Shown piece after piece: positions 1 through 36,845 of a stretch of 36,845 nt of DNA (within the stretch, counting starts at the first letter, position 1; each line of letters opens with the position of its first letter). The stretch is from a virus. Below the pieces are notes generated by a model. That model worked only from the letters and a program-made list of their open reading frames with translations, ran no database searches and was not told the DNA's origin. Made by a program: the position numbers and the translations under genes. The DNA lies in IMG/VR virus record IMGVR_UViG_3300045988_085549, positions 1 through 36,845 of that record; one strand, 5' to 3'.

Positions 1-55
1 ATATTCTCTAACTTCTTTTATTATGTTTTCTTTTTGTTGTAATTTAGTTTGTAAA
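1..55. repeat. Terminal exact direct repeat, copy 1 (identical to 36791..36845)
   Basis: nt 1-55 (atattctctaacttc...aatttagtttgtaaa) recur base-for-base as the last 55 nt of the window. A minus-strand ORF stays in frame across the junction. Confidence 0.95.
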
Positions 56-234
56 CTTATTGTGTATTTTTCTAATTCATTTATGATTCTATAAGCATTA
101 TCTCTTTCATCCCATACTTTGCATAATTCTTTTTGGTATGCTTGATTATTTTCGTTTAGTCTTTCTATTTCCTTTTTAAGCTCTCTATTCTCTTTTTCTA
201 ATTTATAAGCTCTTGTACTTCTTGGATCTATCAT
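1..234 (-). CDS. Hypothetical coiled-coil protein, N-terminal 78 codons of a junction-spanning gene (continues at 36790..36710)
   Basis: The ATG at 234 overlaps the stop of the upstream gene (ATGA). Translation: MIDPRSTRAYKLEKENRELKKEIERLNENNQAYQKELCKVWDERDNAYRIINELEKYTISLQTKLQQKENIIKEVREY. It continues in frame at 36790 (IEENEKEYGSLEDNEKIILRILDKGE, stop at 36710-36712). Confidence 0.7.
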   Translation of the reverse strand, partial: MIDPRSTRAYKLEKENRELKKEIERLNENNQAYQKELCKVWDERDNAYRIINELEKYTISLQTKLQQKENIIKEVREY

Positions 235-1163
235 ATTTCCTCCATTAATTTATCAGTTTCTTTTTGTAATTCTTCTGATATTTCTTTTATATCTTTATCG
301 TATGTTTCTAAATAGTAAGGGCATACTTTATTGCAACTACAATAGTTTAAACACTTACTATCTTCACCTTTTCTTACTTCTATTTCATATACTCCTGGAT
401 ATTTAGATTCTAAATTCTTTAAGTGTTCTTCAGCTTCTTGTTTTGTATCGTGTATTTTAGTTGCTGTTTTATTTGCTTTTTTCTTCACTGCATATTTATC
501 CCCTTTATTAAATCTTTCTTCCATACTGCACATAGGAAGTTTAAAATCTGATAATTTTTCTAATATCATTATTTTTTCAAATCTTTTTATAATCCACTCT
601 TCAATTTCTTCAGGTGTTCCTAAATCAAATTCTATAACTTCTACTGGTAGTTTTGGATAATCTTGTTTTATTTCACTATCTTTTTTATTCCAGTCTTTAA
701 GTATTGCTATTATTCTTCCTTTATTTTTCCATACACCTGTTTTTTTATAAAATAGGTATGCTCCCATTTGTAATTGCTTTTTCCAATGATCGTAATTACT
801 TTTATAAATAACACTCCATACTGAAGTTGTTTTATAATCATCTATATAATCGTATATATGGTCTATTATTCCACTTAAAGTATAACCATTTTCAAAAGTG
901 TGTTCTAAGTGATATTCTACATATTCATTTTCTTTTAGTTCTATTCCTGTTTCTAAAACATAATGTGTAACTGTTCCAAATAACATCCATATACATTCTG
1001 ATACATCTTGTTCTATAATATCGTTATATCTTCTTTTAAGCATTAAAGCTCTATCAGTTTCTAACATAGAAGTTATTGAATATCTTTTATCTTTATATGA
1101 ATATTCTTTTTCTACTGCTCTTTGTAGCATATCAGGTAAACCTAACTTATTTGTTATTTTCAT
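231..1163 (-). CDS. PD-(D/E)XK (RecB/Cas4-like) exonuclease, recombination partner of the adjacent annealase
   Basis: 310 aa. Nuclease-type motifs GTVTHYVLE, IIDHIYDYIDDYKTT and QLQMGAYLF, plus a C-terminal Cys cluster CLNYCSCNKVCPYY. RBS AGGAGG. Overlaps the upstream SSAP gene by 17 nt. Confidence 0.6.
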   Translation of the reverse strand: MKITNKLGLPDMLQRAVEKEYSYKDKRYSITSMLETDRALMLKRRYNDIIEQDVSECIWMLFGTVTHYVLETGIELKENEYVEYHLEHTFENGYTLSGIIDHIYDYIDDYKTTSVWSVIYKSNYDHWKKQLQMGAYLFYKKTGVWKNKGRIIAILKDWNKKDSEIKQDYPKLPVEVIEFDLGTPEEIEEWIIKRFEKIMILEKLSDFKLPMCSMEERFNKGDKYAVKKKANKTATKIHDTKQEAEEHLKNLESKYPGVYEIEVRKGEDSKCLNYCSCNKVCPYYLETYDKDIKEISEELQKETDKLMEEI

Positions 1164-1683
1164 TTTTAACCTCCTGTGGTTTCATTAAAAATACTCTTTT
1201 ATTATGTTGATTTTTTATTGCTAGTGCTATAATTTCTTTTTTATCGTTATATTTTATTGCTTCTACATGAAAACTATCTCTTGTTACATATTTCCCTTTA
1301 TCATTTTTTTGTATATTACAATTTTTAGCTTCTATGTATATAAATGGAGATGTGTATAATTCTCTTCCTATTCCCCAATTTACACAAGCTCTTTTGAAAC
1401 TATCACTTGCTAAACCTTTTTCTTTTTCAGTGTTAGATTCCGTTCCAGTATCTTCTTTACTTATCCACTCTTTTTTTTCATCATCCCATATTGATACTTT
1501 ACAATTAGCATTATCTCTTAAATATTCTTTTTTCCAATTATAAGCTCCTACTGTTTCGTCTAATATATCCATGTCAACTCTTGCGTCTTTGTATAATAGT
1601 AAACTTAAACCTTTTTCATTAATTGTTCCTACTCTACAACTAATTTCATTTTCTTTTAATGTTCTAAATTTTAGTTCTTTCAT
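1147..1683 (-). CDS. Rad52/Sak-type single-strand annealing protein
   Basis: 178 aa. The motif EKGLASDSFKRACVNWGIGRELY matches the Rad52-family SSAP signature (K-R-A-x-x-x-W/F-G-I-G-R-x-L-Y). RBS AAAGGAGAG. Confidence 0.65.
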   Translation of the reverse strand: MKELKFRTLKENEISCRVGTINEKGLSLLLYKDARVDMDILDETVGAYNWKKEYLRDNANCKVSIWDDEKKEWISKEDTGTESNTEKEKGLASDSFKRACVNWGIGRELYTSPFIYIEAKNCNIQKNDKGKYVTRDSFHVEAIKYNDKKEIIALAIKNQHNKRVFLMKPQEVKNENNK

Positions 1684-1702
1684 TTTATCTCTCCTTTACA
1701 TA

Positions 1703-1732
1703 ATTATAACACATTTGTTTTATTAAAGTCAA
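1703..1732 (-). promoter_or_regulatory. Sigma-A-type promoter (TTGACT, 18 nt, TGT-TATAAT) upstream of the recombination genes
   Basis: Minus strand reads TTGACTttaataaaacaaatgtgtTATAAT with an extended -10 TG. It lies 20-50 nt upstream of the start at 1683. Confidence 0.55.
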
Positions 1733-1929
1733 CACTTATTTAACTTTTCTCTTATCCTGTATAAATCTTCTGTTTTCTTATCTTTAAATACATAATTACC
1801 ACACCAGTCACATATTTGTTTATCTACCCATTTAGGCATTATTACACTATGACCACATTTACATTTTACTTTTAATTTTGAATAATATTCTGCTTGTATC
1901 TTAGCTTGTTTTATTGTTAAATTGTCCAT
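1729..1929 (-). CDS. Small zinc-ribbon protein
   Basis: CKCGHS...CDWCGNY (CxC...CxxC). ATG at 1929 is preceded by GGAGG. The track start at 1941 is a GTG inside the RBS. Confidence 0.55.
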   Translation of the reverse strand: MDNLTIKQAKIQAEYYSKLKVKCKCGHSVIMPKWVDKQICDWCGNYVFKDKKTEDLYRIREKLNKC

Positions 1930-2368
1930 TTTTACCTCCACTATATTTTAAATATACTTTTTCGTATGTTATCCTGTCTTTGTTATATAAATCTTCTAAT
2001 TCTTCATAACTTACTTTATCTATTTTTCTTCTTAAATAATTTATTGATGAGCATTTTTCATAATGATCGTTATATTCTGAGTATTTCATAATTTTGTGAC
2101 ATAAGTTGCAGTCTACTAAATAATCATCTACACTTTTACCTTTTTCACTTGGATATTTAAGATATTTAGTTATGTAATGTATTTTAGGTATTTCTTGACA
2201 TCTTTCACCCTTTAAGTGCTGGTCTAATTTTAAATATACATCGTCTACGTCATAAGGTTTTAATCTATCATACCACTCATTTATTACATAATCTTCCATT
2301 GAAAAACTTTGATAATTAGCTTTTATTTTTTTTAAAAAATTCACTACTTCTTGTTTAGTCATCTTCAC
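1901..2368 (-). CDS. G39P-like helicase loader/inhibitor (putative)
   Basis: 155 aa. The N-terminus (VVNFLKKIKANYQSFSMEDYVINEWYDRLKPYDVDDVYLKLDQHL) resembles SPP1 G39P-family loaders. It sits directly after the replisome organiser. The start is ambiguous (GTG 2368 or ATG 2362). Confidence 0.4.
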   Translation of the reverse strand: MKMTKQEVVNFLKKIKANYQSFSMEDYVINEWYDRLKPYDVDDVYLKLDQHLKGERCQEIPKIHYITKYLKYPSEKGKSVDDYLVDCNLCHKIMKYSEYNDHYEKCSSINYLRRKIDKVSYEELEDLYNKDRITYEKVYLKYSGGKNGQFNNKTS

Positions 2369-3086
2369 TTAGAAACTTGTTTATAGCTTCTTCCTCCTTT
2401 TCTTGTCTAGTTTTATAAATTCTTTTAGGTTTATCAGTAAACTTTTTATCTTCTTCCTGAGCTTGTGCTAGTGTTCTAATGTTATTCTTATCCCACTCAT
2501 AAAGTATTTTATCAATATAACTAATATTATAAATATTTTTTAATACAGCCTTAGTAGTAGCATATTTAAGCATTTCTAAAGGAAATTTATACTTATTCCA
2601 ATTTGTAATAGTTTCATATTCAATAGGATTTAAAGTTCTTCCAAAGTTTTGTTCTATAATGCTATATATATCTACTTCTACTATACTATTCTTATCTATA
2701 CTAATCTTACCTATACTATCCTTACCTGTGTATCCATCTTGTATACATTTTGTATACATCTTGTTTTTTTCTATTTCTAATTGTTTTTTTTCTTCAGTAT
2801 AAATAGTTGGAGTGTATCTGTCATTTTGTATATAATTATGTATTTTCCAATGTTTAATCACTACTATTCCTGTATCAAAAGGAATAATGAATTGTTTTGT
2901 AGCTAATACTTTAAAATCGTCTTCACTACATCCTACCATTTTCATTATTTTTTTAGGGCTTGATACGAACCCGTCATCATCTGCTCTCATACATAGTTCA
3001 TAATATAATAATCTGCTTGTTTGTGGCATTTCCATAAATAAATCAGTATCTATTATATCTAAACTAAACATACGTCTTTTTGCCAT
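2355..3086 (-). CDS. Phage replisome organiser with C-terminal DnaD/DnaB_2-like domain
   Basis: 243 aa. The N-terminus MAKRRMFSLDIIDTDLFMEMPQTSRLLYYELCMRADDDGF is typical of the replisome-organiser N domain. The C-terminus (FGRTLNPIEYETITNW...YIDKILYEWDKNNIRT) is DnaD-like. Confidence 0.7.
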   Translation of the reverse strand: MAKRRMFSLDIIDTDLFMEMPQTSRLLYYELCMRADDDGFVSSPKKIMKMVGCSEDDFKVLATKQFIIPFDTGIVVIKHWKIHNYIQNDRYTPTIYTEEKKQLEIEKNKMYTKCIQDGYTGKDSIGKISIDKNSIVEVDIYSIIEQNFGRTLNPIEYETITNWNKYKFPLEMLKYATTKAVLKNIYNISYIDKILYEWDKNNIRTLAQAQEEDKKFTDKPKRIYKTRQEKEEEAINKFLSEDD

Positions 3087-3087
3087 C

Positions 3088-3237
3088 TTATTTCTCCTTT
3101 GGTACTAATCTTATTGTTTCATCTTCTAAATACTCTAAATAAAATTCTCTACCATATTTGTCTATTAAGAATTTTGGTATAATAATTCTATTTTTTTCTT
3201 TATCAGCTCTTTTAAAAAATCTAAATAATACTTTCAT
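3088..3237 (-). CDS. AbrB/SpoVT-like small DNA-binding protein (putative)
   Basis: 49 aa counted from the ATG at 3237 (RBS AAGGAGGG). NRIIIPKFLIDKYGREFYLEYLEDETIRLVPKEK fits the swapped-hairpin AbrB/MazE pattern. The longer track ORF (to 3285) would run through its own promoter. Confidence 0.45.
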   Translation of the reverse strand: MKVLFRFFKRADKEKNRIIIPKFLIDKYGREFYLEYLEDETIRLVPKEK

Positions 3238-3256
3238 TTTATCCCTCCTTATATTG

Positions 3257-3285
3257 AATATACCACAAAAGGTGGTACTTTGCAA
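3257..3285 (-). promoter_or_regulatory. Sigma-A-type promoter (TTGCAA, 17 nt, TGG-TATATT)
   Basis: Minus strand reads TTGCAAagtaccaccttttgtggTATATT. It shares the TTTTGTGGTATA box with the promoter at 10388..10416. Confidence 0.5.
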
Positions 3286-3293
3286 GTAAAAAA

Positions 3294-3977
3294 TTATATT
3301 TTTTCAATTCTGTGTTTGGAAATTTCAAAATATTTTTTATCTACTTCTATACCTATGAAATTTCTATTTGCATTTTGTTCTTTATTCATTTCCAATACTG
3401 CGACTCCAGTTGTTCCACTACCCATAAACGGGTCAATTATTAAACAATTATCAGGTAATATGCCTATTATATTTTTCATAACTTCAAGTGGCATTTGACA
3501 AGGATGTTCTGTTTTTTCTTTACTAACATTTTTTACTTGGTTTATATTCCACCAATCATAAAGTTTTGCACCTTTACAACCTCTAGCAATTCTTTCTTTA
3601 ATTCTTTTATCGTTAGGGTTTTTATAAGGCTGTCTCACTTTTGACATATCAGGTTTAATATCGAAAAAAGCTATATCTCTATGTTGCTTTCCTGTATTTG
3701 AATTATATACCCAACTTATAACTTTTTCAGGGAATTTACCTATTTGAAAAGCTAATTTATATAAATTTTCAGGATAGTGTATAACTACGCTTGGTAAATC
3801 ATGAAAATAAAAATCTAACATCTCATAATATTCATCTTCATCCATATTATCTTTATAACTATTGTATTTATAATTTATATTGAAAGGTGGATCACTTACT
3901 AATATAATATTTTTATCGTGATTTTCATTTATTATTTTATAAAATATATCTAAACTATTTTCATTGTATAACTTCAT
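3294..3977 (-). CDS. DNA methyltransferase (N6-adenine/N4-cytosine type, beta class), orphan
   Basis: 227 aa. Catalytic motif IV (LVSDPPFNINY) lies near the N-terminus. SAM-binding motif I (IIDPFMGSGTTGVA) lies near the C-terminus. No adjacent nuclease gene is recognisable. Confidence 0.8.
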   Translation of the reverse strand: MKLYNENSLDIFYKIINENHDKNIILVSDPPFNINYKYNSYKDNMDEDEYYEMLDFYFHDLPSVVIHYPENLYKLAFQIGKFPEKVISWVYNSNTGKQHRDIAFFDIKPDMSKVRQPYKNPNDKRIKERIARGCKGAKLYDWWNINQVKNVSKEKTEHPCQMPLEVMKNIIGILPDNCLIIDPFMGSGTTGVAVLEMNKEQNANRNFIGIEVDKKYFEISKHRIEKI

Positions 3978-4383
3978 TATTTCCCTCCATTAAGCTTTTA
4001 ATCATTTCTTCTTGATACTCTTCTAATTTTAATGTGTATTGACCATCTAATTTAGCTTTATTTTTTATTTTTGAATATGTTTTTAATATCCTCATAGCTC
4101 TTTTATATAGGTGTGATAAGGTGGAATAAACCTCGTCTTGATTAGTTCCAATGTAATATCCACCTTTATTACCAGCCTCACTACATATTATTAAATTATA
4201 TTCATCTCTTATTTTTTTTATGTAATCTCTAAATGTTTTATTGTCAGTTATATTAAACTCTTTCATAATTATAGCTGATTTTACTCGTTTTTCGTATCCT
4301 AGGGCGTTGTTTATTAAATATTCGTATATTTTATTGGTTAACTCGTTTCGTTGCTCTAAAGGGCTTAAAATATCGTTTTTCAT
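3961..4383 (-). CDS. Hypothetical protein (possible winged-helix DNA binder)
   Basis: 140 aa. RBS AAGGAGG. ATGA overlap with the sigma-factor stop. No confident family assignment. Confidence 0.6.
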   Translation of the reverse strand: MKNDILSPLEQRNELTNKIYEYLINNALGYEKRVKSAIIMKEFNITDNKTFRDYIKKIRDEYNLIICSEAGNKGGYYIGTNQDEVYSTLSHLYKRAMRILKTYSKIKNKAKLDGQYTLKLEEYQEEMIKSLMEGNNEVIQ

Positions 4384-4934
4384 ATATCCTCCTTTTTTAC
4401 CATTTCTTTTAATTTTCTCATACCTGCTTTTCTCATCCTAGAAGTTCTTGTATGGCTTAATCCCATTTCTTTTGCTATTTCAGTTAAGTTCTTTTCTTTA
4501 CATCCTATTCCATAATACATTTTTATTACTTTTACATATCTTTCATTTTTTATTTTATTTAATAATCTTACAACTTGTTCATATCTTAATTTTTGTATAA
4601 CTTCTTTTTCAATATCTACATTATTTGGTATTACTTCATATAAATTTACATTGTCATTAAAATCATCATCTAGTGAAACTTCTCCATAAGGATTATATCT
4701 TCCTTTAGTAGTTTTGAATTTAAAACACTTCATTATCTCGTGTTTTATACAAATAGTTAAATATGTACTTTCTGCTATTCCTTTACTTTTATCATAGGTT
4801 TTAGCCCCTTTTATCAGCCCATCCATACCATAATCATAATATTCTTGAAATTCATTTTCATTTCTAGGTTTTATGTTTAATTGTTTCATAGCCATTATTA
4901 TTAAACCTACATTGTTTAATACTAAATCATCCAT
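4380..4934 (-). CDS. Sigma-70 family RNA polymerase sigma factor (regions 2 and 4)
   Basis: 184 aa. Region 2-like YDYGMDGLIKGAKTYDKSKGIAESTYLTICIKHEI. Region 4 HTH LTEIAKEMGLSHTRTSRMRKAGMRKLKE. Confidence 0.8.
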   Translation of the reverse strand: MDDLVLNNVGLIIMAMKQLNIKPRNENEFQEYYDYGMDGLIKGAKTYDKSKGIAESTYLTICIKHEIMKCFKFKTTKGRYNPYGEVSLDDDFNDNVNLYEVIPNNVDIEKEVIQKLRYEQVVRLLNKIKNERYVKVIKMYYGIGCKEKNLTEIAKEMGLSHTRTSRMRKAGMRKLKEMVKKEDI

Positions 4935-5098
4935 TATCTCCTCCTAGATAATTTTATATTATTTTGTTTACAATATTCCTGACACTCTTTTTTACTGGTT
5001 GAATCAAATATTCCTATACATCCAAATGATCGTTCTCTCTCGCTATTCTTCCAAACTACCCATTTACCATTGCTTTTTTCTAAAGTATAGTAAATCAT
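4934..5098 (-). CDS. Small hypothetical protein (54 aa, not in the ORF track)
   Basis: ATG at 5098 in an ATGA overlap with the upstream stop. Translation: MIYYTLEKSNGKWVVWKNSERERSFGCIGIFDSTSKKECQEYCKQNNIKLSRRR. Its stop overlaps the sigma-factor ATG (TAATG), and the last codons carry that gene's RBS (AGGAGGAG). Confidence 0.45.
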   Translation of the reverse strand: MIYYTLEKSNGKWVVWKNSERERSFGCIGIFDSTSKKECQEYCKQNNIKLSRRR

Positions 5099-5310
5099 AT
5101 TTCTTCCTCCACTCTTATTGGTCTATAATGTTCTTCTATATCTTGTTCTAAATCTTCTATTTTTTCTTCTGCATAAGCTCTTTCATCATCTACCTCACAT
5201 AATTTGTCTAATATTTCTTCTACTGATACAAAATCTTTTAACTTAAATAAACATTTTATTTGATTATTTTCTTCTCTTATATCTATTAAAACTTTTTCCA
5301 TATTATTCAC
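5095..5310 (-). CDS. Highly acidic small hypothetical protein
   Basis: 71 aa, 23 of them Asp/Glu (hand count). RBS AGGAGTG. Confidence 0.6.
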   Translation of the reverse strand: MNNMEKVLIDIREENNQIKCLFKLKDFVSVEEILDKLCEVDDERAYAEEKIEDLEQDIEEHYRPIRVEEEI

Positions 5311-5312
5311 TC

Positions 5313-5660
5313 CTATTCTTTTGGCATTTCATAAACATAAGTTGATGGTTCTTTAATATCATATTCATCAGGTTCTCTATAAATTGTACCATCACAAGTT
5401 TCTACAATTGGTTTTCCTACTTTTAATAATACCTTTTGTGGTTTTAATATATTTTGTATTTCATCTAATACTTCTAATGCTCTTTCTTTTGTTTTATATG
5501 TTCCTAATTTAACATGATAATCATTTATAAATTCACATATACAATAACCATCTATATCTCCTATTTTATCCATGAAACCATATTTACCTTTATATGCTAA
5601 TCCAAGATTATGCACTACTAATAAATCCTCTTTATCTTGACTTCTAATCCATAATTCCAT
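5313..5660 (-). CDS. Hypothetical protein
   Basis: 115 aa. RBS GAGGAG. Abuts the neighbouring genes. No recognised motifs. Confidence 0.65.
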   Translation of the reverse strand: MELWIRSQDKEDLLVVHNLGLAYKGKYGFMDKIGDIDGYCICEFINDYHVKLGTYKTKERALEVLDEIQNILKPQKVLLKVGKPIVETCDGTIYREPDEYDIKEPSTYVYEMPKE

Positions 5661-5661
5661 A

Positions 5662-5826
5662 TTAATTCTCCTCTATAATTATTTTTTTACCTTTTGCATA
5701 TACTTTTATTTGTTTATCTTCTAATTCTGCTTGTTTTACTATTTCTTTTGATATTTTTATACCATAACAATTAAGTTTTTTTTCTCCTTTTGCTGTTCTA
5801 TAATAGTTTTTTGATAGTCTTGCCAC
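5662..5826 (-). CDS. AbrB/SpoVT-like small protein (54 aa, GTG start, not in the ORF track)
   Basis: GGAGGTGGTAAAGTG start context. Translation: VARLSKNYYRTAKGEKKLNCYGIKISKEIVKQAELEDKQIKVYAKGKKIIIEEN. The GIKISKEIVKQAEL...IKVYAKGKKIII pattern resembles AbrB-type swapped hairpins. Confidence 0.4.
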   Translation of the reverse strand: MARLSKNYYRTAKGEKKLNCYGIKISKEIVKQAELEDKQIKVYAKGKKIIIEEN

Positions 5827-5892
5827 TTTACCACCTCCTAACTCATCAATACTTTTATAATTAATGTCATAACATATACAATTAATATTATT

Positions 5893-6084
5893 TTACATAA
5901 TTTCATTTAATAGCCCTCTCTTTCCATATTTTATTATGATTAGGGAATTGACTACAAATACTATTGTTGATATTAGATGTACTAATATAAACTCTCCTAA
6001 ATCTTTACTATCACTCATCATAAATATAAGTGCTATAAAATTTACCCCCATTAATAAGTATGTAACCCAATTTTTTAATTTCAT
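5893..6084 (-). CDS. Small membrane protein (two predicted TM helices)
   Basis: Hydrophobic stretches WVTYLLMGVNFIALIFMM and FILVHLISTIVFVVNSLIII. The ATG at 6084 is 9 nt from GGAGG. The track start at 6093 abuts the RBS. Confidence 0.55.
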   Translation of the reverse strand: MKLKNWVTYLLMGVNFIALIFMMSDSKDLGEFILVHLISTIVFVVNSLIIIKYGKRGLLNEIM

Positions 6085-6114
6085 TTTCTTCATCCTCCTC
6101 TTGATTACAATACC

Positions 6115-6143
6115 ATATTACCATATAGCCATATAATTGTCAA
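6115..6143 (-). promoter_or_regulatory. Sigma-A-type promoter (TTGACA, 17 nt, TGG-TAATAT)
   Basis: Minus strand reads TTGACAattatatggctatatggTAATAT, just downstream of the terminator at 6173..6194. Confidence 0.5.
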
Positions 6144-6172
6144 TACCCTAAATTAATTTTTTTTCACTTTAC

Positions 6173-6194
6173 AAAAAAAGAGCTGTAAAGCCCT
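6173..6194 (-). terminator. Rho-independent terminator closing the accessory cassette
   Basis: Minus-strand RNA AGGGCU-UUAC-AGCUCU followed by a U run. One pair is G-U on the minus strand only (A-C on plus). It starts right after the stop at 6195. Confidence 0.55.
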
Positions 6195-6551
6195 TTATTT
6201 TACTATCCAACAATATTCTGCTATTCTATCTCGGCAGTCAAAACTATCATATACCACACCATATTTAGAACAAACTATGTGTCCTCTCATTGTTATTAAT
6301 AATACATTATCTGGGTACATACCAGCTACTTCTCCAACTCTTTCAGGTAAATTATAAACTCTTGTATATCTTTCATCAAGATATTCTCTTATAAAGTCTT
6401 TATCGTCCATCATAGTTCCTTGAAGTCTTGCTACATTGCTTAAATGTTTATAAGTATCATCCCATGTATTATCAGTGGCAGTCGCTATACTTCTTATTGT
6501 GCAGTCGTTCTCGAATAATCCAAGAGCATTGTTATTATAAAATTTATACAT
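6195..6551 (-). CDS. Hypothetical protein with papain-like Cys...His arrangement (putative cysteine peptidase/amidase)
   Basis: 118 aa. N-terminal FENDCTIRSIATA (candidate nucleophile Cys) and C-terminal ITMRGHIVCSKYGVVYDSFD (candidate His/Asp). No clear SD, and the start abuts the upstream stop. Confidence 0.4.
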   Translation of the reverse strand: MYKFYNNNALGLFENDCTIRSIATATDNTWDDTYKHLSNVARLQGTMMDDKDFIREYLDERYTRVYNLPERVGEVAGMYPDNVLLITMRGHIVCSKYGVVYDSFDCRDRIAEYCWIVK

Positions 6552-6552
6552 T

Positions 6553-7026
6553 TTACATCATTGATTCTTGTATTGCTTCTCTTAACATTTGCTTTTGTTG
6601 AGGTGTTTCTGCATTTTCAAAAAGAACTTTAGTAAAGTCTTTATAAGCTTCTACCATATAATAAAAACTTTTATCGGTTTCTTCACTAGCTCCGTATCTT
6701 TCTCGATTTTCTTGGTATCTTCCGTATTCTCCAGCCATTCTGTCAAATTCGTCATCTCCGTAATATTTTCTATCACGTCCACGTCTACCATATGATCCAG
6801 CTCCATATTCTCCGTAATTACGTCCATAACTATCATATCCTGGTCGTCTACCTCTTCCATAATTTCCGTACATTTCTTCTTCCTCCTTTATACATTTAAT
6901 TTTGTAGGCATCTTTTTTAGTTTCCATAAGTTTATTAAGATGTTCTAGGTTATTGTTTTCTCCAATACCTTGTTCCATTATTTGCTTAATAAATTTATCA
7001 GTTTCTTCTATTATTTTATCTTCCAT
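6553..7026 (-). CDS. Hypothetical protein with central Arg/Gly/Tyr-rich low-complexity region
   Basis: 157 aa. Residues 52-112 (nt 6691-6873) contain 12 Tyr, 14 Gly and 12 Arg in 61 residues (YGRGRRPGYDSYGRNYGEYGAGSYGRRGRDRKYYG...). Helical-looking termini flank this region. RBS AAGGAGG. Confidence 0.6.
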   Translation of the reverse strand: MEDKIIEETDKFIKQIMEQGIGENNNLEHLNKLMETKKDAYKIKCIKEEEEMYGNYGRGRRPGYDSYGRNYGEYGAGSYGRRGRDRKYYGDDEFDRMAGEYGRYQENRERYGASEETDKSFYYMVEAYKDFTKVLFENAETPQQKQMLREAIQESMM

Positions 7027-7210
7027 CAGAAGTCCTCCTTTCTTTAAGGATATTTAGTATTTCTTCTTGATTTTTTATAATCTTTTGAAAATACTCATTG
7101 TCTTGCTTTTGTAACTCTTGCATTAAGTCAGTATTTTTATAATCTTGCATTAATAAAACAAGATTATATACTTGCAAAATTAAAGATGTTGCATCTAAAT
7201 TGTTTCTCAT
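7016..7210 (-). CDS. Small hypothetical helical protein
   Basis: 64 aa. The ATG immediately follows the upstream stop (TAGATG) with no SD, which suggests coupled translation. Confidence 0.5.
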   Translation of the reverse strand: MRNNLDATSLILQVYNLVLLMQDYKNTDLMQELQKQDNEYFQKIIKNQEEILNILKERRTSDGR

Positions 7211-7678
7211 CTAAATTCGACTTATACTGAATGTTGCGTTAGTAATAATTGCCTGTGTAGTTGCTATTGGTGTTGTAGGTGTAGTTGGTGTAGGCACACT
7301 TGGTACACTTTGAACTGATATGTTAGTAGTTCCACGAGGGCATACTCTTAACTTTTTATCAAAAGAAATAGTTTCATAATCATCAGCAGCTGCAATTGTT
7401 ACGGCTCTTACTGTGTCAGGAATTAATACTCCATCTTGAAATAATCCAATAGCCACAACACCAGGGGTAGCCGTACTTACCGAAGCACTAAATTCTACAT
7501 CATAATATCCTGTGTATCCATTACCGAATATTTTAAAATTAGGATTACCGTTTGAATAATCTAACCAACCGTTGCAATTGCAACTAGCACATCTTGTTCT
7601 GATGTCTGTTTCATCAAAAGTTACTGGGCTTGCATTACTTGGCAAAGCAAGAGGCTCATTAATTATAGTTTCAATCAT
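7211..7678 (-). CDS. C1q/TNF-like jelly-roll protein resembling exosporium BclA C-terminal domain/BxpB (tentative)
   Basis: 155 aa. The pattern FKIFGNGYTGYYDVEFSASVSTATPGVVAIGLFQDGVLIPDT...ISVQSV...NATFSISRI resembles BclA-CTD/BxpB-type beta sandwiches. There is an N-proximal CASCNC motif and a Pro/Thr tract PSVPTPTTPTTP. RBS AAAGGAGAA. Confidence 0.35.
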   Translation of the reverse strand: MIETIINEPLALPSNASPVTFDETDIRTRCASCNCNGWLDYSNGNPNFKIFGNGYTGYYDVEFSASVSTATPGVVAIGLFQDGVLIPDTVRAVTIAAADDYETISFDKKLRVCPRGTTNISVQSVPSVPTPTTPTTPIATTQAIITNATFSISRI

Positions 7679-7734
7679 AAATCATTCTCCTTTCATTTTT
7701 GCACTATTTTTTTAAAATATTGTGTATTTTTTAT

Positions 7735-7759
7735 AAAAAAGAGTGGGGCTTGCCCACTC
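7735..7759 (-). terminator. Rho-independent terminator
   Basis: Minus strand reads GAGUGGG-CAAGC-CCCACUC followed by UUUUUU, about 80 nt after the stop at 7840. Confidence 0.75.
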
Positions 7760-7839
7760 ATTGACCATTTTCCCTTTATAGGGAATTTGGTATTTAGCAA
7801 GTTCTCGTAATCGAGCAAGTAGTAGTCTACTCTATGCTA

Positions 7840-8703
7840 TTAAATAAATTGGCTTGTTGTGTTATATCCACAGCCACATCCGTTGTTGTTAGGGCAAGTG
7901 AATATAGGTGTGCGTCCATAAACTGGAGTGCTTGGTACTGGGCAGTTGCTTAATCTGTTATAAAGAGCGTCAACTTCATTTGCAAAACCTTGTGAAATGA
8001 AAGCATTTTGAGCTGTTTGACTAGCTCTTAAATCAGCCATTGTTAATTGTCTTTCTAAGTCACTAATTTTATCGTTTTTAGCGTCTAACTCTAATTGACA
8101 TAACTTATCAAGGATAGCCTGTGTATTAGCTGTTGCATTTGTAATAATATCTCTTGTATTATTTGCATCAGCAAATCTTGTAGCATTACCCTCATTTTGA
8201 ACTATGTTTTGAGTTTGACAAGTAGCTAAACGATTTTCACAGCAACATGAAGCTAAGTCAGAAGCTAAACCTGTTATTGCTCCTGTTATAGCAGTTTGGG
8301 AATTAAATGCTTGTTGCATATCTGCTATTTGTCTAGCATTTGCAGATATTTCAGCTCCAGCAAAACCACTATTTACAGCTTGAACTATATCAGCAGTTGA
8401 CCCACAAATTTGTGTTGATAAGTTGTGAATTGAATCTCTTGCTCCCTCAATTTGATTACTTAGGTGTAAAGTATCAAAACCATCATTAACATTATTGTTA
8501 ATTCCATTTTGACCTGTTAATAGCCAAGGAAACTCGTACATACCATTTCCTCCACCAAATCCACCAAATAATCCTCCATTACCAAGCATACCTAGTGCGA
8601 CTAAACCGATTATCCATTCTCCCATTGAGCTACCCCAACCATTATTATTGCCACCACTGACATCAAAAGTTGGAATTACTCCAGTTGAATTTCCACTGTT
8701 CAT
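7840..8703 (-). CDS. Hypothetical Gly-zipper membrane / Asn-Gln-Ala-Thr-rich helical protein with Cys clusters
   Basis: 287 aa. N-terminal GEWIIGLVALGMLGNGGLFGGFGGGNG. Long N/Q/A/T-rich helical region. 10 Cys, including SCCCENRLATC and the C-terminal FTCPNNNGCGCGY. RBS AAAGGAGAAA. G+C is 38 of 100 nt in a hand-counted sample (8201-8300). Confidence 0.65.
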   Translation of the reverse strand: MNSGNSTGVIPTFDVSGGNNNGWGSSMGEWIIGLVALGMLGNGGLFGGFGGGNGMYEFPWLLTGQNGINNNVNDGFDTLHLSNQIEGARDSIHNLSTQICGSTADIVQAVNSGFAGAEISANARQIADMQQAFNSQTAITGAITGLASDLASCCCENRLATCQTQNIVQNEGNATRFADANNTRDIITNATANTQAILDKLCQLELDAKNDKISDLERQLTMADLRASQTAQNAFISQGFANEVDALYNRLSNCPVPSTPVYGRTPIFTCPNNNGCGCGYNTTSQFI

Positions 8704-8744
8704 AGTCTTTTTCTCCTTTCTATAAATTTATTTATATCAAACAC

Positions 8745-8999
8745 CTATTGAGTGTTGATACCCATTTCATTTTGTATTTCATTCAATACTTCATTAGGAA
8801 AACCTAATCTTTGAGCAGTAATATAAAAATTCTGCATTTGTTGAGGTGTGTAATTTCCAGTTACTTGTTTTAATAACCCCATAGGGCTACTTTGATTTTG
8901 CTTTGCTTGTTCTAGAAACTGAAACATTTGAGGTTGATTTTGTCTTAATTGGTTCATCAATTGTTGTGTCACTTGACCTCTCACTTGTTGATTCATCAT
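8745..8999 (-). CDS. Gln-rich small hypothetical protein
   Basis: 84 aa (MMNQQVRGQVTQQLMNQLRQNQPQMFQFLEQAKQNQ...). RBS AAGGGA lies 8 nt upstream. The first 113 nt overlap the upstream ORF in another frame. Confidence 0.5.
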   Translation of the reverse strand: MMNQQVRGQVTQQLMNQLRQNQPQMFQFLEQAKQNQSSPMGLLKQVTGNYTPQQMQNFYITAQRLGFPNEVLNEIQNEMGINTQ

Positions 9000-9393
9000 T
9001 AATCATCCCTTTCAACTTTTCGTTTTCACTCATTAATTTTTCTATTAAAATATCTTTTTCGTCTTTCGGTATTATTTCCTTAATTTCAAAAGGTCTTATT
9101 TCCCCTTTGGCATTTTTTATATACATTTGTTTATAATCATTTGTTATAAAAGCAGTATCAACTATTGTAAATTCTCTTTTTACATCTTCTATTGAATTTA
9201 CATATTTAATACCATTATTTCCGTTAGGTGCTAATTGTATTGTCTGATTTATAGCTGGTTGTTGTTGATACCTATTAAGGTAATTTTCTTTTTTCTTTTT
9301 TAATAATTCCTCTTCTTTCTCAATTGTTTTTATATAATCATCATTAAAAACCTGCTGATTCATTGGAAAGTTAGGCATATAATTGTTATACAT
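8887..9393 (-). CDS. Hypothetical protein
   Basis: 168 aa. RBS AGGAGGA. The N-terminus is Asn/Gln/Pro-rich (MYNNYMPNFPMNQQ). The last ~37 codons are Ser/Thr-rich and overlap the next ORF. Confidence 0.55.
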   Translation of the reverse strand: MYNNYMPNFPMNQQVFNDDYIKTIEKEEELLKKKKENYLNRYQQQPAINQTIQLAPNGNNGIKYVNSIEDVKREFTIVDTAFITNDYKQMYIKNAKGEIRPFEIKEIIPKDEKDILIEKLMSENEKLKGMINDESTSERSSDTTIDEPIKTKSTSNVSVSRTSKAKSK

Positions 9394-9394
9394 A

Positions 9395-9553
9395 TTATCC
9401 TCCTATGTAAATATTTATTGTTGGTTCTTCTTTATTATCAGATAAAAGAAGTAAACATAATAAAGCTAATACCCAGTTGCTTTCTATATCGTTTGACAAA
9501 TTAGGTGCTTCATTTTCTTGTCTATATTTTTTTAAAAGTTCTTCTATATCCAT
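9395..9553 (-). CDS. Small hypothetical protein (52 aa, not in the ORF track)
   Basis: RBS AGGAGGA plus ATG at 9553. Translation: MDIEELLKKYRQENEAPNLSNDIESNWVLALLCLLLLSDNKEEPTINIYIGG. The C-terminal codons (ATAGGAGGATAA) carry the RBS of the next gene. Confidence 0.4.
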   Translation of the reverse strand: MDIEELLKKYRQENEAPNLSNDIESNWVLALLCLLLLSDNKEEPTINIYIGG

Positions 9554-9566
9554 ATATCCTCCTATT

Positions 9567-9645
9567 AAAAAAGAGAGTGATAATATACTTAATACTTTTC
9601 AAAATGTGTTTTAAACAAATCTAATAAGCGATATTATCTCCTCTC
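9567..9645 (-). terminator. Long interrupted hairpin followed by a U run (terminator-like or regulatory leader)
   Basis: Arms 9573-9586 and 9631-9645 pair as 8 bp + 5 bp with a 1x2 internal loop and a 44-nt apical loop. UUUUUU follows on the minus strand, directly before the RBS of the 9553 gene. Confidence 0.35.
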
Positions 9646-9663
9646 ATGCTTACATTAAACCAT

Positions 9664-9692
9664 AAAAAAAGAACTTAAAATCTTTAAGTTCT
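9664..9692 (-). terminator. Rho-independent terminator after the HNH endonuclease gene
   Basis: Minus strand reads AGAACUUAAA-GAU-UUUAAGUUCU followed by U6-7, starting 4 nt after the stop at 9696. Confidence 0.7.
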
Positions 9693-9695
9693 TGT

Positions 9696-10268
9696 CTAAT
9701 TATTGTCATCTGCATATTTCCATATATAACCACCTGCTGTTTTTCTTTTCCCTCTACATACAGCAGATATACTTGAATTATCTATATTTAAAACTTTTTT
9801 TGCATCTAATATGTATTCAAAGCTATTGATATAATTACCATTTAAATCATATTGTTTTACTTTTCTTTTAAATCTCGGCTTTTCTAAGCCATTTTTATAA
9901 GCGTGTATTTGATTTTCACTATTAGTACACCACTCTAAATTACAAACTCTATTATCAGTTTTTATTCCGTTAATATGATTTATTTGTGGTTTATTTTCAG
10001 GATTAGGTATAAATGCTTGTGCTACTAATCTGTGAATTTTTTCACTTTTTAATTTCCCATCTTTATGTAAAGTATAATTAAGATAATTTTTTTTATCACG
10101 AACTAATTTTATAATAATAACTTTTTCTTTTTTTATTAGACTTTTTAATCTTCCATAATTAGATATTTGATATAAACCTTCATATCCTTTTATATCTTTC
10201 CATATTTCATTTTTTAAATTTGTTAAATCAAACCACTTTTCACTATTTACTTCTACTTGTTCAAACAT
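9696..10268 (-). CDS. HNH homing endonuclease (NUMOD4 + HNH_3 + C-terminal DNA-binding module)
   Basis: 190 aa. WKDIKGYEGLYQISNYGRLKS is NUMOD4-like. INHINGIKTDNRVCNLEWCTNSENQIHA is the HNH core. SISAVCRGKRKTAGGYIWKY is the typical C-terminal motif. Confidence 0.85.
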   Translation of the reverse strand: MFEQVEVNSEKWFDLTNLKNEIWKDIKGYEGLYQISNYGRLKSLIKKEKVIIIKLVRDKKNYLNYTLHKDGKLKSEKIHRLVAQAFIPNPENKPQINHINGIKTDNRVCNLEWCTNSENQIHAYKNGLEKPRFKRKVKQYDLNGNYINSFEYILDAKKVLNIDNSSISAVCRGKRKTAGGYIWKYADDNN

Positions 10269-10288
10269 ATAATTCCTCCTTTAAATGC

Positions 10289-10365
10289 AAAAAGAGTATC
10301 ATATTTCTATACACTACAAGTTTTTACGTTCAATAAGCCTTGTAATGCACAGAAATATAATACTC
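10289..10365 (-). terminator. 27-bp hairpin plus U5: terminator/attenuator immediately upstream of the HNH gene RBS
   Basis: Arms 10294-10320 and 10339-10365. They form 23 Watson-Crick pairs plus 4 positions that are G-U on the minus strand but C-A mismatches on the plus strand. The 18-nt loop is followed by UUUUUGCAUUUAAAGGAGG. Confidence 0.7.
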
Positions 10366-10387
10366 TAATTGCTTATTGAACACATTA

Positions 10388-10416
10388 ATTATACCACAAA
10401 AAAAGGCAATAGTCAA
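10388..10416 (-). promoter_or_regulatory. Sigma-A-type promoter (TTGACT, 17 nt, TGG-TATAAT) firing into the hairpin leader
   Basis: Minus strand reads TTGACTattgcctttttttgtggTATAAT. The predicted start near 10381 is the first base of an 11-nt segment complementary to the hairpin loop. Confidence 0.6.
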
Positions 10417-10631
10417 ATTACCTTTTTTATTTTTTTCTTAATTTTGCTTATTTCTCTACTTATTGTTGATTCACTACAATTTTCTAGCATTGCCATTTTA
10501 GTTATTGAATATTCTTCAAGCCTATAATTTATTATTCTTTCTTGCATGGAAGTAAAATGTATTTTAGATTTTATATAATCTATTTCATCATTAGTAAATT
10601 CTATTTTTAACATTAAATATACCTTTGACAA
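10413..10631 (-). CDS. Small sigma-70 region-4-like / HTH transcriptional regulator
   Basis: FTSMQERIINYRLEEYSITKMAMLENCSESTISREISKIKKKI resembles a region-4/LuxR-type HTH. The track start is TTG (10631); the ATG at 10613 is an alternative. Confidence 0.5.
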   Translation of the reverse strand: MSKVYLMLKIEFTNDEIDYIKSKIHFTSMQERIINYRLEEYSITKMAMLENCSESTISREISKIKKKIKKVI

Positions 10632-10685
10632 GTTTTACATCTTCTACGACCATGTTTGTCTTTTGTTGTTTGCGATTTACGGTAT

Positions 10686-10958
10686 TTAGTTTTTGTCGTT
10701 TTTGTTTGCTTTATCTTTTGTTTCGCCATTATTTATATCTCCATTGCTACCAATAAAATTATTATTACCACTTTCATTTTCTTGTTCTACTTGTTGTGTT
10801 GTGGTTTCTTCCACAGTCCCTATGTCATTTAAAGTATAGACTAAATAACCTATCGTTACAAACCACATAACTAATATTACTAAAATAACAATAAATTGTC
10901 TTTTATTAGCTTTTTTACTATCTTGAAGCAATTCCCAAGCCAAACTTTTTTCTTCCAT
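10686..10958 (-). CDS. Single-pass membrane protein with acidic/Asn-rich tail
   Basis: ATG at 10958 follows AAAGGAGAG (the track start at 10976 is TTG inside the RBS). TM segment FIVILVILVMWFVTIGYLVY. Located directly downstream of the endolysin gene. Confidence 0.55.
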   Translation of the reverse strand: MEEKSLAWELLQDSKKANKRQFIVILVILVMWFVTIGYLVYTLNDIGTVEETTTQQVEQENESGNNNFIGSNGDINNGETKDKANKNDKN

Positions 10959-11011
10959 TTCTCTCTCTCCTTTCAAATTAAATATAATATATATTTATTT
11001 TTTAGTCAAGA

Positions 11012-11947
11012 TTAAACTTCATATAAGAAAGTACTATATACCCAAATATCATGTCCATTAAGTGTTAATTTAGCTGAATTAGTAGGTATATCTATTTCTT
11101 TAACTTCGTAAATATTATCGTTCTTTACCCAACTCACTCCACCTACAACTACATCATCTTGACCATCAGTACTTCCACTTTGATTTACTTCTTTCCAGTC
11201 GTCAAGTGGTATCCAATGATAATCTTTAGCTTTTTCATTGTAATAAGTATTGTAAGACACTCCAGTTAGTTTAGTATTACCAAATAAGTTAGTTCCTCTT
11301 TTAAGAATATCAACTTTAAATACTCCATCAAATCTAACTTTAGAACCTTTGTGTAGAATTTGGTCTTTCTTTTCTCCTTGATCGTCAACAGGTATATTAG
11401 ATAAATATTTCCAATTACCTCCCATACCATAAATAATATTAGTATTATCTACAAAATAACAATCATCTGTATCTGTTTCATTAGGAAAGCAATATATTCC
11501 ATAGCTGTTCTTTTTCCAATTAGAAATATCATATTTATGTTGTGCTATTTCTATATGACAATGTACTCCTGTTGAAGTACCTCCTCCACCTGCTTTATTG
11601 CCCATGTTACCAAGTTGTTCTCCTTGTCTAACTATTTGACCTACTACTGCGTCAAAAGTTTCATCATGAGCTGTTACAAAAGTAGCATAATCTATATTAC
11701 CATTTGCAAATCTAACTTTCTCTAAAGACTGCCACATACCTTGTCCGTTAGATACATCTCTCCATATTAATTTAACATCACAAGGAGCATAGTAAGGGTA
11801 TCTAACTCCTGCATAAGCTCCTCTGACGTCATTCGCCATTGTTCCTCTATGAGTTCCCATATTAGAACCTTGAGTGATGTACATATCTGTAAATGGGCAT
11901 AGGAAGTCTTGTATTCCTCCACGTCTACTTGTCTGACCTTTTCTCAT
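11012..11947 (-). CDS. Endolysin: zinc metallopeptidase (LAS/M23-M15-like) with C-terminal cell-wall-binding region
   Basis: 311 aa. H-x6-D (GTHRGTMANDV) and H-x-H (GVHCHIEI) metal-ligand motifs. Overlaps the holin stop (ATGA-type). Position fits a lysis cassette. Confidence 0.7.
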   Translation of the reverse strand: MRKGQTSRRGGIQDFLCPFTDMYITQGSNMGTHRGTMANDVRGAYAGVRYPYYAPCDVKLIWRDVSNGQGMWQSLEKVRFANGNIDYATFVTAHDETFDAVVGQIVRQGEQLGNMGNKAGGGGTSTGVHCHIEIAQHKYDISNWKKNSYGIYCFPNETDTDDCYFVDNTNIIYGMGGNWKYLSNIPVDDQGEKKDQILHKGSKVRFDGVFKVDILKRGTNLFGNTKLTGVSYNTYYNEKAKDYHWIPLDDWKEVNQSGSTDGQDDVVVGGVSWVKNDNIYEVKEIDIPTNSAKLTLNGHDIWVYSTFLYEV

Positions 11948-12132
11948 TTTTTCATCTCCTTATTAAATTTTTGTCCTAATAAGTAAGTACTTAATACAGC
12001 TATAATAACAGCTATTGTATTTGTTATCTTATCTGCATTGTACCCCCAAATAGGTGCTATTCCAATAATTAAGGCATTGATGATAGCAAGTACATTTAAA
12101 GCATACTTAACTATCTTTTTAAATTTCTTCAT
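11944..12132 (-). CDS. Holin (two TM helices, charged C-terminus)
   Basis: 62 aa. Hydrophobic segments ALNVLAIINALIIGIAPIW and TIAVIIAVLSTYLLG, with a KFNKEMKK tail. Immediately upstream of the endolysin. Confidence 0.65.
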   Translation of the reverse strand: MKKFKKIVKYALNVLAIINALIIGIAPIWGYNADKITNTIAVIIAVLSTYLLGQKFNKEMKK

Positions 12133-12146
12133 AAAACCATCTCCTT

Positions 12147-12425
12147 TTACTTTAACCCTAATTTTGTTACTAATAAACCTAATAGAAGTGCAACAACAAA
12201 GTAGAAAATATAATCTATTAGTTTATCCCATTTCTTGCCTTTTTCTTCTGTTTTACTATCAAGCTTGTCATTTATCGTTTCTACTGATTTTTCAATATTA
12301 CCAACTCTTAAATCCATTTGTTTCATAATAGCGTATGTTTCTTCTACTTTTGCAAGCCTTTTCTCATGATTCTCAAGTTGTTTATCAGTATTTTTAAATC
12401 TTTCTTCAATGTATTTTTCGTCCAT
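12147..12425 (-). CDS. xhlA: XhlA-like lysis-associated membrane protein
   Basis: 92 aa. N-terminal coiled coil plus a single C-terminal TM (YIFYFVVALLLGLLVTKLGL). Architecture and position match PBSX XhlA-type proteins. Confidence 0.6.
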   Translation of the reverse strand: MDEKYIEERFKNTDKQLENHEKRLAKVEETYAIMKQMDLRVGNIEKSVETINDKLDSKTEEKGKKWDKLIDYIFYFVVALLLGLLVTKLGLK

Positions 12426-12441
12426 ATACCTTATCTCCTTT

Positions 12442-13706
12442 TTAATCTAGTTTCCAGTCTTTGTAATACACCACATCAAACTCTACATCTAAACCGCTTT
12501 CGTTAGTTACAGTGATATGGTTTGTGCCCTCAAATAGTTTTATCGCATTAAGTTGATTATATAATGTAGGGTAATTGCTTTCAGTTATTTCTTCTGTTGT
12601 TGGTGTGGCTAGTTGATAATATACTATTATGTTATGTGTTGATAACCAAGTTTTAAAACTTGTTACATCTGTAAAATTACTGTCATATAATGCTAAAAAA
12701 GAAGCACCTAAAGATATAGATTTATCTTTTTTAAAAGTTGTATTAATTATATAATATCTACTCCTACATATATATTTATCACATAGTCCTTGTGGTGCTA
12801 CTGAACCAGTCCAATCTATACCACCAGTTAAAGATGTTTGCAAATAATGATTATAATAAGTCCAATTCTCACTACCATCATAAACAACTTTACCTATTTC
12901 TTTGTATAAATACCATTTACCATTTTGGTTGTATAGTTTGTCTTGATGATCTCCTCTTTTGCATAATTCAAAAGGTAAATCTAATTTATATTCTTTTTCT
13001 TCAGTTCCTTGTGTAATATTTACAGTGGTTTCACCATTTATGTTTACTATATCTTGTGGATAATCAGGACTAGGTGAAGCTGTTTCACCCGTGTATTCTT
13101 CATAATCGGTGGCTTCCGACCCTTCTTCTAACATTACATTAAATATATCAATACTTCCCCCAGTTAAACGAGTTGTAATATATACATATATAGCACTTTT
13201 ATTTGTTATCGTTGCTGTAATTTTGCCTTCTGTAGCTGATGATGATGTTGCCAATGCTATATATTCATTATCCCGCCTAAGCATTATAACAGCGCCAGTT
13301 GATGAAAAAGTTGGTGAATTATATTTATAATCAAAACTTAATGTATATGTTTTAGTGTTATCTATACTATAATTATTAATTAGGTATTGGTCAAATCCTT
13401 TTGGTGTAATCGTTCTATCTTCTACATTTATTTTATTTTTCCCAGTAGTACTCTTTTGATATGTATTCCCATATTGATTAACCAACGCTTTCATGTCAAC
13501 ACCGTCGCTAATATCAACTGTGTTTGTAGCATTTACTGTTTTGGTAGGTATCAATGATTTATATTTTTCATTATTATTACTTATTTTTTCTGCATATTGT
13601 CGGAATGTAGTATTATCATTTATTACTTCAAAATCTTCATTAATAGCTTCTTTTATCGCTTGTTTTGTACCATTAAGGTAAGTTAATTTGTCTGCTATTG
13701 TTCCCA

Positions 13707-13707
<1 letters not shown>
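12442..13707 (-). CDS. Tail fibre / receptor-binding protein
   Basis: 421 aa. The N-terminal GTIADKLTYLNGTKQAIKEAI motif is common in Firmicute phage fibres. A central jelly-roll-like segment ends in NVMLEEGSEATDYEEY. It is the last structural gene before lysis. Confidence 0.65.
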
Positions 13708-14845
<1,138 letters not shown>

Positions 14846-14849
<4 letters not shown>

Positions 14850-15382
14850 TCTGAACCTCCAATATCATAAGCAAGCACTTTTTTTATTGTTATATTATTA
14901 TTATTACTATATTTTATCAAATCAGAAGCCAATTGAAATTCTCCAGAACCACTTAGCGTAATATTTCTGCCACTAAATGTATACTTAGCATATTTTGCGT
15001 AAAGACTAATGTCTGTGACCATATCATTATAATTACAAGTAACTGTAAAATTAAGAGCATAATTTGTAAAAACTTTTTGGCTAGATAAACCACCATTGTT
15101 ATCTTGAAAATAAATTTCAAAATAATTATAATTACTGACATCATCTGAAAGTATATTTGTTCCACCTTTAGTAGAACCATCAAAAATTTCTACTGCTTTT
15201 TTGCTAAAATTATTTTTTACTCTTTCTAATACTTCATATTCACTTCTATTAAGATGATAAGCACTTAAAGAAGTCCCATCGCCATATACTGCTGGTGTTA
15301 CATAATGTTTTACACCATCTATTTCTATATAGGCTTGTTCTATCAACTCGCCTTGTACCCATTCAAAAGGTAAATCATCCAT
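14846..15382 (-). CDS. Tail/baseplate-associated structural protein (by position)
   Basis: 178 aa. 4-nt overlaps with both neighbours inside the tail module. No recognised motif. Confidence 0.45.
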
Positions 15383-15384
15383 AT

Positions 15385-16311
15385 TTAATCACTCCTTATC
15401 TTTGTTTTTATATATTGTATATTTTCATTTTGTATTTTGATACTGCCTAAATAATATTTGCCAGTATCTTCGTATGTAGGTTCACTATCTACATATACTA
15501 CTTTATATATTTTGTATTTATATATTATGTAATTATCTGTTGTTTGAGATGGTAATATATTTGAAAACGGTTGTATATCTTCACTTGGATATATTTGATT
15601 ATTTGTTTCTTTTGTTATTGGTAATTTAAACCCTAAAGGCTCGTCTATTTTTGATATATCTTCTCCTATTACATATTCTTTATTCATATAGTCTTTATCT
15701 TCTCCTAATCCTACCGAGTAAAGAAATACTGCTGTTATTGGTTCTTCAGCATCATAAGAAGTTTTCCTTAAATTTGTTAAATGTCTAGGATAGTCATAGC
15801 CTGTTATATCTAAATCAGTTGAGAAATTATCTACTCTTGAAATAGTTAATTTTTCTCCCTCTTGTATTATTATATTCATGTCTGATAAATCAACCCATGT
15901 CATTAATTTACCTGATATATCAAAACCTATTCCTGTTAATTTATGTCCTACTAAATAATTGTCATCTCCAAGATGTGTTGTTCCACCTATATAATACCAT
16001 GTGCCTTGTGTATATGTTTGAATTAATTTTATATTTTTCTTAGTATATGTTTGTGTATAATTTCCATCTAATAATTCCCCAGTAAAATTATATGTTCCGT
16101 CTGAATAATAATCCACTTCATCGTTTTTGTTTATTTCTTTTGATGTGTCTAATTGAAATATAACCCCTGTAAATATTGCACCATATAAATCACCATTATC
16201 CTCAAACTGCATATCTATTAAATGCTGTAAGTATCTATTTAATATCATGTTTTTACGAGTAAATACTCTTTTCCCTAAACTTACTTGTACATATTCATTA
16301 CTTACTTTCAT
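15385..16311 (-). CDS. Tail tip/baseplate structural protein (by position)
   Basis: 308 aa. Follows the distal-tail-protein position with a 4-nt overlap. Confidence 0.45.
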   Translation of the reverse strand: MKVSNEYVQVSLGKRVFTRKNMILNRYLQHLIDMQFEDNGDLYGAIFTGVIFQLDTSKEINKNDEVDYYSDGTYNFTGELLDGNYTQTYTKKNIKLIQTYTQGTWYYIGGTTHLGDDNYLVGHKLTGIGFDISGKLMTWVDLSDMNIIIQEGEKLTISRVDNFSTDLDITGYDYPRHLTNLRKTSYDAEEPITAVFLYSVGLGEDKDYMNKEYVIGEDISKIDEPLGFKLPITKETNNQIYPSEDIQPFSNILPSQTTDNYIIYKYKIYKVVYVDSEPTYEDTGKYYLGSIKIQNENIQYIKTKIRSD

Positions 16312-17846
16312 ATTTCCTCCTCATGTTCCTCATAGATGTTGTTTTCTTCATATTGTGCTGTTGTTAATACATAAGTTTTTGCTTCAATTTCTTGAGTTTC
16401 TGTCTTTCTAAATAAGTCTATAAAGTTGTCAAAGTAATTAGCATTTCTCACACTTATATTATACTCTATTTCTTCGTTAAAATCTATACTTTCAGTTATA
16501 TCAGTTATGATATAATCATCGTTTATATAGAAATTAGGTTTGTTTATTCTTATTAAATCCCCTGGAGATAAATTATAATTTTTGTCTACACCTAAAGTTA
16601 CTTTATCTACTTTTGTTTTATTTATTTTTAAGTGACTTTTTGCTATTTCTAACATTTCATTATAAGTATGCCATTGTTCTTTTAAATCTATCGTTTTTTC
16701 CACTATACCCGTTTTACTTATAATACCTTTCATACGTTCTATTTCTTTATTATGTATTATTTTAAGTCTAGTCCATGGTAAAGCTGTACAACTATATATT
16801 CCATCTATTTCTGTTATAGTTGTTGACCCATTATATCTAAAACCTATTACCAAATTACTAAAAAAACTATCTAATATTAATTCAAAGTCTTTTTTTGTTT
16901 CTGAATTGCTGTTTCCTATTTTAACATTGTTAGGTACTACTAAATTTTCACCATCTACTGATATTTCAAAACTTTTTTCTGCTTCATTACTATCATATCC
17001 TGTAAAACCTAGTCCTATATCAGTAAAATATCTTGATTGACCTCCACTTAATTCATCACTTGCTCTTCTTATGTTTTTAGGATTTATATCTACTGGATAT
17101 TCAAAATATACTTCGTCTCCATTTTTTATTTTTAAGTCATTGCTTATTAGTGGATAGCTTACTACATAATTAGGGTCACTATTACTTATTGCATACATCC
17201 TGAAATTAGTAAAGTTTATTTCATTATAATAATCAGTTGCTTCTATACTTGGTTCTATTTTGAATAAGCCATCCCAACGATCATTATATACTACTTTAGG
17301 TTCTAAATTCATTAAATAACTTATATCATTAATATAAATGTTTTTTAATTCGTCTATATACCAAAATATATTATATTTATTAGATATTTTATTAAAACCA
17401 TCTTCACAAGTTGCAGTTAAGAAGTTAGTTGTTACTTGATGGTCTGCTATGTTTACTTCTTTTAATACAAAGCCATCGTCTATTAAAGGTTGAGCTATTA
17501 TTTCTACAAGTCTTTTTAATCTAAATGTTCCTATTGCATTAAAAGTTCTGTGTGTAGCCATAGCCATCGGGCTTAATAACTCTATTTGTAACTCTCTATC
17601 TTCATCTTCTAATTTCATTGATGGTAATTTAAACTTGTTAACATACCCTGTAAATTGTATTTTATCATTGTTTTTTAATTGTACTTCTTGATATTTGTAA
17701 GGTAGGCTTTCAATAGAATACCCTGTAAAGTCTACTGATATACTATTGAAAGTTACTTCCCTACTTGATTTTTTTATTTGATATTTACCAATTAATTTTA
17801 ATTCTACATCTCCATTAGGAGTTTTATATGCTAATTTATACATCAT
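16308..17846 (-). CDS. Distal tail protein-like structural protein (by position after the tape measure)
   Basis: 512 aa. The start overlaps the tape-measure stop by 11 nt. Assignment rests on synteny only. Confidence 0.5.
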   Translation of the reverse strand: MMYKLAYKTPNGDVELKLIGKYQIKKSSREVTFNSISVDFTGYSIESLPYKYQEVQLKNNDKIQFTGYVNKFKLPSMKLEDEDRELQIELLSPMAMATHRTFNAIGTFRLKRLVEIIAQPLIDDGFVLKEVNIADHQVTTNFLTATCEDGFNKISNKYNIFWYIDELKNIYINDISYLMNLEPKVVYNDRWDGLFKIEPSIEATDYYNEINFTNFRMYAISNSDPNYVVSYPLISNDLKIKNGDEVYFEYPVDINPKNIRRASDELSGGQSRYFTDIGLGFTGYDSNEAEKSFEISVDGENLVVPNNVKIGNSNSETKKDFELILDSFFSNLVIGFRYNGSTTITEIDGIYSCTALPWTRLKIIHNKEIERMKGIISKTGIVEKTIDLKEQWHTYNEMLEIAKSHLKINKTKVDKVTLGVDKNYNLSPGDLIRINKPNFYINDDYIITDITESIDFNEEIEYNISVRNANYFDNFIDLFRKTETQEIEAKTYVLTTAQYEENNIYEEHEEEI

Positions 17847-20046
17847 ATCCTCCTTGCTTGAATGTTTGTGCTATACTTGGTGTTATTATTCTTCCAACTC
17901 TTTCGTTATCCATTTCTACATCTGCTTTTATATCTATTGCTACTGGTGTTGTAAAGAAAGCTTTATTATATACATCTCCACTTATAGCATTTAAACTCAA
18001 CTTACTATTTTCTACTGAAATAGCTTTGTCTATTTGGTCATACATATCATCTATGGAATCTAATACACTATCAGTATTTGCTTCTATTCCTATGGAAACA
18101 CCACTTGGAATATATTTACCTATTTCATCAGCCATAAGTTTTGATGGAGAATGAATACCAAATATTGACTTAAATTTATTTACTATTTTGTCTTTAACTC
18201 CAAGTACTGCATTTTTTACAGCAGTTCCTATATTTTTAAATCCGTTTAGTATACCCTCTATTATATTTTTACCTAAGTTTTTCCAATCTGTATTTTTAAT
18301 AGTTTCTTTAAAACTTTTAAATAATCCTGATATAATCTTTGGTACTGCTAATATTAAATTAGGTATATTTTTTATTAATGCTTCTGCTAGTGATAATATT
18401 AGTTTCGGTCCTATAGAAGCTATTTTTAGTAACATTTCAGGTTTAGTTAATGCTGTTACTATGCTTACTATTATTTCAGGTATAGAAGCTACTATAGTAG
18501 GTATAGCATTTAATATTCCATCAAGTAAACCCATAGCTAAATCTATTCCAGCTATAAGCATATCAGGGACATGACTTATTATCATAGGAATTATTTTTAA
18601 TAGTGAATCTATTATTTGAGGTAATAATTCAGGTAGTCTTTCAGCTAGTGATTGTACTACAGAAATAGCTAGTGTATACAATGTATCTAATATCTGAGGT
18701 GCCATATTCAAGAAAGTCTGTATTAATTGAAACAAAATACTTATTACTGAATTTATTATAGTAGGTGCATTATCATTTATTAAATTAAGTAATTCTTCAA
18801 GTAATTTTTCTCCTGCCTCTAATATTTCAGGTAAATTATTTTCTACACTATCTGCAAATTTTTTAACTAATTCTGGAGCTTTCTTTTCTGCTGTTTTAAT
18901 CCATTTATCTATTTCTTTTCCGAAGTTCTTTTCTAATGCTCCAAGTCCAGCTATTATTGCTCCACCTAATGTTGCTAGTTTTAATATTTCAAATATAGCT
19001 GTTGTAGTTGTTCCAGCTTTTCCTATAATACTAGCCATGCTACCATCTAAAAAACCAAACTTATCGCCTAATTTTAATACACTATCTCCTAATAAACTTG
19101 TTCCACTATTTAAGCTATCAAATAACGGATTAGCAACTTTTAAAGCACTTGCTACACCTAATAATACAGGTGCTAGTTTAATTAAATCAGGCAATCTTTC
19201 TGCTACTTTATCTAAAGCTATTTTAGAATTTTTACCAAAGTTTTCTATTATTTTATTTATTCCACCTAAACCATTTTCTTCTAATAGTTTATTTAGTGAA
19301 TCTATTATATCAGTAACACCTTTAACTATTTGTGTCTTTGCTACTGTTATTGATGTCCCTATACCAGCTATACCATTTCTTGCTTGTTCGCTTAAACTTG
19401 GTAATTCTCCTATTCCCTCGTTGTTAAGTTGAATAATAGTATCAAAAAACTCATCCATTGTTTCTTTTGTACCATCGCCTTGTCTTAACATTTCTCCTAG
19501 TTCATCAGTTGTTAATCCCATAGCTTCTGCTACTTGTTTTAATTGAGCTGGCATTGCCATTTGTAGAGTTCTCCACTCCATCATATCAAATTTTCCTTTA
19601 GAATATGCTTGTGAAAGTTGTTCTAAGGCACTTGCTTGAATTTCTGAAGAAGCTCCTCCAGCTAATATTGCATTATTTAATGCTAAGAATATATCAGTTG
19701 ACTTTTCTATGTCCCCATTTGCACTTGTAAATCTTTGTACTGCTAATGCTCCTTGATCAAGTGTTGTAGGTAGTCCTGATAATTCTTTACTCATCCTATC
19801 TATTGACTTCTGTGATTTACTTGTTTCTATTCCTAAGTTTTTCATTACTTTAGGAAAATTATTTAATGTATCATATCTTGTAATAGCTCCATCTAGTGAA
19901 CCCTCTATTACTGAACCTACTTTTCTAAAGGCGTCTGCTAATAAATTACCAAAAGCTATTGTTTTTGCACTTATTCCATCTAATCCTTGTGTTAAACCTT
20001 GCGTATTTAATTCAGTTTTATATGTTAATGTTCCTGCTATTGCCAT
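17836..20046 (-). CDS. Tail tape measure protein
   Basis: 736 aa and the largest gene. Ala/Leu/Ile/Gly-rich helical sequence. Located between the chaperone genes and the distal tail genes. Confidence 0.85.
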   Translation of the reverse strand: MAIAGTLTYKTELNTQGLTQGLDGISAKTIAFGNLLADAFRKVGSVIEGSLDGAITRYDTLNNFPKVMKNLGIETSKSQKSIDRMSKELSGLPTTLDQGALAVQRFTSANGDIEKSTDIFLALNNAILAGGASSEIQASALEQLSQAYSKGKFDMMEWRTLQMAMPAQLKQVAEAMGLTTDELGEMLRQGDGTKETMDEFFDTIIQLNNEGIGELPSLSEQARNGIAGIGTSITVAKTQIVKGVTDIIDSLNKLLEENGLGGINKIIENFGKNSKIALDKVAERLPDLIKLAPVLLGVASALKVANPLFDSLNSGTSLLGDSVLKLGDKFGFLDGSMASIIGKAGTTTTAIFEILKLATLGGAIIAGLGALEKNFGKEIDKWIKTAEKKAPELVKKFADSVENNLPEILEAGEKLLEELLNLINDNAPTIINSVISILFQLIQTFLNMAPQILDTLYTLAISVVQSLAERLPELLPQIIDSLLKIIPMIISHVPDMLIAGIDLAMGLLDGILNAIPTIVASIPEIIVSIVTALTKPEMLLKIASIGPKLILSLAEALIKNIPNLILAVPKIISGLFKSFKETIKNTDWKNLGKNIIEGILNGFKNIGTAVKNAVLGVKDKIVNKFKSIFGIHSPSKLMADEIGKYIPSGVSIGIEANTDSVLDSIDDMYDQIDKAISVENSKLSLNAISGDVYNKAFFTTPVAIDIKADVEMDNERVGRIITPSIAQTFKQGGYDV

Positions 20047-20058
20047 TGTTTTTCCTTT

Positions 20059-20619
20059 CTACTTTAGCTTCTCATATAATTCATCAAGTCTTTTCTGCTC
20101 TTTTTCAGGTATTGGTAATTCCCAATATTGTTTTAAGTCTATCATATCTTTATCATCGCCTTTATAAGATCTATAACTTTGTATCTCATTAAATTTAGTC
20201 TTATGTAATGATTTTAATAAAGCTTTGAACTTCCACCAATGAATTTTATCTTTTGTTAAGTCTATTCTATATTTTTCATAGAAAGCTCCATATATGTATT
20301 CATCATCATATTTATAATTAAATAATCTGTTTTGCGGTGTTCCACCACTTCTTCCTTTGTGATAATCTTCTTTACCACATTTATAAAACCATACTAGCTT
20401 ATTCCATGCTTCCTTAAACAATTCTTCATCTCTCAATATTAAACTACTTTTACCATAAAAAAAGGGATAGAAATGCTCTAAACACCAACAAATCGTTTCC
20501 AGTTTATCTGCACTCCTATCCATGATTTTTTCTTCGATTTTTATTATATGTCTAAAGTCTACATTTATTTTATATTTTTTTCCTTTTAATTTTATAAAAT
20601 AAGGTAGCTGACTAAACAT
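20059..20619 (-). CDS. Gp15-family tail assembly protein (putative)
   Basis: 186 aa. The N-terminus MFSQLPYFIKLKGKKYKINVDFRHIIKIEE resembles the phage Gp15 family. Lies immediately upstream of the tape measure. Confidence 0.45.
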   Translation of the reverse strand: MFSQLPYFIKLKGKKYKINVDFRHIIKIEEKIMDRSADKLETICWCLEHFYPFFYGKSSLILRDEELFKEAWNKLVWFYKCGKEDYHKGRSGGTPQNRLFNYKYDDEYIYGAFYEKYRIDLTKDKIHWWKFKALLKSLHKTKFNEIQSYRSYKGDDKDMIDLKQYWELPIPEKEQKRLDELYEKLK

Positions 20620-20620
20620 A

Positions 20621-20989
20621 TTAATATCTCCTTCTTCTCTTATATCTATTAATATTATTATACGTACTATTTAGTTTCTTGCTTACATCTTGAAATGGTT
20701 TTGTTATTTTATTAGATATACTTTCTACATAAGCTTCATATATACCTAATAATATTCTTTCACCCATTTTATCATCTAATTCTATATTATTCTTACTTAA
20801 TTCTTCTTTAATTTTATCGACTGCTCCATCACCTAAAAATTTATCTATTACATTAAATATTTCGCTTTTATCTTCATCTACTTTTCTTATTTCTTCTACA
20901 TTACGATCGTTTATATCTAATTCAAATTCTATTCCTAATATCTTTATTTTTTCTTTCTTAGTTAAATCTTCTAATTTTATTTCTTTCAT
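20621..20989 (-). CDS. Tail assembly chaperone (by position)
   Basis: 122 aa, acidic with a basic tail (KRRRRY). Lies between the tube and tape-measure genes. Confidence 0.5.
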   Translation of the reverse strand: MKEIKLEDLTKKEKIKILGIEFELDINDRNVEEIRKVDEDKSEIFNVIDKFLGDGAVDKIKEELSKNNIELDDKMGERILLGIYEAYVESISNKITKPFQDVSKKLNSTYNNINRYKRRRRY

Positions 20990-21027
20990 TATTTCTCCCT
21001 TATATTAATATGTTTATAACTCCTTAA

Positions 21028-21549
21028 TTATGCGTTTTCTGTAAATGTTTTAGTTGCAGTTGCAAATGTTCCATATTTAAAATCACCAATACCTTTTAGG
21101 TTTCCACTAAATGTTATTGTTTCTCCTGGATTAGCTTCTTTGCTTTCAATAACTGCACTTACTTCGATTTTTCTTGCTTGATATGTTCCTGATGTTGTAG
21201 TTTCGTTCCATAACTCAACTATATAAAAATCAAACTTAGCGTCTGCTCCTGTTTTTCTTTGTCTAAATACATCATATAAAGCCTCTACTACTGCATTATT
21301 TTTAATTAAATCACTTGTAATAGGGAATTGATTATCATAACCAGTTACTTTATTAGAAACTGCTTTATCTCCTATGTATTGAGTTGATTTTTCAATAGGA
21401 TTAGAGCTTTCGTTTAGTTGAGTAATACCTACGTTCATTAATTGAATATTAGGTGTTTCAGATGTTCCTAAATCAATGTAATAAGCTTCATCATAAGTCA
21501 TTACTTCTGCTTCACCATCAGCAAATCTTTGAATATCTAATTTTAACAT
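21028..21549 (-). CDS. Major tail (tube) protein with L27-like N-terminal leader
   Basis: 173 aa. Position and size fit siphovirus tube proteins. The N-terminus MLKLDIQRFADGE mimics the Firmicute L27 propeptide. Confidence 0.6.
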   Translation of the reverse strand: MLKLDIQRFADGEAEVMTYDEAYYIDLGTSETPNIQLMNVGITQLNESSNPIEKSTQYIGDKAVSNKVTGYDNQFPITSDLIKNNAVVEALYDVFRQRKTGADAKFDFYIVELWNETTTSGTYQARKIEVSAVIESKEANPGETITFSGNLKGIGDFKYGTFATATKTFTENA

Positions 21550-21564
21550 TTTTATTCCTCCTTT

Positions 21565-21978
21565 TTAAAATGTTGTTATTGTAAAATATAATTGTATAGC
21601 ATAATTACTTATTGTTCCATCTTCTGCAACTTCATAAGTAATTTGATTAGCACATCTCATACTTGTGCATTGCTTCCCATCTATTGTTGGAAAATTTCTT
21701 AATTCATTTTGTTTATATATATCATCTACTAAATTATCTAACCAGTCAAAATTTTGTATTTTAGTGCTGTTTCCCTCACTATTTTCTTTCAAGTATAACA
21801 TATATTGGTATTCTTCTTTTCTTCCTTTTAAATACCTTTGAATAAGCTCTACTCCACTACGTTGCAAAGCTAACATCTTTGTATCATCAGGAAGTTCCTC
21901 TATATCTATATCATAATTTTCACTTATTAAAGGTCTTGTTAATAACCAGTCATTTATTCCTTTTGTTATTCCATCCAT
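21565..21978 (-). CDS. Tail terminator / head-tail joining protein (by position)
   Basis: 137 aa. Fourth gene of the connector block between the capsid and tube genes. Confidence 0.45.
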   Translation of the reverse strand: MDGITKGINDWLLTRPLISENYDIDIEELPDDTKMLALQRSGVELIQRYLKGRKEEYQYMLYLKENSEGNSTKIQNFDWLDNLVDDIYKQNELRNFPTIDGKQCTSMRCANQITYEVAEDGTISNYAIQLYFTITTF

Positions 21979-22325
21979 TATTTACTCACTTTCCTAGCAT
22001 ACGAGCTTAATTCTCTTCCTATGCTATCTTTTTTATCTGCTACCATACGTTCAAAAGGTCTTGTACCTCTTTTACCTCTTCTTTTCTTTATTCGTTTAGA
22101 ATAAGCTTGAATTTCTGCATAAGGTACCATAATGTGTACATATCCACTACCTGGCACTAAAGAACTTAATATTGACTTCTCTTGTGTACCACTTTTAAAT
22201 GATACATAAGGTTGTAAATTTTCAGCTACTCTTGTGTCTAGATATTTTTGTACTAATCCTTTTTCATTTATTGATAGGTCTTTTAATATAGCATTTATAG
22301 GTCTTTTTTTTAGTTGATAACTCAT
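21978..22325 (-). CDS. Head-tail joining protein (by position)
   Basis: 115 aa. Overlapping start/stop codons with both neighbours. Confidence 0.45.
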   Translation of the reverse strand: MSYQLKKRPINAILKDLSINEKGLVQKYLDTRVAENLQPYVSFKSGTQEKSILSSLVPGSGYVHIMVPYAEIQAYSKRIKKRRGKRGTRPFERMVADKKDSIGRELSSYARKVSK

Positions 22326-22678
22326 ACTGCTCCTATTTTAATATGGTCTAGTTCTTCTCCATAAATATGTCTATCAATAGAAGTTATTTTATATGTGTTA
22401 CTTTCTCCATAAGCTTCTCTTAATTCAGTTAAACCACTACTATAACTTATTTCATCATTTACACTTTTATTTACTATTAAATCTTCTTTTTCTACTTCAT
22501 ATTCTTTATTATCAGATTCAAATACTCTTATTAGTACTTTATCAGTTGAACTAACACCAGTATTATTTCGATTCAATATAGATGTATCTCTTACACTTGC
22601 TATTAAGTTATACCTTTTATATTGCTTTTTAGTTTTATCTCTATGATATAGTGTTATCTCTTGCTTTGGAAAGTCCAT
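22322..22678 (-). CDS. Head closure / head-tail adaptor protein (by position)
   Basis: 118 aa in the connector block. Confidence 0.45.
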   Translation of the reverse strand: MDFPKQEITLYHRDKTKKQYKRYNLIASVRDTSILNRNNTGVSSTDKVLIRVFESDNKEYEVEKEDLIVNKSVNDEISYSSGLTELREAYGESNTYKITSIDRHIYGEELDHIKIGAV

Positions 22679-23013
22679 TAGATATACCTCGTTAATTCCT
22701 GTGGTAAATAATCAAATATTTTTTCTTTGTCTTTTTTTGTTTCTTCCAAAGTCTTTATTGTCTTACTTACCCCGTCTATTGATATACTTTTTACATTTCC
22801 AATTTTCTCTGTCTTTAGATAATCTATTAGCATACAAGTTGTATATTTTATTTTATAACCATCGTCACTCTTTAAATCTTCTTTAGTAAGTTTTCTATTT
22901 ACATTATTTTGTATTTCAAAACTTGCTTTCTTTATTAAAGAATTAAAGAGGTCTCTAGATAAAGAGCCTTTATATTCGTTCATGTAAAACTCATAGTCAG
23001 CTAGTTCTATCAT
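22678..23013 (-). CDS. Head-tail connector (gp6-like) protein
   Basis: 111 aa. The N-terminus LADYEFYMNEYKGSLSRDLFNSLIKKASFEI is typical of head-tail connector / DNA-packaging family proteins. Confidence 0.55.
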   Translation of the reverse strand: MIELADYEFYMNEYKGSLSRDLFNSLIKKASFEIQNNVNRKLTKEDLKSDDGYKIKYTTCMLIDYLKTEKIGNVKSISIDGVSKTIKTLEETKKDKEKIFDYLPQELTRYI

Positions 23014-23029
23014 AGTAAACCTCCTTTTC

Positions 23030-23173
23030 TTATTTAGATTTTTTAGTTTCTTTGATTATTGGTTCTTTAACTTCTTTTTTTACTTTGATTTCTACAAAAC
23101 CATCGTTTAAATATCTATTTAACTCTTCTTCTGATACTTTGTATTGTACATTTTCTTTTTGTACTATTACCAT
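23030..23173 (-). CDS. Small hypothetical protein (47 aa, not in the ORF track)
   Basis: RBS AGAGGA plus ATG at 23173. Translation: MVIVQKENVQYKVSEEELNRYLNDGFVEIKVKKEVKEPIIKETKKSK. It fills the gap between the capsid and connector genes. Confidence 0.45.
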   Translation of the reverse strand: MVIVQKENVQYKVSEEELNRYLNDGFVEIKVKKEVKEPIIKETKKSK

Positions 23174-23183
23174 TTTATTCCTC

Positions 23184-24101
23184 TTATTCTACTGCAGTTG
23201 TATCTAAGTCTACATAGATACTATCAATGTTTCCATCTTTTCCATTAGGGAATACAAATGTATCATAGTGAGCTCTATTTTGATATAAATATCCATCACC
23301 CTCAGTATGTTCTCCTGGTGCAAAGAAGTAAATAGAAGCTATTTTTGGTACCATTTTAGTTGTTAATGGTGTACAAGCTAACATATTAATTTTGAAAGCT
23401 CCTGTTGCTGGTTCATATCCATCTGTAAAGTCGAATGCTGAATAGAATCTATCATCATCAATTACTTCTACAATTGGAGTTCCGTCTATTGATGTAATTC
23501 TTGTTTGAATAGCTTTACCACCTTGTACTATTGTTGTACTTTCCATTGTATGAGTAAGTTCTCCAGAAAGTGCTAGTAAATCCATTAGTTCAGGTGCTAG
23601 ATATACTATTAATCCTTTGTTTCTATATCTTCTTACTTTTCCTATGAATGCTGATACTTTGCTGTAAATATTATCTTTTGTATAAGTATTTCTTGCAGTA
23701 GATGTTTTTAAGTTGTTTGTTGTTGCAACAGTTGCTACTTTACTGAAGAAATATGCGTCTTTTTCAGGTACTGCTTGTGTTTTTTCAAATGTTTCTGATA
23801 CATTTTCAACAGTTGCAGTTCTATTAGATTCGTCTACTTCTCTCTTATCCATAAAGAACTCTACATCTCTATCTTGTGTAACTGTAAATACTTTATCAGC
23901 TTCTACGATAGGTTGTCTATTCCATCCTCCGTTTAAGCTATGAGCTTTATATCCTCCTACTTGTAATGTTGTAAAATGAAAGTTCTTTGCGTCTAACCAT
24001 TCTACATTAGTTGTAATAAATGGTGCTACATAAGAACCCTCAATAAATGTGTCAATTAATTTTCTTTCATATTTTGAAGCATAATTTATTGTATTTGCCA
24101 T
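23184..24101 (-). CDS. Major capsid protein
   Basis: 305 aa. Follows the scaffold gene. Less AT-rich than the early genes (30 G+C in nt 23201-23300 by hand count). N-terminus MANTINYASKYERKLIDTFIEGSYV. Confidence 0.8.
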   Translation of the reverse strand: MANTINYASKYERKLIDTFIEGSYVAPFITTNVEWLDAKNFHFTTLQVGGYKAHSLNGGWNRQPIVEADKVFTVTQDRDVEFFMDKREVDESNRTATVENVSETFEKTQAVPEKDAYFFSKVATVATTNNLKTSTARNTYTKDNIYSKVSAFIGKVRRYRNKGLIVYLAPELMDLLALSGELTHTMESTTIVQGGKAIQTRITSIDGTPIVEVIDDDRFYSAFDFTDGYEPATGAFKINMLACTPLTTKMVPKIASIYFFAPGEHTEGDGYLYQNRAHYDTFVFPNGKDGNIDSIYVDLDTTAVE

Positions 24102-24122
24102 TTTTTATCATCCTTTCTTTTT

Positions 24123-24719
24123 TTAAAATCCCCTAAACATAGGGTTTAGTTTTAATTCTTGCTTTCCAGGTTTTCCACGATCATTATGGTCTACACCTGT
24201 TTCTACTTTTATGCCTTCTTGTTTTTCTACAAAGAAAGCATTGGGATCATATTCTTGATAATCTTTTTTAAAATCATCATATCCCTTTAGTGTTCCATCT
24301 TCAGCAAATTCTAAATTCTTGTCTAACAATTTTTCATAGTATGAACTTTGACTTGATTTACTTGAAAACTTTTCATCTTTGATATAGTCTTTAAGTTTGA
24401 TTTCATATTCTCTCTTGTCATACTTATCATTTAATGCTTTTGTGTCCTCATCGTATTTCTTTTGAAGTTCATCTATTTTTTGTTGCATTTCATCAGGATT
24501 TACCTTTGATAACTCTTGTACTTTCTCGTTGGTTTCTTTTAGTTGATTTTCTAGGTCTTTCTTTGTTTCGTTTAAGCTATCAAATTTGGCTTTTGGAATA
24601 TAGGTACCATCATTTATAATTAATTCCTTTTCTCCATATTTAGTTTTTACCTCTTCAGGTAAGCTTTCAAAAACTTCTTTTCCTACAATATCTTCTAATT
24701 TTTCCATTTTTTCCTCCAT
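24123..24719 (-). CDS. Scaffolding protein
   Basis: 198 aa. Highly charged, Glu/Lys-rich, helical. Lies between the MuF-like and capsid genes. The true start may be the ATG at 24707 (GGAGG 6 nt upstream). Confidence 0.65.
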   Translation of the reverse strand: MEEKMEKLEDIVGKEVFESLPEEVKTKYGEKELIINDGTYIPKAKFDSLNETKKDLENQLKETNEKVQELSKVNPDEMQQKIDELQKKYDEDTKALNDKYDKREYEIKLKDYIKDEKFSSKSSQSSYYEKLLDKNLEFAEDGTLKGYDDFKKDYQEYDPNAFFVEKQEGIKVETGVDHNDRGKPGKQELKLNPMFRGF

Positions 24720-24780
24720 ATTTACCTTTATTTAAAACGTCGGCTCCGTTCTATGTAGTAGAGCTTTAACACTCACTTAT

Positions 24781-24810
24781 ATTATACTACAAAACCAACA
24801 TTTAGGTCAA
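24781..24810 (-). promoter_or_regulatory. Sigma-A-type promoter (TTGACC, 18 nt, TATAAT) ahead of scaffold and capsid genes
   Basis: Minus strand reads TTGACCtaaatgttggttttgtagTATAATataagtg. It shares the GTAGTATAATATA-R-GTG box with the promoter at 32091..32119. Confidence 0.55.
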
Positions 24811-25931
24811 ATTCTTGTCCTTGTATAATCAGCTTTTAGTCCAGTTGTTTTATTAAACTCTCTATATTTTCTTCTATATTCTTTTAACTCTTCTTTTAAC
24901 TTGTTTTTTATGTTATTTCCTACATCAGTATCTATTTTTATGCTTTCAATAGCTCTTTTTTTGTTTCTAATGTTTCTTTCATAGTATCTTTGTTGTTGTT
25001 CTGCCTCGTATAAAGGCATTTTTTTGCCCTTATAAAGCACGTTTTCGTTTTGATAGTCTTGTAGTTCCTTATTGGTATAATTTGGCTCTGATACGCCTAA
25101 AATAATACCAAAATAACTATGTCTACAATTATAATCATCCCATAGTTCAGCTATTGGCTCTCCATCTACTTCATCATACCAATAGCCTACACCATATTTT
25201 TCGCTATCTTTTCTTGTTAAAGCATATTGTTTCCCTTGTGCTACTGCATGGCTTGGTCTAGCTCCACTATGAGCTGATACTTCGTAACCATCACATCCAA
25301 GTTCTTCAAATATCTCTTTATTTATCTTATTAGTTGTATCTTGAATACCACCTAATACATTTCTTCTTACTGCTACATCTAATTGTACATTTCTACCAAC
25401 ACTATCTTTTAATTTTATTCCTTGTTCTGCTAGTTCCTTGTATGTATTATATATAGCTTTATTATAATCTATTCCTCCACTTATTACTTGCATATATGCT
25501 TTATCTACTGCCTCTATATACAAATTTTCACTTTGAAAAGCTATTGATTTTACTAAATTCTTTAATGTGCCTCTTGTTGATTTTAAGCCTTGATTTAATA
25601 TTCTTAATTGATTGCTATTTAGTTTAAATGCTTTTCCTCTATACTTAAATTCTTGCTTATAATGTTTTAAATCTTCATGTGCATATTCTTCGTATATTCT
25701 TTTTAGCTCTTTATTTGTATCTTTAGTGATTCCACTTGCATTATCTAAAGCTTTATAAAACACTTCTTTAGAGCCTATTTCTTCCAAAGACTTTATTTGT
25801 GCTTTCGTAAATGATGTTATATTTCCTGTGCTTTCTATTTTGTTTATTATGTCAGATATAATAGTTATTTGTAAGTTATCGTATATTTCTACTAACTTAT
25901 CAAAGTTTATTGTATCTACTAAATTCTTCAT
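24807..25931 (-). CDS. Head morphogenesis protein (SPP1 gp7 / Mu F-like minor capsid protein)
   Basis: 374 aa. Follows the portal gene. The C-terminal region ARPSHAVAQGKQY...WDDYNCRHSY fits the MuF-type domain. Confidence 0.7.
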   Translation of the reverse strand: MKNLVDTINFDKLVEIYDNLQITIISDIINKIESTGNITSFTKAQIKSLEEIGSKEVFYKALDNASGITKDTNKELKRIYEEYAHEDLKHYKQEFKYRGKAFKLNSNQLRILNQGLKSTRGTLKNLVKSIAFQSENLYIEAVDKAYMQVISGGIDYNKAIYNTYKELAEQGIKLKDSVGRNVQLDVAVRRNVLGGIQDTTNKINKEIFEELGCDGYEVSAHSGARPSHAVAQGKQYALTRKDSEKYGVGYWYDEVDGEPIAELWDDYNCRHSYFGIILGVSEPNYTNKELQDYQNENVLYKGKKMPLYEAEQQQRYYERNIRNKKRAIESIKIDTDVGNNIKNKLKEELKEYRRKYREFNKTTGLKADYTRTRI

Positions 25932-27361
25932 TATTCCTCACTTACTTCTTTTATTGAGTTTTCTTCTTCTATTCTTTGAAGTTCAGCTAGTGCTTCTTCT
26001 TCAGTCCAATTATTTATCTTCATTAAGTAAGTTCTTTTTGACATAAGCCCCATATTATATTCTTGTCTGTATTGTTCTTTTAGTTCTTCATCACTAACCA
26101 AGATTCCATCTCTATTAGCCACTTCTACAATACAATTTTCATCGACTTTTTCATTAAATACTAATCTACCAAGTAATAAAGCTCCTTTTATAATATCACT
26201 TATAAACTCGTCTAAGTTATTACGATACTTTTTAGCATTTTTCATTAAGTCTTGTCTATCTCCTGCATATTGTGTCGCAGTTACTACACTTCCACCACTA
26301 AATTCATAATATTTAGTTCCTAACATAGCTTTAAAACTTAATATATCCAATGAGAATTGAATACCATCTTTATTTTCAGTTGTTCTTAAACTTGGATTTA
26401 TTTCTTGTACTAACTCTTTATCAGATAGTCCATCTCCTATTTCCATCCATTGTTGTTTACTTATGTCATCAGGATATACAGGTATTTCTTTAACTTCTTT
26501 TGTTCCATCTTCCTTAGTTACAGTTACATTTTTATATTTAACAAGGTTTTTATTATAAATTAATTTCTTACCACCTAAATAAAAGTCCATTACTGAATTA
26601 TGATATTTTATATCACAATCTTTTAATTGGTCTATTGCATTTGCATATACTGAAAGCCCTAAACCTAGATTATCTTCTATTTCATTGTCAATAGGTGGCA
26701 TTAATAAAGCAAATAAAGGTATATCACTTTGCGTTTCCATTTTCTTAATAATATTATCAAGATTTACTTCTTCTTTTGTTTCTTCGTCTATAAATACATT
26801 TGTTATTACATAACCATTGTCTTTTAACTCATGTATCTCTAAACATATTATTGTTTTACCTTTTACTACTTTTTCACTTACAAAAGCTACATCTATTATT
26901 TTTTCGTGTTCTATTCTTAAAGGTATTATATGGTCTGCACTTACTAATATTAAATCATAGTCAGTTTTATCAGTCTTTTCTATAATACCATTGTTTACTT
27001 TTATATTCTTTAATCTGAATATACTACCACAAGTTCCACTCCATGCACTTTTTTCTATTGCTATTGGTAGTTTCTTTCTTAATCTTGTTTTACTAACAAA
27101 CTTTTCTACAAAACTTTTATTTTTAGTTTTATTAGTTGCTATCTCATCTTTTTCAGTAAAAATTATACTACTCCAGTCCTCACATAATCTTTTTGCCATA
27201 CCCAAAGTGTACATTTGTCTTTGGTCTCCATAAAAATCTCTATATGTATGGAAGTCAACTTGATTCATAAACCAAGACTTCCATATATCTATGTAATTAT
27301 ACATTGATGTTTCAGGTAACAAATACCCATTTTCTCTTAAATACTCTAATGCTGTATCCAT
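25931..27361 (-). CDS. Portal protein
   Basis: 476 aa. Immediately downstream of the large terminase and upstream of the MuF-like gene. Confidence 0.8.
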   Translation of the reverse strand: MDTALEYLRENGYLLPETSMYNYIDIWKSWFMNQVDFHTYRDFYGDQRQMYTLGMAKRLCEDWSSIIFTEKDEIATNKTKNKSFVEKFVSKTRLRKKLPIAIEKSAWSGTCGSIFRLKNIKVNNGIIEKTDKTDYDLILVSADHIIPLRIEHEKIIDVAFVSEKVVKGKTIICLEIHELKDNGYVITNVFIDEETKEEVNLDNIIKKMETQSDIPLFALLMPPIDNEIEDNLGLGLSVYANAIDQLKDCDIKYHNSVMDFYLGGKKLIYNKNLVKYKNVTVTKEDGTKEVKEIPVYPDDISKQQWMEIGDGLSDKELVQEINPSLRTTENKDGIQFSLDILSFKAMLGTKYYEFSGGSVVTATQYAGDRQDLMKNAKKYRNNLDEFISDIIKGALLLGRLVFNEKVDENCIVEVANRDGILVSDEELKEQYRQEYNMGLMSKRTYLMKINNWTEEEALAELQRIEEENSIKEVSEE

Positions 27362-27362
27362 T

Positions 27363-28694
27363 TTATCCTCCTAATATCATTAATTGTTTGTTCCATACTT
27401 CTATACCATAATTAAATGCGTCAAGTATATCTATGTCAGAAGTTCCATCATCAAGCCAACGATCATCTTCTGCTTCATCGTCTTGTGTAGCTTCTTGCAA
27501 AGCCTTGACTATTATATCAGTATGTTCCCTCTTAAATTTTAGTCTATCTTGCATTAAAAGTACACCTATTAAGTGTATTCTGTCTTTAATTTCTATTTTT
27601 ATACTTGCTTTTACTGGTATATGTAAGCCCTCATTTATTAAACATTGTTGTAAAAAGTCTATAAGTTCAGGTTCAGCTCCATCAGCAAATATATAATCTA
27701 TTCTACCATAATGTTTTAATACCCATTTTACATGAGCTATAAAACCATCTTTTAACTGCTTTAACTTTTTACCTATTCCATCAGTTTCCATTATTTCTTC
27801 CTGTGTAGAGCAGTCTACTTCATCACTTCTTATTACTTGTATGTTTCTATAACTTCTTGATATTATCTGACTACAAAAAGCGTGTTTAGAGCCATTTTTA
27901 CCAAAATCTACTCCTGTTGTTATTAATCCTAACATAGTATCATCAGTTAAGTATCTTTCTTTGTTGTTTGCTATTAAATCAAATAACACTCCAGCATTTG
28001 CCATACGAATACCTAATATATCTCTTTTATACCATATTGAGTTCTTATCGTAAGTTTCCAATGTCTTTTTAAGTTTTATATCAGTAATAGCCATATTATC
28101 AAATATATTAAAGTGTTCATAGTTATAACCATAATTAGGATTTTCTCTTTGCTTTTTCTCGTGAAAGTCTAATATTTCAGTATAATACCAATGAGCTGGT
28201 GGTTTAGGGTTTAAATCGTGAAATATCTTTCTATCACTTGACGATATAGTTCTATCCATTACTTCTTTTAAGAACTTTTGGTGGCACTCGTTAGCCTCTG
28301 TTATATAAGCCATACCATAAGTATTACCTTTAATGTATTTCTCGTCTCCATCTTTAGCTCCACCACTTATAAGAAGTATTTTTTCTTTACCATCTGCACA
28401 TCTTACATACAAGCAGTCTTTGTTCTTGTATTTTCCCTCTCTATATCTACCACTAAAATAATTAGTTATTCCATATCCATCACAGTCTATTATATTTAAC
28501 TTAACATTTGCTATACTTACTCCTGCTAGTAAATGAAGTCTATCAGGATGGTTTTCTAATAGAATACAAAAACAAAGGGCATTAAGTACGTTTTTTCCTC
28601 CTCTTTTCCCACCCTCTGCTACATTAAACCATGAACTTTTACATTTGTTTAAATAGTTTATTTGTTTTATATTAAATGGAGCATAATTATTCAT
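27363..28694 (-). CDS. terL: Terminase large subunit (PBSX/Terminase_3-like)
   Basis: 443 aa. N-terminal ATPase region (FNVAEGGKRGGKN Walker-A-like; LLISGGAKDG...AYITEANE). C-terminal nuclease-like region. Overlaps the TerS stop. Confidence 0.85.
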   Translation of the reverse strand: MNNYAPFNIKQINYLNKCKSSWFNVAEGGKRGGKNVLNALCFCILLENHPDRLHLLAGVSIANVKLNIIDCDGYGITNYFSGRYREGKYKNKDCLYVRCADGKEKILLISGGAKDGDEKYIKGNTYGMAYITEANECHQKFLKEVMDRTISSSDRKIFHDLNPKPPAHWYYTEILDFHEKKQRENPNYGYNYEHFNIFDNMAITDIKLKKTLETYDKNSIWYKRDILGIRMANAGVLFDLIANNKERYLTDDTMLGLITTGVDFGKNGSKHAFCSQIISRSYRNIQVIRSDEVDCSTQEEIMETDGIGKKLKQLKDGFIAHVKWVLKHYGRIDYIFADGAEPELIDFLQQCLINEGLHIPVKASIKIEIKDRIHLIGVLLMQDRLKFKREHTDIIVKALQEATQDDEAEDDRWLDDGTSDIDILDAFNYGIEVWNKQLMILGG

Positions 28695-29085
28695 CTATAT
28701 TATCCTCCGTTCTTGTTTTTACTGGATTATTTATTAAATAAGCTATATTACTTATATTTCGATTTACTTGTGTGTTATCTATTTCATCAGGATATTTTTC
28801 TTTTTGATTCAAGTGCTGTTTTCCTAACCATATCTGCATAGTTACATTTCCTTTTTCTGCACTTTTCATTTGCCATCTTCTTAATGAAATATTGCCTTTA
28901 CTACATTTCTTTTTATATACGTCCGAAAATGTTTCATTATAAGTTTTCTTACACCATGTTTCTACTGTATCTTCGCTTACATCAAAAAACTCTGATATTT
29001 CTATTAAGGTACACCACATACCACATAATCTTTCAAATTGTTCTTTATTAATTTTGTCTTGTGCTGGTGTATCTCCTTTCTTCAT
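28687..29085 (-). CDS. terS: Terminase small subunit (HTH type)
   Basis: 132 aa. FERLCGMWCTLIEISEFFDVSEDTVETWCKK is an HTH. LRRWQMKSAEKGNVTMQIWLGKQHLNQ is typical of small terminases. Lies upstream of TerL. Confidence 0.7.
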   Translation of the reverse strand: MKKGDTPAQDKINKEQFERLCGMWCTLIEISEFFDVSEDTVETWCKKTYNETFSDVYKKKCSKGNISLRRWQMKSAEKGNVTMQIWLGKQHLNQKEKYPDEIDNTQVNRNISNIAYLINNPVKTRTEDNIDE

Positions 29086-29106
29086 TGAAACACCTCCTTT
29101 ATTTAA

Positions 29107-29904
29107 TTAATATAATCCCCACTCTGCAAATTTTTCAAATCCACCTTGTTCTTTAATATATTGTCTAGCTATTTCTACTATTTCTGAATAAGGTTTACCA
29201 TCTATTGTGTCATCTCCTATTGCACAGCATAATTCTACTGGTTTACCTGTTTCTTGTGCTTTTAAGAATGCATATATATTTACTGATACATCAGCCTTTG
29301 ATAAATCTTTACCATGCAAACCTCCACCTGTTACACTTTGAGCCATATCACTACCTAACTTTCTATTAGTAGCTCCTGTATCTACATCGGTGCCACCTGT
29401 CCAATATCCTAGTGGATTAAATATATAATCTTCACTATCTCCTATTAATTTTTTTAAATCGTGATCTGTTGCATTGCTTTGACAACATATGAACTTATCA
29501 TCAGTTAATATGTATTTACCATCACTTTCAAACTCATCATATATTTTTCTTGCTAATTCACTTATCTTCTTTTCATTATCAGTTAGTGGTACGCCTTTGA
29601 ATATTCCATTATCTCCACATCTTGTTTCTTCTGCTTGATTTTTAGCAAGTTCTGTGTCTTGTTCTACATCGTTTAATCTTGTTAATATATCTGTTCTACC
29701 CGTAATTCTGCATACTATATCAAATACTTCATCTATTGTAATTTTACAGCTACTTTCTATTATAACATCACATTCTTTATGTCCTATTAACACTTCTACT
29801 GCTATTTTAGGATTTTCTTCTTTTGTGTATGCTAAGTCAACTATTGCACCTGCTATTCTATCTGCCACCTTATCTGGGTGGCTTGGATTTACTTTTTCTA
29901 TCAT
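29107..29904 (-). CDS. metK: Truncated S-adenosylmethionine synthetase (MetK-family) protein
   Basis: 265 aa. SHPDKVADRIAGAIVD matches MetK GHPDKIADQISDAVLD. CGDNGIFKG matches GDQGLMFGY. NPLGYWTGGTDVDTGATNRKLGSD...GGGLHGKDLSKADVS matches NPTGRF..GGP.GD.GLTGRKIIVDTYGG..HGGGAFSGKDPSKVDRS. The start lies 1 nt after the MTase stop. Confidence 0.8.
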   Translation of the reverse strand: MIEKVNPSHPDKVADRIAGAIVDLAYTKEENPKIAVEVLIGHKECDVIIESSCKITIDEVFDIVCRITGRTDILTRLNDVEQDTELAKNQAEETRCGDNGIFKGVPLTDNEKKISELARKIYDEFESDGKYILTDDKFICCQSNATDHDLKKLIGDSEDYIFNPLGYWTGGTDVDTGATNRKLGSDMAQSVTGGGLHGKDLSKADVSVNIYAFLKAQETGKPVELCCAIGDDTIDGKPYSEIVEIARQYIKEQGGFEKFAEWGLY

Positions 29905-29905
29905 A

Positions 29906-31087
29906 TTATTCTCCTTCTATCTTTACTGCCTTTTCTCCTGTAAAGTTTTCCCATCTTTGTATGATTACATCAATATAATGTGGGTCTAGTTCCATCATAT
30001 AACATTTTCTATTTAATTGTTCACAAGCAATAAGTGTTGAACCACTACCACCAAATATATCTAAAACAACATTATTTTCATTGCTACTATTTTTTATTGC
30101 TCTTGCTGGAATAGTAACAGGTTTTTGAGTAGGGTGTTCATAACTACTAACTTTTTCTCTATCTTCATCCCAAACATCCATTTCATCGTGATTTGCATTC
30201 CATATATTTAATTTATCACCTTTTACACCAAATAAAATTAATTCATGTTTTGTTCTATAATAAGTTCCTAAACCAAAATAATTTTTATTCCATACAATCA
30301 TCGATTTTTGATTAAACGCCTCTTTAAAGCATTTTTCTAATTGTGAGTAATGTTTCCAATCCATGCACTCATAAACTGATGCACCATCTTTAATATTTAT
30401 ATAAATAGTTGAATTCAAATCAATTAAAAAATCATCAAACGCTTCATGTGACATATTATCATTTAATATCCCGCCCCAGGGCTTTCTTCTATCTTTATCA
30501 ACTCTTGATGAATAATCAGCATTATATGGTGGGTCGGTAAATACCATATCAGCCTTAACACCATTCATTAATTTATTAACATCTTCTTCTTTTGTACTAT
30601 CTCCACACATTAATCTATGTTTTCCTAATTGATATATATCTCCTAATTTTGCTTTTGGTTCTTCTGGAACATCAGGAACTTCATCTTCTATTATTTCTTG
30701 TTCCTCTTCAATATCAAAATCTAAATCAAATCCAAAATCTGACATATCAATATTATCAAAGTTCATTAATTCATCGTTTAATATATCCAAATCAAAATCA
30801 CTATTCATAGTTAATTTATTATGAGCTAGTGTATAAGCCTTACGTTCTTCATCGGTTAAATGGTCTAAACGGATAATAGGAACTTCTTTATAGCCTAATT
30901 GTTTACAAGCAATTAATCTACCATGTCCCTCTACTATTTCATCTTTCCATATTCCAATTGGATCGTCCATTCCAAATTGCTCTATTGATTTTTTAATTTG
31001 TTCAATTTGTTCTTCAGGGTGCAACTTAGCATTATTTTTATATGGTTTAATGCTATTAATATCCACATATTCAATTTTTAATTCCAT
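29906..31087 (-). CDS. ParB-like nuclease domain fused to an N6/N4 DNA methyltransferase (orphan)
   Basis: 393 aa. N-terminal ParB-N-like region (IKPYKNNAKLHPEEQIEQIKKSIEQFGMDDPIGIW...VEGHGRLIA). MTase motif IV MVFTDPPYNADY and motif I VLDIFGGSGSTLIA. Confidence 0.85.
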   Translation of the reverse strand: MELKIEYVDINSIKPYKNNAKLHPEEQIEQIKKSIEQFGMDDPIGIWKDEIVEGHGRLIACKQLGYKEVPIIRLDHLTDEERKAYTLAHNKLTMNSDFDLDILNDELMNFDNIDMSDFGFDLDFDIEEEQEIIEDEVPDVPEEPKAKLGDIYQLGKHRLMCGDSTKEEDVNKLMNGVKADMVFTDPPYNADYSSRVDKDRRKPWGGILNDNMSHEAFDDFLIDLNSTIYINIKDGASVYECMDWKHYSQLEKCFKEAFNQKSMIVWNKNYFGLGTYYRTKHELILFGVKGDKLNIWNANHDEMDVWDEDREKVSSYEHPTQKPVTIPARAIKNSSNENNVVLDIFGGSGSTLIACEQLNRKCYMMELDPHYIDVIIQRWENFTGEKAVKIEGE

Positions 31088-31124
31088 ATTTTCTCCTTAT
31101 AAATACCATAGAATAGATATACGA

Positions 31125-31153
31125 ATTGTACTAGGTAGAAGTTTCCTGTACAA
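31125..31153 (-). promoter_or_regulatory. Candidate promoter (TTGTAC, 17 nt, TACAAT) for the MTase-MetK-late operon
   Basis: Minus strand reads TTGTACaggaaacttctacctagTACAAT, 38-66 nt upstream of the ATG at 31087. Confidence 0.4.
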
Positions 31154-31259
31154 TAATCAACCAACCACGCATGGTACTTCTAATATCGTTGATATGCATC
31201 TATATACCTACTCTATGCTACTCACAAGGAATAGCTAATCATTGTTTGACAGGTACTAC

Positions 31260-31436
31260 CTATAAAGGCCTGTTATTTTCTTTTCTTAATACTTTTATAT
31301 TGTTTTCGTATTTTTCTTCATTTAAAAATAAATTTGTATTTAATGCTATTTCTATCTTGTCTATTAATTCTATATCTGAACTTAATACAGCTTTTATTAT
31401 TATCTCTTTTGCTTTTATTAGGCTTTCTTTATCCAT
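31260..31436 (-). CDS. Small hypothetical protein, paralog of 35750..35950
   Basis: 58 aa from the ATG at 31436 (GGAGG upstream; the track TTG at 31448 lies in the RBS). It shares the pattern SL..A....I.K.LS.S.I...DK.E...N.N..L.EE.YE..I.VL with the 35750 gene. Confidence 0.55.
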   Translation of the reverse strand: MDKESLIKAKEIIIKAVLSSDIELIDKIEIALNTNLFLNEEKYENNIKVLRKENNRPL

Positions 31437-31527
31437 AATAACCTCCAATTAATGTGTGTCAAACTAGCTATCACAAACTCACACACCAAGCTAAGAGAAA
31501 AATGAAGAACAATAGCTTTTAAAATAA

Positions 31528-31740
31528 TTAATCTTTTATAGTATAATCTTTATTAAATTTTTCTTTGTATTCTTCTACAAAACCTTTAGCTCTTAATTCT
31601 TCAAATCTTGGATAGTCTAATTCTCTTGGTTTTACCATACCTTTTTCTACTTCTTCTTTATCTCTTTCTACTAATTGATAATTATTAAGTCTATCGTTGA
31701 AGTCTTTTAATACTACTACTTTCACTTTTAATGGTTTCAT
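31528..31740 (-). CDS. Small hypothetical protein
   Basis: 70 aa. RBS GGAGG. Start 1 nt after the upstream stop. Confidence 0.55.
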   Translation of the reverse strand: MKPLKVKVVVLKDFNDRLNNYQLVERDKEEVEKGMVKPRELDYPRFEELRAKGFVEEYKEKFNKDYTIKD

Positions 31741-31741
31741 A

Positions 31742-32071
31742 CTATACCTCCTCTAATTTTATTTTGTATTTATACATAAAAAGTTTCTTTTTTAGTATAT
31801 ATACCTTGTCTTTTCTTGTGGCTGGGCTTTTAACATCTACTACTACAAGTTTATTGTCTTTTTTATAGGTAAAATCTGCATAATAACTTATACTTCTTAT
31901 GGTTTCATTACCTATTTTATAACTTGGTTGTAACTCAAATTTTACTTGCCTTTTTAAATCTGTTATAAGTCCTCTTTTCTCATAGTTCTCTAATATTATG
32001 TAATAATCTCTTTCTTTTTTAGAATCAAACTTAATTCCTTTGTATTCACATTTTATATTGTGATATTTCAT
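31742..32071 (-). CDS. DUF1064-family protein (RecU/PD-(D/E)XK-like putative resolvase)
   Basis: KYHNIKCEYKGIKFDSKKERDYYIILE...QVKFELQP...YYADFTY...VVVDVKS matches the DUF1064 pattern. ATG at 32071 follows GGAGAG. Confidence 0.6.
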   Translation of the reverse strand: MKYHNIKCEYKGIKFDSKKERDYYIILENYEKRGLITDLKRQVKFELQPSYKIGNETIRSISYYADFTYKKDNKLVVVDVKSPATRKDKVYILKKKLFMYKYKIKLEEV

Positions 32072-32090
32072 ATTATCTCTCCACACCTAT

Positions 32091-32119
32091 ATTATACTAC
32101 TTTTAAAGAAAAAAAGCAA
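32091..32119 (-). promoter_or_regulatory. Sigma-A-type promoter (TTGCTT, 17 nt, TATAAT)
   Basis: Minus strand reads TTGCTTtttttctttaaaagtagTATAATataggtg. Confidence 0.55.
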
Positions 32120-32129
32120 AGTTTTACCT

Positions 32130-32411
32130 TTACTTATAATTTCTTCTGAATATTTTTATAAAATCTTCATCATTTTTATTGTAATATTCACAAAATTTAG
32201 TTTGTGCTAGTTGTTTTAATTCTAAATCAAATTCTTTATTAAAATGAACTCCCTCATCACTTAAATTGTGATGTTTTCCACATAACCATACTTTTAAACC
32301 ATATTTCTCACTATTTTGTCTATTTCGCCCCTCCAGTACGTGATGAGAGTGGAGCCCTAATGTAGTTTTGCACTTCCAACACTCTTTATTTATCTGAATT
32401 ATGCTTTTCAT
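32130..32411 (-). CDS. Small Cys/His-rich HNH- or NinG/Rap-like nuclease (putative)
   Basis: 93 aa. CWKCKTTLGLHSHHVLEGRNRQNSEKYGLKVWLCGKHHN has a CxxC...HxHH...CxxHH zinc/HNH-type layout. Confidence 0.4.
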   Translation of the reverse strand: MKSIIQINKECWKCKTTLGLHSHHVLEGRNRQNSEKYGLKVWLCGKHHNLSDEGVHFNKEFDLELKQLAQTKFCEYYNKNDEDFIKIFRRNYK

Positions 32412-32490
32412 CTTGTACTCTCTTTAATTCTAATTCTAATAATATCAATGCTATTAAGTTTAACGCTAATAATATACTTAACACGATCAT
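32386..32490 (-). CDS. Possible 34-aa hydrophobic peptide (not in the ORF track)
   Basis: RBS AGGAGTG plus ATG at 32490. Translation: MIVLSILLALNLIALILLELELKRVQDEKHNSDK. Overlaps the next gene by 26 nt. Confidence 0.25.
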   Translation of the reverse strand: MIVLSILLALNLIALILLELELKRVQDEKHNSDK

Positions 32491-32500
32491 TTTATCACTC

Positions 32501-32707
32501 CTAATTAAAATTCATACCTAAAGCTTTTTCTATTTCATAGCTAGGTTTTTTACCATCTATTCTTGCTTTTATTATGTTTATTCTTTCTTGTTCTAACTTT
32601 TTGTATTCTTTTGTTTTATTACTATCTTTTTTTAAATACTTCTCATAGTTTTCTAATGCTCTTACTAACATATTTTTTTCATTAGATAACATTTTAATTT
32701 CCACCAT
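32501..32707 (-). CDS. Small hypothetical protein
   Basis: 63-68 aa, Lys/Glu-rich. Two plausible ATG starts (32707 or 32692), each with an SD. Confidence 0.5.
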   Translation of the reverse strand: MVEIKMLSNEKNMLVRALENYEKYLKKDSNKTKEYKKLEQERINIIKARIDGKKPSYEIEKALGMNFN

Positions 32708-33164
32708 ATTTTACCTCATAATCTTCCATTAATTTTTTTATTTCAATATCTTCTTTAGTTTCAATACCTACATCCCTGCACTCTTGAACTACACCATCTA
32801 ATAGTTGTGAAAATTCTTTTGTATTTAACTTACTTGTTCTTTTGTAATAAATATAACAGTCCCATCCATTGTCTTCCTTTATCCATTTCATATAATCGTA
32901 TATTCCTGATGTATCAGTTCCTTTAGGAAACTTACTACCTATTACTTTATCTCCATCAGTTGCTATTGTTCCATAGTCTAAATTCATTTTTATTTTCATT
33001 TCTTCATCTGATAAATTGTAATATCTAGCTAGTTTATTTATAAGTAAATGAAAGTAAGCATTTGCACTTAAACCTCTTTTTTCTTTATATTCTTCTATTT
33101 TATATTTTTTATTAGGGTCTAAAGTCCAACAATAAGCTGATAGTTCTTTAGGATGACCTATCAT
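32694..33164 (-). CDS. NinB/Orf-like recombination mediator (putative)
   Basis: KRGLSANAYFHLLINKLA and YKRTSKLNTKEFSQLLDGVVQECRDVGIET parallel lambda Orf RSLDQNRKLWACLGDVS and GQSTSRMRVGEFAELLELIQAFG. ATG at 33164 in an ATGA overlap (the track GTG at 33173 is less likely). Confidence 0.45.
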   Translation of the reverse strand: MIGHPKELSAYCWTLDPNKKYKIEEYKEKRGLSANAYFHLLINKLARYYNLSDEEMKIKMNLDYGTIATDGDKVIGSKFPKGTDTSGIYDYMKWIKEDNGWDCYIYYKRTSKLNTKEFSQLLDGVVQECRDVGIETKEDIEIKKLMEDYEVKYGGN

Positions 33165-33364
33165 TTTAAACACCTTATTGTTCTGCTTTTACCTTTCTCA
33201 TATTCTATATATCCTAAACTTTTTAATCTTCTTACCATAACCATAGGAGTAGCTGAAGATGTAGTACCAGCTAACTCTCCTATTTCTCTTATAGTTGGAG
33301 AATAACCATGTTTATTTATGTAATTTTTTATAATATCATAATATTCTTCTAATCTTTTTGTCAA
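33161..33364 (-). CDS. LexA N-terminal DNA-binding domain-only protein (no S24 peptidase domain)
   Basis: 67 aa. IKNYINKHGYSPTIREIGELAGTTSSATPMVMVRRLKSLGYIEYEKGKSRTIRCL follows the LexA winged-helix pattern (GY-P-[ST]-[VI]-REIGE..G..SS.T....L...G.I...R.I). TTG start with GGAGG 9 nt upstream, overlapping the SSB stop. Confidence 0.7.
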   Translation of the reverse strand: MTKRLEEYYDIIKNYINKHGYSPTIREIGELAGTTSSATPMVMVRRLKSLGYIEYEKGKSRTIRCLK

Positions 33365-33720
33365 AATGGTAAATCCTCCTCATCTATCTCTATGCTTTCT
33401 CCAAAGTCTTTGAATATATCATCATTTAAGCTATTTTTAGGCTCTTCTGAACTTTGTTCTTGCTTTCCTTGTACTAATTCATATTCGGTACACTTTATAA
33501 AGAATTTAGTACCTTTTTTACCATCATATTCCCATTTGTAAAAACTAAGCCAAGCATTTTTAATACTTATCAATGTTTTGTTTTTTATCTCTACATCTTT
33601 ATTAAATTCTATTGGAAAGTAAGCACTTTCATAACTTCCATCTTTTTTCTTTTTTGATATTCCTATATAGTATTTGCCATCAAATACAAATACCATACTA
33701 TTTTTTGTCTGTATATTCAT
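33361..33720 (-). CDS. ssb: Single-stranded DNA-binding protein (atypical OB region, canonical acidic DLPF tail)
   Basis: 119 aa ending IEIDEEDLPF, the SSB C-terminal protein-interaction tip. The N-terminal 85 aa are beta-rich. Confidence 0.55.
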   Translation of the reverse strand: MNIQTKNSMVFVFDGKYYIGISKKKKDGSYESAYFPIEFNKDVEIKNKTLISIKNAWLSFYKWEYDGKKGTKFFIKCTEYELVQGKQEQSSEEPKNSLNDDIFKDFGESIEIDEEDLPF

Positions 33721-33815
33721 TATTTATCTTCTCCTTCTTCACTTATTAAAAAACAACTAATTATAAATCCTAACATAAATATTATAAAAAAACTTATTAT
33801 TCCTATTATGATCAT
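33720..33815 (-). CDS. Possible 31-aa hydrophobic peptide (not in the ORF track)
   Basis: ATG at 33815 in an ATGA overlap. Translation: MIIIGIISFFIIFMLGFIISCFLISEEGEDK. The stop overlaps the SSB ATG (TAATG). Confidence 0.3.
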   Translation of the reverse strand: MIIIGIISFFIIFMLGFIISCFLISEEGEDK

Positions 33816-33958
33816 TTTCTTCTCCTCTTTTCTAACTTTTTATACCCCTCTAACATTTTCTTTTCTATCTGAAGTTCTTTAATTTCTTTTTTAGTTTGTC
33901 TTATAAGTTCTGATTTTAAATATATAAGATAACTTATCTCTTTCTCTCTGCTTTTCAC
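33812..33958 (-). CDS. Possible 48-aa basic coiled-coil protein (GTG start, not in the ORF track)
   Basis: AAGGAGAATAAGTG context. Translation: VKSREKEISYLIYLKSELIRQTKKEIKELQIEKKMLEGYKKLEKRRRK. Fills an otherwise empty 147-nt gap. Confidence 0.35.
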   Translation of the reverse strand: MKSREKEISYLIYLKSELIRQTKKEIKELQIEKKMLEGYKKLEKRRRK

Positions 33959-34189
33959 TTATTCTCCTTTTTCATCTTTTAATAAATCATAATGTATATA
34001 ATCTTCTACGCCATAGTTTTTTGTGACATCATAATTAATTATTGTTCCATTTTCAATAGTAGAATATATTGATATTGTTCTTACTCTTTCTAAATCTTTT
34101 GCAATATCTTCTGCTCTTTTAATTAAATCTTCTCCTATTGATTTAATACATCTTTCTACTTCACTATTTATTGTTCTTTTATTTTTCAT
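33959..34189 (-). CDS. Small hypothetical protein
   Basis: 76 aa. RBS from the upstream KGE-stop junction. Ends in ...KDEKGE. Confidence 0.55.
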   Translation of the reverse strand: MKNKRTINSEVERCIKSIGEDLIKRAEDIAKDLERVRTISIYSTIENGTIINYDVTKNYGVEDYIHYDLLKDEKGE

Positions 34190-34191
34190 AC

Positions 34192-34539
34192 TTATTCTCC
34201 TTTGGTTTTAAGATACTCTAAATAATCTATTAACTCATCTATTTTACTTGCTACTTTTATCAATGCAGTATCATAATAACTATCTTCAAATTGATCAATT
34301 TCTAATGATATTTTTTCAGGTATTTTCTTTTCTTCTTCTAGGATTTTATAATTAGCATAATTAATATTTTCTAATATATCTCTCAATGTTAATTCAATAA
34401 ATTCATCTGTACAATAAAATCCTAATGTTCCATTTTTATATACATAAGTTACTGGAAAATCAGAACATCTTATTTTAGTTCCATCTTTTAATTTTCCATC
34501 TTTAATCATTCCTAATAATTCATATATTGTTATTTTCAT
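34192..34539 (-). CDS. Hypothetical protein, paralog of 36356..36706
   Basis: 115 aa. Shares EEKKIPEKI and the LIDYL...K(S/T)KGE C-terminus with the 36356 gene, plus a 28-nt exact DNA match (34309-34336 = 36482-36509). Confidence 0.6.
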   Translation of the reverse strand: MKITIYELLGMIKDGKLKDGTKIRCSDFPVTYVYKNGTLGFYCTDEFIELTLRDILENINYANYKILEEEKKIPEKISLEIDQFEDSYYDTALIKVASKIDELIDYLEYLKTKGE

Positions 34540-34543
34540 ATAA

Positions 34544-34798
34544 TCACTCCATACTATTATATAATTCTGTTAATTCTGCAAATTCTTCTTCAGTGGCTCC
34601 AAATACTTCAAAATATGTCCAACTAAAACATATATCTAATGTGAAATATTCACCATTAAATATTGTCGTCATTGAATCACCAACAATATTTCTGGTATTA
34701 AATATACCACAATCTGCCTGCTCGTAAAATTCTTTTACCAATTCTTTCACTTTTTTAAATTCTTTTTCTCTCATGTTATCCTTACTTTCTACTTTCAT
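34544..34798 (-). CDS. Small hypothetical protein
   Basis: 84 aa. RBS AGGATGG. Confidence 0.55.
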   Translation of the reverse strand: MKVESKDNMREKEFKKVKELVKEFYEQADCGIFNTRNIVGDSMTTIFNGEYFTLDICFSWTYFEVFGATEEEFAELTELYNSME

Positions 34799-34821
34799 AT
34801 TACCATCCTAATCTACTTCAT

Positions 34822-35034
34822 TTACTTGTAATATTTCCACCCCAATTCTTCTACTTGTTTATTTATTGCTTGTAGTTCTTCTAATGTAATTTCATTTGTA
34901 AATTCAATACGCTTTCTCATTTTATAAAAATATATATATGTATCATATTTTGAACAATAATACATAAGTTGAGTATCAATATTATGTATTAACTCATACC
35001 CTAACTTTTCAAACATTTCTTTTGCACTTTTCAT
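34822..35034 (-). CDS. Small hypothetical protein
   Basis: 70 aa (MKSAKEMFEKLGYELIH...INKQVEELGWKYYK). Confidence 0.55.
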   Translation of the reverse strand: MKSAKEMFEKLGYELIHNIDTQLMYYCSKYDTYIYFYKMRKRIEFTNEITLEELQAINKQVEELGWKYYK

Positions 35035-35288
35035 TATTTATTCTCCTTGTCTAATATTTCTAAAATAGCAATTCCATTTACATCATATCTTTTACAATTT
35101 TTTCTTATACTTTCATCTATATCTAAATATTCTCTAACTTCTTTTATTATGTTTTCTTTTTGTTGTAATTGGTTTTCAAGGCTTTGAATATATGTAAATA
35201 TTAAAGTACTGTCTAATTGTTCCATTACATTATTCATAAATTCTTCTTTTGCTATTTTCTTAATTTCTTCTTCACTCATTATTTTCAC
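35034..35288 (-). CDS. Hypothetical coiled-coil protein, paralog of the junction-spanning gene
   Basis: 84 aa. Shares LQQKENIIKEVREY and the ILxILDK ending with the wrap-around gene through a 44-nt exact DNA repeat. Confidence 0.6.
   Translation of the reverse strand: MKIMSEEEIKKIAKEEFMNNVMEQLDSTLIFTYIQSLENQLQQKENIIKEVREYLDIDESIRKNCKRYDVNGIAILEILDKENK
35126..35169. repeat. 44-nt exact internal copy of the sequence at 1..44 / 36791..36834
   Basis: atattctctaacttcttttattatgttttctttttgttgtaatt is present at all three positions. The flanks diverge immediately. Confidence 0.95.
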
Positions 35289-35445
35289 TTCCTTTAAATC
35301 CTACTGATATATGATTACAATTTATACACTTTAATATTTGAATATCTTTATTGTCATATATTTCTTGATAGTCGTGCCCGCTTACAATACTAAAAGTTAA
35401 TATACTTCTAATTATTCCTCTTAAATAACAAATTAGTTTACTCAT
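35272..35445 (-). CDS. Small hypothetical protein
   Basis: 57 aa from the ATG at 35445 (AGGAAG 8 nt upstream; the track GTG at 35454 abuts the RBS). Contains CINCNH. Confidence 0.45.
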   Translation of the reverse strand: MSKLICYLRGIIRSILTFSIVSGHDYQEIYDNKDIQILKCINCNHISVGFKGSENNE

Positions 35446-35450
35446 TACTT

Positions 35451-35765
35451 TCACTTCCTAAACTCATGTATCATATTTGCTAGTTCCTTGTTGTTTTCTT
35501 CCTGTGTTTTTAAAAAATATTGATAACAATTCAAATATCTTTCTATTTTAAAAATAAGCATTTCATAGTCATTTATTTGTTTTTCTTTGCTTTTTTCTAA
35601 TTCATTTATGATATTATTTAATCTTTTATTTTCTTCTTGTAAATTAATTATGTAATCTTCTAATTTCTTTAAATCTCTTTCATAATAAACACTTTTTTGA
35701 TATTCTTTTTCATAATAATCATTACTTCTTAATTTATCTAAAATTTCTTTTATTTCTTCTCCCAT
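35451..35765 (-). CDS. Hypothetical coiled-coil protein
   Basis: 104 aa. Shares IINELEK with the junction gene via a 21-nt exact DNA match (35592-35612 = 67-87). Confidence 0.55.
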   Translation of the reverse strand: MGEEIKEILDKLRSNDYYEKEYQKSVYYERDLKKLEDYIINLQEENKRLNNIINELEKSKEKQINDYEMLIFKIERYLNCYQYFLKTQEENNKELANMIHEFRK

Positions 35766-35950
35766 TTCTTACCATCCTTTATGTGCTTCGTATATATTTT
35801 TAATACCTGGATATGTTCTTCATAATTTTCTTCCATTAATAAGATATTGATATTATTCATAAGTTCCAATTTGTCTAGTGTTGATATGTTGCTGTTTGAT
35901 AATACTTTTAATATTAATTTTCTTGCTTCTAATAAGGATTGTTTATTCAT
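35750..35950 (-). CDS. Small hypothetical protein, paralog of 31260..31436
   Basis: 66 aa. See the shared residue pattern given for 31260..31436. Confidence 0.55.
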   Translation of the reverse strand: MNKQSLLEARKLILKVLSNSNISTLDKLELMNNINILLMEENYEEHIQVLKIYTKHIKDGKKWEKK

Positions 35951-35964
35951 TGTTACTCACCTAC

Positions 35965-36165
35965 CTAGTCTAATTGTCTAAATACTTCTTCACTTTCATA
36001 ATAAGTTTCTCCAAGAAGTTCTATTGATTTTAATTGTTTTTCTCTTTCAAAAAATAAATCTTCTCTATCAAGTATTTCTTTTACTTTTCCATAAGCCCTA
36101 TTACTATCACTAGCAACTACATAATATTCTTTATAGTTTTGTAACGTTACTATGTATAATTTCAT
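35965..36165 (-). CDS. Small hypothetical protein
   Basis: 66 aa. RBS GGTGAG. Confidence 0.5.
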   Translation of the reverse strand: MKLYIVTLQNYKEYYVVASDSNRAYGKVKEILDREDLFFEREKQLKSIELLGETYYESEEVFRQLD

Positions 36166-36167
36166 TA

Positions 36168-36353
36168 TTACTCACCTTTGCTTTCTAAATATATCTCTAA
36201 TACTTCATCATCAATATTTATTTCTTTTACAATATTATCTAAATAATTATCTAAACCAATATCATATTTATCAAATCTTCCAATATGTTTTTCTTTGAAT
36301 AAGTGAAAATAAACATTTGCATTTAACACTTCTAATAATTCTTTTAATTTCAT
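36168..36353 (-). CDS. Small hypothetical protein
   Basis: 61 aa. Ends in ...ESKGE, carrying the next gene's RBS. Confidence 0.5.
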   Translation of the reverse strand: MKLKELLEVLNANVYFHLFKEKHIGRFDKYDIGLDNYLDNIVKEINIDDEVLEIYLESKGE

Positions 36354-36355
36354 AC

Positions 36356-36706
36356 TTATTCTCCTTTGCTTTTAAGATAATCTATTAATTGATTTAATGT
36401 TTCAATAACACTAATAGTATCAATATGTGCTATTTCTATTTTTTCATCTAAATTATCTATACTTTTTAATGATGTTGGTATTATTTTTTCAGGTATTTTC
36501 TTTTCTTCTATTTTATAAAAAATTATTATTTCATCATTTAGCATATGAGGACATTGTGATAAATAATCTAATAATGTAGGTTCTCCTAGTTCACCTTTTG
36601 CTTTATATTCATAAACAAACCATTCAAAATCGTGGCATCCCCATTTTATTGCATCTGGTACTTTTTCACCACTTGCTATTTTATTTAATAAATCTATTAT
36701 TTTCAT
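36356..36706 (-). CDS. Hypothetical protein, paralog of 34192..34539
   Basis: 116 aa. See 34192..34539. Confidence 0.6.
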   Translation of the reverse strand: MKIIDLLNKIASGEKVPDAIKWGCHDFEWFVYEYKAKGELGEPTLLDYLSQCPHMLNDEIIIFYKIEEKKIPEKIIPTSLKSIDNLDEKIEIAHIDTISVIETLNQLIDYLKSKGE

Positions 36707-36709
36707 ATT

Positions 36710-36845
36710 CTATTCTCCTTTATCTAATATTCTTAAAATTATCTTTTCGTTATCTTCTAATGAACCATATTCTTTTTCGTTTTCCTCTATATATTCTCTA
36801 ACTTCTTTTATTATGTTTTCTTTTTGTTGTAATTTAGTTTGTAAA
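36710..36845 (-). CDS. C-terminal part of the junction-spanning coiled-coil gene (36791-36845 duplicate nt 1-55)
   Basis: Reading down from 36790: IEENEKEYGSLEDNEKIILRILDKGE, then TAG at 36710-36712. In frame with 234..1 across the junction. Confidence 0.7.
   Translation of the reverse strand, partial: LQTKLQQKENIIKEVREYIEENEKEYGSLEDNEKIILRILDKGE
36791..36845. repeat. Terminal exact direct repeat, copy 2 (identical to 1..55)
   Basis: See copy 1. Confidence 0.95.

What the first reader, a model, noticed from the sequence alone, without database searches (positions are those of the whole stretch)
6195..9553. Less AT-rich cassette of seven or eight unrecognisable Gly-, Cys-, Tyr- and Arg-rich proteins, closed by a terminator and preceded by two hairpin elements: best candidate for an undescribed system
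**Location and boundaries.** The cassette sits between the homing-endonuclease island and the early region.
- Hairpin/U-run elements at 9567-9692 lie upstream.
- A terminator at 6173-6194 closes it.
- A strong internal terminator lies at 7735-7759.
- Genes are tightly coupled: 9395/9393, 7211/7210, a 7026/7016 overlap, and 6553/6551.

**Composition.** Hand counts give 39 and 38 G+C per 100 nt at 7211-7310 and 8201-8300. The capsid gene gives 30 (23201-23300) and the early region 20 (1-100).

**Products.**
- A Gly-zipper membrane anchor fused to an Asn/Gln/Ala/Thr-rich helical rod with 10 Cys.
- A C1q/BclA-CTD-like jelly roll with a CxxCxC motif and a Pro/Thr linker.
- A protein whose central 61 residues are 62 percent Tyr, Gly and Arg.
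- A Cys...His peptidase-like protein.
- Gln-rich small proteins.

**Interpretation.** This inventory (disulfide-prone Cys clusters, Tyr/Gly-rich segments, a BclA-type domain) resembles spore coat and exosporium proteins more than any phage module I know. The same phage encodes a sigma factor and AbrB-like proteins.
- Hypothesis 1: a phage-carried module that remodels the spore or cell surface.
- Hypothesis 2: an unusual virion decoration or second receptor-binding apparatus.
- Hypothesis 3: an envelope-located superinfection-exclusion system.
Basis: partly seen in the sequence, partly recalled or inferred. Interest (0 to 1): 0.8.

Follow-up and report, generated by a model that had tools for sequence, protein, structure and literature searches.

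The report
Widespread uncharacterised gut-phage accessory operon
The cassette is real: it is one copy of a self-contained operon of six or seven genes plus two upstream regulator-like genes, found in thousands of animal-gut phage sequences, that has no name or known function in any library searched here.

Summary
All eight ORFs, their tight coupling, both terminators, the upstream hairpins and the composition figures check out.

The cassette is not a chance run of orphan genes. The order g168-g84-g287-g155-g64-g157-g118 recurs in dozens of phage contigs. A permuted form (g118 first) occurs in Butyrivibrio phage Ceridwen and many others.

- **Upstream additions:** a sigma-region-4-like HTH gene, a small membrane protein, an extended -10 promoter-like site and a structured terminator-type leader with covarying pairs.
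- **Folds:** g155 has a TNF/C1q/BclA-type jelly-roll fold. g118 carries an invariant Cys-His-Asp set in papain-like order, and an HExxH protein takes its place in some variants.
- **g287:** it has a glycine-rich hydrophobic segment, a coiled coil and ten conserved cysteines. Relatives occur in Clostridium perfringens, Bacteroides, crAss-like and Methanomassiliicoccales viruses.
- **Annotation:** Pfam, NCBIfam, PADLOC and PDB sequence searches gave nothing; PHROGs gave only "unknown function" families.
- **GC content:** the higher GC comes from amino-acid composition, not foreign origin.
- **Spore hypothesis:** the host range argues against it.

My best guess, at low confidence, is a mobile operon that builds a protease-matured, cysteine-stapled, sometimes glycosylated assembly. 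It would be made in the cytoplasm and exposed at lysis, possibly on virions.

The parts
10686..10976 (-). orf96: 96-aa single-pass membrane protein (cluster c6). It recurs upstream of the module and may partner the HTH protein.
   Evidence: One hydrophobic segment with Kyte-Doolittle maximum 2.87. BLASTP to 27 members of cluster c6. c6 lies within 1.5 kb upstream in 38 of 113 loci. No Pfam or PHROG hit for the cluster representative.
10413..10631 (-). orf72: 72-aa stand-alone sigma-70 region-4 / LuxR-GerE-type HTH protein (cluster HTH8), the likely module regulator.
   Evidence: Weak hits to phrog_1740 'RNA polymerase sigma factor' (E 7e-4) and to NCBIfam sigma70-ECF region 4 (E 1.6e-4). BLASTP to 31 members of cluster 8. 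Clusters 8, 11 and 37 are related (hhalign 95.9%), and one of them lies within 1.5 kb upstream in 65 of 113 loci.
9696..10268 (-). HNH/NUMOD homing endonuclease inserted between the HTH gene and the rest of the module. It is a passenger, not a functional part.
   Evidence: Pfam NUMOD4, HNH_3 and NUMOD1, and phrog_59 at 1.9e-50. In other loci the HTH gene directly precedes g168, and HNH genes sit at varying places in or beside the module in 23 loci.
9665..9692 (-).
   Evidence: Sequence read; stem predicted.
9654..9662 (-). Extended -10 promoter-like site, TGgTTTAAT.
   Evidence: Read from the sequence. The same TGnGATAAT / TGnAATAAT element sits at the same place before the leader or ribosome-binding site in many related loci. 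Function not tested.
9567..9645 (-). A long stem closes an apical UUUAAAAC-containing domain and runs into a U-tract. It is terminator-type, so either an attenuator or a small RNA.
   Evidence: Only one copy in the window, found by pattern scan. Fourteen orthologous leaders fold alike at -17.5 to -26 kcal/mol. RNAalifold predicts 15 outer-stem pairs, 10 with compensatory changes. No Rfam family matched.
9395..9553 (-). g52: small ORF, poorly conserved. Some loci carry a 17-26-aa hydrophobic mini-ORF in the leader instead.
   Evidence: 4 loci in the profile survey, 1 by tblastn. Mini-ORFs read from the sequences printed.
8887..9393 (-). g168: N/Q/Y-rich N-terminus, a small conserved domain (probably beta-rich), a coiled coil, and an acidic/Ser-rich stretch ending in a basic S/T/K tail.
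   Evidence: Alignments. Present in 69 loci, plus 51 with the type-B form (hhalign 93.1%, E 3e-7). No Pfam, PHROG or PDB match.
8745..8999 (-). g84: small Gln-rich helical protein. Its 5' end overlaps the 3' end of g168 in another frame.
   Evidence: Profile hits in 73 loci, with the overlap recurring. Its identity to relatives tracks that of g168 (r = 0.8). Automatic gene callers did not call it.
7840..8703 (-). g287: signature protein. It has a variable Gly-rich N-terminus, a glycine-zipper hydrophobic segment (residues 31-49), an N/Q/A/T-rich coiled coil and 10 conserved Cys (invariant CCC153-155, C276, C278).
   Evidence: phrog_16490 at 1.1e-22, function unknown. More than 8000 relatives, none named. 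750 clusters at 50% identity, none longer than 367 aa among the best 150. Alignment shows 7-residue indels. Marginal hydrophobicity of 1.65. No PDB match.
7741..7759 (-). Internal intrinsic terminator (probably an attenuator) after g287.
   Evidence: A hairpin plus T-run is present in 65 of 72 related loci that have a 40-300-nt gap between g287 and g155.
7211..7678 (-). g155: stand-alone TNF/C1q/BclA-type jelly roll. It has an N-terminal arm, a flexible Cys motif (C30, C33, C35), C113, and a Pro/Thr-rich loop before the last strand.
   Evidence: AlphaFold2 pLDDT 81, pTM 0.78. Foldseek against PDB: BclA, F-BclA, BxpB/ExsFA, C1q, EDA and cyanophage fibre domains, E 7e-6 to 1e-4, TM 0.5-0.65. Against BFVD: stand-alone 130-145-aa gut-phage proteins, TM up to 0.88. 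C33 and C113 are nearly invariant.
7016..7210 (-). g64: small helical protein, found with type-A modules and also in Clostridium perfringens phage XP41-N3.
   Evidence: 47-65 loci; XP41-N3 hit. No family match.
6553..7026 (-). g157: helical N- and C-terminal parts flanking a Tyr/Gly/Arg-rich low-complexity centre.
   Evidence: 62% YGR over 61 residues. The composition is conserved in 76 of 80 relatives. The cluster is present in 106 loci. The Arg/Asp/Tyr-rich variant c32 is related (hhalign 86%).
6195..6551 (-). g118: small protein with an invariant Cys17-His91-Asp102 set in papain-like order; a putative cysteine peptidase.
   Evidence: phrog_3754 at 9e-18, function unknown. Invariant columns. 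AlphaFold2 pLDDT 88, with Cys at the start of a helix and His and Asp on successive strands. The Foldseek best hit is only E 0.18, though the weak list includes several papain-like enzymes. An HExxH protein takes its place in 7 of 92 loci.
6177..6196 (-). Terminator closing the module. The next operon starts at a TTGACA-17-TAATAT promoter-like site at 6143-6115.

Best explanation
The cassette is one copy of an autonomous, horizontally mobile accessory operon of moron type.

**Layout.** It has its own promoter-like site, a structured terminator-type leader, an internal attenuator and a final terminator. A sigma-region-4-like HTH gene and a small membrane protein usually precede it.

**Proposed product (inferred).** The operon builds a multiprotein assembly in the cytoplasm that does its work only once the cell lyses.
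- g287 would be the abundant subunit: a coiled-coil protein with a glycine-zipper hydrophobic segment and cysteine clusters flanking the coiled coil.
- g155 would be a TNF/C1q-like head, probably trimeric.
- g168, g84, g64 and g157 would be low-complexity or coiled-coil adaptor or glue proteins.
- g118 would be a dedicated peptidase that matures one or more components. In variants an HExxH protein would do this.
- Neighbouring soluble glycosyltransferases would decorate the Pro/Thr- and Ser/Thr-rich segments in some phages.

**Proposed role (inferred).** Once oxidised outside the cell, the cysteines would staple the assembly. The most likely role is an adhesive or protective structure on, or accompanying, the released virions.

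**What is shown.** The conserved gene set, the folds and motifs, and the cis elements.

**What is inferred.** Assembly, location, proteolysis, glycosylation and function.
For: **Conserved, portable module.**
- Fixed order in most of about 150 loci, with a permuted type B.
- The flanks are highly varied: more than 600 non-redundant flanking ORFs.
- It is inserted after lysis genes, before integrases, after replication genes, or between the minor-head-protein and scaffold/capsid genes.

**Own cis elements.**

**No export route other than lysis.** No signal peptide is evident, and no protein except g287 has a hydrophobic segment above the Kyte-Doolittle threshold. The g287 segment is marginal and its N-terminal flank carries no positive charge.

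**Hints of an extracellular destination.**
- The TNF/C1q fold of g155 is the one used by BclA, BxpB/ExsFA, C1q and phage fibre tips.
- g287 has conserved cysteine clusters flanking a coiled coil that shows heptad-length indels.
- Pro/Thr and Ser/Thr segments are present.
- Soluble GT2, GT1 or Caps_synth-type transferases lie directly downstream in at least 13 loci.

**Stoichiometry control.** The terminator after g287 is conserved in 65 of 72 loci.

**A peptidase slot filled by unrelated enzymes.** Papain-like in 72 of 92 loci, HExxH in 7 of 92.

**Independent reassortment of gene alleles.** This is typical of host-interaction modules.

**Not tied to lysogeny or to one envelope type.**
- It is present in lytic phages. 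The window is a complete 36.8-kb circle in which I saw no integrase, and Ceridwen is lytic.
- It is also present in temperate phages.
- Hosts span Bacillota and Bacteroidota, and g287 reaches a methanogen virus.
Against: - No proteomic, imaging or expression data exist for any homologue. Only Ceridwen and a few Clostridium perfringens and Bacteroides phages are cultured, and the papers found hold no functional data.
- The module moves between unrelated virion types. That is hard to reconcile with a structure that must dock onto a specific capsid or tail.
- It lies outside the tail-fibre genes and has no PHROG structural annotation.
- A sigma-A-type extended -10 promoter, a dedicated regulator and a position next to integrases also fit a gene set expressed in the host cell for exclusion or host fitness.
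- The hydrophobic segment of g287 could be a true membrane anchor.
- Extracellular disulfides are uncertain in anoxic guts.
- The peptidase assignment of g118 has no significant fold or sequence match.
Confidence: 0.35

Rival explanations
1. A membrane-based superinfection-exclusion or abortive-infection system. g287 would be a membrane-inserted effector, g155 a sensor or binder, and g118 an activating protease. It would be expressed from its own promoter in lysogens and during lytic growth.
For: - Moron-like unit with its own promoter-like site, regulator gene and terminators.
- It often lies between lysis genes and the integrase, the classical place for conversion and exclusion genes.
- g287 has a glycine-zipper hydrophobic segment.
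- Gene alleles reassort as in conflict systems.
- The protease slot is interchangeable.
Against: - No match to any of the 5027 PADLOC models.
- Five of the seven proteins look like structural or low-complexity proteins, not enzymes or nucleotide sensors.
- A terminator that favours g287 over the downstream genes is odd if g287 is a toxic effector.
- Glycosyltransferase neighbours and the insertion inside head-gene clusters are unexplained.
- The hydrophobic segment is marginal and its N-terminal flank carries no positive charge.
Confidence: 0.2
2. A lysis accessory. g287 would be a class-III-holin-like or antiholin-like membrane protein (one transmembrane segment plus a large Cys-containing C-terminal domain, as I recall for T4 holin T). 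g118 would be a wall peptidase acting after the holin.
For: - Lysis genes (CW_7 endolysin, holins) lie within 4 kb upstream in 43 of 113 loci.
- In crAss-like phage cr115_1 the g287 relative follows genes annotated as holin and LysB-like.
- g118 has Cys-His-Asp in the order used by NlpC/P60 and CHAP wall hydrolases. The second-ranked weak Foldseek hit is the amidase Tae4.
Against: - The window already has an XhlA-like protein, a holin and an M23-type endolysin.
- In 70 of 113 loci no lysis gene was found within 4 kb upstream.
- The core of g287 is far more conserved than is usual for holins.
- Replacing g118 with an HExxH protein suggests protein substrates rather than peptidoglycan.
- g287 occurs in viruses of Methanomassiliicoccales, which to my knowledge lack murein.
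- The TNF-like and Tyr/Gly/Arg-rich proteins have no place in known lysis pathways.
Confidence: 0.1
3. One reading: a phage-carried module that adds proteins to the spore coat or exosporium of the host.
For: - g155 resembles BclA-CTD and BxpB/ExsFA.
- Cys-rich, Tyr/Gly-rich and Gln-rich proteins without signal peptides, a GerE-sized HTH regulator, soluble GT2 neighbours and a small cysteine enzyme all have counterparts in coat and exosporium assembly. This parallel is from my own knowledge.
- Some hosts form spores, for example Clostridium perfringens.
- The window phage encodes a sigma factor.
Against: - The module occurs in lytic Butyrivibrio phage Ceridwen.
- Variant modules occur in a Bacteroides uniformis phage, and g287 relatives in crAss-like phages and in Methanomassiliicoccales viruses. 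To my knowledge none of these hosts sporulates.
- The window genome appears to be virulent.
- g155 has no collagen-like region.
- There is no sequence-level match to any coat or exosporium family.
Confidence: 0.05
4. An intracellular role. Arg/Tyr/Gly-rich and Asn/Gln/Tyr-rich proteins would drive a condensate or scaffold at the membrane, organised by g287, that aids replication, assembly or host takeover.
For: - The low-complexity composition of g157 and of the N-terminus of g168 is conserved as composition, not as sequence.
- All parts are cytoplasmic by prediction.
- In some phages the module follows replication and recombination genes.
Against: - All characterised proteins with the TNF/C1q fold among the hits are extracellular or surface proteins.
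- Dense conserved cysteines, Pro/Thr loops and glycosyltransferase neighbours are not expected for a cytoplasmic scaffold.
- There are no nucleic-acid enzyme domains.
Confidence: 0.1

Closest known systems
BclA C-terminal domain and BxpB/ExsFA of the Bacillus exosporium (TNF/C1q-like jelly rolls)
   Same: g155 is predicted to have the same fold. The top Foldseek hits are 2z5w, 3twi, 9h38, 8d02 and 7r5i at E about 1e-5 and TM 0.5-0.65. Like BxpB, it is a stand-alone domain of about 150 residues with an N-terminal extension and no evident signal peptide.
   Different: Identity is only 12-16%, and there is no Pfam match. g155 has no collagen-like repeats. It carries a conserved Cys motif plus C113 that these proteins do not share. 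It is encoded by phages, including phages of non-sporulating hosts.
C1q/TNF-like distal domains of phage tail fibres and collagen-like phage proteins
   Same: Same fold. The hits include a chain of the cyanophage A4 portal-tail complex, the carbohydrate-binding domain of the A-1(L) short fibre, and many collagen-repeat Caudovirales proteins.
   Different: g155 is not fused to a shaft or a collagen stalk. It is not in the tail-fibre gene cluster. It travels with a fixed set of non-fibre genes.
Morons (autonomous promoter-gene-terminator units in phage genomes, in the sense of Hendrix and colleagues; from my own knowledge)
   Same: It has its own promoter-like site and terminators and sits at variable insertion points between conserved phage operons. 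It is present in only some related phages.
   Different: It is much larger, at 6-9 genes and about 3.3-4.6 kb. It has a dedicated regulator gene, a structured leader and internal attenuation. It is conserved as a set across phage lineages.
Papain-like cysteine peptidases and amidases (C39, NlpC/P60, CHAP)
   Same: g118 has an invariant Asn...Asp-Cys...His...Asp. The Cys starts a helix, and the His and Asp lie on successive strands. The weak Foldseek hits include Tae4, Josephin-2, viral deubiquitinases and PLpro.
   Different: No significant sequence or fold match was found. At 118 residues it is shorter than most members.
HExxH peptidase plus DUF7841 genes in Bacteroides phage C3_41T2LP (the peptidase is annotated there as 'PolyVal metallopeptidase superfamily domain protein')
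   Same: A variant of this module replaces g157 and g118 with DUF7841, an Arg/Asp/Tyr-rich protein and an HExxH protein. The same set follows the g287 relative in the Bacteroides phage.
   Different: The HExxH proteins of the two lineages align only around the motif (hhalign 13%). The window itself has the papain-like version.

Membership tests
TNF/C1q/BclA-CTD fold superfamily (g155) | Compact jelly-roll beta-sandwich with TNF-like topology | tested here: met
   AlphaFold2 pLDDT 81. Foldseek probability 1.00 to BclA, BxpB, C1q and EDA, with 65 PDB hits at E <= 1e-3.
TNF/C1q/BclA-CTD fold superfamily (g155) | Sequence-profile membership (Pfam C1q or TNF families) | tested here: not met
   No Pfam hit at E <= 1. 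No PDB sequence hit at E <= 10 with a 21-sequence profile.
TNF/C1q/BclA-CTD fold superfamily (g155) | Homotrimer | not tested
BclA-type exosporium glycoprotein / exosporium system | Collagen-like GXX repeat region and an N-terminal exosporium-targeting motif | tested here: not met
   The g155 sequence shows no GXX repeats.
BclA-type exosporium glycoprotein / exosporium system | Occurrence restricted to endospore formers | tested here: not met
   Found in phages of Butyrivibrio and Bacteroides, crAss-like phages and Methanomassiliicoccales viruses.
Papain-like cysteine peptidase (g118) | Invariant catalytic Cys, His and Asp/Asn in that order, with the Cys at a helix N-terminus | tested here: met
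   C17, H91 and D102 are invariant in 29- and 45-sequence alignments. Secondary-structure positions are from the model.
Papain-like cysteine peptidase (g118) | Significant fold or profile match to a known clan CA member | tested here: inconclusive
   The best Foldseek hit has E 0.18. Papain-like proteins appear only among the weak hits. There is no Pfam or PDB profile hit.
Papain-like cysteine peptidase (g118) | Proteolytic activity and a substrate | not testable with these tools
   Needs an enzyme assay. The only indirect support is that an HExxH protein takes its place in variant modules.
Phage tail fibre / receptor-binding module | Homology to known fibre or baseplate families and a location in the tail operon | tested here: not met
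   PHROG hits are only to function-unknown families. The tail-fibre genes lie at 12442-14849. The module's position varies between phages.
Known anti-phage defence systems | A match of any component to PADLOC models | tested here: not met
   No credible hit. The best is E 0.0019, over a coiled-coil stretch.
Moron-type autonomous unit | Own promoter and terminator, and a variable insertion site | tested here: met
   A conserved extended -10-like site, terminators and at least four kinds of insertion context. Promoter activity was not tested.
Holin / spanin | Small membrane protein with 1-4 clear transmembrane segments, encoded in a lysis cassette and able to permeabilise the membrane | tested here: inconclusive
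   g287 has one marginal hydrophobic segment (Kyte-Doolittle 1.65). Lysis genes are adjacent in 38% of loci. Activity cannot be tested here.
Described RNA families (leader element) | A match to an Rfam covariance model | tested here: not met
   Only one chance-level hit in 5.2 kb.

The most novel reading that the evidence does not exclude
Gut viruses of Bacillota and Bacteroidota, and perhaps of methanogenic archaea, share a plug-in operon that applies spore-coat logic to phage progeny.

The proteins would be made in the cytoplasm, trimmed by a dedicated peptidase and sometimes glycosylated. After lysis they would be cross-linked through cysteines, and perhaps tyrosines, into an armour, glue or occlusion-like matrix around or beside the virions.

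Expression would be gated by a new terminator-type leader RNA and a sigma-region-4-like regulator.
Probability: 0.12. Interest if true: 0.9.

Novelty: categorically new. Interest (0 to 1): 0.75.

Why it matters
**Scale.** The signature protein g287 has more than 8000 relatives in the metagenome protein collection. It falls into 750 clusters at 50% identity, and none carries a name.

**Reach.** It travels with a fixed partner set in phages of major gut and rumen bacteria. The window phage itself occurs in human gut metagenomes.

**Why that is unusual.** A conserved operon of about 4 kb that virulent and temperate phages of different phyla both keep, with its own regulator and leader RNA, must pay for itself. 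Yet nothing known explains it.

**What working it out would give.**
- Function for a sizeable block of gut-virome dark matter.
- Possibly a new way for phages to protect or attach their progeny, or to exclude rivals.
- A candidate new cis-regulatory RNA.
- A small cysteine-enzyme family (g118) with no relative detectable by sequence or fold search.

**Testability.** Cultured carriers exist: Butyrivibrio phage Ceridwen, and Clostridium perfringens phages CPD1, 17DYC, XP41-N3, HMD-PC1 and PMQ04.

Tried and rejected
**Searches that found nothing useful.**
- Megablast of the region against phage records: one 36-nt match only.
- Pfam, NCBIfam and PADLOC scans of all cassette proteins: nothing credible.
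- Profile searches of the PDB with the g118, g155, g287, g168 and g157 alignments: nothing meaningful.
- Foldseek of the g118 model against the PDB: nothing significant.
- Rfam scan: nothing.
- Literature searches on Ceridwen, BclA or C1q in phages, DUF7841 and the Clostridium perfringens carriers: no functional or proteomic data.
- tblastn of g155 against phage records: no match. The Ceridwen-type g155 had to be used as the query instead.
- hhalign of single Bacteroides-phage proteins against the module profiles: nothing above 20%. The resemblance there rests on DUF7841, composition and gene order.

**Ideas considered and dropped.**
- Recent foreign origin, inferred from GC content. GC3 is barely raised.
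- A g168-g84 programmed frameshift. g84 is in the +1 frame, and its conserved part begins near internal Met codons.
- An integrated Microviridae-like or satellite element, with g155 as a capsid jelly roll and g287 as a pilot protein. The Foldseek top hits are TNF/C1q proteins, not capsids, no replication gene is present, and the 4-6-kb records are fragments of larger phages.
- A glycocin or bacteriocin cluster. There is no transporter, and the Cys-rich protein is far too long.
- GtrB-type serotype conversion. The neighbouring GT2 has no membrane segment.

Full report

Yes.

- Terminator-like hairpins with U-runs lie at 7759-7741 and 6196-6177. Four were found in 5.1 kb, against 1.3 expected in shuffles.
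- The 156 nt upstream of the first ORF fold better than all 200 shuffles, z = -2.9.
- The hand counts of G+C are right: 0.39, 0.38, 0.30 and 0.19. The cassette averages 0.321, against 0.256 and 0.279 on its two sides.
- The excess sits at codon positions 1 and 2 (GC2 0.36 against 0.28; 0.51 in g155). Third positions differ little, 0.187 against 0.155. So the lower AT content reflects Gly/Ala/Thr/Cys/Arg-rich proteins, not recently imported DNA.
- The compositional claims hold: 10 Cys in g287, CxxCxC in g155, and 62% Tyr+Gly+Arg over 61 residues of g157.

**2. It is a conserved module, not a run of orphans.**

g287 matches phrog_16490 and g118 matches phrog_3754. Both are function-unknown families.

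- *Family size.* g287 has more than 8000 relatives in the metagenome protein collection, none named and none with a Pfam domain. They fall into 750 clusters at 50% identity. The best 150 are all stand-alone proteins, none longer than 367 residues.
- *Survey.* I fetched 80 viral contigs and 62 genome or MAG contigs around g287 relatives. I surveyed them by tblastn, profile HMMs and clustering of flanking ORFs.
- *Type A.* Dozens of loci carry g168-g84-g287-g155-g64-g157-g118 in the window's order.
- *Type B.* This form has g118 first. It is followed by a 142-aa protein that is a g168 homologue (hhalign 93%) and a 71-aa protein that is probably g84 (55%). Then come g287, g155 and a g157 relative. 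Butyrivibrio phage Ceridwen is type B.
- *Counts.* Among 141 loci the cluster counts are g287 141, g118 108, g155 107, g157 106, and g168 69 plus 51 of the type-B form.
- *Third variant.* It replaces g157 and g118 with a DUF7841 protein, an Arg/Asp/Tyr-rich protein related to g157 (hhalign 86%) and a small HExxH protein. The same trio follows the g287 relative in Bacteroides phage C3_41T2LP.
- *Reassortment.* Identity to the window varies gene by gene and is uncorrelated between most genes. For example, g155 can be 96% identical where g118 is 37%. Only g168 and g84 co-vary, r = 0.8.

**3. The parts.**

- *g155.*
  - AlphaFold2 with 49 sequences gave pLDDT 81.
  - Foldseek placed the model with BclA-CTD, the F-BclA tip, BxpB/ExsFA, C1q, EDA and two cyanophage tail-complex or fibre chains (E 7e-6 to 1e-4, TM 0.5-0.65).
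  - Among predicted viral structures the best matches are stand-alone 130-145-residue proteins of gut Sipho-, Podo- and Myoviridae contigs (TM up to 0.88).
  - The Cys motif lies in a low-confidence loop after an N-terminal arm. C33 and C113 are nearly invariant.
- *g118.*
  - The model is confident, pLDDT 88. Invariant Cys17 opens a helix, and His91 and Asp102 lie on successive strands.
  - That is the papain-like arrangement, but no fold match is significant. The best is E 0.18, and the weak list includes Tae4, Josephin-2, viral deubiquitinases and PLpro.
  - Unrelated HExxH proteins occupy the equivalent gene position in variant modules. That suggests this position calls for a peptidase.
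- *g287.*
  - It has a variable Gly-rich N-terminus and a short hydrophobic glycine-zipper segment. The segment is only marginally hydrophobic, and its N-terminal flank carries no positive charge.
  - A helical region follows, with 7-residue indels between homologues, which is the mark of a coiled coil.
  - Its near-invariant core begins with CCC153-155, and the C-terminus carries a CxC.
- *g157.* It keeps a Tyr/Gly/Arg-rich centre as composition rather than sequence in 76 of 80 relatives.
- *g168.*
  - It has an Asn/Gln/Tyr-rich start, a conserved small domain, a coiled coil and a Ser/Thr/Lys tail.
  - Its 3' end overlaps g84 in another frame in many loci.
- *Export.* No protein except g287 has a hydrophobic segment above the threshold.

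**4. Regulation, and a correction to the boundaries.**

- *Upstream genes.* In 65 of 113 loci a 65-78-residue sigma-region-4 / LuxR-type HTH gene lies just upstream. In 38 of 113 a 94-residue single-pass membrane protein precedes it. The window has both, orf72 and orf96. An HNH homing endonuclease gene, with its own promoter-like site and terminator, splits them from the cassette.
- *First hairpin.* It is that HNH terminator.
- *Second hairpin.* It is a conserved element. An extended -10-like site (TGnGATAAT or TGnAATAAT) is followed at once by a 65-77-nt stacked hairpin. Its 5' arm is GAAAGGAGA..., its apex carries UUUAAAAC, and its 3' arm runs into a U-tract.
- *Support for the hairpin.* Fourteen orthologues fold alike at -17.5 to -26 kcal/mol. 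Ten of the 15 outer-stem pairs show compensatory changes. No Rfam family matches.
- *What the hairpin could be.* It is either a conditional terminator in front of the operon or a small RNA gene.
- *Internal terminator.* The one after g287 recurs in 65 of 72 loci that have a gap there. g168, g84 and g287 are therefore probably made in excess over the downstream genes.

**5. Context and distribution.**

*The window genome.*
- The window ends overlap by exactly 55 nt, so it is a complete circular genome of about 36.8 kb.
- Its order is: tail fibres, XhlA-like protein, holin and M23 endolysin; then the module; then a promoter-like site; then the sigma factor, methylase, DnaD-like, Erf and exonuclease genes.
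- I saw no integrase.
- Exact copies of g287 occur in human gut metagenome assemblies.

*Insertion sites elsewhere.*
- After CW_7 endolysins and holins.
- Before integrases.
- After helicase/YqaJ genes.
- Between the portal/minor-head-protein genes and the scaffold/major-capsid genes.
- Soluble glycosyltransferases follow it in at least 13 loci.

*Hosts and sources.*
- Named sources are all animal guts.
- Reliable hosts include Butyrivibrio, Clostridium perfringens, Anaerotruncus and Bacteroides uniformis.
- g287 relatives also occur in crAss-like phages and in two Methanomassiliicoccales viruses.

**6. What it most likely does.**

Shown: a portable operon with its own cis elements, a TNF/C1q-like protein, a Cys-rich coiled-coil protein, low-complexity partners and a peptidase-like gene position.

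Inferred, step by step:
- Nothing but lysis can take these proteins out of the cell.
- The characterised proteins among the g155 fold hits act outside cells.
- Cysteine clusters flanking a coiled coil, Pro/Thr loops and neighbouring soluble glycosyltransferases are features of exposed proteins.
- The host range argues against dependence on any one envelope.

From this I propose a protease-matured, cysteine-stapled, sometimes glycosylated assembly. It would be built in the cytoplasm and would act after lysis as an adhesive or protective structure on or beside virions. My confidence is 0.35.

The main objection is that a structure able to hop between unrelated virion types cannot easily have a specific docking site. 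That keeps a released matrix or glue, or a non-virion role, in play.

**7. Rivals.**

- *Membrane-based exclusion or abortive infection (0.2).* It fits the moron-like design and the position beside integrases. It does not fit the structural look of most proteins, the lack of PADLOC hits or the attenuation that favours g287.
- *Lysis accessory (0.1).* It fits the frequent adjacency to lysis genes and the crAss context. It does not fit the archaeal viruses, the HExxH replacement or the strong sequence conservation.
- *Spore-surface remodelling (0.05).* The list of resemblances is striking, but non-sporulating hosts contradict it.
- *Intracellular condensate or scaffold (0.1).* It fits the low-complexity proteins only.

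**8. Comparison with known systems, and novelty.**

At fold level g155 belongs with TNF/C1q/BclA domains. At family level it does not: there is no profile match, no collagen stalk and no spore context. g118 works like a papain-type enzyme on paper but cannot be filed in any clan. The operon behaves like a very large moron.

No described phage module, defence system, lysis cassette, fibre locus or RNA family accommodates the set. The literature I could search holds nothing on it.

I therefore rate it categorically new as a system. Its function is unknown and may turn out to be a variant of a known theme.

**9. What would settle it.**

Virion and lysate proteomics, plus deletion phenotypes, in the cultured carriers: Ceridwen and Clostridium perfringens phages CPD1, 17DYC and XP41-N3. 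These should be joined by g118 cleavage assays, localisation of g287, and Term-seq or reporter tests of the leader with and without the HTH protein.

Noticed in passing
window 1-55 and 36791-36845: The two ends of the window are identical over exactly 55 nt. The window is therefore a complete circular, or circularly permuted, phage genome of about 36,790 bp. No integrase was seen among the ORFs I annotated.
   Followed up: partly
window 9567-9662 (minus strand); for example L032:5185-5260, L057:1938-2011, L084:2245-2321: An undescribed conserved cis element sits in front of the module. It is an extended -10-like site followed by a 65-77-nt three-tier hairpin with an apical UUUAAAAC motif, ending in a U-tract. 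Ten of the 15 outer-stem pairs covary. In some loci the same region instead carries a mini-ORF for a 17-26-aa hydrophobic peptide.
   Followed up: partly
window 8887-8999: g84 starts inside the 3' end of g168 in the +1 frame, an overlap of 113 nt from the first ATG. The overlap recurs in most type-A loci, and both frames look conserved. Automatic gene callers skip g84 and g64.
   Followed up: partly
window 9696-10268; L007, L055, L073 and other loci: HNH/NUMOD homing endonuclease genes sit at different positions inside or beside the module in 23 loci. In the window one sits between the regulator gene and the leader. They may drive the module's spread and the reassortment of its alleles.
   Followed up: partly
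L087:3406-4323 (crAss-like phage cr115_1): The annotated g287 relative, labelled 'spike protein/glycoprotein', contains two in-frame stop codons under table 11. This suggests stop-codon reassignment in that phage. It follows genes annotated as holin, LysB-like and sigma-factor-like, which echoes the membrane protein, HTH gene and g287 order seen in Bacillota phages.
   Followed up: no
L082, L097, L101, L040, L052, L090 (type-A loci): In a subset of phages the whole module plus glycosyltransferase genes is inserted inside the head-morphogenesis cluster. It sits between the portal/minor-head-protein genes and the scaffold/major-capsid genes.
   Followed up: partly
L151:4641-5522 (Caudoviricetes sp. 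vir215, host Methanomassiliicoccales): A g287 (phrog_16490) relative occurs in a virus assigned to gut methanogenic archaea, between a diversity-generating retroelement reverse transcriptase and the integrase. The other module genes were not detected there.
   Followed up: partly
window 4380-4934 and 5662-5826: The phage encodes a 184-aa sigma factor (phrog_351, E 4e-22). It lies in the operon that starts at the promoter-like site right after the module's terminator.
   Followed up: partly
window 24720-24806, 10269-10412, 1684-1728, 6094-6194: Several intergenic regions carry TGnTATAAT-type extended -10 sites (TGTAGTATAAT, TGTGGTATAAT, TGTGTTATAAT, TGGTAATAT). This suggests host sigma-A promoters that do not depend on a -35 element, spread across the genome.
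   Followed up: no

What the first reader, a model, noticed from the sequence alone, without database searches (positions are those of the whole stretch)
29107..31087. ParB-methyltransferase translationally coupled to a 265-aa mini-MetK: a self-supplied SAM anti-restriction module?
**Arrangement.** The first two genes after the non-coding region are a ParB-N-domain/DPPY methyltransferase and, 1 nt after its stop, a MetK-family protein. The MetK RBS is encoded by the methyltransferase's last codons (GAAGGAGAATAA).

**MetK features.** It keeps the hallmark motifs: HPDK; GD-x-G; the T/N-R-K...D loop; and GGG-x-H/F-x-GKD-x-SK-x-D. At 265 aa it is about two-thirds the length of bacterial MetK (about 385-400 aa), so all three domains are trimmed.

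**Interpretation.** Phages are well known to destroy SAM (T3-type SAM lyases) to disable SAM-dependent restriction and BREX. Here a phage with two methyltransferases appears to make SAM. It may boost self-methylation before packaging, because these genes sit directly upstream of terS and terL. It may counter host SAM limitation. Or it may act as a decoy or poison subunit for host MetK.
Basis: partly seen in the sequence, partly recalled or inferred. Interest (0 to 1): 0.7.

Follow-up and report, generated by a model that had tools for sequence, protein, structure and literature searches.

The report
Compact phage SAM synthetase beside methyltransferase
A human-gut phage has a one-third-smaller version of the enzyme that makes the methyl donor SAM, with all its catalytic residues kept, in one tight operon with its DNA methyltransferase and packaging genes. 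It most likely lets the phage methylate its own DNA without relying on the host's feedback-controlled SAM supply.

Summary
On the minus strand, a ParB-N/N6_N4 DNA methyltransferase (29906-31087) stops 1 nt before a 265-aa MetK-like gene (29107-29904). Its GAAGGAG ribosome-binding site lies inside the methyltransferase's last codons, and terS and terL follow directly.

**Fold and residues.** The 265-aa protein models with very high confidence as a methionine adenosyltransferase (MAT) fold. Every catalytic-residue equivalent is 97-100% conserved in 187 homologues.

**Size and linkage of the family.** It belongs to a large ~262-aa family (PHROG 1569, labelled "unknown function") spread through phages of several bacterial phyla. 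In 73 of 80 viral loci the gene lies within 2.5 kb of ParB-domain genes and/or SAM-consuming DNA-modification genes (N6/N4 or C5 methyltransferases, radical-SAM enzymes). ParB or methyltransferase genes abut it in either order, usually 0-21 nt apart. Some relatives add an MTA/SAH-nucleosidase-like gene and an adenine phosphoribosyltransferase.

**Chromosomal copies.** Bacterial chromosomal copies about 70% identical sit behind SAM-I or SAM-I/IV riboswitches (17 of 80 genome loci). No phage copy does.

**Conclusion.** The protein is almost certainly a real, compact SAM synthetase. In the phage it is uncoupled from SAM feedback and tied to DNA methylation. The anti-restriction purpose is inferred, not shown. 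The decoy or poison idea is unlikely. Phage metK genes are already widely annotated, so this is a new variant of a known kind.

The parts
29906..31087 (-). ParB-N domain fused to a beta-class N6/N4 DNA methyltransferase (393 aa). It has DPPY at residues 186-189 and then FGGSG, so it is probably an N6-adenine enzyme.
   Evidence: PF01555 1e-32. ParB_N scores 23.9 bits, below the cut-off of 26.3. phrog_498 1.9e-133 and phrog_620 6e-45. Motifs read from the translation.
29911..29917 (-). GAAGGAG ribosome-binding site for the MetK-like gene, inside the last codons of the methyltransferase. The TAA stop (29906-29908) and ATG (29902-29904) are separated by 1 nt.
   Evidence: Read directly from the sequence. 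Tight spacing recurs in relatives: the median methyltransferase stop to MetK ATG gap is 12 nt, and 19 of 40 gaps are 4 nt or less or overlap.
29107..29904 (-). Compact (265-aa) methionine adenosyltransferase / SAM synthetase, a member of PHROG 1569.
   Evidence: PF00438 37.7 bits. phrog_1569 2.5e-67. hhalign to E. coli MetK probability 98.4%. AlphaFold2 pLDDT 95.9. Foldseek hits MATs only. Catalytic equivalents 96.8-100% conserved. Riboswitch-controlled cellular orthologues.
28687..29085 (-). Small terminase subunit, 21 nt downstream of the MetK-like gene.
   Evidence: phrog_309 1.8e-07 and phrog_606 4.5e-04.
27363..28694 (-). Large terminase subunit, overlapping terS by 8 nt.
   Evidence: PF03237 and PF04466. 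phrog_2 2.8e-26.
31088..31259 (.). Non-coding stretch upstream of the methyltransferase. It presumably holds the promoter of the methyltransferase-MetK-terminase operon, but no promoter was established.
   Evidence: No sizeable minus-strand ORF here. Promoter-like matches are at chance level, 19 found against 19.8 expected. No Rfam element.
3294..3977 (-). Second, stand-alone beta-class N6/N4 DNA methyltransferase (227 aa, DPPF then FMGSG). It is a second SAM consumer in the same phage.
   Evidence: PF01555 4.5e-22. Translation.

Best explanation
The 265-aa gene encodes a working but stripped-down SAM synthetase (methionine adenosyltransferase).

**What the protein keeps and loses.** It keeps the three beta-alpha-beta-beta-alpha-beta domains and every residue that binds ATP, Mg2+/K+ and methionine. 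It has lost hairpin tips, loop segments and the last ~45 residues of canonical MetK.

**How it is placed.** In this phage it is made from the same transcript as the ParB-domain adenine methyltransferase, and probably by coupled translation. It sits immediately ahead of terS and terL. Unlike its chromosomal orthologues, it has no SAM riboswitch.

**Proposed mechanism.**
1. During lytic growth the enzyme converts host ATP and methionine to SAM, regardless of the host's SAM feedback.
2. The SAM feeds the phage's two DNA methyltransferases, so that newly replicated DNA is methylated before it is packaged.
3. The methylation protects the DNA from restriction in the next host.

**Shown versus inferred.** Shown here by computation: homology, fold, residue conservation, gene linkage, and riboswitch control of the orthologues. 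Inferred: enzymatic activity, the timing, the flow of SAM to the methyltransferases, and the anti-restriction benefit.
For: 1. **Fold and active site.**
 - The AlphaFold2 model has pLDDT 95.9 and pTM 0.94.
 - The top 50 Foldseek PDB hits are all MATs, with E about 1e-17 and TM 0.69-0.77.
 - hhalign to E. coli MetK gives probability 98.4%.
 - Equivalents of E. coli H14, D16, K17, E42, E55, Q98, D118, D163, K165, D238, R244, K245, K265, K269 and D271 are 96.8-100% conserved in 187 unique homologues. The mean over all positions is 66%.
2. **Cellular orthologues are SAM-regulated.**
 - 17 of 80 bacterial genome loci carry a SAM-I (RF00162) or SAM-I/IV (RF01725) riboswitch upstream on the same strand. 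All are above Rfam gathering scores.
 - L086 has a complete promoter-aptamer-terminator-ATG leader.
 - These copies are 65-73% identical to the window protein and as close to phage copies as to each other.
 - Some sit between mutL and rplU, or next to hrcA-grpE-dnaK or rnc.
3. **Phage copies are unregulated and tied to SAM consumers.**
 - No riboswitch was found in the window or in 84 viral loci.
 - 73 of 80 IMG/VR loci have ParB and/or N6N4 methyltransferase, C5 methyltransferase or radical-SAM genes within 2.5 kb.
 - ParB/methyltransferase genes abut the gene in both orders, with median gaps of 12 and 5 nt.
 - The radical-SAM neighbours are confirmed by Pfam and NCBIfam.
4. **Related phages add more of the methyl cycle.** They insert an MTA/SAH-nucleosidase-like protein (Foldseek top hits mostly MTANs plus related nucleoside phosphorylases; weak NF005522 hit). 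They also insert an adenine phosphoribosyltransferase (PDB 5.7e-22; NF002636 above its cut-off). Both lie between the methyltransferase and this gene.
5. **Strong purifying selection.** The only nucleotide-level match of window 12000-36845 (about two-thirds of the genome; 1-11999 was not queried) to GenBank phages lies inside this gene.
6. **Precedents.**
 - A SAM-donor role was proposed for Orf29 of phi1207.3 (PMC4260502).
 - Phage CmoA supplies Cx-SAM to CmoX (PMC12783734).
Against: - There is no biochemical or genetic test of this family.
- Pfam's central and C-terminal MetK domains are not detected. TIGR01034 scores 39.9 bits against a cut-off of 309.
- The D163/K165 equivalents (D128/K130) are assigned from topology and conservation. 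hhalign, MAFFT and BLASTP each aligned this segment differently.
- The methyltransferases' target sites are unknown, so the real SAM demand is unknown.
- No promoter was identified and the timing of expression is unknown.
- 7 of 80 viral and 11 of 80 genome loci show neither a SAM consumer nor a riboswitch nearby.
- A prophage metK of another lineage affects host aggregation and biofilm in lysogens. A host-directed role is therefore possible (PMC8223999).
Confidence: 0.62

Rival explanations
1. It is an active SAM synthetase, but its job is general metabolic reprogramming of the host or lysogen (polyamines, AI-2, cell-envelope or other methylations) rather than supplying the phage's DNA methyltransferases.
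For: - Deleting and re-adding a prophage metK of a different lineage changed aggregation, chain length and glycocalyx in S. agalactiae (PMC8223999).
- Phage K00789 genes are usually counted as general auxiliary metabolic genes (PMC13644194, PMC11283538).
- A minority of loci lack a nearby SAM consumer.
- Chromosomal copies serve the cell.
Against: - The gene abuts ParB, methyltransferase or radical-SAM genes in most viral loci, in both orders and with near-zero gaps.
- In this window it sits in the packaging operon rather than in a lysogeny or moron position.
- Some relatives add SAH-nucleosidase-like and APRT genes between the methyltransferase and MetK, which fits methyl-transfer turnover.
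Confidence: 0.15
2. It is an active SAM synthetase that acts as a counter-defence. It refills SAM that a host defence or a competing element (for example a SAM lyase) has destroyed, by analogy with phage NAD+ reconstitution.
For: - The phage copies lack the feedback control present on cellular copies.
- SAM is a known battleground: T3 SAM lyase acts against type I R-M and BREX (bioRxiv 10.1101/2023.02.27.530186, listed).
Against: - No SAM-depleting defence is known to me in these hosts, and none was found in the loci examined.
- The consistent partner is a SAM consumer encoded by the phage itself, not an anti-defence gene.
Confidence: 0.08
3. It makes a SAM analogue or other sulfonium or nucleoside cofactor for an unusual DNA modification, rather than SAM itself.
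For: - It is only about 20% identical to canonical MetK, with trimmed loops.
- In some relatives it sits with radical-SAM, TET-associated glycosyltransferase, DUF1848 and PLP-enzyme genes typical of hypermodification clusters.
- Phages can supply modified SAM, as with CmoA.
Against: - The methionine- and adenine/triphosphate-binding equivalents (E55, Q98, D118, D238 and the P-loop) are conserved.
- The partner methyltransferases have ordinary DPPY/FxGxG SAM motifs.
- Orthologues are controlled by riboswitches that sense SAM itself.
Confidence: 0.06
4. It is a non-catalytic MetK mimic. It would be a decoy or poison subunit that binds host MetK or a MetK-targeting factor and lowers host SAM to disable SAM-dependent restriction.
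For: MAT active sites form at subunit interfaces, so a truncated subunit could in principle poison a heteromer. T3 SAM lyase does inhibit MetK by binding it (PMC8406200, listed).
Against: - Catalytic residues are 97-100% conserved.
- The protein is kept at about 65-75% identity in phages and prophages of Bacillota, Bacteroidota, Actinomycetota and others, whose MetK interfaces differ.
- It co-occurs with SAM-requiring phage enzymes.
- It is stably chromosomal and riboswitch-controlled in bacteria.
- One homologue carries an intein-like insertion in the P-loop. This was judged by eye only, and Pfam did not recognise it.
Confidence: 0.04

Closest known systems
Canonical bacterial MetK / methionine adenosyltransferase (E. 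coli MetK, 384 aa; PDB 1fug, 7ll3)
   Same: - It has the same three-domain fold.
- It has the same catalytic residues and motifs: HPDK, GDxG, D-x-K, D...RK, and GGG..GKD.SK.D.
- Cellular copies are under SAM riboswitches, as metK is in Firmicutes (the S-box regulon is from my own knowledge).
   Different: - It is about 120 residues shorter, with hairpins and loops trimmed in all three domains.
- The C-terminal ~45 residues are replaced by a conserved GGFEKFAEWGL tail.
- It is only about 17-22% identical.
- It fails the TIGR01034 cut-off and the Pfam central and C-terminal models.
- Its oligomeric state is unknown.
Canonical-type prophage MetK of Streptococcus phages phi1207.3 (Orf29, 353 aa) and 12/111phiA
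   Same: - Both are phage-borne SAM synthetase homologues that are somewhat shortened.
- Both are located near a ParB-domain DNA methylase, an HNH "endonuclease" and the terminase genes.
- A SAM-donor role for the phage methylases has already been proposed.
- 12/111phiA metK lies 1 nt after the upstream gene (PMC4260502, PMC8223999).
   Different: - It is a different lineage, only 24% identical to the window protein.
- All three Pfam MetK domains are detected in Orf29.
- The 12/111phiA sequence in the paper's supplement belongs to that lineage, not to the 262-aa family.
Phage CmoA-CmoX (Cx-SAM synthase plus DNA carboxymethyltransferase, Synechococcus phage S-B43)
   Same: A phage encodes the enzyme that makes the cofactor next to the DNA transferase that uses it (PMC12783734).
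   Different: CmoA converts SAM to carboxy-SAM and is unrelated in fold. In the window the cofactor made is predicted to be SAM itself.
T3-type SAM lyase
   Same: It is a phage enzyme that acts on the SAM pool in the contest with SAM-dependent host defences.
   Different: It follows the opposite strategy: it destroys SAM and inhibits MetK. The protein is unrelated. The window phage carries two SAM-dependent methyltransferases and so needs SAM.
Prophage beta-class adenine methyltransferases such as M.EcoGII
   Same: They are prophage-encoded PF01555-type enzymes with DPPY then FxGxG, silent in the lysogen. M.EcoGII can methylate nearly every adenine, which would demand a great deal of SAM (PMC5778455).
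   Different: M.EcoGII has no ParB domain. Its relationship to the window methyltransferase and the specificity of the latter were not tested.

Membership tests
Methionine adenosyltransferase (MetK/MAT) | Three-domain beta-alpha-beta-beta-alpha-beta fold | tested here: met
   The AlphaFold2 model has pLDDT 95.9, and its secondary-structure order fits three repeats. The top 50 Foldseek PDB hits are all MATs, with E about 1e-17 and TMq 0.69-0.77.
Methionine adenosyltransferase (MetK/MAT) | Catalytic and ligand-binding residues (E. coli H14, D16, K17, E42, E55, Q98, D118, D163, K165, D238, R244, K245, K265, K269, D271) | tested here: met
   Equivalents are present in the window protein and 96.8-100% conserved in 187 homologues. 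The D163/K165 equivalents (D128/K130) rest on topology and conservation, because sequence aligners disagree there.
Methionine adenosyltransferase (MetK/MAT) | Curated sequence models: Pfam N, central and C-terminal domains; TIGR01034 equivalog | tested here: not met
   Only PF00438 (N domain) passes, at 37.7 against 33.1 bits. PF02772 and PF02773 are not reported. TIGR01034 scores 39.9 bits against a cut-off of 309.4. It is therefore a divergent subfamily, not an equivalog.
Methionine adenosyltransferase (MetK/MAT) | Makes SAM from ATP and L-methionine and hydrolyses tripolyphosphate | not testable with these tools
   This needs an enzyme assay or complementation. The indirect support is SAM-riboswitch control of orthologues about 70% identical.
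PHROG 1569 (phage family of unknown function) | Full-length match to the family profile | tested here: met
   E 2.5e-67, with residues 1-264 against profile positions 4-336 of 346.
phi1207.3 Orf29 / 12/111phiA-type prophage MetK | Close sequence relationship to that lineage | tested here: not met
   24% identity by BLASTP. The N-terminal signature differs: MIEKVNPSHPDKVADRIAG in the window against SEQVS.GHPDK.CDQISD in that lineage.
Beta-class N6/N4 DNA methyltransferase (PF01555) | Catalytic (D/S)PP(Y/F) motif before the FxGxG SAM-binding motif | tested here: met
   PF01555 1e-32. DPPY then FGGSG. The second enzyme has DPPF then FMGSG. The methylated base and the target site were not tested.
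ParB/Srx N-terminal domain | Match to the ParB_N model, including the GxxR-type motif | tested here: inconclusive
   Pfam ParB_N scores 23.9 bits, below the cut-off of 26.3. The protein matches PHROG 620 at 6e-45 and several other ParB-like PHROGs. EGHGRLIA is present in the translation. NTP binding and nuclease activity were not tested.

The most novel reading that the evidence does not exclude
The ~262-aa family is the smallest natural SAM synthetase and moves freely between phages and bacteria.
- In some small-genome gut Bacilli and Clostridia, the riboswitch-controlled copy may be the cell's only MAT.
- In phages the same enzyme has been stripped of feedback control and joined to ParB-methyltransferase or radical-SAM genes, and sometimes to a mini MTA/SAH nucleosidase and an APRT.
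- Together these would form a portable methyl-cycle cassette that lets the phage modify its DNA densely whatever the state of the host's SAM homeostasis.
Probability: 0.35. Interest if true: 0.75.

Novelty: new variant of a known kind. Interest (0 to 1): 0.6.

Why it matters
**A very common gene of untested function.** Phage-borne metK (K00789) is among the most abundant "auxiliary metabolic genes" reported in gut and anaerobic-digester viromes, yet its function has not been tested.

**What this work adds.**
- Much of that signal may be a distinct compact MAT, which PHROGs calls "unknown function" and GenBank mostly calls "hypothetical".
- The work gives a concrete, testable role: SAM supply free of feedback for phage DNA modification. 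This is the mirror image of the T3 SAM-lyase strategy.

**If the enzyme is active.**
- A MAT about 30% smaller than the canonical enzyme would define the minimal catalytic core of an essential enzyme.
- It would be useful for making SAM and SAM analogues.
- Riboswitch-controlled chromosomal copies would be a case of a phage-type enzyme serving as, or replacing, a core metabolic enzyme.

Tried and rejected
- **Sequence mapping of D163/K165.** hhalign, MAFFT and BLASTP via phi1207.3 Orf29 gave three different placements. I settled on D128/K130 from strand topology and 98% conservation. K137 is only 41% conserved.
- **Viral structure library (BFVD).** No match was found.
- **Promoter and terminator scan around the operon.** Matches were at chance level.
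- **Rfam scan of the window.** Nothing was found, so there is no riboswitch on the phage copy.
- **My recollection that M.EcoGII carries a ParB domain.** The paper says it has no extra domain, so I dropped the claim.
- **Renard 2021 "truncated prophage MetK".** I first thought it was this family. The supplement shows it belongs to the phi1207.3 lineage.
- **Intein in homologue P0122.** It is plausible by eye (Cys1, TxxH, LAGLIDADG-like...GN|C) but Pfam does not recognise it. I use it only as a side note.
- **MTA/SAH-nucleosidase guess for L010:5029-5511.** There was no Pfam, PHROG or PDB sequence hit and only a weak NCBIfam hit. It was then supported by fold.
- **Literature searches.** No biochemical study of this family was found.
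Full report
**1. What is in the window.** The window is a 36,845-bp contig with 27.9% G+C. It has a 55-bp terminal direct repeat, so it is probably a complete, circularly assembled phage genome. The identical protein is found on human-gut metagenome contigs.

All relevant genes are on the minus strand:
- Upstream lie recombination and replication genes: a Holliday-junction resolvase, a NinB-like protein and a repressor-like protein.
- A ~170-nt non-coding stretch follows.
- Next comes a 393-aa ParB-N/N6_N4 DNA methyltransferase (29906-31087).
- One nucleotide after its TAA stop is the ATG of a 265-aa ORF (29107-29904).
- terS follows 21 nt later (28687-29085), and terL overlaps terS by 8 nt (27363-28694). 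Portal and head genes follow.
- GAAGGAG sits at 29911-29917, inside the last codons of the methyltransferase.

A second, stand-alone beta-class methyltransferase lies at 3294-3977.

**2. The 265-aa protein is a compact MAT.** By sequence it is only weakly MetK-like:
- Pfam detects just the N-terminal domain, at 37.7 bits against a cut-off of 33.1.
- TIGR01034 scores far below its cut-off.
- PDB sequence hits are all S-adenosylmethionine synthases, but they align only around HPDK and the GGG..GKD..SK.D loop.

Profile and structure comparisons are unambiguous:
- hhalign of a 37-member family alignment against E. coli MetK gives probability 98.4% over nearly the whole protein. The E. coli sequence was verified identical to 7ll3_A.
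- The AlphaFold2 model has pLDDT 95.9 and pTM 0.94.
- Its 50 best Foldseek matches in the PDB are all MATs.

The model keeps the three beta-alpha-beta-beta-alpha-beta units. What is missing relative to E. coli MetK is hairpin tips and loop segments in each domain and the last ~45 residues. In their place is a short, very conserved GGFEKFAEWGL tail.

In 187 unique homologues (36-86% identical to the query), the equivalents of the E. coli catalytic and ligand-binding residues are 96.8-100% conserved. The mean over all positions is 66%.

One caveat applies. Three aligners place the D163/K165 segment differently. I assign D128-G129-K130 because it starts the first strand after the domain-2 helix, as in MetK, and is 98% conserved. 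The alternative K137 is 41% conserved.

**3. The family.**
- It is PHROG 1569, labelled "unknown function".
- More than 8,000 near-full-length homologues of 263-272 aa exist in the large protein collection. IMG names them S-adenosylmethionine synthetase.
- At 50% clustering, 203 representatives score E <= 1e-30. Some carry lineage-specific insertions.
- In GenBank phages it occurs in 26 records: Streptococcus Javan prophages, phages of Oscillospiraceae, Acutalibacteraceae and Anaeroplasmataceae, and Gardnerella phage vB_Gva_AB1. Nearly all are annotated "hypothetical".
- The only nucleotide-level match of window 12000-36845 to GenBank phages lies inside this gene, at 77% to a Streptococcus phage. 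That indicates unusually strong conservation. The first third of the genome (1-11999) was not queried.

**4. Gene neighbourhoods in mobile contexts.** I examined 80 IMG/VR loci and 80 bacterial genome loci.
- An N6_N4 methyltransferase of the same type, with or without the ParB domain, abuts the gene on the same strand in most viral loci, in either order.
- The median methyltransferase-stop to MetK-ATG gap is 12 nt (n = 40). Nineteen of these gaps are 4 nt or less or overlap.
- The median MetK-stop to ParB-gene gap is 5 nt (n = 65).
- Where that methyltransferase is absent, the neighbours vary. They include DNA-type radical-SAM enzymes (the PA0069/Rv2578c/SPL-like family), stand-alone ParB_N proteins and TET-associated glycosyltransferases. 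They also include DUF1848, a ParB_N-Methyltransf_23 fusion, C5 methyltransferases and a PLP enzyme.
- Overall, 73 of 80 viral loci have a ParB and/or SAM-consuming gene within 2.5 kb.

In close relatives (L010, L013, L035, L054), two more genes sit between the methyltransferase and the MetK-like gene:
- An adenine phosphoribosyltransferase (PDB 5.7e-22; NF002636 126.8 bits against a cut-off of 125).
- A 144-160-aa protein with no Pfam, PHROG or PDB sequence hit. Its model (pLDDT 80.8) matches mainly MTA/SAH nucleosidases, plus a few related nucleoside phosphorylases, and it keeps a DME...SD pattern.

The set is then SAM synthesis, removal of the inhibitory product SAH, and salvage of the released adenine. 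The common denominator of the family's partners is consumption of SAM.

**5. Chromosomal copies are under SAM riboswitches.** Some genome loci are not prophages.
- The gene lies between mutL and rplU-ysxB-rpmA in two Bacilli MAGs.
- It lies next to hrcA-grpE-dnaK in two Clostridia MAGs.
- It lies next to rnc and smc in another MAG.
- It lies beside guaA in Prevotella.

Rfam, at gathering thresholds, finds riboswitches upstream on the same strand:
- A SAM-I riboswitch sits upstream of the gene in nine loci. In eight of them it ends 62-317 nt before the start codon. In L162 it lies 2.7 kb upstream, and that locus also has ParB and methyltransferase neighbours.
- A SAM-I/IV riboswitch sits in eight Bacteroidota loci. 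In a Bacteroides fragilis bin it ends 2 nt before the ATG. In Prevotella it is at the head of a short operon ending in this gene.
- L086 shows the complete leader: a promoter-like site, the aptamer, an intrinsic terminator, then the ATG.

Covariance models built from these hits find nothing in the window or in 84 viral and phage loci. Full Rfam is also negative on the window and on 11 viral loci.

The two contexts are almost mutually exclusive. Sixteen riboswitch loci have no ParB or methyltransferase. One hundred and twenty-five ParB/SAM-consumer loci have no riboswitch. One ambiguous locus has both.

Riboswitch-linked and phage-linked proteins are about equally related, at ~70-77% identity, so a difference in function is unlikely. 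Cells therefore shut this gene off when SAM is plentiful, as expected for a SAM synthetase. Phages have removed that control.

**6. Mechanism proposed.**
- Shown by computation: the protein has a MAT fold with an intact active site. It is co-oriented with the ParB-methyltransferase and the terminase genes, and tightly spaced with them. Its family is linked to SAM consumers in mobile elements and to SAM sensors in chromosomes.
- Inferred: it makes SAM during lytic growth without feedback. This SAM feeds the two adenine-type methyltransferases (DPPY and DPPF) acting on replicated DNA before packaging. The benefit is protection from restriction in the next host.

A rough argument for why supply could matter uses my own figures. 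The genome has about 26,500 A·T pairs. A bacterial cell at ~0.2 mM SAM holds roughly 10^5 molecules. Methylases with short or degenerate sites, across a burst of 50-100 genomes, could therefore approach or exceed the pool, and SAH would inhibit them. The target sites are unknown, so this remains a hypothesis.

The role of the ParB-N domain (DNA loading, NTP switch or nuclease) was not addressed.

**7. Rivals.**
- A general host-directed metabolic role is the main alternative. It has some experimental support for a different prophage MetK lineage (PMC8223999).
- SAM replenishment as a counter-defence and synthesis of a SAM analogue are possible but have no specific support.
- The decoy or poison idea is the least likely, for three reasons. 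Catalytic residues are conserved. The protein is conserved across hosts of different phyla. It is stably chromosomal and riboswitch-controlled in bacteria.

**8. Comparison with what is known.**
- Phage metK is widely annotated (K00789). It is present in 58.9% of Heliusvirales genomes and is the top auxiliary gene in digester viromes, but it is untested.
- A SAM-donor role for neighbouring phage methylases was suggested in 2014 for phi1207.3 Orf29. That protein and the 12/111phiA MetK are canonical-type and only 24% identical to the window protein.
- Phage CmoA-CmoX is a proven case of a phage supplying the cofactor for its own DNA transferase.
- I found no paper that describes the ~262-aa family, its riboswitch-controlled cellular copies or the nucleosidase/APRT companions. 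The library is incomplete, so this is not proof of absence.

I rate the finding as a new variant of a known kind.

**9. Verdict.** My confidence that the protein is an active SAM synthetase is about 0.8. My confidence in the full proposed mechanism is about 0.6. Interest is 0.6.

Noticed in passing
L086:4819-5001; also L098, L103, L117, L131, L154, L157, L158 (SAM-I) and L089, L090, L092, L094-L097, L099 (SAM-I/IV): Chromosomal copies of the compact MetK are preceded by SAM riboswitches of two classes. L086 has a full promoter-aptamer-terminator leader. L089, L090 and L095 appear to have two aptamers in tandem.
   Followed up: yes
L086:3053-6850, L087:287-2441, L135 and L139:5001-9295, L085:4974-10031: The compact MetK sits among housekeeping genes: mutL and rplU/rpmA, hrcA-grpE-dnaK, and rnc/smc. 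The genomes are uncultured gut Bacilli and Clostridia MAGs. It may be their only MAT. The absence of canonical metK could not be checked.
   Followed up: partly
L010:5029-5511 and L054:1865-2299 (family P0271-P0390): A 144-160-aa phage protein family of about 720 members has no Pfam, PHROG or PDB sequence match. Its predicted fold matches MTA/SAH nucleosidases, so it may be a truncated "mini-MTAN". It lies between the ParB-methyltransferase and the compact MetK.
   Followed up: yes
L010:5498-5998: A phage-encoded adenine phosphoribosyltransferase lies directly upstream of the compact MetK. This suggests salvage of adenine released from SAH, MTA or 5'-deoxyadenosine.
   Followed up: yes
L007:4433-6004, L021:1171-3982, L022:3916-7650, L028:2581-5241, L033:4567-5941: In an alternative cassette, a stand-alone ParB_N protein, one or two DNA-type radical-SAM enzymes (PA0069/Rv2578c-like) and often a TET-associated glycosyltransferase flank the compact MetK instead of a methyltransferase. 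This is probably a DNA hypermodification cluster.
   Followed up: partly
L047:5061-9631, L106:4160-8651: Another cassette runs DUF1848, compact MetK, two ParB_N proteins, then a ParB_N fused to a class-I methyltransferase (Methyltransf_23).
   Followed up: partly
L089, L094 and L097: about 3020-5789: In Prevotella a SAM-I/IV riboswitch heads an operon of a NADAR-like protein (PF08719, below its cut-off), an unannotated 284-351-aa protein and the compact MetK, next to guaA. The function of the two upstream genes is unknown.
   Followed up: partly
Protein P0122 (582 aa), residues about 197-520: A homologue carries a ~320-aa insertion exactly inside the GGGL^HGKD loop. It has intein-like features (Cys at its start, TxxH, a LAGLIDADG-like motif, ...GN followed by Cys). 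Pfam did not recognise an intein.
   Followed up: partly
L006:5577-6350, L015:785-1660: A PLP-dependent enzyme of the ACC-deaminase/D-cysteine-desulfhydrase family lies next to the compact MetK in some phages. Its link to SAM chemistry is unexplained.
   Followed up: no
window 29117-29422: This stretch, inside the MetK-like gene, is the only part of window 12000-36845 with nucleotide similarity to any GenBank phage (77% to Streptococcus phage Javan117).
   Followed up: partly
window 1-55 and 36791-36845: A 55-bp exact terminal direct repeat suggests the contig is a circular assembly of a complete ~36.8-kb genome.
   Followed up: partly
window 4380-4934 (-), 9696-10268 (-): There is a sigma-70-like protein (regions 2 and 4) that could be the phage's late-gene regulator. 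There is also an HNH/NUMOD homing-endonuclease-like gene.
   Followed up: no
L135:4883-4954, L139:4882-4953: A tRNA gene lies immediately upstream of the chromosomal compact MetK in two Clostridia MAGs. It could be a remnant of an integration site.
   Followed up: no
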